This document shows positions 1 to 64,000 of a stretch of DNA of 64,000 nucleotides, one piece after another. Origin of the DNA: Candidatus Bathyarchaeota archaeon (GTDB lineage Archaea; Thermoproteota; Bathyarchaeia; 40CM-2-53-6). Positions within the stretch are counted from its first letter, which is position 1. Each line of letters begins with the position of its first letter. The position numbers were made by a program, and so were the translations under genes. Location of the stretch: the NCBI GenBank assembly GCA_963753065.1, contig CAVWAQ010000002.1, positions 74,185 through 138,184 on the forward strand, written 5' to 3'. The notes beneath the pieces are model-generated. The model saw only the letters and a list, made by a program, of their open reading frames with translations, was not told where the DNA came from and searched no databases.

Positions 1-2
1 TG

Positions 3-1208
3 AGCATCACGTCCGGAATGCCTCCTTTCGCGACATACAACTTCGTTCCTCCGGCGCCGCAGCCACCGGAGAACGGTGCCGTGACCTCAACCCTCACGGT
101 CGCAGTACCTCTGAGTACTCCAGTGGGGACTTACCTCCTTAATGTGACAGGGCACGACACATCGAGTCCCGTCGTCGTGAGATGGACCCTCGTCACGTTG
201 AACGTGACGCTCGCGCCTGCCGACTTCAGCGTCTGCGTATCTCCGAACTCTCTTACAATCAACACGACAGAATCCAAGAACGCAATTGTCACAGTCACTT
301 CGATCGGGACGTTCAATCACAATGTAACGCTCAACGTGACGGGATTGCCCGCGCACGTAACGGCAACCTTCACGCCTGCTGCGCCGCAGCCACCACCAGG
401 GGGCTCTGCAGACTCGATAATGAGAATCACGGTAGGCGCGGATGCGGTCAATGGCACTTATCATCTCCTCATAATAGGCTCGAATGGCACATGCGGGCCA
501 TCGTGCACGAGAGACACGACAACGGCCCCCTGCAGTCTGCAGTTCTTCACACTTAGAATAGAAAAGCCACCTCCCACCTCAATCCCATGGTTAACGCTGC
601 TGCTCATTCTTCTGGCTGCCTTGGTAGGAGTCGTCCTTGGCATCCTCGCGTTTGCGTTGTCGTCCCGAGGTCCTTCCGCCACTGGCGGAATGATGTATGT
701 CGTTCCAGTAAACGCACAACGCATGCGTTGTCCAAACTGCGGGAATCCGATCGCGCTAGATACGGTGTACTGCCCGTTCTGTGGGTGGAGGCGGGGATCG
801 CCTGTCGCAATTGGAGTCGTTGGCCTAGCCGTGACTCCCAGGCGTCGGATTCGTGAGAGAAGAGCCGTATGGGGGTTTGTGTTGGCGATGATAGGAGGGA
901 TTCTGATACTCGTGAACACAGTCGCACTGCTTTCCCCGACTTTCTGGGGGCCTCCAACTGGATGGTCCGCTGTCTTTTGGTGGTTAGGCGGTTCATCAGG
1001 TCTGGGGCAGCCTATTGCGGTCCTAATAGGCCTCATCTGCGGGCTCACCGTAATCGCCGGTGGCATTATGATGTTGATGAGGCGAGGCCCGATTGGAGCG
1101 ATCATAACGTTCCCATTTGCTGTGTTGAGCTTCGTGATGGGCGGAGGGTTCATCGTGGGGGGAATTCTCGGGATCGTGGCAGGCATCTTGGGAATGGTCA
1201 GAAGATAG
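3..1208 (+). CDS. Surface/membrane protein, probably 5'-partial: Thr/Pro-rich beta-sandwich repeats, TM helix, zinc ribbon, C-terminal multi-TM region
   Basis: Frame is open from the window start; repeated F.P.APQPP..G...S.. units; hydrophobic WLTLLLILLAALVGVVLGIL; CPNCG...CPFCG; Gly-rich hydrophobic tail. Confidence 0.7.
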   Translation, partial: SITSGMPPFATYNFVPPAPQPPENGAVTSTLTVAVPLSTPVGTYLLNVTGHDTSSPVVVRWTLVTLNVTLAPADFSVCVSPNSLTINTTESKNAIVTVTSIGTFNHNVTLNVTGLPAHVTATFTPAAPQPPPGGSADSIMRITVGADAVNGTYHLLIIGSNGTCGPSCTRDTTTAPCSLQFFTLRIEKPPPTSIPWLTLLLILLAALVGVVLGILAFALSSRGPSATGGMMYVVPVNAQRMRCPNCGNPIALDTVYCPFCGWRRGSPVAIGVVGLAVTPRRRIRERRAVWGFVLAMIGGILILVNTVALLSPTFWGPPTGWSAVFWWLGGSSGLGQPIAVLIGLICGLTVIAGGIMMLMRRGPIGAIITFPFAVLSFVMGGGFIVGGILGIVAGILGMVRR

Positions 1209-1607
1209 GTGTCTGGCAGCGATGCGACACCGTGTCATACCGTGACCAAATCAGGTGTCTAGTGAGCGTCGGATATAAGGGAAAACGCAGTCAATCCATC
1301 GAACTCGGGTGCCGCAGCCGCCTCGTTGTTGAGCCTCGTCTGCGTATCCCAACCGCTTTGTATCCCCGACGTTGACGCGTATGTGCAGGTCAACCTGCCG
1401 TTTTTCACTATTTCCAACATTCAACCACTGACAATAGATGATTCAAGGAATAAGTCATGATTTGACGTATTATATCGCAAGGCGAAATCATGTCAATGGA
1501 ATCTTTCGAGTACTATCGCGACGCCAGCGGATTCTGGCGAGTTAAGAACATCAAAAGGCGCCGCCGCTCCACGATCTAGTACACTATTGCGTGCTGTCGA
1601 CATCCGT

Positions 1608-2777
1608 TCACGCGTGTATCTGTACTATATCTCCGTCAGAGAGTATGTGGCCGATCCCAACACGTTCTCCATCATAGCTTGCGCTCTTTCCCCAGACCCT
1701 TGCATATTTGAACTGGTGATAGAGGACGCTGTGTATTTGGCGGCTTAGTTCACCGACAGTCGTACCTTTCTTGATGATGAAAGGTTCGGGCGAAGGGCGC
1801 GTGGCATTGGGTTCCTTCGTGTAGATTCGGGCAATCTCCAGGACTTCGAATAGTCGCTTTCCAAGGTCCGACAGTCCAGTCCTGGTGAGACAAGAAGCAA
1901 CCAGCACCGACATCTTCAAGTCCATGTTGTCGAGAAGTCGTCGAGCACTTGCGGGGGCATCTATCAAGTCTGCCTTGTTGGCCAACACAATCGTGGGTTT
2001 GTAGATGAGATTGGTTTCGAGGATCACATCCTCAATATCGTCAAGCGTCACGTCCCCCGTTGTACGGACTATCGCGTTTGAAACCCCGTAGCTCTTCAGC
2101 AGTGACGAGACTTCGTCGCGAGTACAACCCATTAGGCGGCCCGTGGCGAAAAGCTGCACGCCCTCAGACCTTGTCTTCTGAATGATAACATTGGATTCCG
2201 ACCTCTGGGTGCTCACCTGCGAGCGACCGAGCTCAGCCAGTATCGCTCCGAGTTGCTCGACAGCGTCAGCGCTCAAGTCGACCATGACGATCAGGCCATC
2301 ACATGTACGCACTAGGTCGGCCGAGCCTTCCTGAAACACAAACCTCCCTCCGCTTCCGGGCACGAGAGCTGGAAGTTCGACGAGCTGAAACTGTACGTCC
2401 TCGAAGAGTAGCATTCCCGGCACGCTCTCTTTCGTTGCGTACGGATATGTCGCCACAACTGGCTTGGCTGCAGTGACGGCGCTTAGGAGACTGCTACGCC
2501 CTACTTTCGTCAAACCAAGAATCGCAATTTGCGCTGCTCCAGTCTTCTGCAGGCTTCGCTCCGTGGCTCTACTGCCACCCCGTCTCCGCTGGACCTGCAC
2601 CTCGGCTTTGAGCAGGGCAATCTTGCGTTTTGTTTGTGCACGGAGACGCTCGTTCCCTTTGTGTTTCGGAATTGCTGAAAGGAATTCCTGCAGTGCAAGT
2701 ATCTTCTCTTTGGCCGTCCTCGCCTGCTCAGCCTTGTTCCATTTGGCCTTCGCTTCAGCTGTAAGGTTCGCAGGCAA
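1608..2777 (-). CDS. DRG/OBG-family GTP-binding protein with TGS domain
   Basis: MPANL N-terminus, PKHKG, degenerate G1 GLTKVGRSS, NKAD, C-terminal TGS (IYTK...ARVWG...DGDIVQIH). Confidence 0.9.
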   Translation of the reverse strand: MPANLTAEAKAKWNKAEQARTAKEKILALQEFLSAIPKHKGNERLRAQTKRKIALLKAEVQVQRRRGGSRATERSLQKTGAAQIAILGLTKVGRSSLLSAVTAAKPVVATYPYATKESVPGMLLFEDVQFQLVELPALVPGSGGRFVFQEGSADLVRTCDGLIVMVDLSADAVEQLGAILAELGRSQVSTQRSESNVIIQKTRSEGVQLFATGRLMGCTRDEVSSLLKSYGVSNAIVRTTGDVTLDDIEDVILETNLIYKPTIVLANKADLIDAPASARRLLDNMDLKMSVLVASCLTRTGLSDLGKRLFEVLEIARIYTKEPNATRPSPEPFIIKKGTTVGELSRQIHSVLYHQFKYARVWGKSASYDGERVGIGHILSDGDIVQIHA

Positions 2778-2959
2778 GGGCGATCCTGTAGATCAACCAC
2801 AGATCGATTCGGAAAAAGCTTGGCGTTGGAACGCATCGGCCCGATACACGCTTCATGCTATCGTCAGCTGGTGCGCGAGTCAGGCAGGTGTGAGTATCTT
2901 TAAATATGTTCTCGGCCTTAACGCGTCGTCACCAATTCAAGGAGCTTTAGAATCGCATA

Positions 2960-3268
2960 ATGGCGGAAGTCTGTTCGACGTGCGGTCTCCCAAAGGATCT
3001 TTGCGTCTGTGGCACTATTAGCATGGAACAACAGCTTGTGAAGGTCCGCCTTGAAACAAGGAAGTGGGGTAAGCCCACTACTGTCATCGAAGGGATCGAT
3101 GCAAAGAGCGTTGACCTTGACAGTTTGGCTGGGAAGCTGAAGAGCTACTGTGCTTGTGGTGGAACCGCAAAAGACAACCAGATACTCCTCCAGGGCGATC
3201 ATCGAGACAAGGTTCGCAAGATTCTCGTACAACAGGGCTTTCCTGAATCAAGCATTGAGATACACTGA
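2960..3268 (+). CDS. sui1: Translation initiation factor aIF-1 (SUI1)
   Basis: CSTCGLPKDLCVC, GKPTTVIEG, LKSYCACGGT, LQGDHR. Confidence 0.95.
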   Translation: MAEVCSTCGLPKDLCVCGTISMEQQLVKVRLETRKWGKPTTVIEGIDAKSVDLDSLAGKLKSYCACGGTAKDNQILLQGDHRDKVRKILVQQGFPESSIEIH

Positions 3269-3290
3269 CGGTATTCGAGGGGAGGCTAAG

Positions 3291-3527
3291 GTGAACCGGT
3301 TCATCGAAGTAGTGAAAGCGCTCAGGGGTCGCAGCCGATCGGCTGTCGCATGTCCGCAATGTGGAAGTCTGAACATAGCCAAGTCAACCGGGATGGACGG
3401 ATGGATGCTTCCCCCATTGTATCTCTGTCGTGATTGTGGATATGCGGGAAGAGTTGTTCTAGAGATTCAGGCCCAGGACACGTGCCGGGAGGGCTCCGGG
3501 GATGAGAAGAACGCGACGGTACGTTAA
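3291..3527 (+). CDS. Small zinc-ribbon protein
   Basis: GTG start after GGAGG; CPQCGS...YLCRDCGY. Confidence 0.7.
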   Translation: MNRFIEVVKALRGRSRSAVACPQCGSLNIAKSTGMDGWMLPPLYLCRDCGYAGRVVLEIQAQDTCREGSGDEKNATVR

Positions 3528-3608
3528 CGTTCCATATTCGGAACGTTAATATTCTCCCGTTCCGTTGGCTACGCTCTCTCAAACCCGACGAGACGCGGAT
3601 AGATCCGA

Positions 3609-4511
3609 ATGCTCAATCAGGATGCAAGTCAAAGCACAACCACACGCTCTTGCAGGATCCTCAGCGTACTCATCATACTTGTCCTTGCTGCTGCACTGAC
3701 GATGGGTGTCGCTCATGCAGAGGCCACACCGGTCGAGAGGTCTGAGTCGATAGATCTGCGTGCGGGTGATTGGCTTTCAGTATCCAGCAACAGAGAGTCG
3801 CTCCAGTCAATCGAGATTACAGGAAACCTATCTGCGGTCCAGCTCCCTTCATCCCTGCGTTACCCGGCAGACAGCTTCAACATGACCTCTTACGCCCAGG
3901 GCCATTACTCAATCACAATGGCTTTCAGCTTTCCTTCAGAGTACAACGTAGTCATCCTAGTCAACGTGAGCAATGCAGCTAGAAAAGAAATTGCCTCATA
4001 CTATTTCTCCTCGGGCCAACTGCTTCTCACAATCGATCTGAATTTCAGCGCACCTGACCCGGGTATCGCAGGTACTCACGGCACTGGGTGGGACGATTTC
4101 GCAAGCTGGACAGCTCGTTTCGGAGCTGCCTTTCCGCTTTGGGTCAAGCTGCTGTATGCAGTACTCGGATTCCAATTCGCCGTGGTAGGATACAAGTGGA
4201 TCAGATTCGAGAACGATGCAAGACAAGACAAGTCCTCGATGTCAAGATTCGACAGAGGGAACCTGCTCTATCTTTGGAGCGAGGTACTCTCCAAGCTCCT
4301 CCTAACTGCATTGCTTGTAATTGCAGCAGCGATGAGTGGACAGTTCATTCTGCTTTCAGTTCTGAAATTCATGTTTCTCGCGCAAGTCAACATGCTGAAT
4401 CTCTGGGACCTGTACGTGTTGGGATTCGCGGCGGGAATAGCAGTGATCGCTTACTGCTTCAAGCTCGTTCTCCAAAAATCGTTTGACCTTAACCCATTGT
4501 TCCAGGACTGA
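3609..4511 (+). CDS. Hypothetical membrane protein (signal peptide, extracellular beta domain, ~3 C-terminal TM helices)
   Basis: N-terminal hydrophobic stretch ending AHA-E; three hydrophobic segments; ends 5 bp before the AAA-Lon gene. Confidence 0.7.
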   Translation: MLNQDASQSTTTRSCRILSVLIILVLAAALTMGVAHAEATPVERSESIDLRAGDWLSVSSNRESLQSIEITGNLSAVQLPSSLRYPADSFNMTSYAQGHYSITMAFSFPSEYNVVILVNVSNAARKEIASYYFSSGQLLLTIDLNFSAPDPGIAGTHGTGWDDFASWTARFGAAFPLWVKLLYAVLGFQFAVVGYKWIRFENDARQDKSSMSRFDRGNLLYLWSEVLSKLLLTALLVIAAAMSGQFILLSVLKFMFLAQVNMLNLWDLYVLGFAAGIAVIAYCFKLVLQKSFDLNPLFQD

Positions 4512-4516
4512 CCGAA

Positions 4517-7303
4517 ATGGATTCACAGCAAGCAGTCCAGGCTGAAAAAGACAGGGCGATCCAGTACCTGTTCGGATCCCGAGTCCCATGGTGGGCTAAA
4601 CACAGGTGGCTCCGCTTGGCCTTCTATCTGCCTCTCAACGCACTGGACAGGAACTTCAGCAGGTGGAAGAGGGCGCGAGTTTCGCCTAGACGATTCCGCC
4701 GTCTCAAAGAGCGCCTAGACCGTCAGTATCCGCCCGAGACATACTCTCCACGCAATCTGATTGGTAGAGAGAAGGAGTTCAACCTCCTGCTAGACGCATT
4801 TCGATTGCATGTGCTGAGACATCCGGTTCTGGAGAAACTGTTCACGAGAGAGGAGTTGCCGAAGGCCTTCTGTCTAAGCGGCCAAAGCGGAACCGGCAAG
4901 ACATTCCTGACAATGGTTTCACTAAAGCAGATGCTGCTTGAAGGGCATTCGAACGGAGTCTTGGTCTCCCCTGTAATAGTCAGGGGCTCTGATGTATATT
5001 CTGAGTTCTATGGGCGAAGCACAAAGCAGCTTGGCAAGATATTGGATCAGGCCGCCTCTACACCCTCAGTCGTGTACATCGACGAGTTCCAGAGCCTCGG
5101 CAAAAAGGTCAGGGGTGAGACCGGCACTGAGATGGAGGATACGCGCGTCCAAGACGAGCTGAATCGCTGGCTCGACAAGATCACCTCAGGGCCATCCAGG
5201 ACACTTGTGGTGGTTGCCACTAACGCGTACGAGCAGACTCGTGAGGACATCCGAAGGCGGATGATGCGCATCGACTTGGATGCAGGAGTGACTCGCGAGA
5301 TGCTTCTCGCTCTAATTGAGGACTCCTTGCAGCACGAGGGATGGAAAGGGGTTTCTCCGATGGAGATTCTCGAAGTACTAGAACGTGAGGCGACAATACG
5401 TCGTAGAGGTTCCATAACTCCGAATGATGTCAGATCCGTCTTCAGAGAAGTCAAGAAAGCCAGAGAGACCCCGGTATTGGAGACGCTAAGAAAGAACCTC
5501 ACCTTCGCGCTTCCACAACTCCCGGTCACTAGGCACAGAGTCAAGATTGAGGAGTTCATTGCTGCATCCAAGAACATGAAACTGTACTCGGAACAGGAGA
5601 AATCCCGCGAAGTCATGGATGCAGTCTACCTGATCCGTCCAAAGGAAACCCGGCAGCAAATTGGAGGACTACACGAGATCAAGGATCGTATCCTCAACGA
5701 AATCTCATTGGCGTTTAATCCAAAGATGGCAGACCTGGGCTACGATTCGAACTGCCGATTTCTCTTGCTTGGCCCGCCGGGAACAGGGAAGACTCTACTA
5801 GCGTTGGTTGCGGCCGCAGAAAACAACGTCGCTTTCATCAAGGTTAGGGGAGGCGAATTGATGAGCGGCGCCTCGTACCATGGCGAGCCCGAACGGCGAA
5901 TTAAGGAACTGTTCGGACTTGCGAGACAGCGTAGCCCGTGCATTCTCTTCCTAGATGAGGCCGACGCGATCTTCTGGGGAGGAGATGCAACAAGCAACAA
6001 GCTTCTAGCCCAAGTCAAGTCTGAGCTGAGCGAGCTAACCTCCAAGGACAGAATCGTGGTGATCGCAACGTCGAACAAGGAAGAGCTCATCGACAGGGCG
6101 ACTCGGGATAGATTCGAGCCCCACGTCTACACTGTACCACCCCCGCAGAATGACGACGAATGGAACGAAGTTGTTGAGATACACCTTCTGAAGATCAAAC
6201 CGTACCTAGCTCCAGACGTTGAGGCAAAGAAGATCACACGTATGTTCAGACGCGAGCGGATCTTGAGCCCCCGAGGGGTCGCCGAGACCATCACGGAGGC
6301 GCACAGGTTATGGGTGTCAGAAATCGGCGCGGCCAACGAAGTCCGGGCAGCCACAGACCAAGAGAAGAGAACGACGGTACAGGTGCGATTTCGGGCGGAC
6401 CTCGAGAGGATCGAGCATTTGCTTCCGGCAGTCAAGAGGGATCTATCGTTTCTGGATCAAGTTCAGGTCGATACGTACAGGCTCACACTGCAGCATTTCG
6501 AGTGGGCGCTGAACTCCCTTGAGACTCCGGAAGACAGACATGCTCGAGAGCTAACGGAATCCCTGATTCTCCCCGAGCCAACGCCTGGGGTCGCATACGG
6601 CCTATACACAACCTCTCACGGCGTCGGCGGAATCATGGCGGTGCAATGCAGCGTCAGGCCCATAGTGCCTGGGGAACGGCAAGTGTCAGTTACTGGTCAA
6701 GCAACATCGGTCGTGCTGGGTCAATCTGCAGTTCCAGATCGTTCGGTCGTGCAGAGTGCAGAGAATGCGGTTGAGGCAGTCAGAGGATGGTTGTGGAATG
6801 CGGCTAGGATTGAACTAAACGAAATGCACGTCCACTTCCAGATGAGGAGTCTATCAGAGGGCGCTCCGGGTCAAGGGGTCTCCGGTCCGAGTGCGGGCCT
6901 AACCATGTTCGTTGCGCTTGTGTCCGAGCTGGCAAACATGAGATGCCATGTCTCGAAAGTCATGACCGGCACCATCGGCATAAAGCTAGACGTCGGGCCG
7001 GTAGGCGGTCTCGGTGGTTTTGGCTCGGAGACGGGGAAGCTCGTTGGGATCCTGAAGACAAAAAGAGTACGAATAACGGATCTGTTCGTGCCAAGAATTA
7101 ACTACGAGAAGGCTCGTGACGAGATGAACGTGCTGAGCGACGAAGGCATCGCCATTCACCCGATCGTTTCGGCGCATGAGACATGGGAGCCTATGTTTGG
7201 CTTGAGCGAGAGCGTCATCCTTGAGAGAATATGCTCACGTCAAGCAGAGGAAAGTCATGGTGGAAAAAAAGGGACGATAACGAACTGCGTACCTACACGT
7301 TGA
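4517..7303 (+). CDS. Tandem AAA ATPase (Cdc48-like D1+D2) fused to a Lon/S16 serine peptidase domain
   Basis: Walker A GQSGTGKT and GPPGTGKT; Walker B VYIDE and LFLDE; C-terminal GPSAG...MTGTI...GPVGG...K. Confidence 0.85.
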   Translation: MDSQQAVQAEKDRAIQYLFGSRVPWWAKHRWLRLAFYLPLNALDRNFSRWKRARVSPRRFRRLKERLDRQYPPETYSPRNLIGREKEFNLLLDAFRLHVLRHPVLEKLFTREELPKAFCLSGQSGTGKTFLTMVSLKQMLLEGHSNGVLVSPVIVRGSDVYSEFYGRSTKQLGKILDQAASTPSVVYIDEFQSLGKKVRGETGTEMEDTRVQDELNRWLDKITSGPSRTLVVVATNAYEQTREDIRRRMMRIDLDAGVTREMLLALIEDSLQHEGWKGVSPMEILEVLEREATIRRRGSITPNDVRSVFREVKKARETPVLETLRKNLTFALPQLPVTRHRVKIEEFIAASKNMKLYSEQEKSREVMDAVYLIRPKETRQQIGGLHEIKDRILNEISLAFNPKMADLGYDSNCRFLLLGPPGTGKTLLALVAAAENNVAFIKVRGGELMSGASYHGEPERRIKELFGLARQRSPCILFLDEADAIFWGGDATSNKLLAQVKSELSELTSKDRIVVIATSNKEELIDRATRDRFEPHVYTVPPPQNDDEWNEVVEIHLLKIKPYLAPDVEAKKITRMFRRERILSPRGVAETITEAHRLWVSEIGAANEVRAATDQEKRTTVQVRFRADLERIEHLLPAVKRDLSFLDQVQVDTYRLTLQHFEWALNSLETPEDRHARELTESLILPEPTPGVAYGLYTTSHGVGGIMAVQCSVRPIVPGERQVSVTGQATSVVLGQSAVPDRSVVQSAENAVEAVRGWLWNAARIELNEMHVHFQMRSLSEGAPGQGVSGPSAGLTMFVALVSELANMRCHVSKVMTGTIGIKLDVGPVGGLGGFGSETGKLVGILKTKRVRITDLFVPRINYEKARDEMNVLSDEGIAIHPIVSAHETWEPMFGLSESVILERICSRQAEESHGGKKGTITNCVPTR

Positions 7304-8219
7304 GGCTGAGGGACTCCTTGAGGCCCTTGTATCTATTGCGAACAGTGACTTCAGTCACGTTCGCGACTTCAGCGATCTCCTTCTGAGTTTTCTTCTCTTG
7401 CTCAAGCACACATGCGACGTAGAGCGCTGCAGCGGCTAGGCCCATGGGGTCTTTGCCTGCAACAATGCCTTTCCTTCGTGCTTCGTTGATGATGTCCATG
7501 GCTCGTCTTTGGGTCGGCATGCTAATGTCGACCTTGGTCGCTATTTTTGAGACGCATTTGACTGGATCCTCGACGGGCATCCTGAGGTCAAGTTCTCTGA
7601 CGAGGAGTCGATAGCATCGAGCGACATCTTTCTTCCGTATACGTGTCGCTCCCGCCAGATCCTTAAGTGTCCTTGGTGTCTCCGAGAGTCGGCATGCAGC
7701 GTAGAGGGAAGCTGCCGCGATCGCCGCGATCGATCTTCCTCTCACAAGTCCGCTTTCGAGAGCTTTTCGATATATGATGGCGGCTCTTTCTTTGATTGGG
7801 TTGGGGATGTGAAGTTTGTCGGTCAGTCTGTCGAGGTCAGCCATTGCCTGAGCGAGGTTCCGATCAGCGGATGAATGAACTCGGGTCCTAATCTGCCACT
7901 TGCGAAGTCTGAGCATTTCTAGGCGGGTCGCCAATGGCAGCTGACGCCCGTACGCATCTCTATTCACTCTATCAATGACCGTAGATAGGCCCTTGTCGTG
8001 GATAGAGAACGAAGTTGGGAGGCCGACACGCCCCCTTTCATCTCTCTCTTCCTTCGTAAAAGCCCGCCACTCTGGTCCACGATTAATCGCATGTTCACTC
8101 AGAACGAGGCCGCAATTTTGACAGATTACCTCTCCTAGATCAAAGTCTTCGACGAGGTTGTTGCTCGCGCATTCGGGGCAGTTCGTTATCTTTCCAATCT
8201 TCTTGGTCGTTGCGGCCAT
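7293..8219 (-). CDS. tfb: Transcription initiation factor IIB
   Basis: CPEC/CQNCG zinc ribbon, GPEWRAF, HDKGLST, two cyclin repeats, VTEVTVRNRYK. Confidence 0.97.
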   Translation of the reverse strand: MAATTKKIGKITNCPECASNNLVEDFDLGEVICQNCGLVLSEHAINRGPEWRAFTKEERDERGRVGLPTSFSIHDKGLSTVIDRVNRDAYGRQLPLATRLEMLRLRKWQIRTRVHSSADRNLAQAMADLDRLTDKLHIPNPIKERAAIIYRKALESGLVRGRSIAAIAAASLYAACRLSETPRTLKDLAGATRIRKKDVARCYRLLVRELDLRMPVEDPVKCVSKIATKVDISMPTQRRAMDIINEARRKGIVAGKDPMGLAAAALYVACVLEQEKKTQKEIAEVANVTEVTVRNRYKGLKESLSLNV

Positions 8220-8639
8220 TTTTTTCTCCACTCTCCATACTTCGGCGTGCCTACACCATCTGTCGCCAAAACGCACCTTCACAACGCAGTCGGGGACGGA
8301 AGGCGGCCATTTGGTCGGAAGGCATAATAGCCTCGTAATAGTCGTATAAAAAACTTGTCCAAAAAGAGAATATAACCCTCCACTTGAAGCTCCATGACCC
8401 CTCCGTGACGTGACAAAATGACTCCGGATCAGAATTTGGGCCTTGAGAATGCAAAATCGCGCCCAAGAGGGCTCAAATTGGACGAAAACCGACCATCTGA
8501 GACGGTGATGGGCAAGACCGGTGACATGTGGGCGCGAGTCGGGTAAGAGCGTTGAGATCGTGCGAAACGCTGCTCGATCTGCTTATCTTTCAGCAACCTT
8601 TTGAGCGCAGACGGAAATGAGGCGGGCGGGGATTCGCGA

Positions 8640-9554
8640 GTGTCAAGGGACGACGATGTAGTTGCGGCGATAGGGAAAGTCCAAGCCAGTGTTACTAACA
8701 TCAACACTATTCGTTTCGAGAGGGATGCGTTCCTGCATGTGCACCCGGCTCGGGGTATCGGTTCCGGATTCATTATCGATGACAAGGGGCACATCCTCAC
8801 CAATCATCACATCACAACTGGCTCGCGTGAGATCGAGGTTGCGTTGACAGACGGTAGAGCTTTCGAAGGAAAGCTCGTCGGGTCAGATCCTGCCAACGAT
8901 CTCGCCGTCGTGAGGATTGACACACGCGATCTGCCTGTGGCCGAACTGGGCAATTCAAGTGAGTTACGAGTGGGTCAGACGGTCATCGCCATCGGGAACC
9001 CATTTGGGTTGGCTGGTGGGCCCTCAGTCACAGTGGGAGTTGTCAGCGCGCTAAATCGTCACATCTTAGCGGAAAGAGTGTACGAGAACTTGATTCAGAC
9101 AGACGCGTCTATCAATCCTGGCAACAGTGGCGGCCCTTTGCTCGACTTGACAGGCAAAGTCATCGGGATCAACACCGCCAATATCCCCGGCGCTCAAGGT
9201 ATTGGATTCGCAATCCCAATCAATACGGCAAAAGCGGTCCTGGACGACATCGTAAAGTACGGCAGAGTCACCCGGCCTTGGTTGGGAGTCATCGGCCTCG
9301 ATGTTTCCCGCGAAGTCGCGCGAAGGTTCAGCTTGGCCGTTGGTTCTGGAATCTTCGTGATGCAAATAATCCCAGAGAGTCCAGCCGAACGCGCACAACT
9401 GCAGTCGGGCGATGTGATCGTAGGAATTGATAACACGCACCTCGATTCCATGGAAGGCCTGCAGAGAGAAATAAGAACACGAAGAGCTGGCGACGGTGTC
9501 TCTCTCGTTGTCGTGAGAGGATCCGAAGAAGGGAAAGTGAGGGTCACGCTGTAG
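8640..9554 (+). CDS. htrA: HtrA/DegP-like serine protease with one PDZ domain
   Basis: GSGFII, TNHH, DLAV, QTDASINPGNSGGPL, PWLGV PDZ; start codon uncertain (8601 or 8640). Confidence 0.92.
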   Translation: MSRDDDVVAAIGKVQASVTNINTIRFERDAFLHVHPARGIGSGFIIDDKGHILTNHHITTGSREIEVALTDGRAFEGKLVGSDPANDLAVVRIDTRDLPVAELGNSSELRVGQTVIAIGNPFGLAGGPSVTVGVVSALNRHILAERVYENLIQTDASINPGNSGGPLLDLTGKVIGINTANIPGAQGIGFAIPINTAKAVLDDIVKYGRVTRPWLGVIGLDVSREVARRFSLAVGSGIFVMQIIPESPAERAQLQSGDVIVGIDNTHLDSMEGLQREIRTRRAGDGVSLVVVRGSEEGKVRVTL

Positions 9555-9568
9555 AGCTAGTGTTCCAG

Positions 9569-10822
9569 CTAAGTGCCTTCTCGGTAGTCGTGCAAGTAGT
9601 GGTCTTGGCCGGTCGTCAGACTATCGATGGTCATCCCCATTGTCTCCAGCTTCATCTTTGCGATCTGCCTCTCGTAGTTCTCCGGAACGGGATACACTCC
9701 CGGTTGAAGGTCTCTGCCTTTCTCAGCCAGGTAGACCAACGACAAGAACTGTGTCGCGAAGCTCATGTCCATCACCTCCGAAGGATGTCCCTCTGCTGCG
9801 CCTAGGTTGACCAGTCTTCCCTCGGCGAGGAGATAGAGCCTGCGGCCGTCCCGCAAGGAGTACTCCACATTGTTTGGCCTGATCTCCCGTTTTCTCTTGG
9901 CCAAACGAGCAAGGTCTCCCACGGAGATCTCGACGTTAAAGTGACCCGTGTTGCAAAGGACAGCTCCGTCCTTCATGCGTTTCATATGCTTCTCCGTGAT
10001 GACATCCTTGCAACCAGTCGCTGTAACAAAGACATCTCCTACAGCGGCGGCTTCAGCCATTGACATTACCCGAAAACCATCCATAGCCGCTCTAAGAGCA
10101 TTCAGGGGGTCGACCTCGCAGACAATGACGTTAGCTCCCATTCCCCTCGCCCGGTTTGCGAGCCCACGTCCGCAGTGCCCATATCCCGCAACTACGAAGC
10201 TCTTGCCGCTCAGTAGGAGGTTCGTGGCTCTCAGGATTCCATCCAGAGAGGATTGACCTGTTCCGTAGACATTGTCAAAATCCGATTTAACCTTCGCATC
10301 ATTGACTGCCACTATCGGATATCTGAGCATGCCTTGATCTGACATCGCACGCAGGCGATGAACGCCAGTCGTTGTCTCTTCAGTTCCCCCAATGATTCCG
10401 CTTATCTGATTGGGTCGTTCCTGATGAAGCGTGAAAACCAAGTCCGCTCCGTCATCCAGAGTGAGCTGAGGCTTGCGGTCAAGTACCTGACTAACGCACC
10501 AGTAGTACTCGGATGTCGAGAGTCCTCGCCAAGCAAACACCGACACGCCCTCTTTCGCCAAGGCAGCAGCAACATCGTCTTGAGTTGAGAGCGGATTGCA
10601 GCCGCACCAAGCAGCCTCAGCGCCTGCATCGCGGATCGCTCTCACCAGAACTGCAGTCTCTTTGGTCACGTGAAGACAACCGCCGATCCTGAGGCCCTTA
10701 AGTGGTCGATTCTTCAGCGCTCTCTTTCTCAGAGCCATTAAGACAGGCATACGAGATTCTGCCCACTCAATCTTGAGCAGTCCTTGCTCGGAAAGAGATG
10801 GGTCACGAACTTTCGACGACAT
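9569..10822 (-). CDS. ahcY: Adenosylhomocysteinase
   Basis: GCLHVT, CNPLSTQD, EETTTG, DNVYGTGQS, GRLVNLGAAEGHPSEVMD. Confidence 0.97.
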   Translation of the reverse strand: MSSKVRDPSLSEQGLLKIEWAESRMPVLMALRKRALKNRPLKGLRIGGCLHVTKETAVLVRAIRDAGAEAAWCGCNPLSTQDDVAAALAKEGVSVFAWRGLSTSEYYWCVSQVLDRKPQLTLDDGADLVFTLHQERPNQISGIIGGTEETTTGVHRLRAMSDQGMLRYPIVAVNDAKVKSDFDNVYGTGQSSLDGILRATNLLLSGKSFVVAGYGHCGRGLANRARGMGANVIVCEVDPLNALRAAMDGFRVMSMAEAAAVGDVFVTATGCKDVITEKHMKRMKDGAVLCNTGHFNVEISVGDLARLAKRKREIRPNNVEYSLRDGRRLYLLAEGRLVNLGAAEGHPSEVMDMSFATQFLSLVYLAEKGRDLQPGVYPVPENYERQIAKMKLETMGMTIDSLTTGQDHYLHDYREGT

Positions 10823-10910
10823 GCCATCGAGTATTGAGGGCTTGCCTCTTAAATCTTGAAAGGAACCGGGGCTCCGGCCACCGAATGTAATGACCGTTCG
10901 CTCAGACGTA

Positions 10911-12177
10911 TCACGGGAATATTCCTCTGAGTTTCGTTATCTCGGCCATCTTGTCTACCGCCAACATGTAGGCTGCCTCTCTCAAGGTGACCTTGCGTTC
11001 TTCAGCGAAATCGTGGATTTGACCAAACGCGCCCGTCATCAAGACTTTCAGCCTTGAGTTGACTTCGCCCTCTGACCAAAGGTATGCCTGGATATCTTGA
11101 ACCCACTCAAAGTACGAGACTATCACTCCACCCGAGTTTGCAAGGATATCAGGAACAACGTGCACACCTTTTTTCTGCAAGATGTCGTCTCCGTCTCTAG
11201 TTACTGGCCCATTAGCTCCCTCGACTATTATCTTGGCCTTGACCTCTGATGCATTCGATTCGGTGATCTGGTTTTCAAGCGCGGCCGGAACCATGACATC
11301 GCTTTTCATTGACAGCAATCGACGGTTTGCCTCTGCCATGTCGGTAACGACCTCGCCACCCGCAAAGCCGCGAATTCCTTTCGTCTTCATTGCGTGAAGT
11401 GACGAGGTTTGGAACATCGATCCCTTTGGGGTTGAAGATTCCCCCGCTCATGTCGGTAATTCCAACGATTCTGCAGCCATCATCATGCAGAAACCTTGCG
11501 ACGTTCATTCCGACGTTTCCGAAGCCCTGAACGGTAACTGTCGTGTCCTTCGTGTCCATGTTGAGGTGCTGTAGCATCTCCTCTGCGACGTATGCGAGTC
11601 CTCTGCCGGTGGCAGTGGCTCTCCCCTTTGATCCTCCGAGTTGTAGAGGCTTCCCTGTGACGACGCCCGGGACCGTGTATCCTCTGAGCATACTGTACGT
11701 GTCCATAATCCACGACATTGTCTGGTAGTCCGTGTTGACATCTGGGGCAGGGATATCTTGCTCGGGCCCGATGAGCGGGAGGATCATGTACGTGTAACGT
11801 CTGGTCAACCGCTCAAGCTCATCCATGGACATCCTCTTTGGGTCACAGGCAACTCCGCCCTTTGCGCCTCCAAAGGGGATATCCACAACTGCACACTTCA
11901 GCGCCATCAGGCCGGCGAGCGCTGTCACCTCTTCCAAACTGACATCCGGATGATATCTGATCCCGCCTTTGCTTGGGCCTTTCACGTAATTGTACTGCAC
12001 GCGATAACCGGTGAAAATCTCAACTTCTCCATTGTCCATCTTGACGGGAAAAGTAACCATCAGGCTTCTCCGAGGCGTTCTCAAGGTCTTGTGAATGCCG
12101 CGTTCAAGGTTCAGTTTCTTTGCCGCGTCGTCTATTCTGCCAATCACGTCATCTAGGAACTTCTGACCCTGCGACAT
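10911..12177 (-). CDS. gdhA: Glutamate dehydrogenase with a single frameshift near 11400 (probable sequencing error)
   Basis: [30 protein letters not shown] in the 5' ORF; [29 protein letters not shown] in the 3' ORF. Confidence 0.9.
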
Positions 12178-12330
12178 CGGGACATGCCTTCTAATCTGCC
12201 AAAGAGCCGGCGCCAGTATATCAACTCACCACGGAACAAAGGGCCCCCGAGAAATTCTGAGCCCTGCCAAGCTGCGCACGTTGACGGACCGTACTACTAC
12301 AAATACGATACCGCGGTAAATGATGTAGTC

Positions 12331-13566
12331 ATGCTCGAATCGATGTTGACTGAGGACCAACGGAAACTACGTGACGACACCCGGGAGTTCGTCAGATCAG
12401 TGCCACGTCAACTGATCCTGGACATGGATGCTGATCGTGTGCAATATCCGCGTGACTTTGTGCTTGAAGCCGGACGGCGAAACCTCTTGGGCTTGCGCTT
12501 TCCCGCAAAGTATGGCGGACGAGGACTGGGATGGAAAGACGAGGTTGTCGCCATTGAAGAAGTGGGCGTGCTCGGCACTTCACTAGCCTGCGCCTACGTA
12601 ATGCCGAGCATCGTCGGGGAAGCGCTCAACACGTTCGGGAACAATGAGCAAAAGGAACGATGGCTCAGACCCCTTCTAACTGGAGACAAGGTAGCCGCCG
12701 AAGCCCTAACTGAGCCAAGAGGCGGATCAGATTTCTTCGGCACAACCACAGAAGCCCGACGAGAAGGCGATCACTACATCCTACGTGGCCAGAAACGCTT
12801 CATCGTCGGTGCAGCAAAATCCGACTTCTTCCTAGTCTACGCTCGCACCAGCCCCAACGGTCCAGCACATCAATCAATCAGTGCGTTCATCGTGGAGCGA
12901 GGACCGGGTGTCGAGGCCGAATACCTATATGGATTGCTAGGCACCCGTGGAGGTGGAACCGGACGTCTCGTTCTCAGTGATACTCAAGTTCCTGCAGAGA
13001 ATCTTCTCGGCAAGGAGAACTGCGCGAGCGAGATCTTCTATCGAATGATGATTCCGGAGCGTATGACGAGCGCTGCAGGAGCGATCGGGATGGGTCGTGC
13101 GGCGCTGGAAGTGGCGACCCGCTATTCAGATCGGCGCAAGGCGTTTGGAGAGAAGATCCGCAAGTTCGAGGCGATCAGCTTCAAAGTGGCGGACTCCATC
13201 ACTTTGCTTGACGCCGCACGTGGGCTTGTTCATGGTGCCGCCTGCACCGTCGATACAGGTGACGATCCGAACCGCTCGCGGCGGTTGGTCTCAGAAGCCA
13301 AGAAGTTTGCAACTGATACTGCGTGGCAGGTCATTAATCATGCAATGCAGATCATGGGCGGCATCGGATACACCAGCGTCTACCCAATCGAGCGTCTATT
13401 ACGTGACGCACGCCTCATCATGATCTGGACAGGCACCAACGAAGTCATGGATCTCATCATTCAACACGAGTACTACCGGGAACTGCTCGCCGCTCCGCCC
13501 CAGACAAGAGATACGGAAGCAGACGCCCAAGACGCTCATCGGACCGAAGAGAAAGTGTACGAATAG
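12331..13566 (+). CDS. Acyl-CoA dehydrogenase
   Basis: [37 protein letters not shown]. Confidence 0.92.
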
Positions 13567-13667
13567 TCACCAATACTAGCGAGATTGTGCGGCAGGAAGA
13601 GCGTGTTCAGATAAATAGGCAATGGTTGCACAATGTCGCCAACAGTGACAATTTGAAGGGAACAAGA

Positions 13668-14429
13668 ATGCAGAACAGATTGAGATCTCAGCTTCATCAG
13701 GGTCAAGCCACGTTCGGAGTTACGGTGGGCATAGGACACCCTGAAGTCTCATACACTTTAGGCAACATTGGCCTAGACTGGATCAATTTCGATATGCAAC
13801 ATGGAGTTCTAGGCGTCGAGACTCTTACCACGATGATCCAAGCGATGAGTTACTCTCAGACCGTGCCGATTGTCCGAGTGCCATCGAACGAACTTGCCAT
13901 CATCAACAATGCTTTGGACTTTGGAGCTTCTGGCGTGATCATTCCTCTGGTAAACTGCCGGGAAGATGCTGAGAAGGCCGTGCGGTCGGCGAAATACGCT
14001 CCGAAAGGAACACGAAGCTGGGCCCAACGCGCCACGCAAGGAGATCCCGACTATGCCGCCACCGCCAACACAGAGCTCATGGTGATCCCGCAGATTGAGA
14101 CGGAGACCTCCCTTCAGAACTTGGAAGAGATAATCTGCACTGACGGCATCGAAGCGGTCTTCTGCGGCCCATACGATCTTTCAATGTCACTTGGCATCTT
14201 CCGCCAATTTGACAATCCAAAGTTCATGAAAGCGCTGGATTTGATCGTCTCCACATGCCGAGCGCATGACGTTGCTCCGGGGCTATTGGCTCCGATAGGC
14301 TCCGTCGAGGAAAGCCTTCGATCGGGATTCAAATTGATCTCGCTCGGAGGTGATCTGCCCATGCTCAGGGACGGTGTCTCGAAAGCTCTCGAGACGGCAC
14401 GAAACGCACTGAAGTCACGATCAATCTGA
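13668..14429 (+). CDS. HpcH/HpaI aldolase family protein
   Basis: DMQHG, VRVP, LDFGASG, PQIET, GPYDLS. Confidence 0.9.
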   Translation: MQNRLRSQLHQGQATFGVTVGIGHPEVSYTLGNIGLDWINFDMQHGVLGVETLTTMIQAMSYSQTVPIVRVPSNELAIINNALDFGASGVIIPLVNCREDAEKAVRSAKYAPKGTRSWAQRATQGDPDYAATANTELMVIPQIETETSLQNLEEIICTDGIEAVFCGPYDLSMSLGIFRQFDNPKFMKALDLIVSTCRAHDVAPGLLAPIGSVEESLRSGFKLISLGGDLPMLRDGVSKALETARNALKSRSI

Positions 14430-14932
14430 GCAATAGTCTTGGACAACGACTTGACTCAAGCTATACTGAGAATCAGCCTCGATGGTTTCGAGAAATCACG
14501 CGACGTGTTCTCACCATCGTCACGAGCCTCATCCCTGCTGGAACTGGCACAGCTACATACGAGTACCAAACTGATGAGTGCCGCCGAGGAAAGCAGCTAC
14601 CGATGCCACGTCTGCGTTTCCTTTCAGGCCCGATACCGCAGTGAAGAAAGCTCTGCAACGTGAACGGTCCACACTAGAGGCAACGACGCGCGGAAGACTG
14701 CCCTCAGAATCGAATTGGGAGCCACAGCGTCGGCAACTGAGACACTAGTTTCCCGTATCGCAATATGATCCAGAGAGAGCGCTCACAGAGTCTCGCTACC
14801 TCCGCTTGTTTGTGGAAAACACAAAACGGCCAATGGAAGAGGTGGGGTTGACAAGTCCAATCTGTCACAGAAGCCAGCAGGAACCTCTTTGGTTAGCGAC
14901 TGTTGCTCGTGCCGCCAGCTGACGCCTACCAG

Positions 14933-15748
14933 TCAGCGTTTCTGACACTTGGGGCAAATGTAGCTCGCTGTGTTGCCGGTTCTGATCTTCATTATCGCAG
15001 TTTTGCACACTGGGCAGGGTTCGCCTGTCTTGTATGCGACCAAGTAGTACTCCGGCCCATATTTCCCATAGCGGCCGTAGAGGTCCCTTTCATACTTCAA
15101 GCCTCCAAGTCTGATACTCAGATTCAGGACTTCTTGCATGCTTTGATGAAGAGCTTCGATCTCCGGCTCGGCAAGCGTGGGGATCATGCGAAGAGGATGA
15201 AGTCTAGCCTTGAACAAGATGTCCTGAACGTACACGTTGCCTATTCCAGCAACATTCTTCTGATTCAACAGAAAGCTCTTGATCGCCCCCCGTCTACCCG
15301 ACAGCAGGGAGGCCAGCTTCTCTGCTGTAAATTCCCTATCTAAGGGGGATATTCCCAGCTTGTTCGTCATCTTGTGCTTGGGCAGCTCTTTGTCGGACGC
15401 GAGATGGATGTAGCCGAACCAGGAGAATGTGGCCGTTAGTCCGGTTTTGTCATCGAAGGTCAGTCGAAGTTGATACTTTTTCGGCAGGGTGGTGTTGTTC
15501 TCGTGGTAGAGCAAGTCTCCTCCCATGCCAAGATTCAGTAGTAGGTTATCGTCCGGATCTAGGTTTGTGAAAAGCCATTTTCCCCGCGCTTTGGTTTCCC
15601 TAACTGTCTTGGCTCCTATTCTTTGGAACTTCTTAACTGGCATGTTAATGCATCGGGGCTGAGTCACGTCAAGATCGGTGATTCGTTTCCCCTGGAGCTG
15701 CTTCGTCATCTGCCTCGAAAGGTTCGTGATCTCAGGAAGTTCTGGCAT
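14933..15748 (-). CDS. Fpg/Nei family DNA glycosylase/AP lyase
   Basis: N-terminal MPELPE, RGKWL, LGMGG, H2TH GIGNVY, C-terminal CPVC...CPKCQ zinc finger. Confidence 0.93.
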   Translation of the reverse strand: MPELPEITNLSRQMTKQLQGKRITDLDVTQPRCINMPVKKFQRIGAKTVRETKARGKWLFTNLDPDDNLLLNLGMGGDLLYHENNTTLPKKYQLRLTFDDKTGLTATFSWFGYIHLASDKELPKHKMTNKLGISPLDREFTAEKLASLLSGRRGAIKSFLLNQKNVAGIGNVYVQDILFKARLHPLRMIPTLAEPEIEALHQSMQEVLNLSIRLGGLKYERDLYGRYGKYGPEYYLVAYKTGEPCPVCKTAIMKIRTGNTASYICPKCQKR

Positions 15749-16378
15749 AGGCCGTTCGCAGTCCTCGATGAGCCTTGCATTGTATTTAGATTGATTCTGA
15801 AACTGTCGAAGGCATATCCTGACAGCGAGAAGCGACCTCAGCAGAGGATCAGGGCAACAACGACGTAAACGGTCCAACACAGCATGTCGCTCGACCCTCC
15901 TAACCGCGGTCACAGCACGCCCATGTGGGAAGGACACGAACTGTACGTTCGAAGACTCGTCACATTAGAAGTGAGAACATGAGCTCCGAAAGGATTGATT
16001 TCTTGCGTTTGATAGCTTTCACTCTTGGGGCAGGCGCCATAGGGGTCTTGGCCATTCTCGCCCTCATAAGATAGTCACGCACACCTGAGCTGTCCCACAT
16101 ACGTTTCTTCCGTGCTAGGCTCCATTGGCTCAGAGACGGCCAATCGGAAAGAATGTTGACCAGAGGAAGCAACTTCTCCGTCACCGTCCGTTGTTCACCT
16201 CGTTCCCGGATCCTCTGATTTCCACGCAGACGAGGCACGCGGCCGGGCGACAACGGGTTGGACGAGTGGCCCATTGATCCTCTCGGCTGAGACGACTAGG
16301 CAGGTCAGCGGGCGAGTCCTAACCAATCGAAGCAGCCATTACACGTCATCTATGCAATGAGGGGGTTGATGGCGGCCT

Positions 16379-17182
16379 CTACCGGCCCCGGAAGCGAGCC
16401 TTCTTTTTCTGCATAAACGCAGACAGTCCTTCCAGAAAATCCTCCGTGCCGGCTTGTGTTACGAGTCGTTGTCGCTCTCGTTCCAGTTGTGTCTCAAGCA
16501 TTGGGAACAGTGTTGCATTGACGAGCGCCTTGGCGCCGCCAAAGGCAGTCGTCGGTCCTTGGGCCAGCTGAGTTGAGACCGCTCGCGCTCGTTCAAGTAG
16601 TCTGTCATCTGGCACGATTTCGTGTACAAGTCCTAGGGCCAGTGCTTGCCTTGCGTCCAATATTGGGTCGGTCAATAGGAGTTCCATCGTTCTCGCTCCT
16701 CCGATGATCTGGGGAACGATTGCTGTCCATCCCAGGTCCGGAATAAGGCCGATAGATGTGTAGGCTTGCTTTAGCCTAGCACTCTCGGCGGCAAGGCGGA
16801 AATCACAGGCCATTGCTAGGCTCATTCCGCCACCACCGGCCGTGCCGTTGATCGCCGCAATCACCGGCTTCTCCATCAAGCGAATGTCGGTAATCGCACG
16901 ATGCAGGGGCACCGTCAAATCGCGGAAGAAGTCACGGAGATCCCCTCCCGCCTGGTGGTGCTCCCAAGCTGCCTTCATGTCCCCTCCTGCACAAAACCCC
17001 CGACCGGCTCCTGTGAGCAGTACACTTCGGACGTTGTTGTCATCCTTGCAGGATTGGATTGCTTTGGCTAATGCCTCGCTCGTGGAGAGGTTGAGAGCGT
17101 TCAGTACTTCAGGCCGGTTAAGAGTAATTGTGGCGACACTATCAGCTGTAGTCAATTGGACAACTTGATCGGTCATATCCAT
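16379..17182 (-). CDS. Enoyl-CoA hydratase/isomerase (PaaG-like)
   Basis: LNRPEVLNAL, FCAGGD, AINGTAGGGG, GLIPD. Confidence 0.92.
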   Translation of the reverse strand: MDMTDQVVQLTTADSVATITLNRPEVLNALNLSTSEALAKAIQSCKDDNNVRSVLLTGAGRGFCAGGDMKAAWEHHQAGGDLRDFFRDLTVPLHRAITDIRLMEKPVIAAINGTAGGGGMSLAMACDFRLAAESARLKQAYTSIGLIPDLGWTAIVPQIIGGARTMELLLTDPILDARQALALGLVHEIVPDDRLLERARAVSTQLAQGPTTAFGGAKALVNATLFPMLETQLERERQRLVTQAGTEDFLEGLSAFMQKKKARFRGR

Positions 17183-17312
17183 GTCTCACGACTGTATCGT
17201 ATAATGTGAGGGCTTGCCCCAAATGCTTTCCCCTGGCGGTCGCACGACAGTCGCCCCCAAGTCAGCATGACCTATTCTACACTAACCTGTCAAGGATTCG
17301 AATTACAACACC

Positions 17313-17326
17313 CGCACGAATGCACC
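17313..17326. repeat. Left target-site duplication (14 bp)
   Basis: CGCACGAATGCACC abuts the left TIR; direct copy at 23014-23027 with 1 mismatch. Confidence 0.88.
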
Positions 17327-17401
17327 GGGGATATAACGTAAGGCGTGTTTTTGGGTGTCCACGTGGATGTGGTTTTGGGGACGTGGAAGTCCACGTGTAA
17401 G
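17327..17401 (+). repeat. Left terminal inverted repeat (75 bp)
   Basis: Starts GGGGATATAACG; reverse complement of 22939-23013 at 74/75 positions. Confidence 0.95.
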
Positions 17402-17546
17402 TGGAACGTGGAAGTTCAGTTGTTTAACGTGTAAACTGGGCCTTGTTGTCCTAGTTGTTTCGAAACCCAGCTTCATAGGTCTGGGCGTCACTTCAGTCTC
17501 CGTTTAAGTATCCTCACACGCAGATTCTATCAAGGTTCGTTCATGA

Positions 17547-18056
17547 CGAAGAAAACTCAGGCAGACCAAGTATCCGCTCGTCCACGACTTCCAGGAGCCC
17601 TATCGATGGCTAGTCGATACCACAGTGATTTCCTGCTTGGAGAGCAGCCGATTCGGGAAGAAGGACTTCTACAGAATGGACAACTACGTCCTCAGACTCA
17701 GGCTCGAAGCAGCAAGGAAGTTCATTGACGCCCTGCGAGTTAGGTTCAACTCACCTGTTCGATATGCAGGGAAACTCTACAGCTGGGACAATGTAATCAG
17801 ATTGAAAGCACAGGAGCTGGCAAACCATATCCTAGGCAGACGGACTGATCTGGACTTCAGCAAACCCAAGCCGGTTCTACATAGGACTGATTCCGAAGCT
17901 ATCAGAAATCGAATACTGTACATGACAACAGCTGACGCGAGAAAGCGTGGGATCAGAAAGAAGGCCCTGTGGCACATGCAACAGAGGGCTCGCGAGCACA
18001 AGACCTTCGAGATCTACAGCAAAGTGGGAACCAAACTCTCACAGCCGATGACGTAG
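17547..18056 (+). pseudogene. cas1: C-terminal remnant of casposon Cas1 (casposase) with HTH-type extension
   Basis: In-frame YPLVHDFQEPYRWLVD, KDFYRMDNYVLRLR, KAQELANHILG...LDFSKP, DSEAIRNRIL...GIRKKALWHMQQRA; in-frame stop at 17544 and no N-terminal domain. Confidence 0.85.
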
Positions 18057-18291
18057 CACCTCGACAATCTTATTGCAAGAGAACACGTAGATGCCAATGT
18101 ATTTCGAGTGAGTGTTCTCCTTCTCAATTAGCGTTGCCTAGGTACAGCACGGCTGAGATCCTGAAGTCGGCGCTTTCATAGGTGAACCATTGAATTGAAC
18201 CGTTGAATGTGCGCGCACACGAGCCTATCATATCGAACGTGGTGTTGTTTAGTGGGTTCTTTGATCTTTGCTCGAAGATCCAATTCCGGGT

Positions 18292-18822
18292 CTACTTGTT
18301 GAACTTGCTCAGTTCTCTTGCCCGATCAAGTTCTTTCAGTTGGCTGAGCTCCTCGGCCCTCTTTAGAACCTTAATGATTCTGTGGGCTTCGTCCGTGTTC
18401 CTTCCGACCTCGAGGGGATATGTTGCTGCGAATCTTAGAATGCCTTCAGGGTCTATCACGAACAATCCTCTATACGTGATTCTCCTTGTCTTATGGAGTA
18501 TTCCGTATTTTTCCGCTAGTTTTCTGTCCTCGTCGGCTATCAATGGATAGTCTATGATGACCCCGTTTCTCTTCCTGATGTCGTCAATCCATTTCATGTG
18601 TGTTTCAACGGAGTCGACGCTCCATCCAAGGAATTGGACGTCCATCAGATCGAATTCAGATTTCCTATTTGCGAAACAGATTATGTCTGCTTCGCAGATG
18701 GGCGTGAAGTCGGCAGGGTACGCGAAGAGTACCAGCCACTTTCCTCTCAAGCTGGATAGTGAGATCTTGCCTCTCGTTGTATCCGCTGTGAAGTCAGGAG
18801 CTGGCTCATCAAGGCTTACCAT
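18292..18822 (-). CDS. Peroxiredoxin (AhpC/TSA family)
   Basis: APDF, YPADFTPICE, SVDS..H..W, RGLFVIDPEG, VGRN. Confidence 0.92.
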   Translation of the reverse strand: MVSLDEPAPDFTADTTRGKISLSSLRGKWLVLFAYPADFTPICEADIICFANRKSEFDLMDVQFLGWSVDSVETHMKWIDDIRKRNGVIIDYPLIADEDRKLAEKYGILHKTRRITYRGLFVIDPEGILRFAATYPLEVGRNTDEAHRIIKVLKRAEELSQLKELDRARELSKFNK

Positions 18823-18895
18823 CGTGTACCAACGAAAGGGATATGAGTCGAGGCTGTGATTTAAGCTGGACAGAATTACGGAAGAGGTGAGGTTT

Positions 18896-19042
18896 TTGGT
18901 ATCATACAAGCAGGGCGATGTCTACGTTTGCGACGATCCCAAGTGCGATATTGAAGTCACCGTAAGTAAGGGTTGCACGGAGGAAGTTTGTCCAAACTGT
19001 GGCCCCCTAATATGTTGCGATAAGCCCATGGTTAAGAAGTAG
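18896..19042 (+). CDS. 48-aa desulforedoxin-like Cys-rich protein (not in ORF track)
   Basis: GAGGTGA SD then TTG; MVSYKQGDVYVCDDPKCDIEVTVSKGCTEEVCPNCGPLICCDKPMVKK. Confidence 0.8.
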   Translation: MVSYKQGDVYVCDDPKCDIEVTVSKGCTEEVCPNCGPLICCDKPMVKK

Positions 19043-19255
19043 GCGAACCCTCAGATTCTCTTTCTTTCCTTATGTTATCGATTGTCGTAACCCGTCCATC
19101 GACCCTATGTTCCCCCTCTTGTTCTTCGCCGCGATTAAGAAACCAACGTACGCCAAGGGCACGGGACTGGGATTAAGTGTGGCGAAAGCGCTGGTTGAGG
19201 CGCACGGTGAGCGCATATGACCAAAGCGGGCGTGTAGGGAATATGGAGTACAGTC

Positions 19256-19438
19256 CTAGTTCTGGATTGGTGTTGGTTCGCAGAGGTTCTCAGCCTTTGC
19301 CGCTGCCCGTCCACACTGCATGCAAACATATTTTGGACCCCTGACGAACACCAGAAATGCCTTCAAAGTGGTTCCGCCTTCCACTTTCCTACACAGATGA
19401 TTCTCGTGGCCTGTATGACGTTTCTTGAAGAGTGGCAT
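19256..19438 (-). CDS. 60-aa His/Cys-rich putative metal-binding protein
   Basis: HTGHENHLC...PKYVCMQCGRAA....NLCEP. Confidence 0.7.
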   Translation of the reverse strand: MPLFKKRHTGHENHLCRKVEGGTTLKAFLVFVRGPKYVCMQCGRAAAKAENLCEPTPIQN

Positions 19439-19762
19439 AGCTGACCTTCCACTTTCCTGACAGGCCCCACTACCACACTTAACTCTTTGCAGACAGGCGA
19501 TTGACAACCGCGCGGAGTGACTGGCGTTCCTAACCGGAACAAACAAGCGTCACACCAGCATCCCTGCAAGCTGAACCTTCCGTTCAAAAAGCTCTCCTGG
19601 GGTCAAACTGAGGAACACAATCGAACACATGTCTCCTCGTGGAAAGCGTAGAATACCCAATCGAAATTCTCGGGTATTGCAGACACCACTACGAGTGGAG
19701 CCCAGTTATGTGTTGGAAGTCTGTGCTGTGCAAGCCCATGATCGCTCTCACTTAGTTGCAGA

Positions 19763-20182
19763 CTAGTGGTTTGGGTGCTGAATTGGATTTCCATGATTGC
19801 AGTGGGAAGGCCGGTTGAGGGCTTTGCACATCTTCTGTATGACGGTTTTGTCAAGCAGGTAGTCGACTTTCGAAGCCTCCTTGCAAGACTTCTCGTGACT
19901 CAAGCCGAGTATTCTGCTGAAGTAGAGTTCGACAATCCTGTGTCGATGCATTATGGACTCTGCCAACGTGACACCTTTTGTGCTCAGCTTTGGAACCTTC
20001 CAAGGTTTGCGCATGACAAACCCTTTCTCCTCAAGCCTTTCTAGGATCCCTATCGCGGTCGGTAGCCTCACACCAAATTGCTTCGCCAATGTGGACACCG
20101 ATGTCGCGCGACGGGACTCATTGAGACGGTGCATCGTCTGGAGGTATGCCACCTCAGATCTAGTTAATTCAGGAACACTCAA
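19763..20182 (-). CDS. DtxR/MntR-family metal-dependent repressor
   Basis: N-terminal wHTH, HRHRIVELYF, EASKVDY, PSHCNHGNPI. Confidence 0.9.
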   Translation of the reverse strand: MSVPELTRSEVAYLQTMHRLNESRRATSVSTLAKQFGVRLPTAIGILERLEEKGFVMRKPWKVPKLSTKGVTLAESIMHRHRIVELYFSRILGLSHEKSCKEASKVDYLLDKTVIQKMCKALNRPSHCNHGNPIQHPNH

Positions 20183-20194
20183 ACAAGCGCAACC

Positions 20195-21037
20195 CTAGCG
20201 CGTGGAAACACGCCGTTTTCCTCTCCGTGTGGCGACTAACGTGACTATGAAGATTGCCAACCCTGTTAATACAATTGTTGCACCTGAGGCGGTATCGGTA
20301 ATAACTGACGCGATCAAGCCGAGCACAACGCTCAGAAGACCGAATACTGGAGATAGCAAGACTGTTTGCCGTAGCGATTTGCTGATTTGAACGCTTGTCA
20401 GAGCGGGAAGAACAAGCAAGGCCGAGATCAGGAGAACGCCGACAATTGGTATTGAGACTATTATCGCAATCCCAGCAAACACGCCGACTGAATAGTCGAA
20501 GAACCATGTCCTTATTCCCGCAGCTCTTGCTTGGACTTCGTCGAACGTGCTGTAGGCTAGCTCCTTGTAGAAGACAAGCACAAACGCAAACGTGACTCCG
20601 AGAACAAGCAGAGCATAGAGTATCTGATCAAAGGTGACTAAGAGGATGCTTCCAAAGAGGAGGCTTTCCAAGTTTATTCCATAGCCACGCGCCAGACTGA
20701 GTAGAAAAATCCCGGACGCTAGGCCAAGCTCGAGGAAAACCGCGACTGCGGCGTCACCGGATACCTTCGATCTCATCGCTTTAGTTATTCCAATGGAACC
20801 AAGAATGACGATGACGCCAGCAACCCACAACGGCAGGAAGCCAAGATAGTAGCCCAACGCGAGGCCGCCGAAGGCTGTGTGCGCTAAGCCGTCACCGATA
20901 AGAGACATTCTCTTCAGAACGATGAACACGCTCAGGATCGAGCTCAAAAGAGCCACTATGATTCCTATCACGAATGCTCTTTGGATGAATCCCTGAGCCA
21001 TCATTGTGAAAAATGCGTCAAGTGTGGGAATCGTCAA
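20195..21037 (-). CDS. znuB: Zn/Mn ABC transporter permease
   Basis: MSLIGDGLAHTAFGG, LFGSIL, VGVLLISALLVLPA, SGATIV. Confidence 0.9.
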   Translation of the reverse strand: MTIPTLDAFFTMMAQGFIQRAFVIGIIVALLSSILSVFIVLKRMSLIGDGLAHTAFGGLALGYYLGFLPLWVAGVIVILGSIGITKAMRSKVSGDAAVAVFLELGLASGIFLLSLARGYGINLESLLFGSILLVTFDQILYALLVLGVTFAFVLVFYKELAYSTFDEVQARAAGIRTWFFDYSVGVFAGIAIIVSIPIVGVLLISALLVLPALTSVQISKSLRQTVLLSPVFGLLSVVLGLIASVITDTASGATIVLTGLAIFIVTLVATRRGKRRVSTR

Positions 21038-21770
21038 TCACCTTCATTGGGTAACCATAAGTCTTCGCTAGAATTCCATTCGTAAACCCCGACTTCGGTC
21101 CGTAATAGAATAGAGTCCGATTAACGCACACAACCTTGTTCGCCAATTTTGTCACGCTATCAACATCATGCGAGGACAGAACAATGGCGATTCCTCGATC
21201 CCTGTTCAAGTCAGCGAGAAGGGTGTAGAATTCCGTCTTGGAGTGAATGTCAGCACCGCTCGTAGGCTCATCGAGGATTAGGATCTCTGGTTCTGTTGCA
21301 AGTGCTTTTGCCACGAGGACACGCTGCAGTTGCCCGCCTGAAAGTTGACCCAGCTTCCTATTTCGTAGCTCTGAGATCTCGAGAAGCTTCAAAGCCTCCT
21401 CAGTCTTCGTCTTGTCATTCTTGGTGAAAGGACGGAGTAGCCCCGCGTGTGGAACCCTTCCAAACATGACAGTCTCAAAAACCGTCGCGGGAAATCCATG
21501 GGCGGTTGACTCGAGAACCTGTGGAACATAGCCAACTCTTCGCAGGTTCTTCGTCGATATTGATTCTCCGAACAGCGTAACTGCGCCTGACGTAGGTCTG
21601 ATCAAGCCGAGAATTACGCTGATCAGGGTGGTTTTCCCCGCCCCGTTGGGCCCGATGAATCCAACCAAGTCATTCTTGGATATCTGGAACGAGATGTGGT
21701 CCACGGCCCACACCCCGTTTGGATATTGAACCCCTACGTTGATGAGTTCGATGAGGCTAGCATCCCACAC
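21018..21770 (-). CDS. znuC: Zn/Mn ABC transporter ATPase
   Basis: GPNGAGKTT, GYVPQ, LSGGQLQR, LDEPT, SSHD. Confidence 0.9.
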   Translation of the reverse strand: MWDASLIELINVGVQYPNGVWAVDHISFQISKNDLVGFIGPNGAGKTTLISVILGLIRPTSGAVTLFGESISTKNLRRVGYVPQVLESTAHGFPATVFETVMFGRVPHAGLLRPFTKNDKTKTEEALKLLEISELRNRKLGQLSGGQLQRVLVAKALATEPEILILDEPTSGADIHSKTEFYTLLADLNRDRGIAIVLSSHDVDSVTKLANKVVCVNRTLFYYGPKSGFTNGILAKTYGYPMKVIDDSHT

Positions 21771-22698
21771 TGTTGAGCGCCAACTTGAAGGAACCCAAGT
21801 CATCCTGCATCTTCGTCAGGTAGTCCTTACCGGCCGCTTGATCAGATTGGCTGAGACCTTCGATCGGATCCATCAAGATCAGCGTTGCATGCGTTTGACC
21901 GGCAATTGATTGTGATATGCTTGGATTCTCGAGCGATTCGTACCCGACATAGCAGAGGCGGTATTCGTTTATCGTCGCGACTACGTTGCTTATGTCGCCC
22001 GGCGTTGGTTCTTCCTCAAATGGCCCCGAAATAGAGATCTGCGTGAGATTGTACCGTCTCGCGAAATACGCGAAGGCTTCATGAAAAGTGACGAAGTATC
22101 GCGTCTTCGCGTGCGCAGCAACATCCGATATCTCCGAATTCAACGTGTCAAGTCTGGCGATATACTTCTCTGCGTTGGAGGTGAAGTACTCCTGATCATT
22201 AGGGTCAGCCTTTATGAGCCCATTAAGGATGTTCGTGACCTGCTGCTTAGCGAGTAGTGGGTCTAACCATATGTGCGGATCCACTGTACGATTGCCTTTC
22301 TGGAATTGCGATGGAACCGGCAACAATGGGATCCCTTGACTAGAATCGACTAGGACTAATCCGGGATTGCCCGCTGCAGCGGTAATCTGGGGAATCCAAG
22401 GCTCAAGCCCAGCTCCGCTGAAGATCAAGACGTTGGCGTTAGCCACTTCTTGTATTGACTGTGGCGTCGGCTCGAACTGATGGACATCCACAGTCTCGGG
22501 CACGAGCAGCGAAAGCGAAATCCGATTACCCCCAACATTCGCCGCAAAATCGTACACCGGATAGAATGTCGCCAGCACCTTGATTCGTCCCCCCGCCGGC
22601 TCAACGACATGAACCTCCCGACTGTACAAATAGACACCCGAGAGCGCCACAAGTACAACCATTGCTATTCCGATAAGTACGATGTACGGCCGCTTCAT
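21757..22698 (-). CDS. znuA: Zn/Mn ABC transporter substrate-binding protein
   Basis: N-terminal TM anchor; DVHQFEPTP, DPHIWLDP, FHEAFAYF. Confidence 0.9.
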   Translation of the reverse strand: MKRPYIVLIGIAMVVLVALSGVYLYSREVHVVEPAGGRIKVLATFYPVYDFAANVGGNRISLSLLVPETVDVHQFEPTPQSIQEVANANVLIFSGAGLEPWIPQITAAAGNPGLVLVDSSQGIPLLPVPSQFQKGNRTVDPHIWLDPLLAKQQVTNILNGLIKADPNDQEYFTSNAEKYIARLDTLNSEISDVAAHAKTRYFVTFHEAFAYFARRYNLTQISISGPFEEEPTPGDISNVVATINEYRLCYVGYESLENPSISQSIAGQTHATLILMDPIEGLSQSDQAAGKDYLTKMQDDLGSFKLALNSVGC

Positions 22699-22713
22699 AG
22701 GATCGCCCCGAAG

Positions 22714-22751
22714 TTAGCTAAAGCCTAAGTTAGGACATCCCTAATATTAGG
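22714..22751. promoter_or_regulatory. Tandem DtxR-type operators upstream of znuA
   Basis: TTAGCTAAAGCCTAA (22714-22728), perfect TTAGG-N5-CCTAA (22730-22744), further TTAGG half-site at 22747. Confidence 0.7.
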
Positions 22752-22938
22752 CTATCTCTTTGACCCATCCCAGGAAACTAGAACATATGACGAGCCGTGA
22801 CGACTCGAATCTGGGGGCAAGCGAGAAATAGGGTTGAAGAATACGTTTCTGCGGTGCCAGAAGGCAACGCTCGAAGATTATCTGTGAAATCATGTTACAG
22901 GAAAGCTAGGACGCTCAGGCCCAAAGATCAGACTCTGG

Positions 22939-23013
22939 CTTACACGTGGACTTCCACGTCCCCAAAACCACATCCACGTGGACACCCAAAAACACGCCTT
23001 ACGTTATGTCCCC
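22939..23013 (-). repeat. Right terminal inverted repeat (75 bp)
   Basis: Inverted copy of 17327-17401 with 1 mismatch. Confidence 0.95.
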
Positions 23014-23027
23014 CGCACGAGTGCACC
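23014..23027. repeat. Right target-site duplication (14 bp)
   Basis: CGCACGAGTGCACC. Confidence 0.88.
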
Positions 23028-23236
23028 CACACACGAAACTGCTCCTACTCGCGACGGTCCAACTTACGACGCTTGCGCCATGAAAGGCACACGAGGCGAC
23101 GACGGACAAATGACGAGGGACCGAGAACTGCATGAAAGACGAAGGACAGGTTACGGTTGCCTGAGAAATCCAATAAAGCGCTGACAGCCCCTTGATCCGT
23201 CTGCCCAAACAAGGAAGATGCGGGCGAGGTGAAAGG

Positions 23237-23722
23237 ATGTCTGAATCGTTACTGACGCGGCTACTGCTCCGGCGGCTGTACAACTTGTGGCCTTGCTATT
23301 GGGGAACGGGCGTCCGTCTCAAATACATCGCCAGAGATTTCCGCGAGATGCGTATAGAGCTCCCGCTCAACTGGCGCACACGGAACTATGTAGGAACCAT
23401 TTTCGGCGGAAGCATGTACGGCGCGGTCGACCCGTTGTACATGTTGATGCTGATCAAGAACTTGGGGCCGGGCTATGAGATATGGGACAAGGCGGCGACT
23501 ATCCGGTTCAAGAAGCCCGGTCGCTCCACACTTCACGCCAGTTTCACGTTGAATCAAGAGGAGCTCCTTCGGATAAGAGAGGAACTTGCTCAGGCAGGTT
23601 CCATTGACCGCGTCTACGTGATTGACCTCACTGATGATGAGGGCACAGTGTGTGCCACGGTCGAGAAGACGATCCACATTCGCAGGAAAGAAACGAGCGA
23701 CATGGGAAGAAAGGGGCCTTAG
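23237..23722 (+). CDS. Hotdog-fold thioesterase-like protein (DUF4442/PaaI-like)
   Basis: NLWPCY, RNYVGTIFGGS, WDKAATIRFKKPG. Confidence 0.85.
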   Translation: MSESLLTRLLLRRLYNLWPCYWGTGVRLKYIARDFREMRIELPLNWRTRNYVGTIFGGSMYGAVDPLYMLMLIKNLGPGYEIWDKAATIRFKKPGRSTLHASFTLNQEELLRIREELAQAGSIDRVYVIDLTDDEGTVCATVEKTIHIRRKETSDMGRKGP

Positions 23723-24128
23723 CTCACTACTGCCACCTCGAACGTGCAGGCGACTACATCTGGGCCGCGATTTCTCGGCCAAACGTTTCCGACGAAGGCT
23801 CAAGTAATATTTCTCAATCGCACGGTCCGTGGGCACAGAATTCCGTGGTAGCTTTGGTTTCAGAACCTCGCTCTCTCAAGAAGAGCATAAGGTTGCGAGA
23901 AGGCGTGTTCATGTACGTTGGCTCCGTCCTCGGCTGTGGAATCCTTGTTACATCCGCACTAGCAATAGGAATCATTTCGGTACTTTTGACGAGACGCAAG
24001 ACTGGCCGATAATTGCCTATTATGTCGGTTCTGGAGGTCTTAGTTCTAATCTGTCATTCAGGTCGTTCGTCGTGGCTCCCTGTTTTGCGTACGTGCACAC
24101 TAGGTGACGCGGCGACGACGCGGTTTGA

Positions 24129-24572
24129 TCATTTGCTTTTGGTCACGGACTCCTCTAGCGTTAGGATGCGTTGCTTCATTTCCTCAGGCAACGGAGTCTT
24201 CTTGCTTTCGCGGTAGTTGTAAGAGACCACCACACTTTCTCCTTCGGCCGCAATTGCCTGGGACTTGTGGCTCACGGCGCGATACTCCATCACAAACCTG
24301 TCCTGCTCGATGCTAGGGATCCGTGTCCCGACAGAAACCGTGTCCGGGTAGGTCAGCGGTATCTTGAACTTGCACTGAATAGACGCTAGGATCGGCCCGA
24401 CTCCAGTTTGGTTCATGAACTCCCAGAACCTCAACTTCTCAAAGTAGGCAATTCTGGCGCTTTCGAAATACCGGAAGTAGACGATGTTGTTGACATGTTG
24501 TAGAGCGTCCATTTCTCCCCATGCAATTGGTATGTCTATCACGACAGGAAAACCGGCGAGCGACTCATTCAT
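24129..24572 (-). CDS. Acyl-CoA thioesterase (4HBT/YbgC family)
   Basis: WGEMDALQHVNNIVYFRYFESAR, PLTYPD. Confidence 0.9.
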   Translation of the reverse strand: MNESLAGFPVVIDIPIAWGEMDALQHVNNIVYFRYFESARIAYFEKLRFWEFMNQTGVGPILASIQCKFKIPLTYPDTVSVGTRIPSIEQDRFVMEYRAVSHKSQAIAAEGESVVVSYNYRESKKTPLPEEMKQRILTLEESVTKSK

Positions 24573-24737
24573 GGCACAACCGCACCGTGCGTGGTCCTCT
24601 GGCGACGTTTCTAATCAAGACTTCCACGCGACATGACCCATTTAGCTAGGATTGCGAGTATCGCGCCAAGAATGGACGCGCGCAGAGTCAATGGTTCAAA
24701 TCGCTCTATTCTCATAACACCCTTCTAGAAGCAACCA

Positions 24738-25205
24738 GTGTCGGCGAGAGACATGAATCGCGTAACCATCAGAAACGCCAAGAAGAGCGACCTGCCTGCC
24801 ATCAATCAGCTGATCTTCCAACTCATCAGCACGCTCGACAAGAAAGAGGATATTGATCCCGAATTCGTTTCCCGCAATTCTCGGAGTCTGTTACGAAGTG
24901 CTGACTCTCACTTCCTGGTGGCCGAGGACGGTAAGACTGTCGTAGGTTTCGTGCATTTCACAACAAGAGGGACGGTAACTCATCGCGGCCTGTCTGGGCT
25001 AGTCGATGAGCTTGTGGTTGCGAAAGACTTTCGCAAAGCAGGAATCGGTACGCGACTGTTGTTAGCATCTATTCAAAGATGCAGAGAACTCGGATGCTGC
25101 GAAGTCGAAGTCAGCACAGAAACGACAAACAAGAGCGCAAGAGCATTCTACAGGAGCTGTGGATTTGAAGAACGCGGCATACTTCTAGAGAGAGATCTAG
25201 CGTAG
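24738..25205 (+). CDS. GNAT acetyltransferase
   Basis: LVV..DFRKAGIGTRLL, N..ARAFY..CGF. Confidence 0.88.
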   Translation: MSARDMNRVTIRNAKKSDLPAINQLIFQLISTLDKKEDIDPEFVSRNSRSLLRSADSHFLVAEDGKTVVGFVHFTTRGTVTHRGLSGLVDELVVAKDFRKAGIGTRLLLASIQRCRELGCCEVEVSTETTNKSARAFYRSCGFEERGILLERDLA

Positions 25206-25729
25206 CCCAAACTATTGTGGGATACGCGACCTTGACTGGTGATTCGTTGCGCGGTCACTAGCTTATTGACTCGCACAATACGATGAGTGGCGCTTCCTGC
25301 GTAGCAAAGGGTCCGTAGCCTTTGAGGAATTCTGGGCCCCATGCACTGCCTTAGCAAACCGATGCGACATCAGGGTGAGAGGTACCCACTGAGGGCGGGT
25401 ACATGTGCACGGTTAGGGCTTGAGCTGGGGATAGTCTAGAGTAGAACAAAGACGAATCATGTGACGGGAGCTATTGGCAGGCCGGGGGCACAAGGAACAA
25501 TCACTGCTTCTGGGTCGGGGGCAGGAATCGGAGCTGTGGCCTCGCCCCGCGAGGACTCCTTGACTCATGCGTAGGCAACCGCCTATTTGCACCGCTTGTA
25601 ACGTCAGATGTTGCGACTGCTTATACGATTACGTGAAGAATCGTCTTCCCAGGGAACAACTGTCAGCTAGCTCAGTTGTCTTGGATTGAACGAGTTTGCC
25701 GGGGATCAACCGATTGGAGGGACTTCGCT

Positions 25730-26935
25730 TTGGAGGCAACCACACGTCGCCTTAACATTGCACACCTGAGCACATATCCTCCAAGAGAATGTGGAATCGC
25801 CCTCTACACAGAGGATCTAGTACAATCCATCGGCTCGGATCGATTTGTGCACTCTATATTAGCCTTGGATGATGCCAAGCTACACTGCAAGTACACACGT
25901 CCGGTAAGTCTCGTGATCAATGCGAACAATTCCTCAGAATACGCTAAGGCGGCAAGGCTGTTGAACAACTCCAACTCATCCGTGGTCAGTCTTCAACATG
26001 AGTACGGCATATTCGGAGGAGATTGGGGAATACACATACTCGAATTCACAAGATCTCTCGAAAAGCCGCTAGTGACAACATTCCACACGGTTCTTGGTGA
26101 CCTACCACAACTCGGGAGAAAGATATTGATTGACTTGGCGTCAAGAAGCACGTATATTGTGGTCACTATCGGAAAGGCAGCACAACTCATTACCGAGAAG
26201 TACAACGTCCCGGCAAACAAGGTGAGAATAATACCACATGGTGCGCCTCTCGTGCTTCAGTGCGACCGCTCCCTCGAAAAAGAGAAGCTTGGATTGTCTG
26301 GAAGAACAATCGTTTCGACGATTGGCTTTCTCAGCCCAGCGAAGGGGATCGATTGCGCAATAAACGCAATGAAGATCATGGTCCAGAAGCACCCGTCAAT
26401 TCTCTACCTCGTCGTTGGCGAGACCCATCCGACTGTGAGACAACACGAGGATGAGAAGTACCGAGGCGAGCTTGAAGACCTGACAGACGATCTCGGCTTG
26501 AGTGATAATGTGATGTTCGTCGACAGATTTGTGTCAGATCAGGAACTTTCAACTTACTTGAGCATTTCTGATGTCTACTTGGCTCCGTACCGCGGTCGGG
26601 ATCAAGTATCCAGTGGGACGTTGACTGGAGCAATGGCACACGGAAAAGCGATAGTGGCTACGCCCACATTCTTCTCAAAGGAGACTCTTGCCTCCGGGCG
26701 AGGTCTTCTCTGCGAGTTTGATGACGCCCGATCAATTGCCCATCAAGTGGATCGCATATTGAGCAACAAGACACTGAGACGGAGCCTTGAGACGCGTGCA
26801 AGAAACTATGGAACAAAAGTCGAATGGCGAGAAACGGCAAAAGACTACGCCGAGATCTTTACCGAAGCTGCTAAGTCGAACCGTAAGGAACATGAACAGA
26901 TACCGAGGCCTGTTGAAAAATGGATACCATGTTAG
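25730..26935 (+). CDS. GT4 family glycosyltransferase
   Basis: STYPPRECGIA, QHEYGIFGG, TFHTV, IPHG, GETHP, SSGTL..AM. Confidence 0.9.
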   Translation: MEATTRRLNIAHLSTYPPRECGIALYTEDLVQSIGSDRFVHSILALDDAKLHCKYTRPVSLVINANNSSEYAKAARLLNNSNSSVVSLQHEYGIFGGDWGIHILEFTRSLEKPLVTTFHTVLGDLPQLGRKILIDLASRSTYIVVTIGKAAQLITEKYNVPANKVRIIPHGAPLVLQCDRSLEKEKLGLSGRTIVSTIGFLSPAKGIDCAINAMKIMVQKHPSILYLVVGETHPTVRQHEDEKYRGELEDLTDDLGLSDNVMFVDRFVSDQELSTYLSISDVYLAPYRGRDQVSSGTLTGAMAHGKAIVATPTFFSKETLASGRGLLCEFDDARSIAHQVDRILSNKTLRRSLETRARNYGTKVEWRETAKDYAEIFTEAAKSNRKEHEQIPRPVEKWIPC

Positions 26936-27876
26936 AAAGATACGCAGAGAATCCGATTCTTGAACCCATAAAGGAACATCCTTGGGAATCAGCCAGAGTA
27001 TTCAATTGCGCCGCCGCATACGAGAAGGGCAAAGTGCACATCGTCTACAGAGCGCAAGGTGATGATAACATATCCAGACTTGGCTACGCCGTTAGCTCTG
27101 ACGGCTACCACATCGACTACAGGCATGACTCGCCGATCTTCTCACCACTACACCACTTCGAGACATTTGGCTGCGAGGACCCTCGAATAACGAAGGTCGA
27201 TGACAGATTCTACATGTGCTATACTGCGTTTGGCAGAGTTCAGAGATGGCACGAACTAGGTGGCAAGATGAGACTGGCTCAGGTCGGGATAACCTCGATT
27301 CCAGTCAGCCGCTTCCTTGGCCATAAATGGAATTGGGGCAAACGGGTTTTTCCCATCCCTCAAGTTGATAGCAAGAACTGCGTGCTGTTCCCGAAGAAAT
27401 TCGATGGGAAATATGCGATATACCATCGTATTCCGCCGCACATTTGGGTCTCTTATTCAAACAGTCTAGATGACTGGTCAAAGAGCTGCCACAAGATAGT
27501 GATGTCGCCACAGGAGAAATGGGAGTACAAGAAAATAGGTTCTGGAGCACCCCCGATCGAGACCAAGAAAGGATGGTTGTTCATTACTCACGGAGTCGAT
27601 GAAAGCTTCACATACAGACTGGGGCTAGCACTCGTCAACAGAAACAACCCAGAGAAGTTGCACAAGCTCAGACGACCGATATTTGAACCCAGAGAAGACT
27701 ACGAGAGAAGCATCGTCTTCTGCTGCGGAGCAGTGCAGTTGGATGGAAAGATCTTCGTCTACTACGGAGCAGACGATAGGACAGTTGGTGTCGCAACGGC
27801 CGATGTCTCAGACCTCCTATCCCTTTTCGACGGAAAAGCAAACAACAAGATATCCACTCTAGGGGATGCTCGATAA
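26929..27876 (+). CDS. GH130-like glycosidase/phosphorylase (DUF377)
   Basis: NPIL, VFNCAA, GCEDPRIT, KNCVLFP, YHRI, YYGADD. Confidence 0.88.
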   Translation: MLERYAENPILEPIKEHPWESARVFNCAAAYEKGKVHIVYRAQGDDNISRLGYAVSSDGYHIDYRHDSPIFSPLHHFETFGCEDPRITKVDDRFYMCYTAFGRVQRWHELGGKMRLAQVGITSIPVSRFLGHKWNWGKRVFPIPQVDSKNCVLFPKKFDGKYAIYHRIPPHIWVSYSNSLDDWSKSCHKIVMSPQEKWEYKKIGSGAPPIETKKGWLFITHGVDESFTYRLGLALVNRNNPEKLHKLRRPIFEPREDYERSIVFCCGAVQLDGKIFVYYGADDRTVGVATADVSDLLSLFDGKANNKISTLGDAR

Positions 27877-27941
27877 TCGGATTTGTTGTCTAAGGTGACC
27901 AAGGAAACGCTTGAGGTAGGGTTCAGGGGGAGTCAACTAGG

Positions 27942-28910
27942 ATGGTCACGAAACTGATTGCGGTCGCTACCACCGGCGGCGATGCCCCGGGAATGAATGC
28001 TGCGATACGGGCTGTCGCCAGAACAGCGATCGCGAGGAAGCTGAGAGTCATCGGTTTCGAGAGAGGCTATGCAGGGCTTCTGGCCAATGAGCATAGGCCC
28101 CTGGACGCAAGAGGAGTAGGCGGCATAATGCATCAGGGCGGGACTATTCTCAAGACATCCAGATCTGAAGAAATGAGGACCAGCGAGGGAATTTCGAAAG
28201 CGACTGAAGTCTTGAAAGAGAATGGCGTGCATGCTATGGTTGTCATAGGGGGCAACGGCTCTTTCCAAGCGGCCTGCAGGCTTCATGAAGCAAGCGAAAT
28301 CCCAGTTATCGGAATACCCGCGACCATCGACAATGACTTGGCCGGAACCGATACGACGATAGGTTTTGACACGGCCGTGAACACTGCTCTAGAGGCCATT
28401 GACAGGATAAGAGATACTGCTACCTCGCATGAGAGAGTTTTCGTTGTTGAGGTGATGGGACGGAATCGAGGTTTCCTAGCTCTAGAGGTCGGCGTAGAGG
28501 TTGGGGCAGAGGTGATACTCGTACCAGAGATGACATGGGACATAGAGGAGATATGCCGTAGACTGGAAGGATCTCACCACAGCGGCAAGAAATCCGGAAT
28601 AATAGTCATGGCTGAAGGCGCGGGCAACTGCATGGAGATAGCTGATACAATAAAGGCGAAAACTGGATTCGACGTTAGACTCACAAGGCTAGGCCACATA
28701 CAGAGGGGTGGTCACCCAACCGCCCATAGTCGGCTTCTCGCCTGTAAGATGGGCGCGGCAAGCGTTGAATTCATACTTGAAGGAAGAAGAAAAGACATGA
28801 CCGGAATCCAGGGCGGTCGCGTGGTTCCAGTCGACCTGCAATACGCTTCCAACGCCAGCAAACCGATAGATGATCAATTGTACCGACTGGCCGAGATCTT
28901 GGCCACTTAG
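27942..28910 (+). CDS. pfkA: ATP-dependent 6-phosphofructokinase (PfkA family)
   Basis: GGDAPGMN, GGTIL, GGNGS, PATIDND, EVMGR, LGHIQRGG. Confidence 0.93.
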   Translation: MVTKLIAVATTGGDAPGMNAAIRAVARTAIARKLRVIGFERGYAGLLANEHRPLDARGVGGIMHQGGTILKTSRSEEMRTSEGISKATEVLKENGVHAMVVIGGNGSFQAACRLHEASEIPVIGIPATIDNDLAGTDTTIGFDTAVNTALEAIDRIRDTATSHERVFVVEVMGRNRGFLALEVGVEVGAEVILVPEMTWDIEEICRRLEGSHHSGKKSGIIVMAEGAGNCMEIADTIKAKTGFDVRLTRLGHIQRGGHPTAHSRLLACKMGAASVEFILEGRRKDMTGIQGGRVVPVDLQYASNASKPIDDQLYRLAEILAT

Positions 28911-29040
28911 AATTGCGAGAGAACTTGAGTTTCAACCCGTAAGCATTGGAAGCAGGACGCTATAGTGACGGTTCGAGATGTTACTGGCATTATCTTAATT
29001 GGCAGCGGAGCCACAATGTGCGGAACCGGGCTTACTGAAT

Positions 29041-29421
29041 ATGGATTACAATGAGCTATGTGCCCGATTGTTCTCTGCTGACAAGCGAATCAGATATGCT
29101 ACCGTGACGGATAGCCGCTGCAATATCCTGGCGGGAGGGATGCGACCTGGTGTTCAACCATTGGAGTCAACTCCTGAGGCTGCCCAACGCATCGATCTCC
29201 AGGTGGCGGTCTTGGACGGCATCATGCATGCATGGGCCGAGTCTATTGGGAGAGCAAGATTCGCGCTAATACGACACGAGAAGGCATACATGCTGATTAT
29301 TCCCTTCGAGAACAAACACGTGGAACTCTCGATCGAAACGAACATGACCCTAGAGGAGATTAGTAGAATAATCAGTGTCGTTGAAGACTCCGCTCGCGAG
29401 TGCGGCCTAGTACCATCTTAA
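29041..29421 (+). CDS. Hypothetical protein, roadblock/profilin-like
   Basis: D.RIRYATV.D...ILAGGMRPGV pattern seen in small TACK proteins. Confidence 0.6.
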   Translation: MDYNELCARLFSADKRIRYATVTDSRCNILAGGMRPGVQPLESTPEAAQRIDLQVAVLDGIMHAWAESIGRARFALIRHEKAYMLIIPFENKHVELSIETNMTLEEISRIISVVEDSARECGLVPS

Positions 29422-29548
29422 TGAATTGGTCCGTCTCGACCATTCACTGCTCCTGAACGATTCTTCTTGGCATCTCTTGCATAATTCACGTAAAAGGCGA
29501 AAAAGGGACCTCACGTATCTAGCGGATACCACCGTGAGCGTGACTAGC

Positions 29549-30466
29549 ATGGACCTCAACATTGTCGGAGAGGCTGCAGCTATAATTGCCTCGGGATTCT
29601 GGACTATTTCCTCGATAGTCTTCACATCGGCCGGGAAGAAGATTGGTTCGTTAAGCGTAAACGCCTATCGCACAGTGTTCGCGATAGTCTTCCTTGCGCT
29701 TACGCATGCGATTTTGCTTGGAAGCCTTCTGCCGATCGCGAGCAGTACCCAGTGGTTCTGGATGGGCTTGAGCGGGGTTCTTGGTCTGAGCATTGGCGAC
29801 TCGGGATTGTTCGCCGCGTATCTTACTATTGGGCCTCGGCGTTCACTTCTGTTGATGGCTTTGTCTCCAATATTCGCAGCCGTAGGCGCGTACTTGATGC
29901 TTGGAGAAACAATTCCCGCGTTCGACATAGTTGGCATGGCTATCACGTTAGCTGGGGTTATAATAGTCATATTGGAGAGAGAGGAACAATCCGGAGAACT
30001 ACCCGTCGCGAAGAAGTCGAAAGTCTACGGTATTCTTTTCGGACTGATTGCAGCGGCTGGGCAGGGAAGCGGGTTAGTCTTTGCGAAGAAAGGAATCGAC
30101 CTGTATCCTGGGGTGACGCTTGACCCGCTGTCCGCCACATTGATGCGCATGATCTTGGCGGCCTTGGCGCTGTGGGTCGTGTTGCCGATTGCTGGAAGAT
30201 GGCCTGAACTCCGCTCAGCCGCCAAGAACCGGAAAGGGATTCGGGACACAACGGCAGCCGCAATACTTGGCCCTTTTCTAGGCGTCACACTCTCCATGTT
30301 CGCCGTGACCTACACGCAGACAGGTGTTGCACAAACCCTCCTATCCCTGATGCCAGTCATGATAATTCCAGTAGTCTGGGTGCTGTACAGGCAGAGGACT
30401 AGCTGGCGAGGAATCTTAGGCGCACTCACAGCGGTAATTGGAGTCGCAATACTCTTCCTAATCTAG
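29549..30466 (+). CDS. DMT/EamA family transporter
   Basis: About 10 TM helices in two repeats; SGVLGLSIGD, IGPRRS. Confidence 0.88.
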   Translation: MDLNIVGEAAAIIASGFWTISSIVFTSAGKKIGSLSVNAYRTVFAIVFLALTHAILLGSLLPIASSTQWFWMGLSGVLGLSIGDSGLFAAYLTIGPRRSLLLMALSPIFAAVGAYLMLGETIPAFDIVGMAITLAGVIIVILEREEQSGELPVAKKSKVYGILFGLIAAAGQGSGLVFAKKGIDLYPGVTLDPLSATLMRMILAALALWVVLPIAGRWPELRSAAKNRKGIRDTTAAAILGPFLGVTLSMFAVTYTQTGVAQTLLSLMPVMIIPVVWVLYRQRTSWRGILGALTAVIGVAILFLI

Positions 30467-31002
30467 CGCGTTCACGGACTGTGTTTCAGGCGAACTGATC
30501 TGGTTGAGATGCCGCTCCTGTGTTCATGATCTGAAGGCCCAGCATACGACGAAGCTGTAGTATGTAGTTCCGGAGGGGACCCCCTAGGGGTCGTAGGGGC
30601 TCATTTCTAGATACCATAAGTATTCTCACATCCCGAACAGATCCAAAGCCTACCATGAATGCGTAGCCGTGAAATTCTCCGCGTAAGACGCTGCGTCTTA
30701 CACATGCATTCTCCTGCATGTCTAGGCCTGCTATGCCGACGCGGAAGATCTGCAATTCAAAGCTCTTGATCAACGCATCTATGCGCTGCAGAGTGTGGGA
30801 CACTAGGTGGCGCTTTCCATGAGAGAGGTGGCTCACGATCATGTCCTCCAAATGGGGGCCCGTTTCAGGGAAACGGGGCCCGTTTGAGAGCCCTGTATGT
30901 TTGGGCCTCTCAGATTCGATAGTATTGCAGGCTCCGTAACTCCCACGTTCATCTCTTTGCAAGAGTATGTTCTTGGGCTCTTCGGTACGACATAGTGGGG
31001 TC

Positions 31003-31878
31003 TCACCGTTTGGACTCTATGCGAATGACTACGGTCCTGTCCTTCTTTCCATTCCTTGAAATCTGATTAATCCCCAAGAGACTCGAAATCAAAACAAGAA
31101 TCAATACCGGTGTGGAACTCGAGAATTCATCTACAGATGAGACCGCGGAGTATTGCACGCTGAACCCGTTGGTTGATATGTCAAGTGTGCCAGGCTGCGC
31201 TAGAACTGTTCCGGTACTGGTGGCGTTAGTTTTCATCGTAACCATCGCGGCCTTCGCTAAGGATACTAGTGTGCCTTGATTCGTAGTGCAGTTCGAAAAG
31301 GTTACATTTCCGAAGTCGGCCAAAGTCGTCAGCTCGTCTCCTCTTCCAACTTGCATCGCCGGCCGTTCAACGATGAACTCTGCGGTGTCTTCGGATGCGA
31401 GATTGATACGTGCGCGTACGGTGATGTTTACCAGCGTGGCTGAGTTGCGAACGATAAGCATGTGCCATGTGGAAGCGTTTGCAGATGCTTGAGAAACGCT
31501 TGCTGTGATTAAATCGCCGGGAGATATGTAGGCGACGAGTACGGGGGATGCAGGATAGACCTCGTGCCATGCGAAGTAGACGGCCGAGCCGTTGTTTAGG
31601 ACATCTTGATCGGTGCCTACTTGAATCAATCTACTGCTGTTGCTGAAGAATCCGCCTATTCCGACCCAAGTAGAGGAGTAGGCCGGTCGGGGAATTGCTG
31701 AGACAGACGGAACAGTCCAACTAGCATTGACAGCGGTGTATGGGCCGGGAGCAGTGGCCACCCACCCGCTCCAATTTGAGGCGTAAGTGGTCGTTATCGT
31801 TGGAAGGGCTGAAGCCCTAGGCAGCAGCAAAGCCAGACAGACTAGGAGTAGAAATGCTGAGGGGAGGTCGCGATTCAT
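31003..31878 (-). CDS. Secreted G1 family glutamic peptidase, copy 1
   Basis: SNWSGW, WVGIGG, LIQVGT, AWHE, AEFIVERP, LADFG; signal peptide; VDEF + TM + basic tail. Confidence 0.88.
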   Translation of the reverse strand: MNRDLPSAFLLLVCLALLLPRASALPTITTTYASNWSGWVATAPGPYTAVNASWTVPSVSAIPRPAYSSTWVGIGGFFSNSSRLIQVGTDQDVLNNGSAVYFAWHEVYPASPVLVAYISPGDLITASVSQASANASTWHMLIVRNSATLVNITVRARINLASEDTAEFIVERPAMQVGRGDELTTLADFGNVTFSNCTTNQGTLVSLAKAAMVTMKTNATSTGTVLAQPGTLDISTNGFSVQYSAVSSVDEFSSSTPVLILVLISSLLGINQISRNGKKDRTVVIRIESKR

Positions 31879-32012
31879 GTGGAAGCAATGCTCCCCCTAC
31901 GCGAGACGTATAGCAGGAGCGGGAGATTAGAAACCGAAGAAGAAGAACGCGTCTGAATGCGCGTGCGATTCGTCAACCTTGGATTAGTCTCTCGCACTCA
32001 CATTCATGTAGC

Positions 32013-32315
32013 TCAAGAGTGGTGCTTCCTGAGAGACAAGCCTAGCCACAGGACGCCAATAATTGCAATTATGATTGCCAGTATTGCGAAGTTGTTCACG
32101 AAACCGCCATAAGGGTTCACGTTTGCGAACTGATTTGTTCTCGTGAAGTTTCCAAACCCGCGAGTTCCAGTGAAGTTTCCCGGAAGATTGGATCCGAACC
32201 TTCGGGGAACCATGAATGAGCGGATCGTGGTGTAGGCAGTTGTGATAGTCGCGAGAACTACACCTACCAACGTGATCAAGTATGCGTACTTTACCTGTTT
32301 TTCAATACCAGTCAA
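32013..32315 (-). CDS. Small two-TM membrane protein, copy 1
   Basis: Two hydrophobic segments around a Gly/Asn/Phe-rich loop; frame kept in both copies. Confidence 0.75.
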   Translation of the reverse strand: MTGIEKQVKYAYLITLVGVVLATITTAYTTIRSFMVPRRFGSNLPGNFTGTRGFGNFTRTNQFANVNPYGGFVNNFAILAIIIAIIGVLWLGLSLRKHHS

Positions 32316-32645
32316 CGTACTACGCCTTGTGGTCGGGGTCCTGCCTCATGTCGGATATAAGCAGGATGGACGAATCATCCTAAAGGTTTCCGATTGTCTC
32401 ATTCAACTTGATGTTCATTCAAATGGATATTCGGTTACATATTCAAGTGACAGTGATCGAGGCCGAACAAGGACTTGACAGTGCCAGATGACTCCCCTCG
32501 ATCCGTGCGCCCTATTGACTGCAGGGGAAATGAGAAAACCAGTCTCCTCCAAGACTACGATCGCCTTGCGGCTCTTGCTCTTTCGGAGAAAAGAATTCAA
32601 CTGACACGGACGCATTGATTGTAATCGTGAAGAAAGGATGGATTT

Positions 32646-33647
32646 ATGATGCAAGAGAATCGGTGCCGCTCCCTCGGTGCCTCGGGAATTAAGGTCTCAA
32701 GCCTGGGCACTGGGACCAATAGATGGGCGCAAGGAAAGAATGATGAGGCGGTCTTCCAGGCCTATCGGTCTCTTGTAGATGCCGGCGTGAATTTCTTTGA
32801 CACTGCTGAAGTCTACAATAGTGGAAAATCGGAGCGCCTCCTCGGTGCGTGTCTCCAGCGGGACCACCGGCCGGTCGTGATTGCGAGTAAATTCGCGCCG
32901 TTGCCCACGCGCCTGACACGCCGCCAGTTCATGAACGCGCTTGATGCCAGCCTGAGCCGCCTGGGCGTGCAGACGATAGACTTGTACTACATCCATTTTC
33001 CTTACAGCTTGCTGAGCATTGAAACGCTGATGGACATGATGGCTCAGGCCGTCGAGGCCGGCAAAATCCGCGCAGTTGGCGTGAGCAACTTCAACGCCAA
33101 CCAGGTGCGCCGAGCCGCGACCCGCCTCGAGCGTTACCGTATCCCTCTGGCCGCGAACCAAGTCCGGTACAACCTGTTCCAACGCCAGCCGGAAGAGAAC
33201 GGCGTGCTCGATGCCTGCCGGGAACTCAACGTCGCGATGGTGGCCTATCGCCCATTGGAGGGAGGACTACTCAAATCGAACACCGCTCCAGGCGCGCCTT
33301 CTGGCTCACCTTCGACAGGCGGGAAAGGAAACGCGCCGTCGAAAGAACAAGCCCTTCAGGATACCCTCGAGGCGATTGCACAGACGCGTGGAAAGAGTGT
33401 TAGTCAGGTTGCCCTTAACTGGCTTCTGCGGAGAGATGAACACGTGATTCCAATTCCCGGCGCTACAAAAGAGCGCCACGCGTTGGAAAACGCTGATACA
33501 CTCAACTGGGAACTGAGCGACGACGAGTTTGCTGCGATTGATCAAGCCTCTTCCCCTTGGAAACACTACACTGGTCGTGAGAGCCGCAAGTTTCTCAAGG
33601 ATGCGGTTAACCTTGGAGTCAAACGGTTGTTTCGCGGCCGGTCCTAG
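32646..33647 (+). CDS. Aldo/keto reductase, copy 1
   Basis: FDTAEVY, SKF, DLYYIHFP, GVSNF, QVALNW, IPG. Confidence 0.92.
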   Translation: MMQENRCRSLGASGIKVSSLGTGTNRWAQGKNDEAVFQAYRSLVDAGVNFFDTAEVYNSGKSERLLGACLQRDHRPVVIASKFAPLPTRLTRRQFMNALDASLSRLGVQTIDLYYIHFPYSLLSIETLMDMMAQAVEAGKIRAVGVSNFNANQVRRAATRLERYRIPLAANQVRYNLFQRQPEENGVLDACRELNVAMVAYRPLEGGLLKSNTAPGAPSGSPSTGGKGNAPSKEQALQDTLEAIAQTRGKSVSQVALNWLLRRDEHVIPIPGATKERHALENADTLNWELSDDEFAAIDQASSPWKHYTGRESRKFLKDAVNLGVKRLFRGRS

Positions 33648-33824
33648 AGTCAATGTCCGGATGGCACAGCGACTCTTCAAACACACAAGAGAACTCCAGA
33701 GCACAATCAAAACCTATGATCCGCTGGGTGAATAGAATACGGTTGAGGTGCCACTTCCCGGAACGTAGGTTCCTCATCATCACATCAAGCACATATTCCA
33801 GCCCTGAAGTCTTGATGGCGAGGC

Positions 33825-34388
33825 GTGGAGAGCACAGTGGTCAAGTTGATTTCGAAAAAGATCGAGCGGATGGCACACGAGCACGGTTTTGCGGATTTCA
33901 AATGGATTAACCCGAAAGATGTCGTCACGGGCAACTGGGTTAGAATGAAGTGTCAGTTCGGCTGTGATGGCTACGGCAAAGGAGGATGCTGCCCGCCAGA
34001 AGTCCCCTCGGTCACTGACTGCCGAAGATTCTTTGACGACTACAAAGTCGGCCTCCTGCTTCACTGTGCAGTCAAATTCGAGAATCCTCTGCTGCGGCGC
34101 CGATGGAGCCGAGCGACACAGAAGAAAGCTGTAGCTCTTGAAAGAGGGATCTTCCTAGCGGATTACCCCAAAGCGTTCGTGTTCCCGCCGGGTGGGCCTT
34201 GCAGAATATGTGCCTCTTGTTCGGCAAACAGGAGAGAATGCAAGAACCCGTACGCTGCTCGGCCTAGCTTGGAAGCGTTTGCTGTAGATGTCTACGCGAC
34301 GGCCCGCAGAGCGAGATATCCAATCCACGTGCTGAAGAGATACGGAGAAGAGATGAACCGTTTCGGGCTACTACTTCTATGCGAATGA
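33825..34388 (+). CDS. DUF2284 Cys-rich metal-binding protein, copy 1
   Basis: VRMKCQFGCDGYG...CPP, GPCRICASC, ARPSLEAFAVDV. Confidence 0.85.
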   Translation: MESTVVKLISKKIERMAHEHGFADFKWINPKDVVTGNWVRMKCQFGCDGYGKGGCCPPEVPSVTDCRRFFDDYKVGLLLHCAVKFENPLLRRRWSRATQKKAVALERGIFLADYPKAFVFPPGGPCRICASCSANRRECKNPYAARPSLEAFAVDVYATARRARYPIHVLKRYGEEMNRFGLLLLCE

Positions 34389-35238
34389 CTACGGTCTTGT
34401 CCTTCTTTCCATTCCTTGAAATCTGATTAATCCCCAAGAGACTCGAAATTAAAACAAGAATCAATACCGGTGTGGAACTCGAGAATTCATCTACGGATGA
34501 GACTGCGGAGTATTGCACGCTGAACCCGTTGGTTGATATGTCAAGTGTGCCGGGCTGGGCGAGAACTGTTCCGGTACTGGTGGCGTTAGTTTTCATTGTA
34601 ACCATCGCGGCCTTCGCTAAGGATACTAGTGTGCCTTTATTCGTGGTGCAGTTCGAAAAGGTTACATTTCCGAAGTCGGCCAAAGTCGTCAGCTCGTCTC
34701 CTCTTCCAACTTGCATCGCCGGCCTTTCAACGATGAACTCTGCGGTGTTTTCGGATGCGAGATTGATACGTGCGCGTACGGTGATGTTTACCAGCGTGGC
34801 TGAGTTGCGAACGATAAGCATGTGCCATGTGGAAGCGTTTGCAGATGCTTGAGAAACGCTTGCTGTGATTAAATCGCCGGGAGATACGTAGGCGACGAGT
34901 ACGGGAGATGCAGGATAGACCTCATGCCATGCAAAGTAAACGGCCGAGCCGTTGTTTAGGACATCTTGATCGGTGCCTACTTGAATCAATCTACTGCTGT
35001 TGCTGAAGAATCCACCTATTCCGACCCAAGTAGAGGAGTAGGCCGGTCGGGGAATTGCTGAAACAGACGGAACAGTCCAACTAGCATTGACAGCAGTGTA
35101 TGGGCCGGGAGCGGTCGCCACCCACCCGCTCCAATTTGAGGCGTAAGTGGTCGTTGTCGTTGGAAGAGCTGAAGCCCTAGGCAGCAGCAAAGCCAGACAG
35201 ATTAGGAGTAGAAATGCTGAGGGGAAGTCGCGATTCAT
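34264..35238 (-). CDS. G1 glutamic peptidase, copy 2 (C-terminus altered at the duplication junction)
   Basis: Same motifs as copy 1; stop codon lost at 34375/34376. Confidence 0.85.
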   Translation of the reverse strand: MNRDFPSAFLLLICLALLLPRASALPTTTTTYASNWSGWVATAPGPYTAVNASWTVPSVSAIPRPAYSSTWVGIGGFFSNSSRLIQVGTDQDVLNNGSAVYFAWHEVYPASPVLVAYVSPGDLITASVSQASANASTWHMLIVRNSATLVNITVRARINLASENTAEFIVERPAMQVGRGDELTTLADFGNVTFSNCTTNKGTLVSLAKAAMVTMKTNATSTGTVLAQPGTLDISTNGFSVQYSAVSSVDEFSSSTPVLILVLISSLLGINQISRNGKKDKTVVIRIEVVARNGSSLLRISSARGLDISLCGPSRRHLQQTLPS

Positions 35239-35372
35239 GTGGAAGCAATGCTCCCCCTACGCGAGACGTATAGCAGGAGCGGGAGATTAGAAACCGAAGA
35301 AGAAGAACGTGTCTGAATGCGCGTGCGATTCGTCAACCTTGGATTAGTCTCTCGCACTCACATTCATGTAGC

Positions 35373-35675
35373 TCAAGAGTGGTGCTTCCTGAGAGACAAG
35401 CCTAGCCACAGGACACCAATAATTGCAATTATGACTGCCAGTATTGCGAAGTTGTTCACGAAACCGCCATAAGGGTTCACGTTTGCGAACTGATTTGTTC
35501 TCGTGAAGTTTCCAAACCCGCGAGTTCCAGTGAAGTTTCCCGGAAGATTGGATCCGAACCTTCGGGGAGCCATGAATGAGCGGATCGTGGTGTAGGCAGT
35601 TGTGATAGTCGCGAGAACTACACCTACCAACGTGATCAAGTATGCGTACTTTACCTGTTTTTCAATACCAGTCAA
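35373..35675 (-). CDS. Small two-TM membrane protein, copy 2
   Basis: Differs from copy 1 at 2 residues. Confidence 0.75.
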   Translation of the reverse strand: MTGIEKQVKYAYLITLVGVVLATITTAYTTIRSFMAPRRFGSNLPGNFTGTRGFGNFTRTNQFANVNPYGGFVNNFAILAVIIAIIGVLWLGLSLRKHHS

Positions 35676-36010
35676 CGTACTACGCCTTGTGGTCGGGGTC
35701 CTGCCTCATGTCGGATATAAGCAGGATGGACGAATCATCCTAAAGGTTTCCGATTGTCTCATTCAACTTGATGTTCATTCAAATGGATATTCGGTTGCAT
35801 ATTCAAGTGACAATGATCGAGGCCGAACAAGGACTTGACAGTGCCAGATGACTCCCCTCGATCCGTGCGCCCTATTGACTGCAGGGGAAATGAGAAAACC
35901 AGTCTCCTCCAAGACTACGATCGCCTTTCGGCTCTTGCTCTTTCGGAGAAAAGAATTCAACTGACGCGGACGCAATGCTATTCTAATCGCAAAGGAAGGA
36001 TGGATTAATC

Positions 36011-37010
36011 ATGCAAGAGAATCGGTACCGCTCCCTCGGTGCCTCGGGGATTAAGGTCTCAGCCCTTGGGCACTGGGACCAATAGGTGGGCACAAGGAAA
36101 GAATGATGAGTCGGTCTTCCAGGCCTATCAGTCTCTTGTAGATGCCGGCGTCAATTTCTTCGACACTGCTGAGGTCTACAATAGTGGAAAATCGGAGCGC
36201 CTCCTCGGCGCATGTCTCCAGCGGGACCACCGACCGGTCGTTATTGCGAGCAAATTCGCGCCGTTGCCCACGCGCCTGACACGCCGCCAATTCATGAACG
36301 CGCTCGATGCCAGCCTAAGCCGCCTAGGCGTACAGACGATAGACTTGTATTACATCCATTTTCCTTACAGCTTGCTGAGCATTGAAACGTTGATGGACCT
36401 GATGGCTCAGGCCGTCGAGGCCGGCAAAATCCGCGCCGTGGGCGTGAGCAACTTCAATGCCAACCAGATGCGCCGAGCCGCGACCCGCCTCGAACGTTAC
36501 CATATCCCTCTGGCCGCGAACCAAGTTCGGTACAACCTGTTGCAACGCCAGCCGGAAGAGAACGGCGTGCTCGATGCCTGCCGGGAACTCAATGTCGCGC
36601 TGGTGGCCTATCGTCCATTGGAGGGAGGACAACTCAAATCGAACACCGCTCCAGGCGCGCCGTCTGGCTCACCTTCGACAGGCGGGAAAGGAAACGCGCC
36701 GTCGAAAGAACAAGTCCTTCAGGATACCCTCGAGGCGATTGCACAGACGCGTGGAAAGAGTGTCAGTCAGGTTGCCCTTAACTGGCTTCTGCGGAGAGAT
36801 GAACACGTGATTCCAATTCCCGGCGCTACAAAGGAGCGCCACGCGTTGGAAAACGCTGGCACACTCAACTGGGAACTGAGCCACGACGAGTTTGCTGCGA
36901 TTGATCAAGCCTCTTCCCCTTGGAAACACTACACTGGTCGTGAGAGCCGCAAGTTTCTCAAGGATGCGGTTAACCTTGGATTCAAACGGTTGTTTCGCGG
37001 CCGGTCCTAA
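36011..37010 (+). CDS. Aldo/keto reductase, copy 2 (+1 frameshift near 36065)
   Basis: ATG at 36011 matches the copy 1 N-terminus; one extra base relative to copy 1. Confidence 0.85.
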
Positions 37011-37185
37011 AGTCAATGTCCGGATGACAGCGACTCTTCAAACACACAAGAAAACTCCAGAGCACAATCAAAACCTATGATCCGCTGGGTGAACAGAATA
37101 CAGTTGAGGCGCCACTTCCCGGAACATAGGTTCCTCATCATCACATCAAGCACATATTCCAGCCCTGAAGTCTTGATGGCGAGAC

Positions 37186-37746
37186 GTGGGACGCAAAATG
37201 ATCAAGTTGGTTTCGAAAAAGATCGAGCGAATGGCACATGAGCACGGTTTTACCGATTTCAAATGGATCAACTCGAAAGATGTCGTCACGGGCAATTGGG
37301 TTAGAATGAAGTGTCAGTTCGGCTGTGATGGCTACGGCAAAGGAGGATGCTGCCCGCCAGAAGTCCCCTCGGTCACTGATTGCCGAAGATTCTTTGACGA
37401 GTACAAAGTCGGCCTGCTGCTTCACTGCGCAGTCAAATTCGAGAATCCTCTGCTGCGACGCCGATGGAGCCAAGCGACACAGAAGAAAGCTGTGGCTCTT
37501 GAAAGAGGAGTCTTCCTAGCGGATTACCCCAAGGCGTTCGTGTTCCCGCCTGGGGGCCCTTGCAGAATATGCGCCTCTTGTTCGGCAAACAGGAGAGAGT
37601 GCAAGAACCCGTACGCCGCTCGGCCTAGCTTAGAAGCGTTTGCAGTAGATGTCTACGCGACGGCCCGCAGAGCGAGATATCCAATCCACGTGCTGAAGAG
37701 ATACGGAGAAGAGATGAACCGTTTCGGGCTACTGCTCATAGAATGA
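37186..37746 (+). CDS. DUF2284 Cys-rich protein, copy 2
   Basis: Same motifs as copy 1; ends LLLIE. Confidence 0.85.
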   Translation: MGRKMIKLVSKKIERMAHEHGFTDFKWINSKDVVTGNWVRMKCQFGCDGYGKGGCCPPEVPSVTDCRRFFDEYKVGLLLHCAVKFENPLLRRRWSQATQKKAVALERGVFLADYPKAFVFPPGGPCRICASCSANRRECKNPYAARPSLEAFAVDVYATARRARYPIHVLKRYGEEMNRFGLLLIE

Positions 37747-38066
37747 AACCACCCGGATCGTTCAACTCACGCGACTGTCAACGGTTCCGTTACTCGTGGG
37801 GCTTGACTGTCAGACGGTTCTCCTTGGACATTCCACCCCCAGAGGTCGACGTTAAGATCGAGTATGGTTGACATTGATGAATGCTGGCGGACAACAAGGC
37901 AGGTCACTGCGGTGGAGCGCTAGGCTCGTGCATGACGACGCCCTCGTAAGAGGTGCCGCTTTCCGGGAAAGAGGTGCCGCTTTGATGCCTTGAAGCACAA
38001 GCTCAAGGAAGAGTCGACAGCAGAGACTTCACACAACTCAGAACGATACAAGTTACAGCGTAAGAA

Positions 38067-38207
38067 TGGTAGCCCGGGGGAGATTCGAATTCGGGCCTTC
38101 AGGTCTCCCGTCGGCAGGTTTCTTCTCCTTTGAGCGGGATCCAGAGCCATCTAGTGGCCCTATTGGTCTGGCGCCATTGCTATGCTTGACCGCTACACCA
38201 CCGGGCT
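38067..38207 (-). tRNA. tRNA-Gln(CTG) with three introns (29/30, 37/38, 53/54) and encoded CCA
   Basis: Removing 38149-38177, 38120-38140 and 38090-38104 gives a 76-nt cloverleaf: AGCCCGG/CCGGGCT acceptor, GCAGG/CCTGC anticodon stem, GGGAG-TTCGAAT-CTCCC T arm. Confidence 0.9.
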
Positions 38208-38335
38208 ACTGACCGTCCAGAGCGCCTGTGCCCGTAAAAACCTTGACCTCTCAATCCAATCGGACGCCTTTCCTCTGCAGCTGAGGGAGAATGAAGGCCG
38301 TTGCTAGCGAGTGAGCGTCCTACTGTGGTCGCCGT

Positions 38336-38500
38336 TCATAGGTTGAGTCTCCTTACGTGGCCTTCTAGGACTGCGACTATGTAGTCTTCAGGATCTGCGC
38401 CGCTCTGCACGGCAACTAGTAGTGTGACGATCCTATTGTAGATCCACCGGGGAATCATGACCTGCATGAGGTCAGGGGGCTCGGAGCTGAGAGGTTCCAT
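38336..38500 (-). CDS. Small putative ribbon-helix-helix-like protein
   Basis: QVMIPRWIYNRI...PEDYIVAVL pattern; short, weak support. Confidence 0.4.
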   Translation of the reverse strand: MEPLSSEPPDLMQVMIPRWIYNRIVTLLVAVQSGADPEDYIVAVLEGHVRRLNL

Positions 38501-38768
38501 AGCCCGCGCTTGCTCATGCGCATCATTCATATGCCTAAGGGAAAACCGACACCACAAAGAGAGACCCAAACGAAACTGGCGGCGCGAGCTCTGAGGTCTC
38601 CTTCTTTCACGTGAGCCTGACCAACCGACCGACTTCGCTCAGCTTCATTCTGTTTAGCCTGCCTCTACTCATCCTCCCTTGACGCTGGCGCGGTGTGAGC
38701 CGGCATAAGCCGCCCGGACCCTGACGATCTGGTGTCATTGCCTAATATGCAAAGACTTAAGGTAACCA

Positions 38769-39680
38769 GTGACAGGCAGACCTGTTCCAGAGGTGACCCG
38801 TTTGACAGATAGGGCTCTGCAGGAGGATCTCAAGGCGATTATCCTGGCTCTCGAAGGAGACGATTTCGAGAATACGAACATATTTGCCAATCGACTCATG
38901 AGCGACGCTGCCATCCTGAATGACCATAAGCACCTTCTGATCGGTTTCTTCTCGAAAGACGTGGCGGCAGAAATGATGGAGCTGACTGCAATGAAACCGG
39001 CAACGGCTCTTGCCACTGCTAAAGCGCACGCGACCATGTTCCTCTCGAAAATGAAGGATCATGCGAACAAGGAAGGCTTCGCCGAGGATGAAATCTGGAA
39101 GGAATATGTGAAACTAAGCGACAATCTCCGCAAGTTCCACCTCACACCGCACGAGGAGAAGGCATATGCTGAGAACAAGGAATTCACTCGCAAGGTCGCT
39201 GATTGGCTGCTGGAGTACCTTCGAAAGGAACAGAAACGTTTGCTGGAGCCAAGAAGTCAGCTTCTGAAGGGCATCTTGAATGAACTCGGGCGGACGTGCA
39301 GAGTTCATGGTGCCGAAGAACAGGAGATCATCTTCTTCTCGCTGCTCATGGCGTTTGATCGAGTCTATGATTATGTGCGTTTCGCCCACCAAACGGCAGA
39401 CGACTCTATCGATTCCGAGAGCGCCAAAAGAGAACTGACCCCCTATCTCGACCGGATATTCGATGTCATGAAAGCTCAACCCATCGAAATCGTCAAAATC
39501 GATGAGCTTCTATCTGAACTCATTATCAGGTGGCGAGAAGCTTTCGTTAACTACCTAGAAGTGCCTCACCTTGTCAAGGTCCCTGTGCAGAAAGGCATTG
39601 AACTCCCTGAAGAGACTAGGAAAAGAATAGCTGAAGCAGTCACGAAGGCTTTGGAAGTAAAGCAAAAAGCCAAGAAATGA
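38769..39680 (+). CDS. Hypothetical alpha-helical protein
   Basis: 303-aa charged ORF; ATGA overlap with the next gene. Confidence 0.75.
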   Translation: MTGRPVPEVTRLTDRALQEDLKAIILALEGDDFENTNIFANRLMSDAAILNDHKHLLIGFFSKDVAAEMMELTAMKPATALATAKAHATMFLSKMKDHANKEGFAEDEIWKEYVKLSDNLRKFHLTPHEEKAYAENKEFTRKVADWLLEYLRKEQKRLLEPRSQLLKGILNELGRTCRVHGAEEQEIIFFSLLMAFDRVYDYVRFAHQTADDSIDSESAKRELTPYLDRIFDVMKAQPIEIVKIDELLSELIIRWREAFVNYLEVPHLVKVPVQKGIELPEETRKRIAEAVTKALEVKQKAKK

Positions 39681-40534
39681 CGACTAGGGCTATGACCTTG
39701 AACGGCTCGCTAAATGCACTCTTGGAGATCAATCCATCAGCATCGGCTGAAGATCTAGCTAATGCTCTGTCACGGTACATTGAGATCTGCGTTTCGGAAG
39801 CCTTGGAATCGATTCCTCTTCCAGCCACTGGCATTCCCTCCCCGACTACACCCGCGCTGCGGGATCTGCAAGCGAGGCGACGTAGAAAGTCCAGTAAGAG
39901 ATTCCAGGAGGATATCTCGGAGCGTGAGTCGTTCATTGCTGAACTGTACCGCATTCGAAGCAAGCTCGACGGACATGCAGAGAACGGCACCATCCCCTCG
40001 TCTCTTAGTACTCCAGACGGCGGATGCGGAACCGTAGCAACGTTGCCGACAGAGTACACTGCTGCAGATACGATCAATGGAGGCATGGTCATGGATGGCG
40101 ACGGACTGACCAGGACCCCTCTTCGTCCGACTCTGCTACTTCGACGAGACAGCGGCAACCTGGTGGCCCTCAGCAGACCGTCTGCGGTACGTTTCTCTCT
40201 GGAATCGCGGCTCCAAGAACTTGTCACCTCGGACACGATTCTCGAACAAGTGGCCAAGGCCACCGAGTTGAGTCTGCGTACGTTTGCTCTGGAATCTGAA
40301 GTTCCGATGGAACTCAACTTCACCATCGCCAATGATCCTGAGTATCCGAACTGGATGAGGTACATCATCAAGATAGACACGCCCCTTGATTTCGATTACA
40401 GGATGAGACTCTGGTCTGAGATGGACGCCTGGGTTAGGAAGGATCTGTCCCGACTGCGCGGCGCCACTCCTGAGGATTCCACGCGTATCAAAGACATTAC
40501 AGGGAACCTTTTCCTCGACATGGAGCTTGTCTGA
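39677..40534 (+). CDS. Hypothetical protein, putative HEPN partner (antitoxin-like C-terminal domain)
   Basis: C-terminal DPEYPNW...FDYRMRLW segment; 3 bp upstream of the HEPN gene. Confidence 0.6.
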   Translation: MTTRAMTLNGSLNALLEINPSASAEDLANALSRYIEICVSEALESIPLPATGIPSPTTPALRDLQARRRRKSSKRFQEDISERESFIAELYRIRSKLDGHAENGTIPSSLSTPDGGCGTVATLPTEYTAADTINGGMVMDGDGLTRTPLRPTLLLRRDSGNLVALSRPSAVRFSLESRLQELVTSDTILEQVAKATELSLRTFALESEVPMELNFTIANDPEYPNWMRYIIKIDTPLDFDYRMRLWSEMDAWVRKDLSRLRGATPEDSTRIKDITGNLFLDMELV

Positions 40535-40537
40535 CCC

Positions 40538-40891
40538 TTGTTCGATTCGAGCCACTTCCTGGACATTGCGAACAAGCTTCTTGGCGATAGCTCTTATCGA
40601 GATGAAGCAGGTTGGCGTACAGCAATCGGACGAGCCTACTATGCAGCTTTCTTGGCTGCTAAGAAGAGACTGGAAGAACGTGGCTGCAACTTCGTGGATG
40701 TTGAGAAGCTTCATCAAGATGTAATTCAGAAACTGATGTCTCGGAAAAGCGACACGGCCAACAAACTGAACACATTGCGCGAGAAGAGAGTCAATGCGGA
40801 CTACCATATGAATGTCCCCATCGGCCCCGAGCTTGGTCAAAGGTGCGCGAGACTCTCTCAGATGGTCATTAACGAGCTTGGTTCAGTGTAG
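40538..40891 (+). CDS. HEPN domain protein (UPF0332-like)
   Basis: RTAIGRAYYAAF, H..VI..L, LREKRVNADY. Confidence 0.88.
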   Translation: MFDSSHFLDIANKLLGDSSYRDEAGWRTAIGRAYYAAFLAAKKRLEERGCNFVDVEKLHQDVIQKLMSRKSDTANKLNTLREKRVNADYHMNVPIGPELGQRCARLSQMVINELGSV

Positions 40892-41518
40892 CTGTCAATC
40901 AACAGCATTCATAGCCGATGAGAGAATCAGGATGGAAGGAGACAGACGAACGAAACTAGCACCGCGCCCCTGAGATAACCACGGTACTCGTTGGTTTCTA
41001 CCCCCGGGCTACCAACAATACCTGTTAGCTACTCAGGCTTGGTTGCTCACGACCAAGACTGCGGCGTAACACACTGTGTAGCACACCCGAGTTTTCTAGG
41101 GTATGCATGACCCACGTTTTTCATCTAGGTCTCTATCCCACGAAATTAGCCGGCTGCAGGGATCTGGAAAACCCACCAGTTCTCTGGTGTCAGAAAACGA
41201 GGGCCTTGATGCGTTCAAGGGTGTTTGACACCTCTTCTTGGGTGTTTGACAATTCAAGCCCCACACCGATAAGCAGTGGTCGCGTGTGCCTATCTTACCA
41301 GTGTTCTCTGCCCGAAATCGATGCTTCGCCGTGCAAGAGGATCCTTCGTGGCCCGTGCCTCTCAGTGGTTGATCATTGAGCGCCCGACGAAGTGCGGACT
41401 TGCCTCTGGGTGATGATCTGCCTAGATCAAGTCCGAATCTATATAGACTTTGGTGGCATGCCCAGTGTCTCTAGGGAAGTGTTAAGGCCTCTCCGCCTCA
41501 GGCATCTCACGATTTCGT

Positions 41519-42274
41519 ATGAAGCAAAGCGCTCTGCAGGTGGCCATGGCTTCCCTCAACGCGGCGCTCTACGCCGCGACGGGTGCACTATGGACCCTGA
41601 TTCCAATCACGCTCTTCGGAGTAAGGTTCTGGCCGCAGGTCTTCGTCCCAGGCGCGTTCGCAGTTCTCTTCGGTCCCTGGGTCGGAGGAGTAGGCGCGGC
41701 CGTCGGAATATTCATCGCTGACGTAGTCTACGGGCACCATGATGCACTTCTCAGTCTTCTCGTTGGAGTGCCCTCGAACCTTGTCATGTTTGCTGTTCTG
41801 GGATATCTCTCACGCAAACCATTGAAAGGCATCGGAAGGCTCGGAAGCATTGCTACCGGCGTGGCGGCCCCACTCATCATGGTAGTATACGGGCTGTACG
41901 CATTCTCAGGATCGACACTGGCGATGGTTGTTGGGGTAGCCGCTGTTGCGGTTGTGCTGGTTGCTGTGCCGTACTTGGCGCGTTCGTCTTGGGCTGAAGT
42001 GCAGGCCGCCTCATCGATCGGACTCGCAGCTGGGAGTCTCATAATCGGGTTTGGGATAGTCGCCTACAGCTCCTTCTTCGTGATGCCTCAGGTGTTAGGG
42101 CTTGGTTCTGGTGCGTTGCCCATCGTCTTCGCCTACGGGACCACGCTCTGGACCTACCTATCCGAAATCCCATTTCTCCTGGTGCTCACCCCGCCAATAG
42201 TCAAGGCGGTAAAGGCTACGTTGCCGAGCCTCAAGATCGAGCGTGCACAGGCGAGCAAGAGCAGAAATGCGTGA
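41519..42274 (+). CDS. ECF transporter S-component-like membrane protein
   Basis: NAALYAA, VRFWP, LFGPWVGGVGAAVG.FIAD; overlaps the pantoate kinase start. Confidence 0.75.
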   Translation: MKQSALQVAMASLNAALYAATGALWTLIPITLFGVRFWPQVFVPGAFAVLFGPWVGGVGAAVGIFIADVVYGHHDALLSLLVGVPSNLVMFAVLGYLSRKPLKGIGRLGSIATGVAAPLIMVVYGLYAFSGSTLAMVVGVAAVAVVLVAVPYLARSSWAEVQAASSIGLAAGSLIIGFGIVAYSSFFVMPQVLGLGSGALPIVFAYGTTLWTYLSEIPFLLVLTPPIVKAVKATLPSLKIERAQASKSRNA

Positions 42275-43194
42275 GACGTCCGCATTCTCACCGGCAGGGA
42301 TCAGCAGCTTCTTCGAAATCCTCGACAGGCGGCCTGACGGGCGCCCCTTCAAGGATCTCTCATATGCCGGCGCAAGAGGAGGCGGCTTCGTAATCTCCAG
42401 AGGCGTGTTGACCCGCGTGCGGTTGAAGCGCGCCAAGAAATCACGTGTCTCTGTCCAGGATCAACAGCCGAGCTGCCAACCATGCGAAGACCACAATTTC
42501 AGCAGTTACGAAGCTCCTTCAGATTTCCGGTGAGAGATACGGTGTGACAGTTGAGCATCACGTAGAAGTTCCGATTGGGGCAGGCTACGGGGCGAGCGCC
42601 GCAGGCTCATTGTCAGCTGCCCTCGCCTTTTCCGACGGCGCTGACCTAGGCATGTCCGTAAACGAAGTCGGACAAATAGTACACGAGGCTGAGATTGCGA
42701 ACGGAACCGGACTGGGAACCGTTGGGCCAGTCCTTACCGGTGGTTTCATCCTCACGAGAAAGAGTGGGGGCCCCGGTATTGCTGTGATTGACAGACTACC
42801 GATCTCACAGAGATTGAAGGTCGTCTCGGCTTGCTTGGGCCCGATATCCACGAAGAAGGCTCTCCAATCCAAGGATCTCAGGAGGAAAGTCAATGCCTTG
42901 GGCAGGGAGACGTTTCGATCTATCGTAACCGATCTCCGACCGGACAATTTCATGAGAGCCTCAAAGAGATTCGCATACGGATTGGGCCTGATGTCTCCTC
43001 AGACCGCTCAACTCATAGAGCTGATGGAGGCCGCTGGAGCCATCGGCGCAACTCAGAACATGCTAGGCCAAGCGGTCCATGCGATTGCAGATGAGGATGT
43101 GGCAAGGCGTATCCTACTGGCTGTCAAGAGGCGCTTTCCCAAGGCACAGGCGTTTCAGTGTTCCTTGGACTTTGCAGGAGCTCGTCTGCTATGA
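42267..43194 (+). CDS. pok: Pantoate kinase (GHMP family), +1 frameshift near 42455
   Basis: AFSPAGISSFF, GARGGG in the 5' frame; VPIGAGYGASAA, HEAEI..GTGLGTV, QNMLG in the 3' frame. Confidence 0.88.
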
Positions 43195-43709
43195 CGGCAA
43201 GAAGTCGGCCCTTCAACGAAGTCGCGATCGGCGGGACCTTCGATGTCCTTCACAGGGGACACAAGATCCTTCTCAGAACCGCGTTCCGAGCAGGCGACCG
43301 AGTCCTAATCGGACTGAGCAGGAACGGCTTCGTTAGGCGTCTCGTCAAAAACCATCGGGTGGACTCGTACCCGAAAAGAAAACGGGAACTGGTCTCTTTT
43401 CTGAAGAAGGAAAGGCTGCTTGACAGAGCGAAGATAATCCCTTTGGATGACCCCTACGGGCCAACCATCAAGGACTCGACAGTCCGTGCCTTGGTGGTCA
43501 GCCGCATGACAAAGAAGATGGCCGGCAAGATCAACACGATACGGAGAAGGCGCGGGCTCAAGCCGCTGTCCGTAGTATCCATCGGAATGGTCGTGGCCGA
43601 GGACTTCGAACCGATTTCCTCCACACGCATAAGGGCAGGGGAGATCAACCGCGAAGGCTACCTGGAACGGGCTCGCCGTTCTAGGCGTGCTCGGCTCTCC
43701 CACACGTAA
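43191..43709 (+). CDS. coaD: Phosphopantetheine adenylyltransferase
   Basis: GGTFDVLHRGH, DPYGP, LVVS, ISSTRIRAGEI. Confidence 0.92.
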   Translation: MTARSRPFNEVAIGGTFDVLHRGHKILLRTAFRAGDRVLIGLSRNGFVRRLVKNHRVDSYPKRKRELVSFLKKERLLDRAKIIPLDDPYGPTIKDSTVRALVVSRMTKKMAGKINTIRRRRGLKPLSVVSIGMVVAEDFEPISSTRIRAGEINREGYLERARRSRRARLSHT

Positions 43710-43715
43710 CCCGTG

Positions 43716-43985
43716 CTATCGGCTCTTCCTACGTCTCTTGCGTTTCGCGCGTTTGGCAGGCAACTCGCCGAATTTCTCCAAATCTTTCTTCGACGCCCTC
43801 TCTACGAGTAGGCGCTTTCCCTCTACCCTTACCCTCACCCTAACCAGCCTTCCAGACATCGGGAAGCCCGAATCGCACGTCAGCTTCGTCGGAAGGTAGA
43901 TCCGCGGCGATTCGTACGTCTTTCCGTTCTTTCCTCTTTTTCTCGTCGCGACGTAATTTGCCAAAACTTCCAGCAATTTGATCAT
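43716..43985 (-). CDS. Small basic AbrB/SpoVT-like DNA-binding protein
   Basis: YESPRIYLP....DSGFP...VRVRVEGKRLLVE. Confidence 0.6.
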   Translation of the reverse strand: MIKLLEVLANYVATRKRGKNGKTYESPRIYLPTKLTCDSGFPMSGRLVRVRVRVEGKRLLVERASKKDLEKFGELPAKRAKRKRRRKSR

Positions 43986-44159
43986 CTTGTCCTGATTTGA
44001 TTTTCCGTTCCAAAGTGGAAAGGAATATGGAAAGCAGATTGGAACGGACACATAAAATCGTGACTCGCGGCTTCGTGTCAAGGTAATGCGTTCTAGTGAG
44101 CGTGGTTTGACAAGGTTAAAGAGCCGTGAAGGAGTGGGTACTGGGTTGAGGTTTGCTTA

Positions 44160-44582
44160 GTGAAGGTCAACGTATTCGTGACGAACATGACGGGCGAGCG
44201 TCTCTGGGAAGTCGAGAAGGACTTGCCGGCTCAAATCCAGATAGCGGTCAACATCAACGTGCTCGGGATCGAAGAGCAGAGCGACGGGAGCCTACGGTCG
44301 CCGTTCGTATTCACTGTGAATTTCACGCCCGCCATCGCGCAGATCAGCATCAAAGGTCGCGCAAGGATCCAAGGCGAGAAGGACGAGCTGCAAAAGATCC
44401 TCCAGGAACAGAAAGAGAAGAAAGCCCCTCCAAATCAAATCCTTCAAGCCATTTCGAGTACGGCGATAGCTGAAGCAATCTTGATCTCAAAGACGATTGG
44501 CATTCCCCCACCGCTGCCGCCCCTCCCTAACCCGCCTGCTAACCAGGCGCCGCAAAAGGCCGACTCACGGTACACTGCATAG
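44160..44582 (+). CDS. Conserved archaeal hypothetical protein
   Basis: beta-rich N-terminus, FVFTVNFTP...IKG, C-terminal GIPPPLP. Confidence 0.75.
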   Translation: MKVNVFVTNMTGERLWEVEKDLPAQIQIAVNINVLGIEEQSDGSLRSPFVFTVNFTPAIAQISIKGRARIQGEKDELQKILQEQKEKKAPPNQILQAISSTAIAEAILISKTIGIPPPLPPLPNPPANQAPQKADSRYTA

Positions 44583-44679
44583 TCCAAAAAACTGGAGGGT
44601 TCCAAAACTCTCCAGAAAATTGGAGGGCGTCTTTTCCGTGATGCTCCGTCAACTTAGCGAGAGGTGTCTTGCTCGACCG

Positions 44680-44901
44680 TCAGCGATGCCTCTCGGTTGG
44701 AATGGTGTAGTGGCATGCCATCGCTCCGATTGCTATTGTGGCGAAACATGATCCGAAGAGTCCCAACACGACAGTCAAGCGGAGCCAATACGGATAGCTC
44801 ATAATTTCCTCAGAGAACAGAATGGCGTACAGCGACCATCCTGTGTCCGCACAGGCGAACATCGCAAGCCAAGCAACTAAGGCTTTGAAAACTTTCCTCA
44901 A
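44680..44901 (-). CDS. Small two-TM hypothetical protein
   Basis: Two hydrophobic segments only. Confidence 0.4.
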   Translation of the reverse strand: MRKVFKALVAWLAMFACADTGWSLYAILFSEEIMSYPYWLRLTVVLGLFGSCFATIAIGAMACHYTIPTERHR

Positions 44902-45071
44902 GCCTTCACACTAGCTAGGCGGAGAACATCTCTCGTCTGATTCTACCGTTGTCTTGGTCAGGGTCTCAAACATTTCTGTTTCTTGCGGCTCATGAAAGAG
45001 ACGGACTGTGAGTCGTTGTGATGCCGTGCCAAAGCTCTACGGCGAGCTGCGACGCGGTTGAGGCCGGGCGA

Positions 45072-45503
45072 TTAAGCTAGCTCCCCTGTAGGTATCTCAA
45101 CGATTCTTTCACGCCAATAGCGCGCCAGCATCTCCAGTCTGTTGGAGAATTTGTCGCTGAGTTGTGCTGGTTCGTTCCTTCTCACGCGACTCAGAAGCCC
45201 GCTCTTCAGAAGCGACTGCCAGGTCTGGCTCAGTGTTCGTGCAGAGCAATGTTTCTCCCGAATCAGTTTCGGCGCGAGGTCCTTGTACAGCTCGACCTTG
45301 CTGAGGTGCGCTCGGCTCATTTCCCGGAGGATCGCTTCGGCCAGTTCGGCCTTTCTTGGATTGTATGGGAAGAGTATGCTGCAGAATACCTTCAAGTCGC
45401 CGATGCTGGTTCGATCGGCTTCGATCCTGGGAGTGACGAAGCCGTGCTTCTTCATGTACTCGGCCCAGTATTCCTTGTCCTTGGTGGTCTCAGGAATCGA
45501 CAT
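45072..45503 (-). CDS. Hypothetical winged-helix-like protein
   Basis: SARTLSQTWQSLLKSGLLSR...LSDKFS resembles a wHTH recognition helix and wing. Confidence 0.6.
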   Translation of the reverse strand: MSIPETTKDKEYWAEYMKKHGFVTPRIEADRTSIGDLKVFCSILFPYNPRKAELAEAILREMSRAHLSKVELYKDLAPKLIREKHCSARTLSQTWQSLLKSGLLSRVRRNEPAQLSDKFSNRLEMLARYWRERIVEIPTGELA

Positions 45504-45731
45504 CCGCAATTACCCCATAGTATAGAATGGTGCCCAGTCGCATAAGCGTTCCCACATGGGGTAAATGGGCGGGTGGGTGCATCAAATGATCCAGATTACG
45601 CGTTGAAGCTAGCACTGGAGTCGTTGAATTACCCCATTTGAGATAATATCGCCTGATTTGTACTGGAGGGGCCTCCCAACTCTTTTGAGGTTGGACGCCC
45701 GTTGATCGTAGACATCGAGCGAGGGACTTCT

Positions 45732-46094
45732 ATGCCTAGAGTAATACACTTCGAGATCCCCGCAGACGATCCAAATCGAGCTGTGAAGTTCTACGAGAAC
45801 GTGTTCGGCTGGAAGATCGGCAAATGGGGCCCCATTGATTACTGGCTCGCCACTACGGGACCAGACAATCAGCCCGGGATCAATGGAGCGATCATGACCA
45901 AGGAGACTCAGAAGACCACAGTCAACACGATCGATGTCTCATCGGTCGACGAATATGCGAAGAAGATCGTCAACGCTGGAGGCAAGGTCCTTACTCCAAA
46001 AACGGCAATTCCGGGCGTAGGATACTTCAGCTACTGCATCGATACAGAAGGAAACGTCTTCGGAATCATGGAGAATGATCCCAAAGCCAGCTAG
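45732..46094 (+). CDS. VOC/glyoxalase family protein
   Basis: VIHFEIPADD, FYENVFGW, GINGAI, DTEGNVFG. Confidence 0.92.
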   Translation: MPRVIHFEIPADDPNRAVKFYENVFGWKIGKWGPIDYWLATTGPDNQPGINGAIMTKETQKTTVNTIDVSSVDEYAKKIVNAGGKVLTPKTAIPGVGYFSYCIDTEGNVFGIMENDPKAS

Positions 46095-46656
46095 GTCAAT
46101 TGGCGGCTGTCACGAACGATCTGCACGAGTCTCAAGAGGGCGCTCCAATTTCTTGGAGTGTCAAGAATCATTGCAAAAAATGGAATGCTTGAGCCCACCA
46201 TCTGTCTAGCGTAGTCCGGAGATTCTTCGTCCCAGCCAAGAGCGTTCTCTTGTACGGCACATCAAATCTTCTTTCGTTTCGTTGACCTCTCTTTGCCACT
46301 TGAATGACCAACCGTTTCCTTGTCGCAAACCAATCCTCTATGTAGTATGTGTTGTCGAGGTCCGCGAATGACATGATGCGCCTCAATTCAGATAGCACAA
46401 CCGAGCGGAAGCGATCCCGATCAGCCAGATAGGCGAAATATCCCGCGGCACCCATGAAGAGCACCGGTGAAACAGCCATCCGTCCAACGAAGATCAGACG
46501 ACGTTCAGGCGTCAGGCTGTTCTTCGGGGTCCTTTCGAACACGCATACTGGAACTCGGCGTGGAGCCCACAGCATTTGGCGAAGCTGCATTCGGACGCCT
46601 AGATAGGTACATGATAGTCGCGATCTTAAGCTCTATTGTGGTTGCCGATACTCTCC

Positions 46657-47244
46657 TCAGGCCTTTCTTGGTTCGGAGGGTTTCGCAATGATCTCCTTCA
46701 CAAATAGATCAAAGAAGTTGTTCGAGTGAGCAGGTCGAATAACCAGCGCCGTGTCCGCTCCTCCGCTGGTTCCAGCGATGGTGATAACGGGTCGGTCCAT
46801 GGGAATTTCTCCGGCGTCTGCCGCCATGACGGTGATCTCTAGGCATACTTTCATCCCTTCACCAAACACTCTGAGGGTGTCGGCCATCAGTTCTAAGGGC
46901 CCAATCGTATCACGCTTGGCTCTGATTGCTCGCTCGATGCCTGAGAAGGCATGCCCGGCTGTCACAATGCGAGCACCTGATGCTAGAATCGCCTTCTCGT
47001 TCTCAGGCGTCATCTGTTGAATTCCAGGGGTCCGGAAGCCAGCGTGGTGACGGACCACGATCACTCCGAGTCCTTTGAAGAATTGGCAAGCCCTCACGCC
47101 TGTCCGGCCAGTCGTTGAAGCCACTACGATGTCATGTATTCCCAATGATTCCGCTCTCTCTCTTGCGCGAAGGAATGTAGTTTCGGTGTCTGCTTCGCTC
47201 GGGGTCTCGTAGTAGGCGATTGTCTTCTCTCTCAATACTGTCAT
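46657..47244 (-). CDS. Pyruvate kinase C-terminal-like domain protein (COG1751)
   Basis: IVVASTTG.TG, HHAGF, GEGMKVCLEI..MAADAG, GGADTA. Confidence 0.88.
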   Translation of the reverse strand: MTVLREKTIAYYETPSEADTETTFLRARERAESLGIHDIVVASTTGRTGVRACQFFKGLGVIVVRHHAGFRTPGIQQMTPENEKAILASGARIVTAGHAFSGIERAIRAKRDTIGPLELMADTLRVFGEGMKVCLEITVMAADAGEIPMDRPVITIAGTSGGADTALVIRPAHSNNFFDLFVKEIIAKPSEPRKA

Positions 47245-47474
47245 CTCCTATGTCTTGACCGGCTATTGTTGAGGGGTTGTATTCGCGATAACCCTTTTGG
47301 GGTTTTCCGGGCGGATAGGTGGAGCTGCAGTAGTTGGTCGTGCAAGCCTCGTAGAACTGACTTGTGTGCTCAATCTGGGATCTCTCAACCTTGCGCGTCC
47401 TGATGGCGGCCGTGGGAAGGTTCTTGAATCGCCAGGTGCTCCTTGCATGCTGACGTCATGAGCGTGAAGCTTCG

Positions 47475-48002
47475 ATGAATCAAATAGAAGGCCGCGATTC
47501 TTTTTCCAAGCTGTCGAAGAAGAGACTGCTCGATCTCTTCTACTTCCAGATTCGGAACATCTGGCGTGTGGACGGCTTGTATTTCTTGGGTATTGAGAAG
47601 GAGTTCGGTACCTCGGCTGCTTCAAAGATCGACGCGGAGTGTTGGAAGGCGATGGGGACTCTTGAAGCTCGCCAACTCAAGGAGATGCTCCACACGAAGG
47701 AGTGGTCCGTACCGAAGGTCATGGAGGCACTGGGGCTGACCAGCTGGGCGCTCGACCAGCGTGAGAAGAAGGTGCAAGTGCAGAAAGGTCAAGCGCTTTT
47801 CCGAGTTGTGAATTGCAGCACTCAGCTCACTAGGATTCGGAAGGGCCTGACAGAGTTTCCCTGCAGACCCGTAAGGGAAGGTTACCTGAAAGCGTTCGTT
47901 CAAGAATTGAACCCAAGCGTTACAGTCACATGCAACATTTGTCCACCAGGCGCGCATTCCGAAAATGCATGGTGCGAGTGGAAATTCTCGAAGTCTGCGT
48001 GA
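47475..48002 (+). CDS. DUF6125-like hypothetical protein
   Basis: VDGLYFLGIE, C..Q..R.RKGL.EFPC, CPP.......WCEW. Confidence 0.75.
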   Translation: MNQIEGRDSFSKLSKKRLLDLFYFQIRNIWRVDGLYFLGIEKEFGTSAASKIDAECWKAMGTLEARQLKEMLHTKEWSVPKVMEALGLTSWALDQREKKVQVQKGQALFRVVNCSTQLTRIRKGLTEFPCRPVREGYLKAFVQELNPSVTVTCNICPPGAHSENAWCEWKFSKSA

Positions 48003-48163
48003 GCTCTTTGCACGACGAACGCGTGACTTGCCAGACAAATGGGATTCTTCGTTGTTGGCGAGTTGAGTCCGGGCGAATTCTGGGACTATATAGAAAATAA
48101 GATTGCGCGCGCTTAATATGTAGCTTTCCACGTAGACGGCGGAAAGTTGCAGGAGACCCAGAA

Positions 48164-48712
48164 TTGCTTCATGAAGTGAGGTGGCATGGACGCGCTGGGC
48201 AAGGCGTGATCACGTCCAGCAGGTTGCTTGCTCAGGCTGCTCTCCTTGAGGGCAAACATGTGCAAGCGTTTCCGGAATTTGGGCCCGAGCGATTGGGAGC
48301 TCCTATTTCGGGATTCACGAGAATAAGTGACGAAGTTATAGATACGAGAAGCCAGATCTACAATCCAGGATTCGTTGTCGTTCTGGACCCATCGCTTCTT
48401 GCGACAGTAAATGTGACTAGGGGACTGTTGGGGGATGGTAAAGTTATCCTCAATTCTCCTAAGCGTGCGAGCGAGATGGCGTCGAAACTCTCACTGGACC
48501 AGACCCGAGTTCGGACCATCGACGCCACACACCTCGCGATGGAGATAGCCAAACGACCAATCGTCAATACGGCAATGCTCGGTGCGCTTGCAAAGGTAGC
48601 GCCGCTCGTAGCGCTAGCCTCAATCGAAAAGGCAATCAAGGATCGTTTCGCCGGGAGCTTGGGCGAGCAGAATGTCGAGTTGATACGTCGTGTCTATGAG
48701 ATGGTGGAGTAA
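48164..48712 (+). CDS. porC: Pyruvate/2-oxoacid:ferredoxin oxidoreductase gamma subunit
   Basis: HGRAGQG, FPEFGPERLGAP, NTAMLGA. Confidence 0.93.
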   Translation: MLHEVRWHGRAGQGVITSSRLLAQAALLEGKHVQAFPEFGPERLGAPISGFTRISDEVIDTRSQIYNPGFVVVLDPSLLATVNVTRGLLGDGKVILNSPKRASEMASKLSLDQTRVRTIDATHLAMEIAKRPIVNTAMLGALAKVAPLVALASIEKAIKDRFAGSLGEQNVELIRRVYEMVE

Positions 48713-48715
48713 AGA

Positions 48716-49003
48716 ATGAGTGCAGAAGAAGAGAAGCCTGGTTGGGGCTCGTTACCGATTGGAGCAGTACTCCTGACTCCAGGCGCCGCCGAGCGAAATA
48801 AGACCGGAACATGGCGACTCAAGCGCCCCTTGTTGGATGAGAAGAAGTGCACAAACTGTCTCCTCTGCTGGATATATTGTCCGGAGCCAGCAATCGCGCG
48901 CGGGGCAAAGACGATTCAGTTCGTTTATGACTACTGCAAGGGATGCGGAATCTGCGCGACGGAGTGCCCCACGAAGGCCATCTCGATGACGGAGGAGAGT
49001 TGA
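48716..49003 (+). CDS. porD: Pyruvate/2-oxoacid:ferredoxin oxidoreductase delta subunit
   Basis: TGTWR, CTNCLLCWIYCP, YCKGCGICATECP. Confidence 0.93.
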   Translation: MSAEEEKPGWGSLPIGAVLLTPGAAERNKTGTWRLKRPLLDEKKCTNCLLCWIYCPEPAIARGAKTIQFVYDYCKGCGICATECPTKAISMTEES

Positions 49004-49004
49004 G

Positions 49005-50198
49005 TTGACGAAGACCGTTTCACAGAAGATCGTTGGAATGAATGGCGATGAAGCTGTTGCCTTTGCGGCCAAACAGGCACAAGTCGATGTTGTAGCGGCT
49101 TATCCGATTACTCCCCAGACGATCATAGTCGAACGATTCAGTGACTATGTGGCGAACGGGGAAGTCGACACGCAGTTTGTCTGTGTGGAATCCGAACACT
49201 CCGCACTCTCAGCGTGCGTGGGATCCAGTCTAGTTGGGTCTCGTGTCTTCACCGCGACATCAAGCCAGGGCTTGGCGCTGATGCACGAAGTGCTCTACGT
49301 TGCCTCAGGTCTGCGCACTCCAATTGTGATGGCTGTAGCTAACAGGGCCCTCTCGGCGCCGATTAACATTCACAATGACCACTCGGACATGATGGGTTCC
49401 AGGGACTGCGGCTGGATCCAGATATACGCGGAAAACGCGCAAGAGTCATACGACTGGACCCTCCAGGCCTTCAGGATCGCAGAGGACCACAAAGTCTCAC
49501 TTCCGGTGACTGTGAACCTAGACGGATTCACCATCTCTCATGCAATGGAAGGTGTCTCCGTGCTCGAAGAAGACGAAGTCACACGGTTTCTGGGAAAGAG
49601 GACGCCAATGTACAAGTTGGATATCGCGAAGCCTATGACTTTCGGGGCTCTGACGCTTCCTGACTACTACTCAGAGTTCAAACAGCAACAGGTCGAGGCA
49701 ATGAAGAATGCTCCCCCGGTCATAACCTCAGTCGCGAACGAATTCAACAGAATCTCGGGCAGACAGTACTCCAACCTTTCTGGATTCAACATGAGCTGAC
49801 GCCGATGCGGCAGTAGCATGCATGGGTAGCGTCGCTGGGACAGCTCGGACTGTTGCGACAAAGCTGAGAAAGCAAGGCAAGCGCGTGGGCGTTCTCAAAC
49901 TCTGGCAGTACAGGCCTTTCCCCACACAGGAAGTGGCGAGAGCATTGTCGAAGATCAAAAGTGTCGGCGTTATTGATCGAGCCGTATCATTCGGGGCACC
50001 CTATGGTCCGCTGTGTAGCGATATCGCCTCAACCAAAGTGCTCACGGGAATCCAAACCAAGATCTTCAACGTCATATGCGGTCTGGGTGGGAGAGACATC
50101 AAACCAGCCGACATCGAAGGCATATTCGAAAGAGCCCTTCGACATGCGGAAGGGGCGCCAATTGATGAGCCGTCAACGCTATTGGGGGTGCGGCCTTA

Positions 50199-50199
<1 letters not shown>
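49005..50199 (+). CDS. porA: Pyruvate/2-oxoacid:ferredoxin oxidoreductase alpha subunit, +1 frameshift near 49796
   Basis: YPITPQT, ESEHSA, TATSSQGL, NRALSAP; continues MGS...RPFP...GLGGRD in the next frame. Confidence 0.9.
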
Positions 50200-51146
<947 letters not shown>

Positions 51147-51194
51147 CCAGAACAATTGAAACGATTATATGGAATTCACTTGTGATAGGGCCGC

Positions 51195-51719
51195 TTGAAG
51201 CTGAAGCCGATGCGCGCAAAGCAAATCCTCGCTGTCGTTGTGCTGCTGGTAGTGGTGTTTCTCATAATCGTTCCACCGCTTCTGAATGGGGGCGTGAAAG
51301 TGACCTTGTCTTCGACAACCTCTGTTCGTGCAGATCATGTTTTCGTGACGATCGGAGAGATCAGTGCACAGAGAGCAGATCTTGGCGCCTCATCGGGTTG
51401 GCAGTCCATATCTAACCAGTCCACTGTTTTGGATCTCACACAGACAAACATGAGCGAGACAGTCGCCTTGGGCAATCTGCCTCTCGGACAATACAACACG
51501 ATAAGGGTGAGGGTAACGAACGCGACGGTGATGATCAACGGCACTTCACAGAGAGTCCAGCTTGAGTCGCGGCTCTTCACAGTCCCGGTTTCGTTCCTAA
51601 CACAATTCGGTACGAGCACAGTCATCATGCTCAAGGTCTCTCCGGAGGTCCAAGTAACCGGGAACGTGGTGAACCTGAAATTGTCCTTCACGGGTGTCCC
51701 TGCAAATCCATCTCCATGA
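51195..51719 (+). CDS. Membrane-anchored DUF4382-like protein
   Basis: N-terminal TM; HVFVTI..I, GW, LP.G.Y..IR. Confidence 0.6.
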   Translation: MKLKPMRAKQILAVVVLLVVVFLIIVPPLLNGGVKVTLSSTTSVRADHVFVTIGEISAQRADLGASSGWQSISNQSTVLDLTQTNMSETVALGNLPLGQYNTIRVRVTNATVMINGTSQRVQLESRLFTVPVSFLTQFGTSTVIMLKVSPEVQVTGNVVNLKLSFTGVPANPSP

Positions 51720-51784
51720 CTCTTTGCGTCCGAAACCTACAAGTCTCTGATGGAACAGTCCATTTGCAAGGTGTCAAATGAGCG

Positions 51785-52309
51785 TTGGGCATACTGGGAA
51801 AAGACAAGCTCGTCGAACTGGTCAACTCCTTCAAGTGCGTTCACCCATTTGATTTCAGTCTCCTAGATGGAGACGGGTACGTTCTGACGGTCAAAGACGA
51901 GACGACCTTGCACTACTTGGAGCACAAGAATCTGATTTCTCATGAGGTGGTCTTTACTCCGCCGAACTATGTGGCTCACCTCACCGCCAAGAGTCGGTAT
52001 GGAAGATTGGGACTATCGTTCCTGAACGCGGCTAAAGTTCACAGTGGCTTCGTGGGACGATTGGCGCTCGAGCTGGTGAATCTGAGCAACGACCGTACGC
52101 CAATAACTATCAAGCGGGGCGAACCCCTGATGCACATAGAATTCATTACCAGAGATGGCGAGCCATCACCGTACCAGGGACCATACATGTTCCAATACAT
52201 GAGCGACGACGAGGCGACGCTGTACAGACAGATGCTACGGAAACACTTCTCTAGTCTCTTCGATGAAGATGTACTTGGCCGGATGGTCCGAGACCGTATA
52301 AGTTCCTAG
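51785..52309 (+). CDS. dcd: dCTP deaminase-like protein (dUTPase fold)
   Basis: KSRYGRLGL, HSGFVGRLALELVN, PY.G.Y. Confidence 0.75.
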   Translation: MGILGKDKLVELVNSFKCVHPFDFSLLDGDGYVLTVKDETTLHYLEHKNLISHEVVFTPPNYVAHLTAKSRYGRLGLSFLNAAKVHSGFVGRLALELVNLSNDRTPITIKRGEPLMHIEFITRDGEPSPYQGPYMFQYMSDDEATLYRQMLRKHFSSLFDEDVLGRMVRDRISS

Positions 52310-52314
52310 GAGAA

Positions 52315-53244
52315 TTACTTCCGTCTTCGAGGCAGTTGCTTTCGCCGCGATCTATAAGTCCAGCTGGCCCCCACGGCGATCACGAAAGTAACCAGAACTA
52401 TCACAAACATCAGCAACGGTTCGAGACCGCTGGAAACGTCGATTCTTATGGTATCTCCCTGTGCCTGAGCTAGGCCGGCGACGGACAACGTGGCGTTGTA
52501 CTTGTAGAAGGCATGCGCGGTGAATTGTGCACCCTCGATTGGAACGACTGTCATCGTTAGATCCTTAGGGGGAGCAAGATCGTAGCTCCATACCGTCGAG
52601 CTGCTGGTGAAGTTGTATCCCTTTTCCCAATTCGCGATCGGCGGCAGAATGTTACTGAAGTCAAGAAGCATCATGTTCCCTGCACCCTCGGAAGCGAGTG
52701 AACCCTCCGTGTCTGCTCCGCCGGTCAGATAAGTGACTGTCTGGATCGTTTCGTTCAGAGGCGCTTCTGCAAACTTCACGTACTTCTCAAAGATGGGTTT
52801 GACGTATGTCCCTCCTATCAGGTTGTAGCTCACGTTTCCAAGCCTAAGGTCGTCGGACACTTTGAAGCGAACCCACGAGCAGTTAACATCCAAGAGGTTC
52901 CCACTTTGAGAGGCAACTCCGTTCACATCGAATCGAATTGAGACATTTATCCAGCCGCTGTCAGATCTTAGCTCGCCTGAAAGTGAGGAGATCGAAATGT
53001 TTTCAGCTGTGCTCTTGAGGCTCTTCTCTATCGCGGATGATAGATTCTGAGCTGCTGCACCTGTGAATTTCTCGCTGATGCTTGGTATTGCAGTGGCATT
53101 TTGATAGACTTGGAGGGACAGTTCAACGGATACCTTGCCGTCATGAATCGTGTAGTTCACTGACGAGGCGTGTGCGGTAGCGGCAGACCAGGAGAATGCC
53201 AGTACTGTGAGCAAGCAGATTGCGAGGATTGTTTGTCGTTGCAT
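52315..53244 (-). CDS. Secreted, C-terminally anchored hypothetical protein
   Basis: Signal peptide ending AHA-S; C-terminal TM followed by a basic tail. Confidence 0.75.
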   Translation of the reverse strand: MQRQTILAICLLTVLAFSWSAATAHASSVNYTIHDGKVSVELSLQVYQNATAIPSISEKFTGAAAQNLSSAIEKSLKSTAENISISSLSGELRSDSGWINVSIRFDVNGVASQSGNLLDVNCSWVRFKVSDDLRLGNVSYNLIGGTYVKPIFEKYVKFAEAPLNETIQTVTYLTGGADTEGSLASEGAGNMMLLDFSNILPPIANWEKGYNFTSSSTVWSYDLAPPKDLTMTVVPIEGAQFTAHAFYKYNATLSVAGLAQAQGDTIRIDVSSGLEPLLMFVIVLVTFVIAVGASWTYRSRRKQLPRRRK

Positions 53245-53342
53245 GGACGAATCTCCGTGACTTTTGTGCGGTGTGGCGCACCCATTGATCATGTGGATAT
53301 ATAAGGTTCAGCCGCTTCGCGCAGAGGAGATCTTGCTGATTC

Positions 53343-53666
53343 TTACCGTATCTTGGTGCCGGGTGGAACGTTTTCGGTCAGAGTGAGCCAGACCGGCTTG
53401 CCATGGTCGTCGGCTGCCAACAGCACGCATTCCGATCTCACACCGGCTACGGTTCTCGGCTCCATATTTGCAACGACTGCTACAAGCTTACCGTCAAGAT
53501 CACTTGGTTTGTAATATTCGGCGCCGCCTAGGATTGCGTAGACGGTTCGATCGCCCAAGTCCACTTTGGCTTTCATGATCTTCTTCATTCCAGGTATGTT
53601 CTCCACAGCAACCAGTTTTGCCACGCGGATATCCAGTCGCTCGAAGTCCTTGAACGTGATACTCAA
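53343..53666 (-). CDS. tRNA-binding OB-fold protein (Trbp111/CsaA/MetRS C-terminal-like)
   Basis: ITFKDFERLDIRV, VANMEPR...GVRSE..LLAA, PGTKIR. Confidence 0.9.
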   Translation of the reverse strand: MSITFKDFERLDIRVAKLVAVENIPGMKKIMKAKVDLGDRTVYAILGGAEYYKPSDLDGKLVAVVANMEPRTVAGVRSECVLLAADDHGKPVWLTLTENVPPGTKIR

Positions 53667-53671
53667 TCACC

Positions 53672-54613
53672 TCATCCTCCGAGCAGTCTGATGATCTCCT
53701 TTGCTACCGTGAGGCTCTCCAGTCGCTGGCATTCTTGTGTCTGAGCGCCAACGTGTGGAGTGCAGACAGAACGACCGTCTCTCAATGCGACAAGTTCCTT
53801 CTCCCAATCCTCTTTCGGTGGCTCATCATGGAAGACATCAAGTCCGACGCCACCGATTCTCCCCTCCTTAAGAGATTCAAGCAAAGCTCTTCCGTCGACG
53901 ATATCCCCTCGAGATGCGTTGATCAGTATGGCGCCCTGTTTCATGCGACGCATCCTTGAGCTGTCTATCAAGTGACGAGTGGAAGGAAGGTATGGAACAT
54001 GGATTGTCACGATATCAGCCCTTTCGACCAGAGAGTCGAGATCCCGTGCGATCTCGAATCCGAGCTCCTTCGCCTTGCTCGTTAGATCAACTACGTCATA
54101 TCCGATGACCTTCATTCCGAATCCTTGGCCTGCAATTCGAGCGACTTCAGCGCCGATGCGACCGCCGGCTCCGACAACTCCGAGCGTCCTTCCATGGAGT
54201 TCGTGTCCCATCAGCTGGCTCTTCGTCCACTGTGCCTGTTTCATTGCTTGGTCCGCAATGGGAATCTGTCGGAGCAGTGAGAGCATCAAGCCAATAGTGA
54301 GTTCAGCTACGCTCGTGACAGGCGCGGCAGGTGTCGAAAGGACAGTGACTCCGCGCTTCTTCGCGGCCTCAAGGTCGATGTTATCAAGCCCAACTCCTGA
54401 TCGAGCGATCGCTTTCAACGAGGAAGCAGCAGCTATGACCTCCGCCGTTATCTTGGTTCTTCCTCTGACAACAAGCACATTGAAGTTCTTTGCATCCGCC
54501 AGAAGCTCCTCCTTGGTTATCTTTGGTTTCTCAACAACATCATAACCCGCTTCTCGCAGGAGCTTCACGCCATCTTGGTGAATGGCATCGCAGATCAAGA
54601 CTCTGAGCTGCAC
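53672..54613 (-). CDS. D-2-hydroxyacid dehydrogenase (SerA-like, no ACT domain)
   Basis: RSGVGLDNID, SVAEL, HVP, INASRG, LDVF..EP, TPHVGAQT. Confidence 0.88.
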   Translation of the reverse strand: MQLRVLICDAIHQDGVKLLREAGYDVVEKPKITKEELLADAKNFNVLVVRGRTKITAEVIAAASSLKAIARSGVGLDNIDLEAAKKRGVTVLSTPAAPVTSVAELTIGLMLSLLRQIPIADQAMKQAQWTKSQLMGHELHGRTLGVVGAGGRIGAEVARIAGQGFGMKVIGYDVVDLTSKAKELGFEIARDLDSLVERADIVTIHVPYLPSTRHLIDSSRMRRMKQGAILINASRGDIVDGRALLESLKEGRIGGVGLDVFHDEPPKEDWEKELVALRDGRSVCTPHVGAQTQECQRLESLTVAKEIIRLLGG

Positions 54614-54852
54614 TGGTGAGACCTCGTCAACGATAGTCCACTTGCTGTAATATCGTTTTCCGCACCCGGAATTGGCGGGAATCCTTAGGGCCCAACGAGG
54701 CGGTCGTTGAGTCACTCAGAAGCCGACAGAAGCTTTCGTGTCAGACTACCCGGATCAAAGGGTATTTCACAGTCATGGGCCGACGCTACGGAACATTCTG
54801 AAGGCTTAAGTTTGTGCACGGCCGTCCGTGTCTGATCAGGGTTGGTTCGAAG

Positions 54853-55552
54853 ATGAGTCAAAGCAAGGTTTCTCCACCTTTGGTTCTCGTCAACTTCAAA
54901 TGCTATCTCGATGCGACGGGAGACAGGGCGGTTCAGCTGGCAAAATATCGCAGAGCAGGCTAGCAAGAAGTTCGGCGTGACGGTGGCGGTTGCTCCTCAG
55001 ACTGCAGATCTTAGACTCGTTTCGCAACAGACGAAGATCCCAGTATTCGCTCAACATATCGATCCGATCAAGCCCGGATCGCACACCGGGCATGTACTCG
55101 CTGAATCGGTGCTCGGAGCAGGCGTCTCCGGTGTCCTCATCAATCACTCCGAACGAAGACTCGAAGCCGGGATAATCGAGGACACCATCACAAGAGCCAG
55201 AGGTCTCAAACTTACAACGGTGGTTTGTGCGAACACATCCGCAATCGCCGCGGCAGTCGCATCGCTCGGTCCCGACATGATAGCCGTGGAACCGCCAGAA
55301 CTCATCGGGAGCGGAGTAGCTGTCTCGAAAGCTAAGCCGGAGATAATCACGGACACGGTCTCGAGAATCAGAAGTATCAGTAACGATGTCGTCATACTTT
55401 GCGGTGCAGGCATCACCTCCGGAGAGGATGTCAAGGAAGCGCTCCGTCTTGGCACTCAAGGAGTCCTCGTAGCAAGTGGGATCGTCAAGGCCAAGAATCA
55501 GGCTGCCGCGATCGAAGACTTGGCGGGGGCCTGCCGGCGAGCCGGGAAGTAG
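54853..55552 (+). CDS. tpiA: Triosephosphate isomerase (archaeal type), +1 frameshift near 54943
   Basis: LVNFKCY in the upstream frame; AQHID, GSHTG, NHSE, AVEPPELIG, LVASG. Confidence 0.92.
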
Positions 55553-55635
55553 GCCATGTCATCAGAATTGCCGAAATAATTGTTTACTTATCTAGGGCTA
55601 GCATGAGAATGTTCGATCTCTCGGATGTGGCGTGA

Positions 55636-56556
55636 GTGCAATTTCAGCAGCTCCTCGAGGAGAAACGAAATGTCGTAAACGATCGCATAGACGAGATCCT
55701 CTCATCCGGCTTCGAGCAGAACGAGGCAAGTGAGCTCGTCAGATACACGTTCAAGACAGGGGGCAAACGTCTGAGACCTACGATGGTTCTGCTTGCCGCA
55801 GAGGCCGTGGGAGGACAGGAGAAGCCTGCGGTTAACGCAGCAGTTGCGGTGGAGTTCGTGCATGCGGCATCGTTGATCTTCGACGATCTGATTGACAAAG
55901 ACAGGGTTCGGAGGAGTGTCCCTACCCTGAATGTCGCGTTCAATAACGATAGGGCAATCAGCGCGGGACTTTTTCTGGCGTCGAAGGGCATACAGGTTCT
56001 GTCGGACTACAAAGATCCCAAAGTCATGAGGATGATAGGGTGGGCTCTCGTCGACCTCAGCCAAGGCGAGATACTCGACGTCATCTCTGAGATCGCAATA
56101 GATGTCAAGCACTATCTCAACATCGCAGACCTGAAGACAGGAGCACTTTTCGGCGCATCCGCCGGGATAGGCGGCCTCATTGGCGGCGGATCTCCAGAGG
56201 AAGTCAGCGCCTTGTACAACTATGGAAGAGCGGTCGGTGTCGCCTTCCAAATCCGAGACGACATAATGGACCTAACCGGCAATGGCAACTCCTCCAAGCA
56301 AGAACGGGCTAATCTGGTGCTAGCTCACTACCTAGGGGACACAGCACGACAGGATCGCATGACTCAGATGTTGGATCATAACGAGAACAAGAGTGACCCA
56401 ACTGACGCATTACGTCAGAAAGCCGTGGACTTCGCAAGGCACGCGTCAGCAGAATATGTTCAGAAAGCGAAATCTGAGATCGCGGCTCTGAGAGACGGGG
56501 ACGGAAAGGCAGCGCTGGAAGAGCTTGCTACTTTCGCCCTCGAGCGACAGGCCTAA
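55636..56556 (+). CDS. Polyprenyl diphosphate synthase (GGPP synthase-like)
   Basis: GGKRLRP, SLIFDDLID...RR, GEILD, KT, FQIRDDIMD. Confidence 0.9.
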   Translation: MQFQQLLEEKRNVVNDRIDEILSSGFEQNEASELVRYTFKTGGKRLRPTMVLLAAEAVGGQEKPAVNAAVAVEFVHAASLIFDDLIDKDRVRRSVPTLNVAFNNDRAISAGLFLASKGIQVLSDYKDPKVMRMIGWALVDLSQGEILDVISEIAIDVKHYLNIADLKTGALFGASAGIGGLIGGGSPEEVSALYNYGRAVGVAFQIRDDIMDLTGNGNSSKQERANLVLAHYLGDTARQDRMTQMLDHNENKSDPTDALRQKAVDFARHASAEYVQKAKSEIAALRDGDGKAALEELATFALERQA

Positions 56557-56563
56557 TCGCCCG

Positions 56564-56716
56564 TTAGTCTTCGGAGAAGTTCTCGCTTCCGCAGACCTTG
56601 CATTTCCACTTGTAGACGATCTTTCCATTCTTCAGAAGAAGTTCAACGTCCGTGGCGTACTGCTGCTTGCACTTTGGGCACCACATGTGCGTCATTCCGG
56701 GCGATTTCCACGTCAT
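56564..56716 (-). CDS. 50-aa zinc-ribbon protein (not in ORF track)
   Basis: MTWKSPGMTHMWCPKCKQQYATDVELLLKNGKIVYKWKCKVCGSENFSED. Confidence 0.7.
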   Translation of the reverse strand: MTWKSPGMTHMWCPKCKQQYATDVELLLKNGKIVYKWKCKVCGSENFSED

Positions 56717-56870
56717 GGGAGTTTCATCCAGTCTGAATTGTGATCAGCCAGTGACTTAACGAACCATGCCTGAACCGACATCTCGTTCAATTGATTTGAG
56801 CAATACGCTTTATATCGGTACCGGTAAGTGACCTCACCGTCTGCCGACGACTTCGCTGAGGAAGAGTCGC

Positions 56871-57233
56871 ATGGGGCTTGATGTCTGGAGTCTCGTTGCC
56901 TTATTCGAGGCCGTCGTCTTCCTCGTCGCGTTTCCGCTCTTAGTTTTCGGTTGGCTGATGAGTGCCAAGGGAAAGAATCCGATTAGGGATGCACCGTTCG
57001 AATCAGGCCAAACTCACTTGGGTGAAGCAAGGCAACGCTACATGATGCAATACTACCCGTATCTGATCATGTTCATAGTCTTCGATGTCGTCGCGATGTT
57101 TCTCTTCACTTGGGGGCTGGCCTTCTCAAGTGTATCATCAAGTCAGAACTACCTGTTTCTCATCTTCATAGCGATTCTCGTTGCACCGTTGGGTTACGCG
57201 TCGTATCTCGCGGGAAAGCGGGAGCTCTGGTGA
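56871..57233 (+). CDS. nuoA: Complex I-like subunit A
   Basis: PFESG, QYYPYLIMFIVFDV. Confidence 0.92.
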   Translation: MGLDVWSLVALFEAVVFLVAFPLLVFGWLMSAKGKNPIRDAPFESGQTHLGEARQRYMMQYYPYLIMFIVFDVVAMFLFTWGLAFSSVSSSQNYLFLIFIAILVAPLGYASYLAGKRELW

Positions 57234-58264
57234 CCTTGTCGCAGGCAACGCCAGCACTTCAAGGAATCATCGGTCTTGTCTTGAGGATCATTACTTCGCG
57301 GACTTTTCTCGAGATAGTCTTCTTCCCCGGTTTCCTGAATGTGATGCTGAGTGCTGCTTTTCTGACTTGGCTGGAACGAAAAGTGATTGCTCGGGTCCAG
57401 CTGAGAATAGGGCCCTTGTACGCAGGCATCTCGGGCATCCTCCAACCCATAGCGGACGGCGTCAAATTGATCTTCAAAGAGGCGATCTTTCCCGAACTGG
57501 CCGACACGAAACTGCTCATGCTCTGCGCGCTCGGCCTGATGATGCTCGCGTTTGCACCTGCAGTGGCCATTCCGTTTGGCGAGGGTTTCGTGATCGCAAA
57601 CATGGACGTAGGCCTAGTTTACGTTTTCGCCGTCATGTCATTGTTTCCGAGTGTTATCCTCCTGATTGGTTGGGGGAGCAACAGCAAGTACTCGTTTCTA
57701 GGCGGCTTACGATCCCTATTCCAACAGGTCGCCTACGAGATTCCAATGTGGTTTTCGGTACTCGGGATAGTCATGCTTACCGGTACACTGAACCTTACCA
57801 AGATCGTTGAGGCACAACAGAGACTATGGTTCGTTGTGCCACAAGTCTTAGGATTTGCAGTCTTCTTCACGGCTGCACTGGCCGAGCTTGAGAGGACCCC
57901 ATTCGACTTGCCTGGAGCTGAGACTGAGCTCGTCATGGGATGGATGACCGAACTCAGCGGTGTCCCTTTCATGTTAGGCTTCCTTGCAATGTACACTAAG
58001 CTGTATGTGATGTCGGCATTGATCACCACGCTATTTCTTGGGGGATGGTCCGGCCCCGGCCTCCTGCCTCAACCTGTCTGGTTTCTTCTGAAGACATTTC
58101 TTGTTGCAAGCGTGGTAGTTGTGATCCGTGGAACTTTTCCCAGAGTCAGAGTTGACATTCTGCTCAGGGCTGGTTGGACTAGGTTGCTGCTGTTAGCGAT
58201 CGCGAACATCTTCGTCACTGTTGCGCTGATCTCACTTGGGCTAGACTGGATCTGGAGGATCTAG
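57230..58264 (+). CDS. nuoH: Complex I-like subunit H
   Basis: ERKVIARVQLRIGP, QPIADGVKL, SNSKYS.LGG.R, RTPFDL. Confidence 0.95.
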   Translation: MTLSQATPALQGIIGLVLRIITSRTFLEIVFFPGFLNVMLSAAFLTWLERKVIARVQLRIGPLYAGISGILQPIADGVKLIFKEAIFPELADTKLLMLCALGLMMLAFAPAVAIPFGEGFVIANMDVGLVYVFAVMSLFPSVILLIGWGSNSKYSFLGGLRSLFQQVAYEIPMWFSVLGIVMLTGTLNLTKIVEAQQRLWFVVPQVLGFAVFFTAALAELERTPFDLPGAETELVMGWMTELSGVPFMLGFLAMYTKLYVMSALITTLFLGGWSGPGLLPQPVWFLLKTFLVASVVVVIRGTFPRVRVDILLRAGWTRLLLLAIANIFVTVALISLGLDWIWRI

Positions 58265-58265
58265 G

Positions 58266-58790
58266 ATGCCCGATATTGCCTTCCTCGCCCTCAGCGGTCT
58301 GGTGATCGTGTCAGCTATCTTTGCACTTGAAGCTAGAGAGTTGATCTATGGTGCGGTCGGGCTTGCTTTCTCACTAATCGGCGTGGCCGGTCTGTTCATT
58401 CTCTTAGGCGCTGAGTACGTCGCGATGTTCCAGGTGTCCGTATACGTAGGTGCAGTCGTGGTCTTGATCCTCTTCACGATTATGCTGGTTCGTAGAGAGT
58501 CTGGTAGGATATTGGAGGAGGAAGAACCGGGCCGGCTTGGCCGTGCGGGCATACTTGTCGCTGGCTTGGTCGCTCTCGCTGTGGCAGGGGCCGTTCTCGT
58601 ACTTATGCCGGCCTCCTTGCAGGCGCCAGAGTTCTACCCGTTCTCATTACGAGAACTCGGCCGCCTCTTGGCATCGTCCTACGCAGTTGCGCTCGTGATC
58701 CTTGGACTTCTGGTCGGGGCCACAATTGTTGGCGGTCTAACCTTAGTGAGAGTAGAGCGGGAGGAGAAAACCAGTGGAGCCACTCAGTAG
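58266..58790 (+). CDS. nuoJ: Complex I-like subunit J
   Basis: Q..VYVGAVVVLILF..ML. Confidence 0.9.
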   Translation: MPDIAFLALSGLVIVSAIFALEARELIYGAVGLAFSLIGVAGLFILLGAEYVAMFQVSVYVGAVVVLILFTIMLVRRESGRILEEEEPGRLGRAGILVAGLVALAVAGAVLVLMPASLQAPEFYPFSLRELGRLLASSYAVALVILGLLVGATIVGGLTLVRVEREEKTSGATQ

Positions 58791-59082
58791 CTACATCATC
58801 CTCTCGTCGGCACTGCTTGGAATCGGCATCTATGGCTTAGTCTCCAAGAGGAACGCTATTCGTCTACTCTTCTCTGTGGAGCTAATTGTGAACGCGGCAA
58901 ACATCAACTTCGTTGCATTCGCAAGATACGCTAACCCGCCGATGTTGACTGGTTGGAACATCGTCTTCTTCTCGATCGCCGCGGCCGCTATGGAGGCAAC
59001 AGTGGGCTTGGCCTTGATACTTGTGGCGTTCAGACTCAACGGCACAATTGACGTGCGAAAACTCAACCGTCTGAGAGGATAA
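58774..59082 (+). CDS. nuoK: Complex I-like subunit K
   Basis: GIYG, ELIVNAANINF, AAMEATVGLA. Confidence 0.92.
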   Translation: MEPLSSYIILSSALLGIGIYGLVSKRNAIRLLFSVELIVNAANINFVAFARYANPPMLTGWNIVFFSIAAAAMEATVGLALILVAFRLNGTIDVRKLNRLRG

Positions 59083-59085
59083 TAC

Positions 59086-60552
59086 TTGTTCCCATTGCTT
59101 TTCACATGTGTCTCTCTCCTGTTGATGATCGTGCCTGTAGTGTGGGTTCTCTCGCGACGTTTCGGTGCACACGTCGGATGGATTGCAGCCATCCCATTGG
59201 CGATCTCGACGCTAGTGGCGATCTTCTCGGGTTCTCTTGGAACTGTGGTTGAGGCGTTTCGATGGGAGCCGATCGGTTACTTTGGCTTCAGAGCTGATGG
59301 GCTGAGCATACCGATTCTCTTCACTATCAGCCTACTATGTTCAGTGATCGCAATCTATTCGATGCCGTATATGACTCACAGGCTAGGAAAGGAATCAAAA
59401 GAGTACGGGCTCTATTTCGCGCTGTACTTGCTGTACTCGGCTGGGATGATCGGGGCCGTACTTGCTACCAACCTGATCGAGTTCTACCTCTTTTTTGAGT
59501 TGATGCTGATTCCTTCGTATTTCCTGATCGCTCGATGGGGATACGGCGATCGAGACAGAATTTCGTTCATGTATTTCATGTGGACTCATGTTGGCGCACT
59601 TGCACTCTTGGCTGGAATCCTGACACTGTGGGTCGTCTCCGGAACGTTCGATCTCTCAGCCTTGTCCTCAGCCGTTATTCCCCAACCCTACAGGTTCTGG
59701 ATCACAATCATGATCCTCGCGGGGCTCCTCGTGAAGATGGCGGCCTTTGGAGTGCACGTTTGGCTTCCTCAGGTGCATGCAGAGGCGCCTACTCCGATCA
59801 GTGCCTTGCTATCACCTGCAATGATCGGAATCGGAGGATACGCGATAGTAAGAATCCTCATGACGATCTCCCCCGAATTGATCGGCGCGGTATCCTTCCA
59901 GCTGAGCATATGGGCGCTCATCACAATGGTATATGGCGCGCTCATGGCGCTCGCCCAAGACGACATCAAGCGCCTGATGGCATATTCCAGCATCAGCCAG
60001 ATGGGATACATCCTACTGGGAATCGCTTCAGTCCAAATCGATGGCGTCTCCGGATCGATGCTTCACTACCTGAGCCACGGAATGGGCAAGGGAATCCTAT
60101 TCATGGTCGCCGGAATAATCATAGTTCAAGCTCACGAAACTAGGAGCATATCCAAACTCGGAGGACTCGCAAGAAAAATGCCAGTGACCGCCTCTGCAGC
60201 ACTGATCGGATTCCTAACGATTCTGGGTGTGCCGCCCACTAGCGGTTTCGTTTCGGAGTTTCTGATCTTCTTCGGACTCTTCAACTCAGCAATGCATCCC
60301 ATCATTCTGTCGAAGGTAATTGTGGCGATCGGCGCGGTCGTCTCTACAGCACTCACGGCCGGGTACACGCTTTGGACAATGAAGCGAGTCTTCTTCGGGC
60401 CTTTACCCGCAGAGTTAGCCGAAGTTCGTGAGGCACCCCTGACGATGACCGTCCCACTGATCGTGCTGGCCGCCACCGCGATCTTGGTGGGAATCTTCCC
60501 GGACCCGGTGATCGGCGGCTTGCTCGCTCAGATTTCAAGCATGATCAGATGA
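59086..60552 (+). CDS. nuoM: Complex I-like subunit M, first copy
   Basis: DGLS, FFELMLIP, HVWLP..HAEAP, AYSSISQMG, SHG. Confidence 0.88.
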   Translation: MFPLLFTCVSLLLMIVPVVWVLSRRFGAHVGWIAAIPLAISTLVAIFSGSLGTVVEAFRWEPIGYFGFRADGLSIPILFTISLLCSVIAIYSMPYMTHRLGKESKEYGLYFALYLLYSAGMIGAVLATNLIEFYLFFELMLIPSYFLIARWGYGDRDRISFMYFMWTHVGALALLAGILTLWVVSGTFDLSALSSAVIPQPYRFWITIMILAGLLVKMAAFGVHVWLPQVHAEAPTPISALLSPAMIGIGGYAIVRILMTISPELIGAVSFQLSIWALITMVYGALMALAQDDIKRLMAYSSISQMGYILLGIASVQIDGVSGSMLHYLSHGMGKGILFMVAGIIIVQAHETRSISKLGGLARKMPVTASAALIGFLTILGVPPTSGFVSEFLIFFGLFNSAMHPIILSKVIVAIGAVVSTALTAGYTLWTMKRVFFGPLPAELAEVREAPLTMTVPLIVLAATAILVGIFPDPVIGGLLAQISSMIR

Positions 60553-60562
60553 GAGTTGAAAG

Positions 60563-62663
60563 ATGAACACCATAGTCCCTTGGCTGGTCTGGGCTCTCCC
60601 GATGGTCGGCTCACTACTGGTCGTGCCAATCTCTCGGATCAATCGCAAGGCAGGAAACGCGGTCGCCGCCACGTTTCCTCTACTCGCAGCAATACTGGCA
60701 ACAACGATGATTCCGGATGTCCTCAAGGGTGAGACGCATGATCTGCAACTCCAGTGGATTCCATCTCTCGGAGTGAAGGCCGGGGTCCTTGTCGACCCAT
60801 TGAGCGTGTTGATGTCGAATGTTGTCGCATGGGTTAGCTTCCTCATCGTTGTGTACAGTATCGGCTACATGCGCAGTGAAACCACGCTCACAAGGTACTG
60901 GTTCTTCATCAACTACTTCATCGGAAACATGCTCTTGCTGGTTCTGTCGGACAATCTGTTGCAGCTCATGTTCGGGTGGGAGGGAGTCGGCCTATGCTCA
61001 TACGCTTTGATAGGATATTGGTACACTGACGAGCCTGACAAGTGGGTAGGATCTAAGGGGCACAAGACGTGGGGGGTACCGATGGCGTATCCTCCGAGCC
61101 ATGCCGGACTGAAGGCATTCGTAATGACGAGAATAGGTGACATCGGTCTACTCATCGCCATATTCATCATCTACGCGACCGCAGGCACAATGAACCTAGT
61201 TGAGCTCTCCCGCAACATCAGCTGGGCGGGCGATCTGGCGAGGACGGGCTTCCTCCTGCCTACGGCACTTCTAATGTTGTGGGGTCCAATCGGCAAATCG
61301 GCCCAGATGCCGTTGCACGAATGGTTACCCGACGCGATGGCCGGCCCCACAGCCGTCTCCGCGCTGATCCATGCTGCCACAATGGTGAACGCCGGTGTCT
61401 ATCTGGTCGCACGGACAGGGCCGATCTTCTATAACGCCATTATCACATACGGTCAGCCTTTCACGTTCTTCGAGGTCGTCGGGTGGGTCGGAGCGATCAC
61501 AGCTCTCGCCGCAGCGGCGCAGGCGATAGTCGCAAAGGAACTGAAGAAGACACTCGCCTACTCGACAGCCTCTCAACTAGGATACATGATGCTCGCGATA
61601 GGCGTCGGCGGAATGGGTCTACAATTCGCTGCGGGATACACTGCAGGCCTATTCCACCTGATGAACCACGCCATCTTCAAGGCTGCAGCTTTCATGGCCG
61701 CGGGTGCCATCATCCACTCATGCGACACCCGATTCATGGACGAAATGGGCGGCATCAGGTCGAGTATGAAATTCACATTTGCAGCAATGCTAGTCTCAGT
61801 TCTGGCCTTGTCAGGAGTTCCCCCATTCAGTGGTTTCTGGAGCAAGGACGCCATCTTGGCGAGCCACCTGGGAGGCGGGGCAGTTCTGGCTTTTCTTGAT
61901 CGCAGCAGTGACGGCTACGCTGACATTCATCTACAGTCTGAAGATCGTTGGGTCGGTGTTCCTTGGGCCGAAGAGCGCGCACATCAGAGAACTGGAACAG
62001 AAGGGCTCAGTCATTCATGAGGCTAGCCCTCTGGTGTACATTCCATATGTGCTGCTGGCTGCCACGACCATTGTGATCGGTGTCGCTGGACCATTAGTCG
62101 AGCAGGCGCTTTCCGAATTCCTCAGTAGAGGTCTCGACGTTGCCGCTACGACATCCGGTAGAGCTACAGCTGCCAATCTCCAGTACATCTCGCCTGAGGT
62201 AGCAGTTGCGTTTACGACAATAGTGGTCCTCTTTTCAGGCGGAGCGATCGGATATGTCCTGTACATTTCACGAAGAATTGATCCATCGAAGCTCCTTCAG
62301 AATTCTCTGCTGAGATCCGTGCACGGGTTCCTGTGGAATAGATTGTACGTGAATCCCGCCTACTACATCGGTTTTGTGAACGGCACGTTAGCATTGAGCG
62401 GGTCGCTAAGTCATTGGGTCGAATCCGGGTTTTTCGATCGCATCAACGGGGCGGTTTCTCAACTGTCTGTTGGCCTCTCGAAGAGCGGCGACAGGTTCGA
62501 TCTTGGGGTTGTGGACGGAGCGGTCAATGGAGTGGTCACCACCGGCAAACGTTTCTCCCGTGTTGTCGCAAAGCTCCAGACCGGAGTTGTTCAGCAATAC
62601 TTGCTGGTCTTTGCGTTCGGAGTTTTCTTGATCGTACTTGCGTTGACATTCCTAGGCAAGTGA
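60563..62663 (+). CDS. nuoL: Complex I-like subunit L, +1 frameshift near 61860
   Basis: WEGVGLCSY, GKSAQMPLHEWLPDAMAGPT, HAATMV, GFWSKD; C-terminal LQTG in the next frame. Confidence 0.92.
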
Positions 62664-62669
62664 CTACTC

Positions 62670-64000
62670 ATGCTCGGTATGCTTTCAATAATGGTGCTGC
62701 TTCCAATCGTTGGAGCACTCTTCGTCTTCCTGATTTCACGTGTAAGTGAGAAGGCGGCCAAGATACTTGGTCTTCTCATATCGATAACCACGGTGTTTCT
62801 TGCTTTGTTGATCTTTGCCGCGTACAGGCCTGAGCGTGCAGGGTTTCAGATGATCGAGACTTACTCCTGGGCCGAATCCTTCGGGCTTACGTTCACGCTC
62901 GGAATAGACGGCATAAGTTTGCCCTTGCTGATCATCTCAACACTCTTGACGACACTCTCAACAGCAGGATCATGGCGTGAGATCCGGTTCTCAGTAGGTC
63001 CCTACTATGCGCTCCTCCTGCTATTCCAAGGCTCGATAACTGGCGTTTTCACTTCACTCAATTTGATACTGTTCTACGTTTTCTGGGAACTCGTGCTCAT
63101 TCCCATGTTCTTCTTCATCGGGGTGTGGGGAGGACCGAGGAGGAAATACGCAGCCATGAAGTTCCTGATTTTCACTCACGTCGGGAGCACTATCATGCTC
63201 TTAGGATTCATTGGACTCTACGTTTACTCTCAACCTCACACGTTCGATTTCATTACATTGTCAAACCTGAGGTTACCGCTGCTTCTGCAGCTACCGATGG
63301 CCGTTGCGGTATTTTTCGGATTTGCCGTGAAACTTCCTGTGGTCCCGTTCCACACGTGGCTTCCGGACGCTCACGTCGAGGCGCCTGCTCCAATTAGCGT
63401 GTTGCTCGCAGGTCTCGTCCTGAAGATGGGTGGTTACGGTTTCATTCGCGTGATGTTGGGGCTGTTTCCCGAGGCTTCTCGCTTTCTCGAGCCTGTTCTG
63501 ATTGGACTGGCGGTGCTAACGATGTTCTATGGCGCTATTGTAGCCATGGTCCAGCAGGATCTGAAGCGTATGATCGCGTTGACGAGCATCAACCACATGG
63601 GCTATGTTCTCTTAGGGGCCTTCTCCTTCACAGCAATCGGGCTCTCCGGAGCCGTTTTTCAGATGTTCAATCACGCCTGTGCTATTGGAATGCTCTTTCT
63701 GATGTCGGGTGTGATACATCATCAAATGGGAACTAGGACCATCAGAGAGCTTTCAGGCTTCGGGCGAGCGATGCCCATCACTGCTTTTCTCCTAGTCCTG
63801 GGATCTCTGGGCGCGATGGGATTTCCCAGTCTCGCGAGCTTCATCAGCGAATACATGGTAATACTCTCAGCTATCAAAGCGAATTTGCTGCTTGCATTCG
63901 TAGTGCTTGTGCCTGCAATCACTGCTGGCTACTTCATGTGGATGCTCCGAAGAGTCCTGACAGGTCCCGTCGAGTCTCCACCCGGAAAGCGTGAAGCACC
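62670..64000 (+). CDS. nuoM: Complex I-like subunit M, second copy (3'-partial, not in ORF track)
   Basis: Read from ATG 62670: GIDGIS, FYVFWELVLIPMFF, KLPVVPFHTWLPDAHVEAP, LKMGGYG; open to the window end. Confidence 0.9.
   Translation, partial: MLGMLSIMVLLPIVGALFVFLISRVSEKAAKILGLLISITTVFLALLIFAAYRPERAGFQMIETYSWAESFGLTFTLGIDGISLPLLIISTLLTTLSTAGSWREIRFSVGPYYALLLLFQGSITGVFTSLNLILFYVFWELVLIPMFFFIGVWGGPRRKYAAMKFLIFTHVGSTIMLLGFIGLYVYSQPHTFDFITLSNLRLPLLLQLPMAVAVFFGFAVKLPVVPFHTWLPDAHVEAPAPISVLLAGLVLKMGGYGFIRVMLGLFPEASRFLEPVLIGLAVLTMFYGAIVAMVQQDLKRMIALTSINHMGYVLLGAFSFTAIGLSGAVFQMFNHACAIGMLFLMSGVIHHQMGTRTIRELSGFGRAMPITAFLLVLGSLGAMGFPSLASFISEYMVILSAIKANLLLAFVVLVPAITAGYFMWMLRRVLTGPVESPPGKREA

Follow-up and report, generated by a model that had tools for sequence, protein, structure and literature searches.

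Introduction

The energy-dependent proteases described in reviews belong to a small set of architectures, namely Clp, HslUV, Lon, FtsH and the proteasome, the last working with PAN or Cdc48. Cdc48 and its relatives VAT and p97 are tandem motors with two AAA modules of the classical clade, D1 and D2, and an HbYX-type motif on their free C-terminal tail docks on the 20S proteasome. ClpAP and ClpCP have two stacked ATPase rings that pass the substrate on to a chamber of serine peptidases, and this chamber is a separate protein, the ClpP 14-mer. FtsH has its classical-clade AAA module fused straight to the peptidase, which is an M41 zinc metallopeptidase, and it has one AAA ring and its own transmembrane helices. 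In Lon the peptidase is likewise fused behind the ATPase in one chain, and the ATPase is one AAA+ module of the Lon type (HCLR clade). [quoted passage not shown]

Here, we analyze a gene from an archaeon of the class Bathyarchaeia whose product combines a tandem AAA motor and a Lon domain in a single chain, and which we call the AAA-AAA-Lon gene. It lies at 4517..7303 on the + strand of the window, the whole stretch of 64,000 nucleotides that was analysed and to which all coordinates refer. We put the probability at roughly 0.6 that its product is an ATP-dependent protease of an as yet uncharacterised type, an unfoldase-protease with two rings that would be self-contained and might work at the membrane. 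The initial annotation of this DNA had not recognised a characterised family, and a full-text literature search agrees in that it found no description of AAA-AAA-Lon proteins or of their architecture. The string 'fused to Lon' in 10.1101/2020.10.19.343400 reads 'fused to longin' in full and was set aside as a false match, not a Lon fusion. The gene itself is not new. Its family is already public under generic names, and the database entries carry only 'AAA family ATPase'; due to this generic annotation the likely protease function is invisible to current genome surveys.

A tandem AAA motor in front of a Lon domain

The gene is a single intact open reading frame from ATG to TGA that encodes 928 amino acids plus the stop. 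Every motif that the initial annotation had placed in this frame was found at its position. The proposed domain order AAA-AAA-Lon_C was borne out by Pfam, which matched AAA twice (5.5e-48) and gave the same architecture in 20 of the 22 distant relatives scanned (E<=1e-5). These matches to AAA and, as given below, to Lon_C are much too strong to arise by chance.

All parts of the gene are read on the + strand. The N-terminal region of about 110 amino acids (about residues 1-112; 4517..4852) matches no family and is modelled as helical. Searches with residues 1-110 returned 0 NCBIfam families and no CDC48 N-domain. The region contains an aromatic and basic motif, PWWAKHRWLRLAFYLPL (residues 24-40, nt 4586-4636), that is kept family-wide. 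For the partner protein described below and for the N-terminal region the best ESM Atlas scores were 0.82 and 0.88, under the lead level of 0.9. The D1 AAA module (4853..5536) follows with the Walker A motif GQSGTGKT (residues 122-129, 4880-4903, with K128), the pore loop EFYG (163-166, 5003-5014), the Walker B motif VVYIDEF (185-191, 5069-5089, with D189 and E190) and the segment IRRR (245-248, 5249-5260). The D2 AAA module (5639..6256) has the Walker A motif GPPGTGKT (419-426, 5771-5794, with K425), the pore loop SYHG (453-456, 5873-5884), the Walker B motif ILFLDEAD (476-483, 5942-5965, with D480 and E481), a sensor-1 asparagine (N520) and the segment RDRF (530-533, 6104-6115, with R532). 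Both rings have complete Walker motifs and aromatic pore loops, and judged by these motifs both look able to hydrolyse ATP. The S-Y-H-G pore loop of D2, with its 2-residue insertion, is an unusual feature of the clade to which the window's protein belongs; other clades have K-W-x-G at this place. A helical stretch made up of the D2 lid and a linker (about residues 581-686; 6257..6574) contains a conserved LxHFExA motif (H660) and leads into the Lon (S16) proteolytic domain (6575..7261).

The initial annotation had called the protein Cdc48-like, which is correct for the D1-D2 motor and not for the rest of the chain. Residues 100-574 align by BLASTP in one in-order stretch with the 719-aa Cdc48 of the same genome (28% identity, E 1e-36), and the model TIGR01243 covers residues 99-644 in a single stretch over its positions 197-720. 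VAT and p97 are the nearest PDB matches of the motor, by sequence as well as by fold, and they share with it the tandem classical-clade modules, the full Walker motifs and the aromatic pore loops in both rings. However, the protein reaches only 151.6 bits with the CDC48 family model, the cut-off of which is 802.65. The genome's own Cdc48 carries CDC48_N, CDC48_2 and two AAA domains, whereas Pfam finds in the AAA-AAA-Lon protein neither the double-psi barrel CDC48_N nor CDC48_2; a match to AAA_lid_3 was not reported either. While Cdc48 ends in the free tail, here the peptidase sits at the C-terminus, and behind D2 the chain runs on from about residue 580 through a linker and the Lon domain, some 350 residues in all, to its end at ...NCVPTR. 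For these reasons, no N-domains, a score below cut-off and no free tail, membership in the Cdc48/VAT/p97 group was rejected.

FtsH was rejected as well. Its models align with nothing but the AAA core, at 81-96 bits where the cut-offs are 600-1008, Pfam gives no Peptidase_M41 match, and by hydropathy the AAA-AAA-Lon protein has no hydrophobic segment of its own and hence no transmembrane helices. In contrast to FtsH it has two rings and a serine peptidase. The two would share a membrane site if the partner protein were an anchor. The likeness to ClpAP and ClpCP would lie in the two stacked rings and the serine peptidase; the Clp ATPases belong to another AAA+ clade, and ClpA models reach only about 20 bits. 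D1, D2 and the proteolytic domain were placed relative to Cdc48, PAN, FtsH and Lon by score comparisons.

The proteolytic domain and its relation to Lon

The C-terminal domain does match Lon_C, as the initial annotation had expected (PF05362, residues 687-868, 2.8e-13), with 50.4 bits where the cut-off is 21.1. Among the Lon proteolytic domains compared with its profile, archaeal LonB is closest (A. fulgidus LonB, 4e-20), followed by BsLonBA (8e-16) and E. coli LonA (1e-14). Foldseek pairs an AlphaFold model of residues 641-928 with solved structures of proteolytic domains from Lon, at E values of 1e-13 to 1e-15 and a target-normalised TM of up to 0.82. In the LonB alignment Ser792 and Lys841 fall on the catalytic Ser and Lys, with VSGPS over VEGDS and GK over QK. 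The fold and the aligned Ser-Lys dyad are common to LonA, LonB, LonC, LonBA and the AAA-AAA-Lon protein. The serine (codon 6890) lies within GPSAG (residues 790-794, 6884-6898), and an MTG motif (6962-6970) contains T817. A proline before the catalytic serine, as found here, is a feature of the A-type Lon centres in the portion of the survey we drew on (PMC9569914).

The distance from Ser792 to Lys841 (codon 7037) is 49 positions, as first noted, and it is longer than in Lon. With 48 residues in between in the window's protein and 46 in other clades, the protein differs from the 42 that the accessible text of the survey gives as a Lon criterion (PMC9569914). A 6-residue insertion next to the lysine had been proposed; it is real but composite, consisting of 4 extra residues before Lys that are present family-wide (relative to LonB) and 2 more in the window's clade, the latter read from alignments A1 and A2. 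The insertion loop lies inside GGLGGFGSETGK (residues 830-841, 7004-7039). The model is unreliable over this loop, where pLDDT drops below 50 at residues 835-837, and the geometry of the active site is therefore uncertain.

The motor differs clearly from that of Lon, as the two modules are of the classical clade (PF00004). The protein also lacks the substrate-binding N-domain of Lon, the transmembrane insert of LonB and the AAA_32/LonB lid, the host genome's own Lon-like protein serving as comparison. Lon equivalog models of NCBIfam give 20-48 bits against cut-offs of 516-891. Membership in LonA, LonB, LonC or LonBA was therefore rejected on account of the two classical AAA modules, the 48-residue gap and the scores below cut-off.

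The host genome also encodes a 20S proteasome, a canonical Cdc48 and a soluble LonB/C-like protease without hydrophobic segment. The AAA-AAA-Lon protein is therefore an additional system. In 41 related genomes the cut-off for LonB (TIGR00764) was reached in none, and most of them encode a soluble Lon-like protein of about 810 amino acids, with or without the AAA-AAA-Lon gene. The idea that the enzyme simply replaces LonB was rejected, as its presence in these 41 genomes fits no plain either/or pattern.

Conservation, spread and loss of the family

Conservation was judged on 212 distinct full-length relatives (at least 800 aa), which are related, many of them closely, and hence are not independent. 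The catalytic and ATPase motifs, which had been described as intact, are conserved across this large family. In the peptidase S792 is kept in 212 of the 212 relatives, K841 in 211, P791 in 210 and T817 in 209, and the G-P-S-A-G context and T817 are retained in at least 206. The D1 residues are similarly constant (K128 212, D189 211, E190 209, R246-248 207-210, G166 210), as are those of D2 (K425 211, D480 212, E481 212, N520 211, R532 212, G456 212). One relative, P0137, has Arg in place of Lys841 and is itself among the 2 of 22 proteins without a Pfam Lon_C match (E<=1e-5).

Members of the family are about 900-940 amino acids long. Of 301 genomes sampled from the phylum, 49 gave a match to the C-terminal domain, 46 of the 49 in open frames of at least 899 aa. 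As the 212 full-length relatives stem from many different sources, an artefact or chimeric assembly was rejected. In several whole families most of the genomes sampled contain the gene (15/17, 5/6 and 4/6), and the identity of the protein drops stepwise with taxonomic distance, so that inheritance looks vertical. The gene is under purifying selection, with a dN/dS of 0.075 against an orthologue at 91% identity and of 0.052 against one at 82%. At the same time the gene pair is dispensable. This follows from at least two losses in the host's own genus, caused by two different deletions, from stop-containing copies in genomes G023 and G026, and from 15 of the 41 related genomes in which only generic AAA matches were found; 17 of the 41 have a full-length uninterrupted copy.

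A membrane protein gene adjoins the AAA-AAA-Lon gene

A conserved partner gene, overlooked in the initial annotation, is located at 3609..4511 (+). Its stop codon lies 5 nt ahead of the ATG of the AAA-AAA-Lon gene. Its product, 300 aa long, is a polytopic membrane protein that belongs to no known family, described here from hydropathy, sequons and synteny. An N-terminal hydrophobic segment is followed by a region of about 135 amino acids with 4 N-x-S/T sequons, which is probably outside the cell, and by three to four C-terminal hydrophobic segments. The C-terminus has a conserved FDLxPxxxD motif.

All 18 loci examined, which represent 7 taxonomic families, have a membrane protein gene next to the AAA-AAA-Lon gene, in 15 of them co-directional and immediately upstream and in 3 divergent. 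Among the neighbours in the loci compared, these two genes are the only ones conserved across families. The partner proteins are polytopic throughout and 120-300 aa long. For the partner itself Pfam, PADLOC and NCBIfam gave no family, and its 63 relatives are all annotated as 'hypothetical', none with a Pfam family. The partners fall into three sequence clusters that phmmer and iterated HMMs did not connect; the hhalign probability was 13.8% between clusters 1 and 2 (E 0.002, 206 columns) and about 2% for the other two pairs. A complex prediction of enzyme residues 1-360 (A1) with partner residues 160-300 (A3) scored 0.00 in both runs, which were made without controls, so that the score speaks neither for binding nor against it.

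Proposed mechanism and alternatives

By analogy with Cdc48/VAT and Lon, we infer that six subunits would stack two rings, D1 and D2. The aromatic pore loops would thread unfolded polypeptide, driven by ATP, into a chamber built of the six C-terminal Ser-Lys peptidase domains, where proteolysis would be processive. Overall, the enzyme would resemble a ClpA-like two-ring motor that carries its own peptidase in the same chain. The N-terminal region with its conserved Trp/Arg-rich motif might select substrates or partners. The membrane protein, which may be in contact with the enzyme, probably anchors it at the membrane or controls it there, or else serves as its dedicated substrate. This would give the pair a function like that of FtsH or LonB. 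More tentatively, the pair may represent an unrecognised class of membrane-associated AAA proteases in the Thermoproteota (TACK), recruited by a small polytopic subunit. Such a two-ring 'Cdc48-Lon' machine might extract and degrade membrane or envelope proteins, and it could be a functional counterpart of bacterial FtsH assembled from other components. The lineages concerned are ones in which a canonical LonB inserted in the membrane was not detected. This extended reading is possible, though we would rather doubt it at present.

Some stand-alone Lon-like peptidases make only site-specific or self-processing cuts. The AAA rings might accordingly extract or unfold a single client, for instance the neighbouring membrane protein, while the Lon domain cuts at one site or processes itself. 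That the gene is so strictly paired with one partner gene points to a dedicated client, the extra residues next to the catalytic Lys could narrow the access to the active site, and the 20S proteasome, Cdc48 and the other Lon-like protease are already there for bulk turnover. However, the peptidase directly follows the D2 ring, an arrangement shared with Lon and FtsH, and both rings keep aromatic pore loops as for full threading. We therefore regard limited cleavage as unlikely.

It is quite improbable that the pair is a conflict or defence module, in which an AAA protease would act with a fast-evolving membrane effector by a logic as in IetA/IetS, a defence pair of an ATPase and a protease, or in the Lon-like BREX protein BrxL. 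PADLOC models of IetA match the D2 region (3.1e-33), but these matches span the generic AAA core only, and the NCBIfam model IteA (NF042959) gives 107 bits against a cut-off of 510. Identity with the anti-phage ATPase IetA/IteA was rejected on this score and because no IetS subtilase is found nearby. The patchy presence of the gene and its repeated loss in one genus would suit a defence function, as would the much faster divergence of the partner (31-35% identity at family level against 62% for the protease; partner dN/dS 0.15-0.26). Against this stand the presence in most sampled genomes of several families and the apparently vertical descent. Moreover, the conserved neighbours include no subtilase, nuclease or other defence gene, and the flanks are housekeeping genes (GTPase, TFIIB, SAH hydrolase) in conserved synteny.

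RadA/Sms and ComM-type ATPases have Lon-like C-terminal domains that are silent scaffolds. A purely ATPase protein whose Lon domain only serves oligomerisation or substrate binding is very improbable here, for although the Ser-Lys spacing is unlike that of any Lon subfamily characterised in the available part of the survey (PMC9569914) and the loop beside Lys is poorly modelled, the near-invariance of Ser792, Lys841, the GPSAG context and T817 is hard to explain without catalysis, and the sole Lys-to-Arg case also lacks the Lon_C match.

Several observations count against the two-ring unfoldase-protease: the departure from the 42-residue spacing, the poorly modelled loop, the unusual D2 pore loop of this clade, the three partner clusters that sequence comparison does not connect, and the dispensability of the gene pair. 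We nevertheless favor it over the alternatives. The family is a new combination of a Cdc48-type tandem classical-clade motor and a Lon peptidase in one chain, and represents a widespread, unstudied kind of putative ATP-driven protein-degrading machine. If active, it would be, as far as we found, the first AAA motor with two rings to carry a peptidase of its own. It would then offer a natural single-chain system to study how two rings share unfolding and pass the substrate to the chamber. The family bears on protein quality control, possibly at the membrane, in Bathyarchaeia, Nitrososphaerales and Marsarchaeota, groups that are abundant in soils, peat and sediments.

RNA matches and a conserved inverted repeat

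Among the RNA data a single run matched, with 5% of the sampled words, and its contigs fall solely on the flanks at 3445-3600 and 7261-7400 and on neither gene; the match being to contigs, it is silent on absence of expression. The upstream flank includes a perfect inverted repeat with 10-nt arms, TTAACGTTCC-N6-GGAACGTTAA (3524..3549, no strand assigned), the arms of which are 100% complementary. It overlaps an AT-rich stretch, TTAATATT, and the partner gene starts about 60 nt further downstream. Judged from its sequence and position, the repeat may serve the two-gene unit as an operator or as part of a promoter. All 4 aligned sequences from the same genus retain its GTTCC..GGAAC core.

Domain architecture of the AAA-AAA-Lon protein

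At 4517-7303 on the forward strand the window encodes an uninterrupted frame of 928 codons, from ATG to TGA, whose product joins two AAA modules (D1 and D2) to a Lon peptidase. Pfam finds two AAA stretches in it (PF00004, E 5.5e-48). The initial annotation had described two intact Walker A/B modules, aromatic pore loops and the segments IRRR and RDRF, and each lies where it was placed. D1 carries Walker A GQSGTGKT (residues 122-129), pore loop EFYG (163-166), Walker B VVYIDEF (185-191) and IRRR (245-248); D2 carries Walker A GPPGTGKT (419-426), pore loop SYHG (453-456), Walker B ILFLDEAD (476-483) and RDRF (530-533). The NCBIfam CDC48 model gives a single in-order alignment, residues 99-644 on model positions 197-720, with 151.6 bits against a cut-off of 802.65. 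Residues 100-574 are colinear with the canonical Cdc48 of the same genome (28% identity, E 1e-36), a 719-aa protein in which CDC48_N and CDC48_2 are accompanied by two AAA domains and two lids. In the Cdc48 alignment F164-Y165-G166 and Y454-H455-G456 fall on the canonical pore-loop positions. VAT and p97/Cdc48 are the nearest solved structures, by sequence as well as by fold. For residues 1-110 no family match was found in Pfam, NCBIfam or a structural look-alike search; this N-terminal region is helical in the predicted model, and residues 24-40 form a Trp/Arg-rich motif that is conserved across the family.

The C-terminal peptidase, earlier proposed to be Lon_C, matches Pfam PF05362 over residues 687-868 (E 2.8e-13), above the gathering score. 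GPSAG occupies residues 790-794, and the Ser792 codon (6890) and Lys841 codon (7037) are at the positions first reported. A profile built from 18 C-terminal domains sampled across the phylum (alignment A2) matches best the proteolytic domain of A. fulgidus LonB (4e-20), and next those of Thermococcus LonB, BsLonBA and E. coli LonA. When it is aligned with LonB, VSGPS falls on the catalytic-serine motif and GK on the catalytic lysine, and the family peptidase has four additional residues immediately before that lysine. Two further residues in the same insertion are specific to the clade of the window protein, so that the six-residue insertion of the initial annotation is real and composite. An AlphaFold model of residues 641-928 (pLDDT 80, pTM 0.78) resembles the P domains of every Lon subfamily, with E about 1e-13 and target-normalised TM up to 0.82. 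In this model Ser792 stands at the start of a helix and Lys841 inside another, which is the Lon arrangement; the loop adjoining Lys841 has low model confidence.

Comparison with known systems

The protein would act like a Cdc48-type motor fused to a Lon peptidase, but falls outside the defining limits of each family. Compared with Cdc48 it is without N-domains and without a free C-terminal tail, and it scores far under the family cut-off. It has two classical-clade modules, whereas Lon has one Lon-type module and is placed in the distant HCLR clade by the abstract of 10.1101/617159. The Ser-Lys spacing is 48 residues in the window protein and 46 in other clades, against the 42 that PMC9569914 gives for LonA and LonB. 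FtsH combines an M41 metallopeptidase with its own transmembrane helices, and the AAA-AAA-Lon protein has neither. It is an AAA protease with a fused peptidase, and it represents a large, conserved and uncharacterised archaeal family.

The accessible part of a 2008 census of prokaryotic serine-protease architectures (PMC2605481) contains LON-AAA-Lon_C, Sigma54- or Mg-chelatase-Lon_C and PDZ-Lon_C; AAA-AAA-Lon_C is absent from it. Likewise, the words Lon, protease domain and peptidase are absent from the accessible text of a Cdc48 family survey (PMC5070193). The protein had not been recognised at first as a characterised family, and we too found no description of an AAA-AAA-Lon enzyme in the main text of open-access PubMed Central or bioRxiv papers; one may exist elsewhere. 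The feature is real, and the original interpretation is, as a whole, supported.

Proposed mechanism and conservation

We put the probability that the AAA-AAA-Lon protein is a self-contained two-ring unfoldase-protease, threading its substrate into a Lon chamber, at roughly 0.6. By analogy with the mechanisms of Cdc48/VAT, ClpAP, Lon and FtsH, a hexamer would form two stacked AAA rings. Both the D1 and the D2 ring probably translocate, because each keeps the full set of ATP-binding and hydrolysis motifs, together with arginine fingers and aromatic pore loops. The substrate polypeptide would be threaded first by D1 and then by D2 into a chamber of six Lon domains and be cleaved there by the Ser792-Lys841 dyad, with specificity coming from the N-terminal region. 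A segregase that makes only limited cleavages is a less probable reading, to which we give modest weight, and a role as a defence or conflict module seems quite unlikely. That the Lon domain is a silent scaffold we consider very improbable.

Conservation was assessed in an alignment of 212 distinct proteins, each matching the C-terminal profile and at least 800 aa long. The catalytic serine is present in 212/212 and the lysine in 211/212, the Walker A lysines in 212/212 and 211/212, Asp and Glu of Walker B in 211 and 209 for D1 and in 212 each for D2, sensor-1 Asn520 in 211, Arg532 in all 212, and the glycines of the two pore loops in 210 and 212; the sequences are relatives, many of them close, and such counts express constraint, not independent events. 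Against orthologues at 91% and 82% identity, dN/dS of the protease gene is 0.075 and 0.052, respectively.

Family members and distribution

A word-based search returned 320 proteins at E<=0.001; among the best 120 of these the top ones are 96% identical, most are about 60% identical and nearly all measure 905-939 aa. Exhaustive searching gave about two dozen more clusters with near end-to-end matches at 27-37% identity (858-1120 aa), and of the 22 distant relatives scanned, 20 show the arrangement of two AAA stretches and Lon_C (E<=1e-5). Two of the 22 have additional elements: in the metagenome family member P0139/P0409 (1261 aa), D2 is interrupted by an intein that bears a LAGLIDADG domain, and in the metagenome relative P0135 (1120 aa) the Lon domain is followed at the C-terminus by a PF04450 (BSP) peptidase domain.

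A full-length uninterrupted copy is present in 17 of the 41 related genomes; pieces that are partial, split or contain stops are found in 9, and the other 15 give generic AAA matches only. In an even sample of the phylum (301 genomes, 123 genera), the C-terminal domain matches in 49 genomes and 21 genera, with most sampled members positive in some families (15/17, 5/6, 4/6); an open frame of at least 899 aa accompanies 46 of the 49 matches. A TFIIB gene beside the protease gene marks the host as an archaeon. A 91%-identical copy comes from a Candidatus Bathyarchaeia archaeon, and the source names of relatives include Bathyarchaeota, Nitrososphaerales/Thaumarchaeota, Marsarchaeota and 'archaeon'. 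Two relatives at 62-63% identity, P0084 and P0103, are labelled Terriglobales or Acidoferrales bacterium at NCBI; since every other labelled relative is archaeal, we suspect binning errors in soil metagenome bins. The family is named 'AAA family ATPase' or 'SpoVK/Ycf46/Vps4 family ATPase', and 'protease' is absent from every source name seen.

A membrane partner and a possible membrane role

New here is an obligate and previously unnoticed neighbour, a gene at 3609-4511 on the forward strand for a 300-aa membrane protein, whose stop codon precedes the protease ATG (4517) by 5 nt. The partner protein has an N-terminal hydrophobic segment, a middle region with four N-x-S/T sequons, and a C-terminal part with three to four hydrophobic segments and a conserved C-terminal FDLxPxxxD; it matched no family in Pfam, PADLOC or the ESM Atlas. 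A membrane-protein gene of similar layout directly adjoins the protease gene in 18/18 loci (18 genomes, 7 taxonomic families), immediately upstream and co-directional in 15 and divergent in 3. Its product is 238-300 aa long in most loci and 124-134 aa in two, and in one it is encoded by two ORFs. In this split case, at 4645-5617 of a same-genus locus (L009), ORFs of 185 and 116 aa stand beside an intact protease gene, the cause being a frameshift or else a sequencing error. When all neighbouring ORFs are clustered against one another, partner and protease are the only genes that recur across families. The partner proteins fall into three sequence clusters without a convincing link between them, and they change more quickly than the protease: at family level the partners share 31-35% identity and the proteases 62%, and partner dN/dS is 0.15-0.26. 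Complex prediction with the N-terminal half of the protease and the C-terminal half of the partner scored 0.00 in both runs, a result that speaks neither for binding nor against it.

The genome also encodes three proteasome-family subunits, besides canonical Cdc48, and a second Lon-like protease of 809 aa outside the window (locus L042, 611-3037, G000:C8), in which LonB-type AAA and lid domains are combined with a helical domain of the LonC type and an active site of the B type. With these already present, the AAA-AAA-Lon protein is an additional system. Hydropathy indicates no hydrophobic segment in the 809-aa protein; the NCBIfam LonB cut-off was reached in 0/41 related genomes, and canonical membrane-inserted LonB was not found there. 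The genomes searched yielded no membrane-inserted AAA protease, which leaves room for a membrane role but does not prove it. The partner might serve as anchor, adaptor or dedicated substrate, and a membrane-associated version of the two-ring protease mechanism is a tentative proposal that we regard as rather doubtful.

Loss of the gene pair and other features of the locus

Within the genus of the host, the gene pair has undergone two distinct natural deletions. DNA contigs from two metagenome runs join window position 4148 to 6726, skipping 2577 nt (4149-6725); the final third of the partner gene is lost, as are protease codons 1-736. This form reaches a depth of about 300 in one of the runs, where the intact one stands at about 11. 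In a same-genus genome (G003, locus L044, G003:C8, around 2982-3052) synteny jumps from about 3479 to about 6857 of the window. Both deletions retain the last 150-200 or so codons of the Lon domain beside the convergent TFIIB gene (7293-8282, reverse strand), which overlaps the last 11 nt of the protease gene. Stop-containing copies occur in two further genomes. Together with the selection seen, these cases indicate that the gene pair is maintained in many lineages, yet can be lost.

About 60 nt upstream of the partner gene lies a perfect inverted repeat, TTAACGTTCC-N6-GGAACGTTAA (3524-3549), overlapping an AT-rich TTAATATT stretch. Its core is conserved in three same-genus genomes, the deletion variant included, and it may be an operator or promoter element. 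Beyond the TFIIB gene, downstream of the AAA-AAA-Lon gene, is a gene for an HtrA-like trypsin-PDZ protease (8601-9554, forward strand), whose synteny is confirmed in a single same-genus genome (L002 and L009 belong to one contig); at the remaining loci the contig ends earlier or there is no match at this position. A glutamate dehydrogenase gene (10911-12177, reverse strand) seems to be divided between two overlapping ORFs, 11275-12177 and 10911-11417, which jointly cover the Pfam N-terminal and catalytic domains, the split being either a frameshift or an assembly error.

Follow-up and report, generated by a model that had tools for sequence, protein, structure and literature searches.

Within the window, the 64,000-nt stretch of a Candidatus Bathyarchaeota archaeon contig analyzed here, a 5,687-bp element carrying eight ORFs is bounded by 75-nt inverted arms and a directly abutting 14-bp direct repeat (Table 1). 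The arms agreed at 74/75 positions (99% complementary) across 5,537 nt of intervening sequence, the sole mismatch lying at arm position 6 (T versus C; window position 23008 in the right arm). The two copies of the direct repeat agreed at 13/14 positions, with zero spacer to the arms. Remaining inverted pairs within the same 7.5 kb were at most 34 nt long and matched at 74 to 93%. Such a combination of a 74/75 inverted repeat and a directly adjoining 13/14 direct repeat could not plausibly arise by chance. These measurements fully reproduced those of an initial annotation, which had reported 75-bp terminal inverted repeats (TIRs) and a 14-bp repeat exactly flanking 5,687 bp. The element thus carries casposon-type TIRs and a flanking target-site duplication (TSD), and its TIR family was kept at 76 to 92% across other genomes and metagenome loci.

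Table 1. Features of the element and its flanks (window coordinates)
Feature	Position	Strand	Remarks
Upstream target half	17290..17312	+	Pseudo-tRNA-Leu 3'-end-like: T-loop-like GGATTCGAAT ... CC, leading into the duplicated 14-mer
Left target-site duplication	17313..17326	.	CGCACGAATGCACC, begins CGCA; identical to the single copy in the X2 empty-site contig
Left terminal inverted repeat, 75 nt	17327..17401	+	Begins GGGGATATAAC; two CACGTG cores and the ACGTGGAAGT motif
Subterminal spacer	17402..17557	+	Extra ACGTGGAAGT copy at 17406; right edge is the putative deletion junction; no homolog except 29 nt shared with the subterminal repeats of locus L066
Cas1 (casposase) C-terminal remnant	17547..18053	+	169 open codons, the last 169 of Cas1
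Peroxiredoxin (AhpC/TSA family)	18292..18909	-	Pfam AhpC-TSA, E 7.9e-34; NCBIfam peroxiredoxin models below cutoffs
51-aa Cys-rich ORF	18887..19042	+	Real ORF, matches no family
ORF of at most 96 aa with Cys/His-rich C terminus	19256..19546	-	Real ORF, matches no family
DtxR/MntR-family metal-dependent regulator	19763..20182	-	Pfam PF02742 (Fe_dep_repr_C) and PF01325 (Fe_dep_repress); NCBIfam MntR/DtxR below cutoffs
Metal ABC importer permease (ABC-3)	20195..21037	-	Pfam ABC-3, E 4.3e-56
Metal ABC importer ATPase	21018..21803	-	Pfam ABC_tran, E 3.4e-32
Metal ABC importer substrate-binding protein (ZnuA family fold)	21757..22698	-	Pfam ZnuA, E 1.5e-68
Right terminal inverted repeat, 75 nt	22939..23013	-	One difference from the left arm
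Right target-site duplication	23014..23027	.	CGCACGAGTGCACC; differs from the left copy only at 23021
Downstream target half	23028..23080	+	CACACACGAAA..., then a second decayed pseudo-tRNA-like fragment at 23053-23080

Cargo genes and their copies elsewhere

The gene content named in the initial annotation held for the peroxiredoxin, the two small Cys/His ORFs, the DtxR regulator, and the three-gene importer. However, the metal specificity implied by its label "ZnuABC" was not confirmed, since all matches to the NCBIfam importer models AztABC, MntABC, and ZnuABC fell under the curated cutoffs. One operon encodes a cluster A-I importer set (ZnuA-fold binder, ABC-3 permease, and ATPase). We take the regulator, which is of the DtxR/MntR rather than the Zur type, to point to Mn or Fe as the imported metal. 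Going by family names alone, the cargo most likely couples controlled import of Mn/Zn (possibly Fe) to peroxide defense.

Copies of this module were found at other loci. In genome G002 (contig C110), the regulator and permease genes were 96% identical at the nucleotide level and lay beside metY, metA, and MarR genes; the permease was also 96% identical in amino acid sequence, and neither a TIR nor cas1 accompanied this copy. Genome G003 holds the module at 92% identity at a non-casposon locus, whereas the housekeeping right flank of the element was merely ~80% identical in G002 and G003. The 51-aa ORF recurs beside the G003 regulator gene (70% identical) and in contig C1 of the element's own genome (68% identical).

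The Cas1 remnant and complete relatives

DNA homology of the remnant with full-length cas1 genes begins at ~17558. Its translation matched the Pfam Cas_Cas1 model with 28 bits (model positions 223-281 of 283). It matched the structure chain 6opm_A, identified in PMC6977970 as the Methanosarcina mazei casposase, far more strongly (E 7.6e-32; residues 252-407 of 431, HTH included) than it matched any CRISPR Cas1 (best E 0.052). Matches to CRISPR Cas1 stopped at query residue ~100, and the 6opm_A alignment runs past this point into a C-terminal HTH extension. By these match scores, the kinship of the remnant is of the casposase type, not the CRISPR-associated type. Grouping with CRISPR Cas1, raised in the initial annotation as a possible objection, was therefore not observed, and the family-2 traits cited there (an extra C-terminal HTH and a TSD of 14-15 bp) agree with PMC6977970. 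We identified 66 full-length or longer Cas1 relatives at E ≤1e-10 (identity up to 81%); the remnant was 72% identical to the Cas1 of L071, a TIR- and PolB-bearing metagenome element. In the alignment, the remnant begins just after the GFLHEA block, so that of the three catalytic positions (Glu, His, and Asp/Glu) the first two are absent; the DxxEP motif is retained, as is the HTH region at the C terminus.

Casposons are Cas1-driven, self-synthesizing transposons with a family B DNA polymerase (PolB) gene, but here their core genes were otherwise missing. Only these last 169 Cas1 residues are present, with no intact casposase in the element; no ORF exceeds 313 aa, and no HTH-HEAT core gene lies beside cas1. 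In the assembled genome to which the window belongs (69% complete), neither an intact casposase nor a HEAT gene was found, and a tblastn search with PolB from each of two complete relatives gave no match at E 1e-4. The early description of a Cas1 C-terminal remnant without PolB was thus upheld by the reading frame, the ORF lengths, and the tblastn search. With PolB and the catalytic part of Cas1 lost, the element cannot cut, join, or replicate itself.

The two complete relatives, metagenome loci L083 and L071 (~15 kb), carry the same TIR family, 14-bp duplications that begin with CGCA, a PolB, a HEAT or wHTH gene, Cas1, and a variable cargo bay; their PolBs (866 and 919 aa) were assigned from weak Pfam matches of ~24 bits. 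An intact cas1 and polB with the same ends, which the initial annotation had recommended searching for, therefore exist in metagenomes, with none in the element's own assembled genome. In L083, the TIRs occupy 1035-1108 and 15845-15919, the TSD copies match at 14/14 positions (CGCACCAATTGATA), and the interior comprises PolB, a HEAT gene, Cas1, and 4.6 kb of cargo. L071 is arranged likewise, with a wHTH gene upstream of cas1; a HEAT gene occupies that place in both L083 and L050. The general order in the complete relatives is TIR, variable genes, PolB, small genes, HEAT/wHTH, Cas1, cargo bay, and TIR. In the window's element, the distance from the end of cas1 to the TIR is 4.9 kb, a geometry matching that of L083 (4.6 kb). 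L050, which has an intact Cas1, carries a pyrophosphatase, CrcB, DUF190, and a prenyltransferase-like gene in the equivalent bay. Given complete relatives of ~15 kb with the same cargo-bay position, roughly 9 kb has been deleted from the window's element, and the equivalent position of cargo in intact relatives suggests that cargo loading probably preceded this deletion. Among 39 metagenome loci harboring a related cas1, none had the window's cargo; hence, no intact parent carrying it is known.

Target site, empty sites, and history of the insertion

ARAGORN and Rfam detected no tRNA at the insertion site. The flank of the element resembles a tRNA-Leu 3' end, and the tRNA-Leu genes of the same genome end in ...CCCGCACCA. 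This genome contains 63 matches to the motif (versus 7-11 in shuffles), with the T-stem unpaired in 54 of the 63, and the target is one of ~54 dispersed pseudo-tRNA-Leu 3'-end repeats. Its downstream arrangement is homologous both in the empty site of genome G008 and in the genome-wide motif consensus, and at least 10 further TIR ends have this motif at the same spacing. The TSD begins with CGCA here and in L083; in L071 and L054, the first C of CGCA is equally readable as the last TIR base.

Empty sites with one repeat copy, which had been suggested as a check, were seen twice. In G008, a same-genus genome, contig C25 is syntenic, with flanks 86-92% identical, one target copy, and no TIR or cargo, although the site has diverged (9/14 TSD positions match). 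In peat-metagenome run X2, one contig joins position 17320 to 23022, omitting 5,701 nt (5,687 + 14). This lone contig has a depth of 4.7, and its shorter side spans 47 nt; it was matched at 90% likeness and differs from the window at 5 of 365 positions (~1.4%). Since the site is still empty in close relatives, insertion was recent on a species timescale. Excision of a casposon is able to leave behind one precisely restored site (PMC10359463), so an empty site alone gives no direction of change.

These junctions bear on whether the genes are native to the locus, with the TIRs as solo remnants of two insertions or the interior swapped by homologous recombination between TIRs. Solo TIRs are common, and the module occupies non-casposon contexts in G002 and G003. 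However, the two 14-mers repeat a single target in direct orientation. In G008 and in the X2 contig alike, the full 5,687 bp is absent along with one copy of the repeat, and the flanks join exactly; the Cas1 remnant, too, has the position and orientation expected for a single element. The exact 5,701-nt skip makes two separate TIR insertions unlikely and largely refutes native genes, which we regard as very improbable. Likewise, cargo at this locus without TIRs and without an empty site, the case named early on as contrary evidence, was not what we found: TIR-less cargo lies at other loci, and the empty site exists.

We therefore interpret window positions 17327-23013 as a natural, nonautonomous, cargo-bearing derivative of a family-2-like casposon in Bathyarchaeia, and we give this explanation as a whole a probability of about 0.86. 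Casposase kinship, complete relatives, and empty sites all support the initial proposal of an internally deleted casposon. Of the accompanying idea that it had turned into a cargo vehicle, the cargo-bearing deleted casposon stands, whereas movement as a mini-element is somewhat less likely than not: one copy and no helper were found in the assembled genome.

On the basis of its anatomy and published family-2 biochemistry, a casposase would have joined both TIR ends to a staggered 14-bp target beginning with CGCA, 7 nt beyond a pseudo-tRNA-Leu 3' end of the CGCACCA type, and gap fill-in would have generated the 14-bp duplication. In this reading, a deletion of ~9 kb, from ~150 bp inside one TIR to mid-cas1, took PolB, the HEAT/HTH gene, and the N-terminal ~240 Cas1 residues, including two of the three catalytic positions. 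The cargo bay (peroxiredoxin, two small Cys-rich proteins, DtxR/MntR regulator, and cluster-A-type metal ABC importer) was kept, its importer and regulator having been captured from a chromosome of the same genus. Any further movement would require a casposase in trans. Whether deletion preceded or followed insertion stands at about even odds.

Decay is a common fate in this family: among further TIR-bearing loci, only 1 of 17 had a detectable partner arm within the sequence available for it, Cas1 fragments with stops were frequent, and solo-TIRs are documented in M. mazei (PMC4779613). No second copy of the element was present in its own genome (69% complete), and none of the four sequencing runs examined contained a second-site junction; TIR contigs with other flanks stopped before this interior. 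The single copy and the absent helper also fit a history, to which we assign a chance just short of one-half, in which a complete casposon with near-identical arms and cargo inserted here and then lost ~9 kb in situ, the remnant never moving. However, the parent would then need nearly perfect 75-nt arms, which neither complete relative has, and insertion and deletion would both have to fall within the ~1.4% divergence from the empty-site contig. In addition, the deletion edge ~150 bp from the TIR is mirrored in L054, an independent 5.2-kb Cas1-remnant element from another genus with a clean TSD.

L054 and the window's element have one architecture: TIR, short spacer (52 and 157 bp, respectively), cas1 3' remnant, cargo, and TIR. 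Their arms matched at 73/75 and 74/75, compared with just 64/75 and 62/75 in the two complete casposons with clean TSDs. Both observations favor arrival as a ready-made mini-element, with deletion and end-onto-end copying elsewhere, followed by integration of the 5.7-kb unit by a trans casposase; we judge this plausible but somewhat below an even chance. Cross-mobilization is plausible because the inner TIR segment (GGGGACGTGGAAGTCCACGTG) hardly varies among elements whose Cas1 proteins are only 40-60% identical. Moreover, the site is polymorphic among close relatives, and a synthetic mini-casposon has been integrated in vivo via chromosomally encoded proteins (PMC10359463). Nevertheless, the arm contrast is one of two elements versus two, and L056, a third TIR-bounded element that lacks cas1, has a decayed partner arm; the missing second-site copies (own genome and four runs) and missing helper (assembled genome) likewise count against prior movement.

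Relation to known elements and wider significance

The M. mazei family-2 casposons (MetMaz-C1 and the elements integrated at tRNA-Leu; PMC4779613, PMC6977970) share with the window's element a C-terminal HTH casposase and a 14-bp TSD beginning with CGCA. Common to both as well are a target at or resembling a tRNA-Leu 3' end, insertion in either orientation, solo-TIRs (all PMC4779613), and the TIR terminus GGGATATA. The HTH-HEAT core gene reported there (PMC4779613) has its counterpart in the HTH/HEAT genes beside cas1 in the window's relatives. In contrast, the host here belongs to Bathyarchaeia rather than Methanosarcina, TIR length is 75 nt (31-59 nt in the reported elements), a dispersed pseudo-tRNA repeat rather than a functional tRNA gene serves as target, and the cargo comprises metal uptake and redox genes instead of nucleases and methylases. 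The window's copy also differs in having no PolB, no HEAT gene, and a truncated Cas1.

The synthetic mini-casposon pRS1520 (Nucleic Acids Res 2023, PMC10359463) likewise has the order TSD, TIR, cargo, TIR, and TSD without an internal casposase or PolB, and it shows that such a unit integrates in vivo through the proteins of a resident casposon. It is man-made, however, with resistance markers, a plasmid origin, and suicide-plasmid delivery, whereas the element described here occurs naturally, keeps a stub of Cas1, and is only putatively mobile. The solo-TIRs and degraded casposons described in PMC4779613 are, like this element, casposon decay products at conserved target sites, but here both TIRs and both TSDs are almost intact around functional-looking genes. 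NitNCS1-C1 of Ca. Nitrosotalea okcheonensis (PMC6563490) is similarly of family-2 type, in a non-euryarchaeal archaeon, and targeted to a tRNA end, and its fragmented PolB is a further likeness. It differs in keeping Cas1, PolB pieces, and HNH and HTH genes, in occupying a real tRNA-Pro gene, and in having a host from a different phylum-level lineage.

We advance only tentatively, as a rather unlikely generalization, that Bathyarchaeia hold a large undescribed radiation of family-2-like casposons on genome-wide pseudo-tRNA-Leu landing pads, with a bay that captures ion-homeostasis genes and with deleted, end-homogenized members (the window's element and L054) as natural mini-casposons moved in trans. 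If so, casposons would be genuine shuttles of adaptive host genes between strains, and the near-identical arms of mini-elements would record an origin in which one end served as template for the other while a broken intermediate was being replicated or repaired.

The element also resembles MITEs and other nonautonomous class II transposons in combining TIRs and a TSD with helper dependence and no working transposase. MITEs are short, multicopy, and gene-free, whereas the window's element is 5.7 kb long, single-copy, and carries eight ORFs.

Element ends and target site

The initial annotation described a 5687-bp element bounded by 75-bp terminal inverted repeats (TIRs) identical at 74/75 positions and abutted exactly by a 14-bp direct repeat (13/14), and all of these features were reproduced with a repeat finder and a script comparison (see the table). 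The element is 5687 bp long, and its sole arm mismatch falls at arm position 6 (T versus C). The repeat finder returned the direct repeat as 16 nt, a length that counts two C's belonging to the right arm; the target site duplication (TSD) itself is 14 bp. No other inverted pair longer than 34 nt was reported by the repeat finder in the 7.5 kb examined around the element, and the G+C content of the element (0.503) is slightly under the window mean (0.529). The only difference between the TIRs (23008) and the only difference between the TSD copies (23021) lie 13 nt apart and at most 14 nt from the right junction. At both positions the plus strand carries G in the right-end copy and A, in the same sense, in the left-end copy, a pattern that may record gap-fill repair at integration or may be due to chance.

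Each end examined abuts the same sequence, consisting of a T-loop-like GGTTCAAAT, 8 to 10 nt, CGCACCA, 7 nt, and then the TIR; the far side of the target goes on as CACACACAAA. From this layout it follows that the duplicated 14-mer begins with CGCA. The TSD of the window element matches the family-2 pattern published for Methanosarcina mazei, a 14-bp duplication whose conserved 5'-CGCA makes up the final 4 bp of a tRNA-Leu gene (available portions of PMC4779613 and PMC6977970). According to the same portions, targeting in M. mazei needs ~30 bp of upstream tRNA, both orientations are seen, and solo TIRs are common. The published M. mazei TIR and the window TIR also share the start GGGATATA (PMC10359463, in the part available). 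The tRNA-Leu genes of the element's own genome end in ...CCCGCACCA.

A real tRNA as the target was not supported: no tRNA was found by ARAGORN (window and compared locus L003) or by Rfam at E values up to 1 (window 15000-25000 and L003), and neither the window site nor a solo-TIR site on contig C4 has a recognizable tRNA. The target is tRNA-like in sequence only. The motif is dispersed, with 63 matches in the own genome versus 7 to 11 in three shuffles; in just 9 of the 63 does the T-stem pair, which marks them as real tRNAs, and CACACA follows 32 of the copies. Copies are often tandem, with islands on contigs C1, C5, and C7, and the elements of relatives sit in both orientations relative to the motif. 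Dispersal of the pseudo-tRNA targets could account for the access of a site-specific integrase to many loci. The landing pad of the casposon is a ~60-nt repeat, dispersed and often tandem, that resembles a tRNA-Leu 3' end and then runs into CACACACAAA; variants with an inverted TGGTGCG beside the CACACA part also exist.

Coordinates of the element, its cargo and flanking genes, and the compared features (window positions unless a contig or locus is named)
Feature	Location	Strand or orientation	Remarks
Enoyl-CoA hydratase, flanking gene	16379-17182	-	
Left TSD	17313-17326		CGCACGAATGCACC; directly outside left arm
Left arm / right arm	17327-17401 / 22939-23013	inverted	Repeat finder: 75 nt, 99% complementary, 5537 nt between
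Peroxiredoxin	18292-18909	-	Pfam
Small Cys-rich ORF	18887-19042	+	No family
Small Cys-rich ORF	19256-19546	-	No family
DtxR-type regulator	19763-20182	-	Pfam
ABC-3 permease	20195-21037	-	Pfam
ABC ATPase	21018-21803	-	Pfam
ZnuA-fold binding protein	21757-22698	-	Pfam
Right TSD	23014-23027		CGCACGAGTGCACC; directly outside right arm; 13/14 match to left copy
DUF4442 protein, flanking gene	23192-23722	+	
Pseudo-tRNA-Leu repeat, examples	C1:3746-7461; C5:208866-260773; C7:6979-10522; window 17290-17326, 23053-23080		
Broken Cas1 fragments, own genome	C1:47245-47764; C5:204576-204893; C2:303816-303932		C1, stops; C5, a stop
Arms of complete casposon L083	1035-1108 and 15845-15919		
L054, independent Cas1-remnant element	Relative genome, 4106-9312		5.2 kb; arms 73/75; TSD 13-14 bp

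Cas1 remnant and complete relatives

The Cas1 remnant is an open frame of 169 codons (17547-18053). Its Pfam Cas_Cas1 match is limited to model positions 223 to 281 of 283, and its best match among all solved structures was the M. mazei casposase (6opm_A, residues 252 to 407 of 431; E = 7.6e-32); both matches corroborate the Cas1 C-terminal remnant proposed from the sequence. CRISPR Cas1 chains matched at E values of 0.052 or worse, with alignments ending near query residue 100, and the fragment thus did not group with CRISPR Cas1. An NCBIfam search returned no model naming a casposase. The paper describing 6OPM reports, in the part available, that the extra C-terminal HTH of family-2 casposases is essential for integration (PMC6977970).

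In a large protein collection, we found 66 longer relatives at E values of 1e-10 or better, most of them 396 to 409 aa, with identities to the remnant of up to 81%. When aligned with nine of these relatives, the remnant starts directly after the conserved GFLHEA block, and so the catalytic Glu and His positions are absent; the DxxEP block and all sequence downstream are kept. DNA homology to full-length cas1 genes begins at window position ~17558. A further truncated Cas1 survives as an open frame in a 409-aa metagenome protein (P0002), a chimera of an N-terminal DNA methylase (Pfam PF01555, precomputed) and the C-terminal 60% of the same casposase family, 80% identical to the window remnant.

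Metagenome contigs were scanned with an alignment of full-length Cas1 relatives, yielding 39 loci, of which 9/39 carried the TIR family of the window and 2/39 carried it at both ends. Relatives with intact cas1, a PolB-like gene, and the same family of ends were thereby found (L083 and L071). L083 has a perfect duplication (14/14; CGCACCAATTGATA), a protein of 866 aa that matches PolB weakly, and a gene with HEAT repeats immediately upstream of cas1, whose product has 415 aa; before the right arm of L083 lie 4.6 kb of unrelated cargo, encoding a Peptidase_S74-domain protein and two glycosyltransferases. L071 is laid out in the same way, with a 919-aa PolB-like protein, a DEAD-box helicase, a winged-HTH gene, and Cas1. 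Judged against these two layouts, the window element lacks ~9 kb, starting a short way inside the other arm and ending in the middle of cas1, in keeping with the original interpretation as an internally deleted casposon; that interpretation and the observation behind it both hold. Since the end of the remnant and the right arm lie 4.9 kb apart, the cargo occupies the slot of the relatives' variable genes. The best TIR match on a complete casposon was the right arm of L083 (69/75), and the L083 Cas1 is just 61% identical to the remnant.

The cargo of the window was present at none of the 39 metagenome loci (0/39), and neither the 156-bp spacer nor the stretch internal to the right TIR had an informative homolog from which to trace its origin. 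In a sister-genus genome, a relative with intact Cas1 and a HEAT gene (L050) has this bay occupied by genes for an inorganic pyrophosphatase, a CrcB fluoride channel, DUF190 and a prenyltransferase-like protein, as well as by an inserted IS. Because this bay holds ion-homeostasis genes, host-type ion cargo is a trait of the lineage and not of the deleted form. A 9.1-kb element in a relative genome (L053, 6057-15145) has 55-nt inverted ends at 84%, a full 404-aa Cas1 (41% identical to that of L050), and an HNH nuclease; with no ORF of PolB size, it is possibly a Cas1 element that lacks PolB.

A species-representative genome collection was scanned with an 18-nt degenerate TIR motif, which returned at least 119 stretches. 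The whole TIR was present in 7 of the matches listed, the others being chance matches in bacteria; among the matches listed, the 6 of these 7 with known titles were all Candidatus Bathyarchaeia or Bathyarchaeota, which assigns the lineage to Bathyarchaeia. The window element also points to the Bathyarchaeia as a rich and essentially unreported casposon reservoir.

Cargo and polymorphism of the site

The cargo had been read as including ZnuABC. Pfam supports the importer genes and the DtxR regulator; zinc, however, is not backed, since NCBIfam matches of the importer are scattered across Azt, Mnt, and Znu models, every one under its cut-off, and no metal is assigned for this reason. As we take it, a regulator of the DtxR/MntR type favors Mn or Fe over Zn. 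Neither of the two small Cys-rich ORFs had a Pfam or NCBIfam match, even at E values up to 5.

The regulator-importer block recurs in two relative genomes: in G002:C110 at 96% nucleotide identity, without TIR or cas1, beside metY-, metA-, and MarR-like genes (translations read by eye), and in G003:C10 at 92%, in another context again. In the same two genomes the right housekeeping flank is just ~80% identical to the window. Sequence identity across the genus, far higher for this module than for its surroundings, fits recent horizontal movement. Peat and wetland runs carry the block at about 95 to 99% identity. The G003 contig (L025, 8750-13087) shifts from a G+C content of ~0.5 to 0.70 to 0.78 at its end (~75% from 0.7 kb past the module) and is probably a chimeric assembly join; the cargo context is accordingly uninformative on that side.

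An empty site with one repeat copy, which the initial annotation proposed to look for, was found twice. Among 10 genomes of the genus compared, G008:C25 is syntenic (86 to 87% identical on the hydratase side and 89 to 92% on the right), and at the matching point it has a pseudo-tRNA stretch, a single 14-mer (9/14 as in the window by hand count), and a CACA continuation, with no TIR and no cargo at the site. We also mapped contigs of four public runs on window 16800-23600. One 412-nt contig from a peat metagenome (X2), whose study differs from that of X1, the best-matching run, passes directly from 17320 to 23022 and so omits 5701 nt, exactly 5687 + 14. Its right flank shows 5 differences in 365 nt, and its single 14-mer carries A, as in the left copy. 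This evidence is good but thin, because it comes from one contig at a depth of 4.7. Excision of MetMaz-C1 leaves a single clean site (PMC10359463, in the part available), and for this reason an empty site is evidence of polymorphism but not of the direction of change.

The neighborhood at window ~23650-24012 is highly plastic. Compared with G008:C25 (L024), which has a complete ~500-aa amino-acid-permease-like gene, the window retains only a few dozen codons from each end of the gene, joined together, with ~1.09 kb deleted; conversely, two additional genes (167 and 257 aa) are present in G008 where the window has the N-terminal part of the DUF4442 gene.

Possible movement of the element and its place among casposons

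Casposons have drawn interest mainly as presumed ancestors of the CRISPR adaptation machinery, and to our knowledge nearly everything established about their dynamics in nature comes from Methanosarcina. The catalog is small, a 2024 study having compiled 48 sequences from two reference papers (as given in the part available). The claim that cargo-loaded nonautonomous casposons are little described stands within the main texts of the open-access literature searched: no cargo-gene case of natural nonautonomous type was found, the available parts of PMC6452270 and PMC13343696 contain no description of a natural nonautonomous casposon, and no link between casposons and Bathyarchaeota or Bathyarchaeia appeared. 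Within these searches, including the available parts of PMC6563490, PMC4779613, PMC11551731, and PMC6393860, there is no published account of a natural cargo-bearing nonautonomous casposon or of a casposon radiation in Bathyarchaeia. The element is of interest as a natural mini-casposon with captured host cargo, at a polymorphic site and in a dispersed pseudo-tRNA target, rather than for any new mechanism. A natural element that has casposon ends, lacks working enzymes, and is loaded with host-type genes would, at a site that still varies in the population, imply an autonomous/nonautonomous life cycle as in other class II transposons and would show capture of chromosomal genes by casposons; it would also offer a ready natural substrate for testing mobilization in trans.

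Movement as a mini-element mobilized in trans is a tentative reading, drawn from the near-identity of the window arms (74/75) and of those of a second Cas1-remnant element, L054 (73/75), compared with just 64/75 and 62/75 in complete elements with clean TSDs (n = 2), and from the integration in vivo of a synthetic mini-casposon (PMC10359463, in the part available). L054 retains 27 aa of Cas1, 52 bp away from one of its arms; its cargo consists of a 1134-aa protein without a family match and a MauJ-like protein. However, only 1/17 further TIR-bearing loci has a partner arm in the available DNA (L056, decayed), so that the contrast between mini and complete elements stays two against two, and L056 is itself a third TIR-bounded element without cas1 whose partner arm has decayed.

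The own genome (1.93 Mb in 11 contigs, 69% complete) also speaks against movement in trans, as it yielded neither a second copy of the element nor a helper. Searches for an intact helper Cas1 in this 69% complete assembly (Cas1 protein search, Pfam PF01867, and tblastn) returned fragments only, and tblastn with the L083 and L071 proteins found no PolB or HEAT homolog in it. Deletion of the interior in situ, with the arms staying where a complete casposon had integrated, comes close to an even chance in our judgment; the matching arms of the window element and L054 weigh on the other side.

L056 (relative genome, 4370-12706) spans 8.3 kb between a good TIR (89% to that of the window) and the decayed partner; it has no cas1 and no PolB, encodes a 944-aa protein and others, and is probably an older nonautonomous derivative. 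Apart from the two arms, the own genome has a single TIR-like sequence, the solo copy at C4:69884-69959. Within C4:66178-74000, this solo TIR is flanked on one side by the gene for a 949-aa nucleoside-phosphorylase/NTPase-like protein and on the other by a gene cluster that reads, by eye, as a Vsr-type endonuclease, a cytosine methyltransferase, and an ATPase, and that looks like a defense-type island beside a casposon scar.
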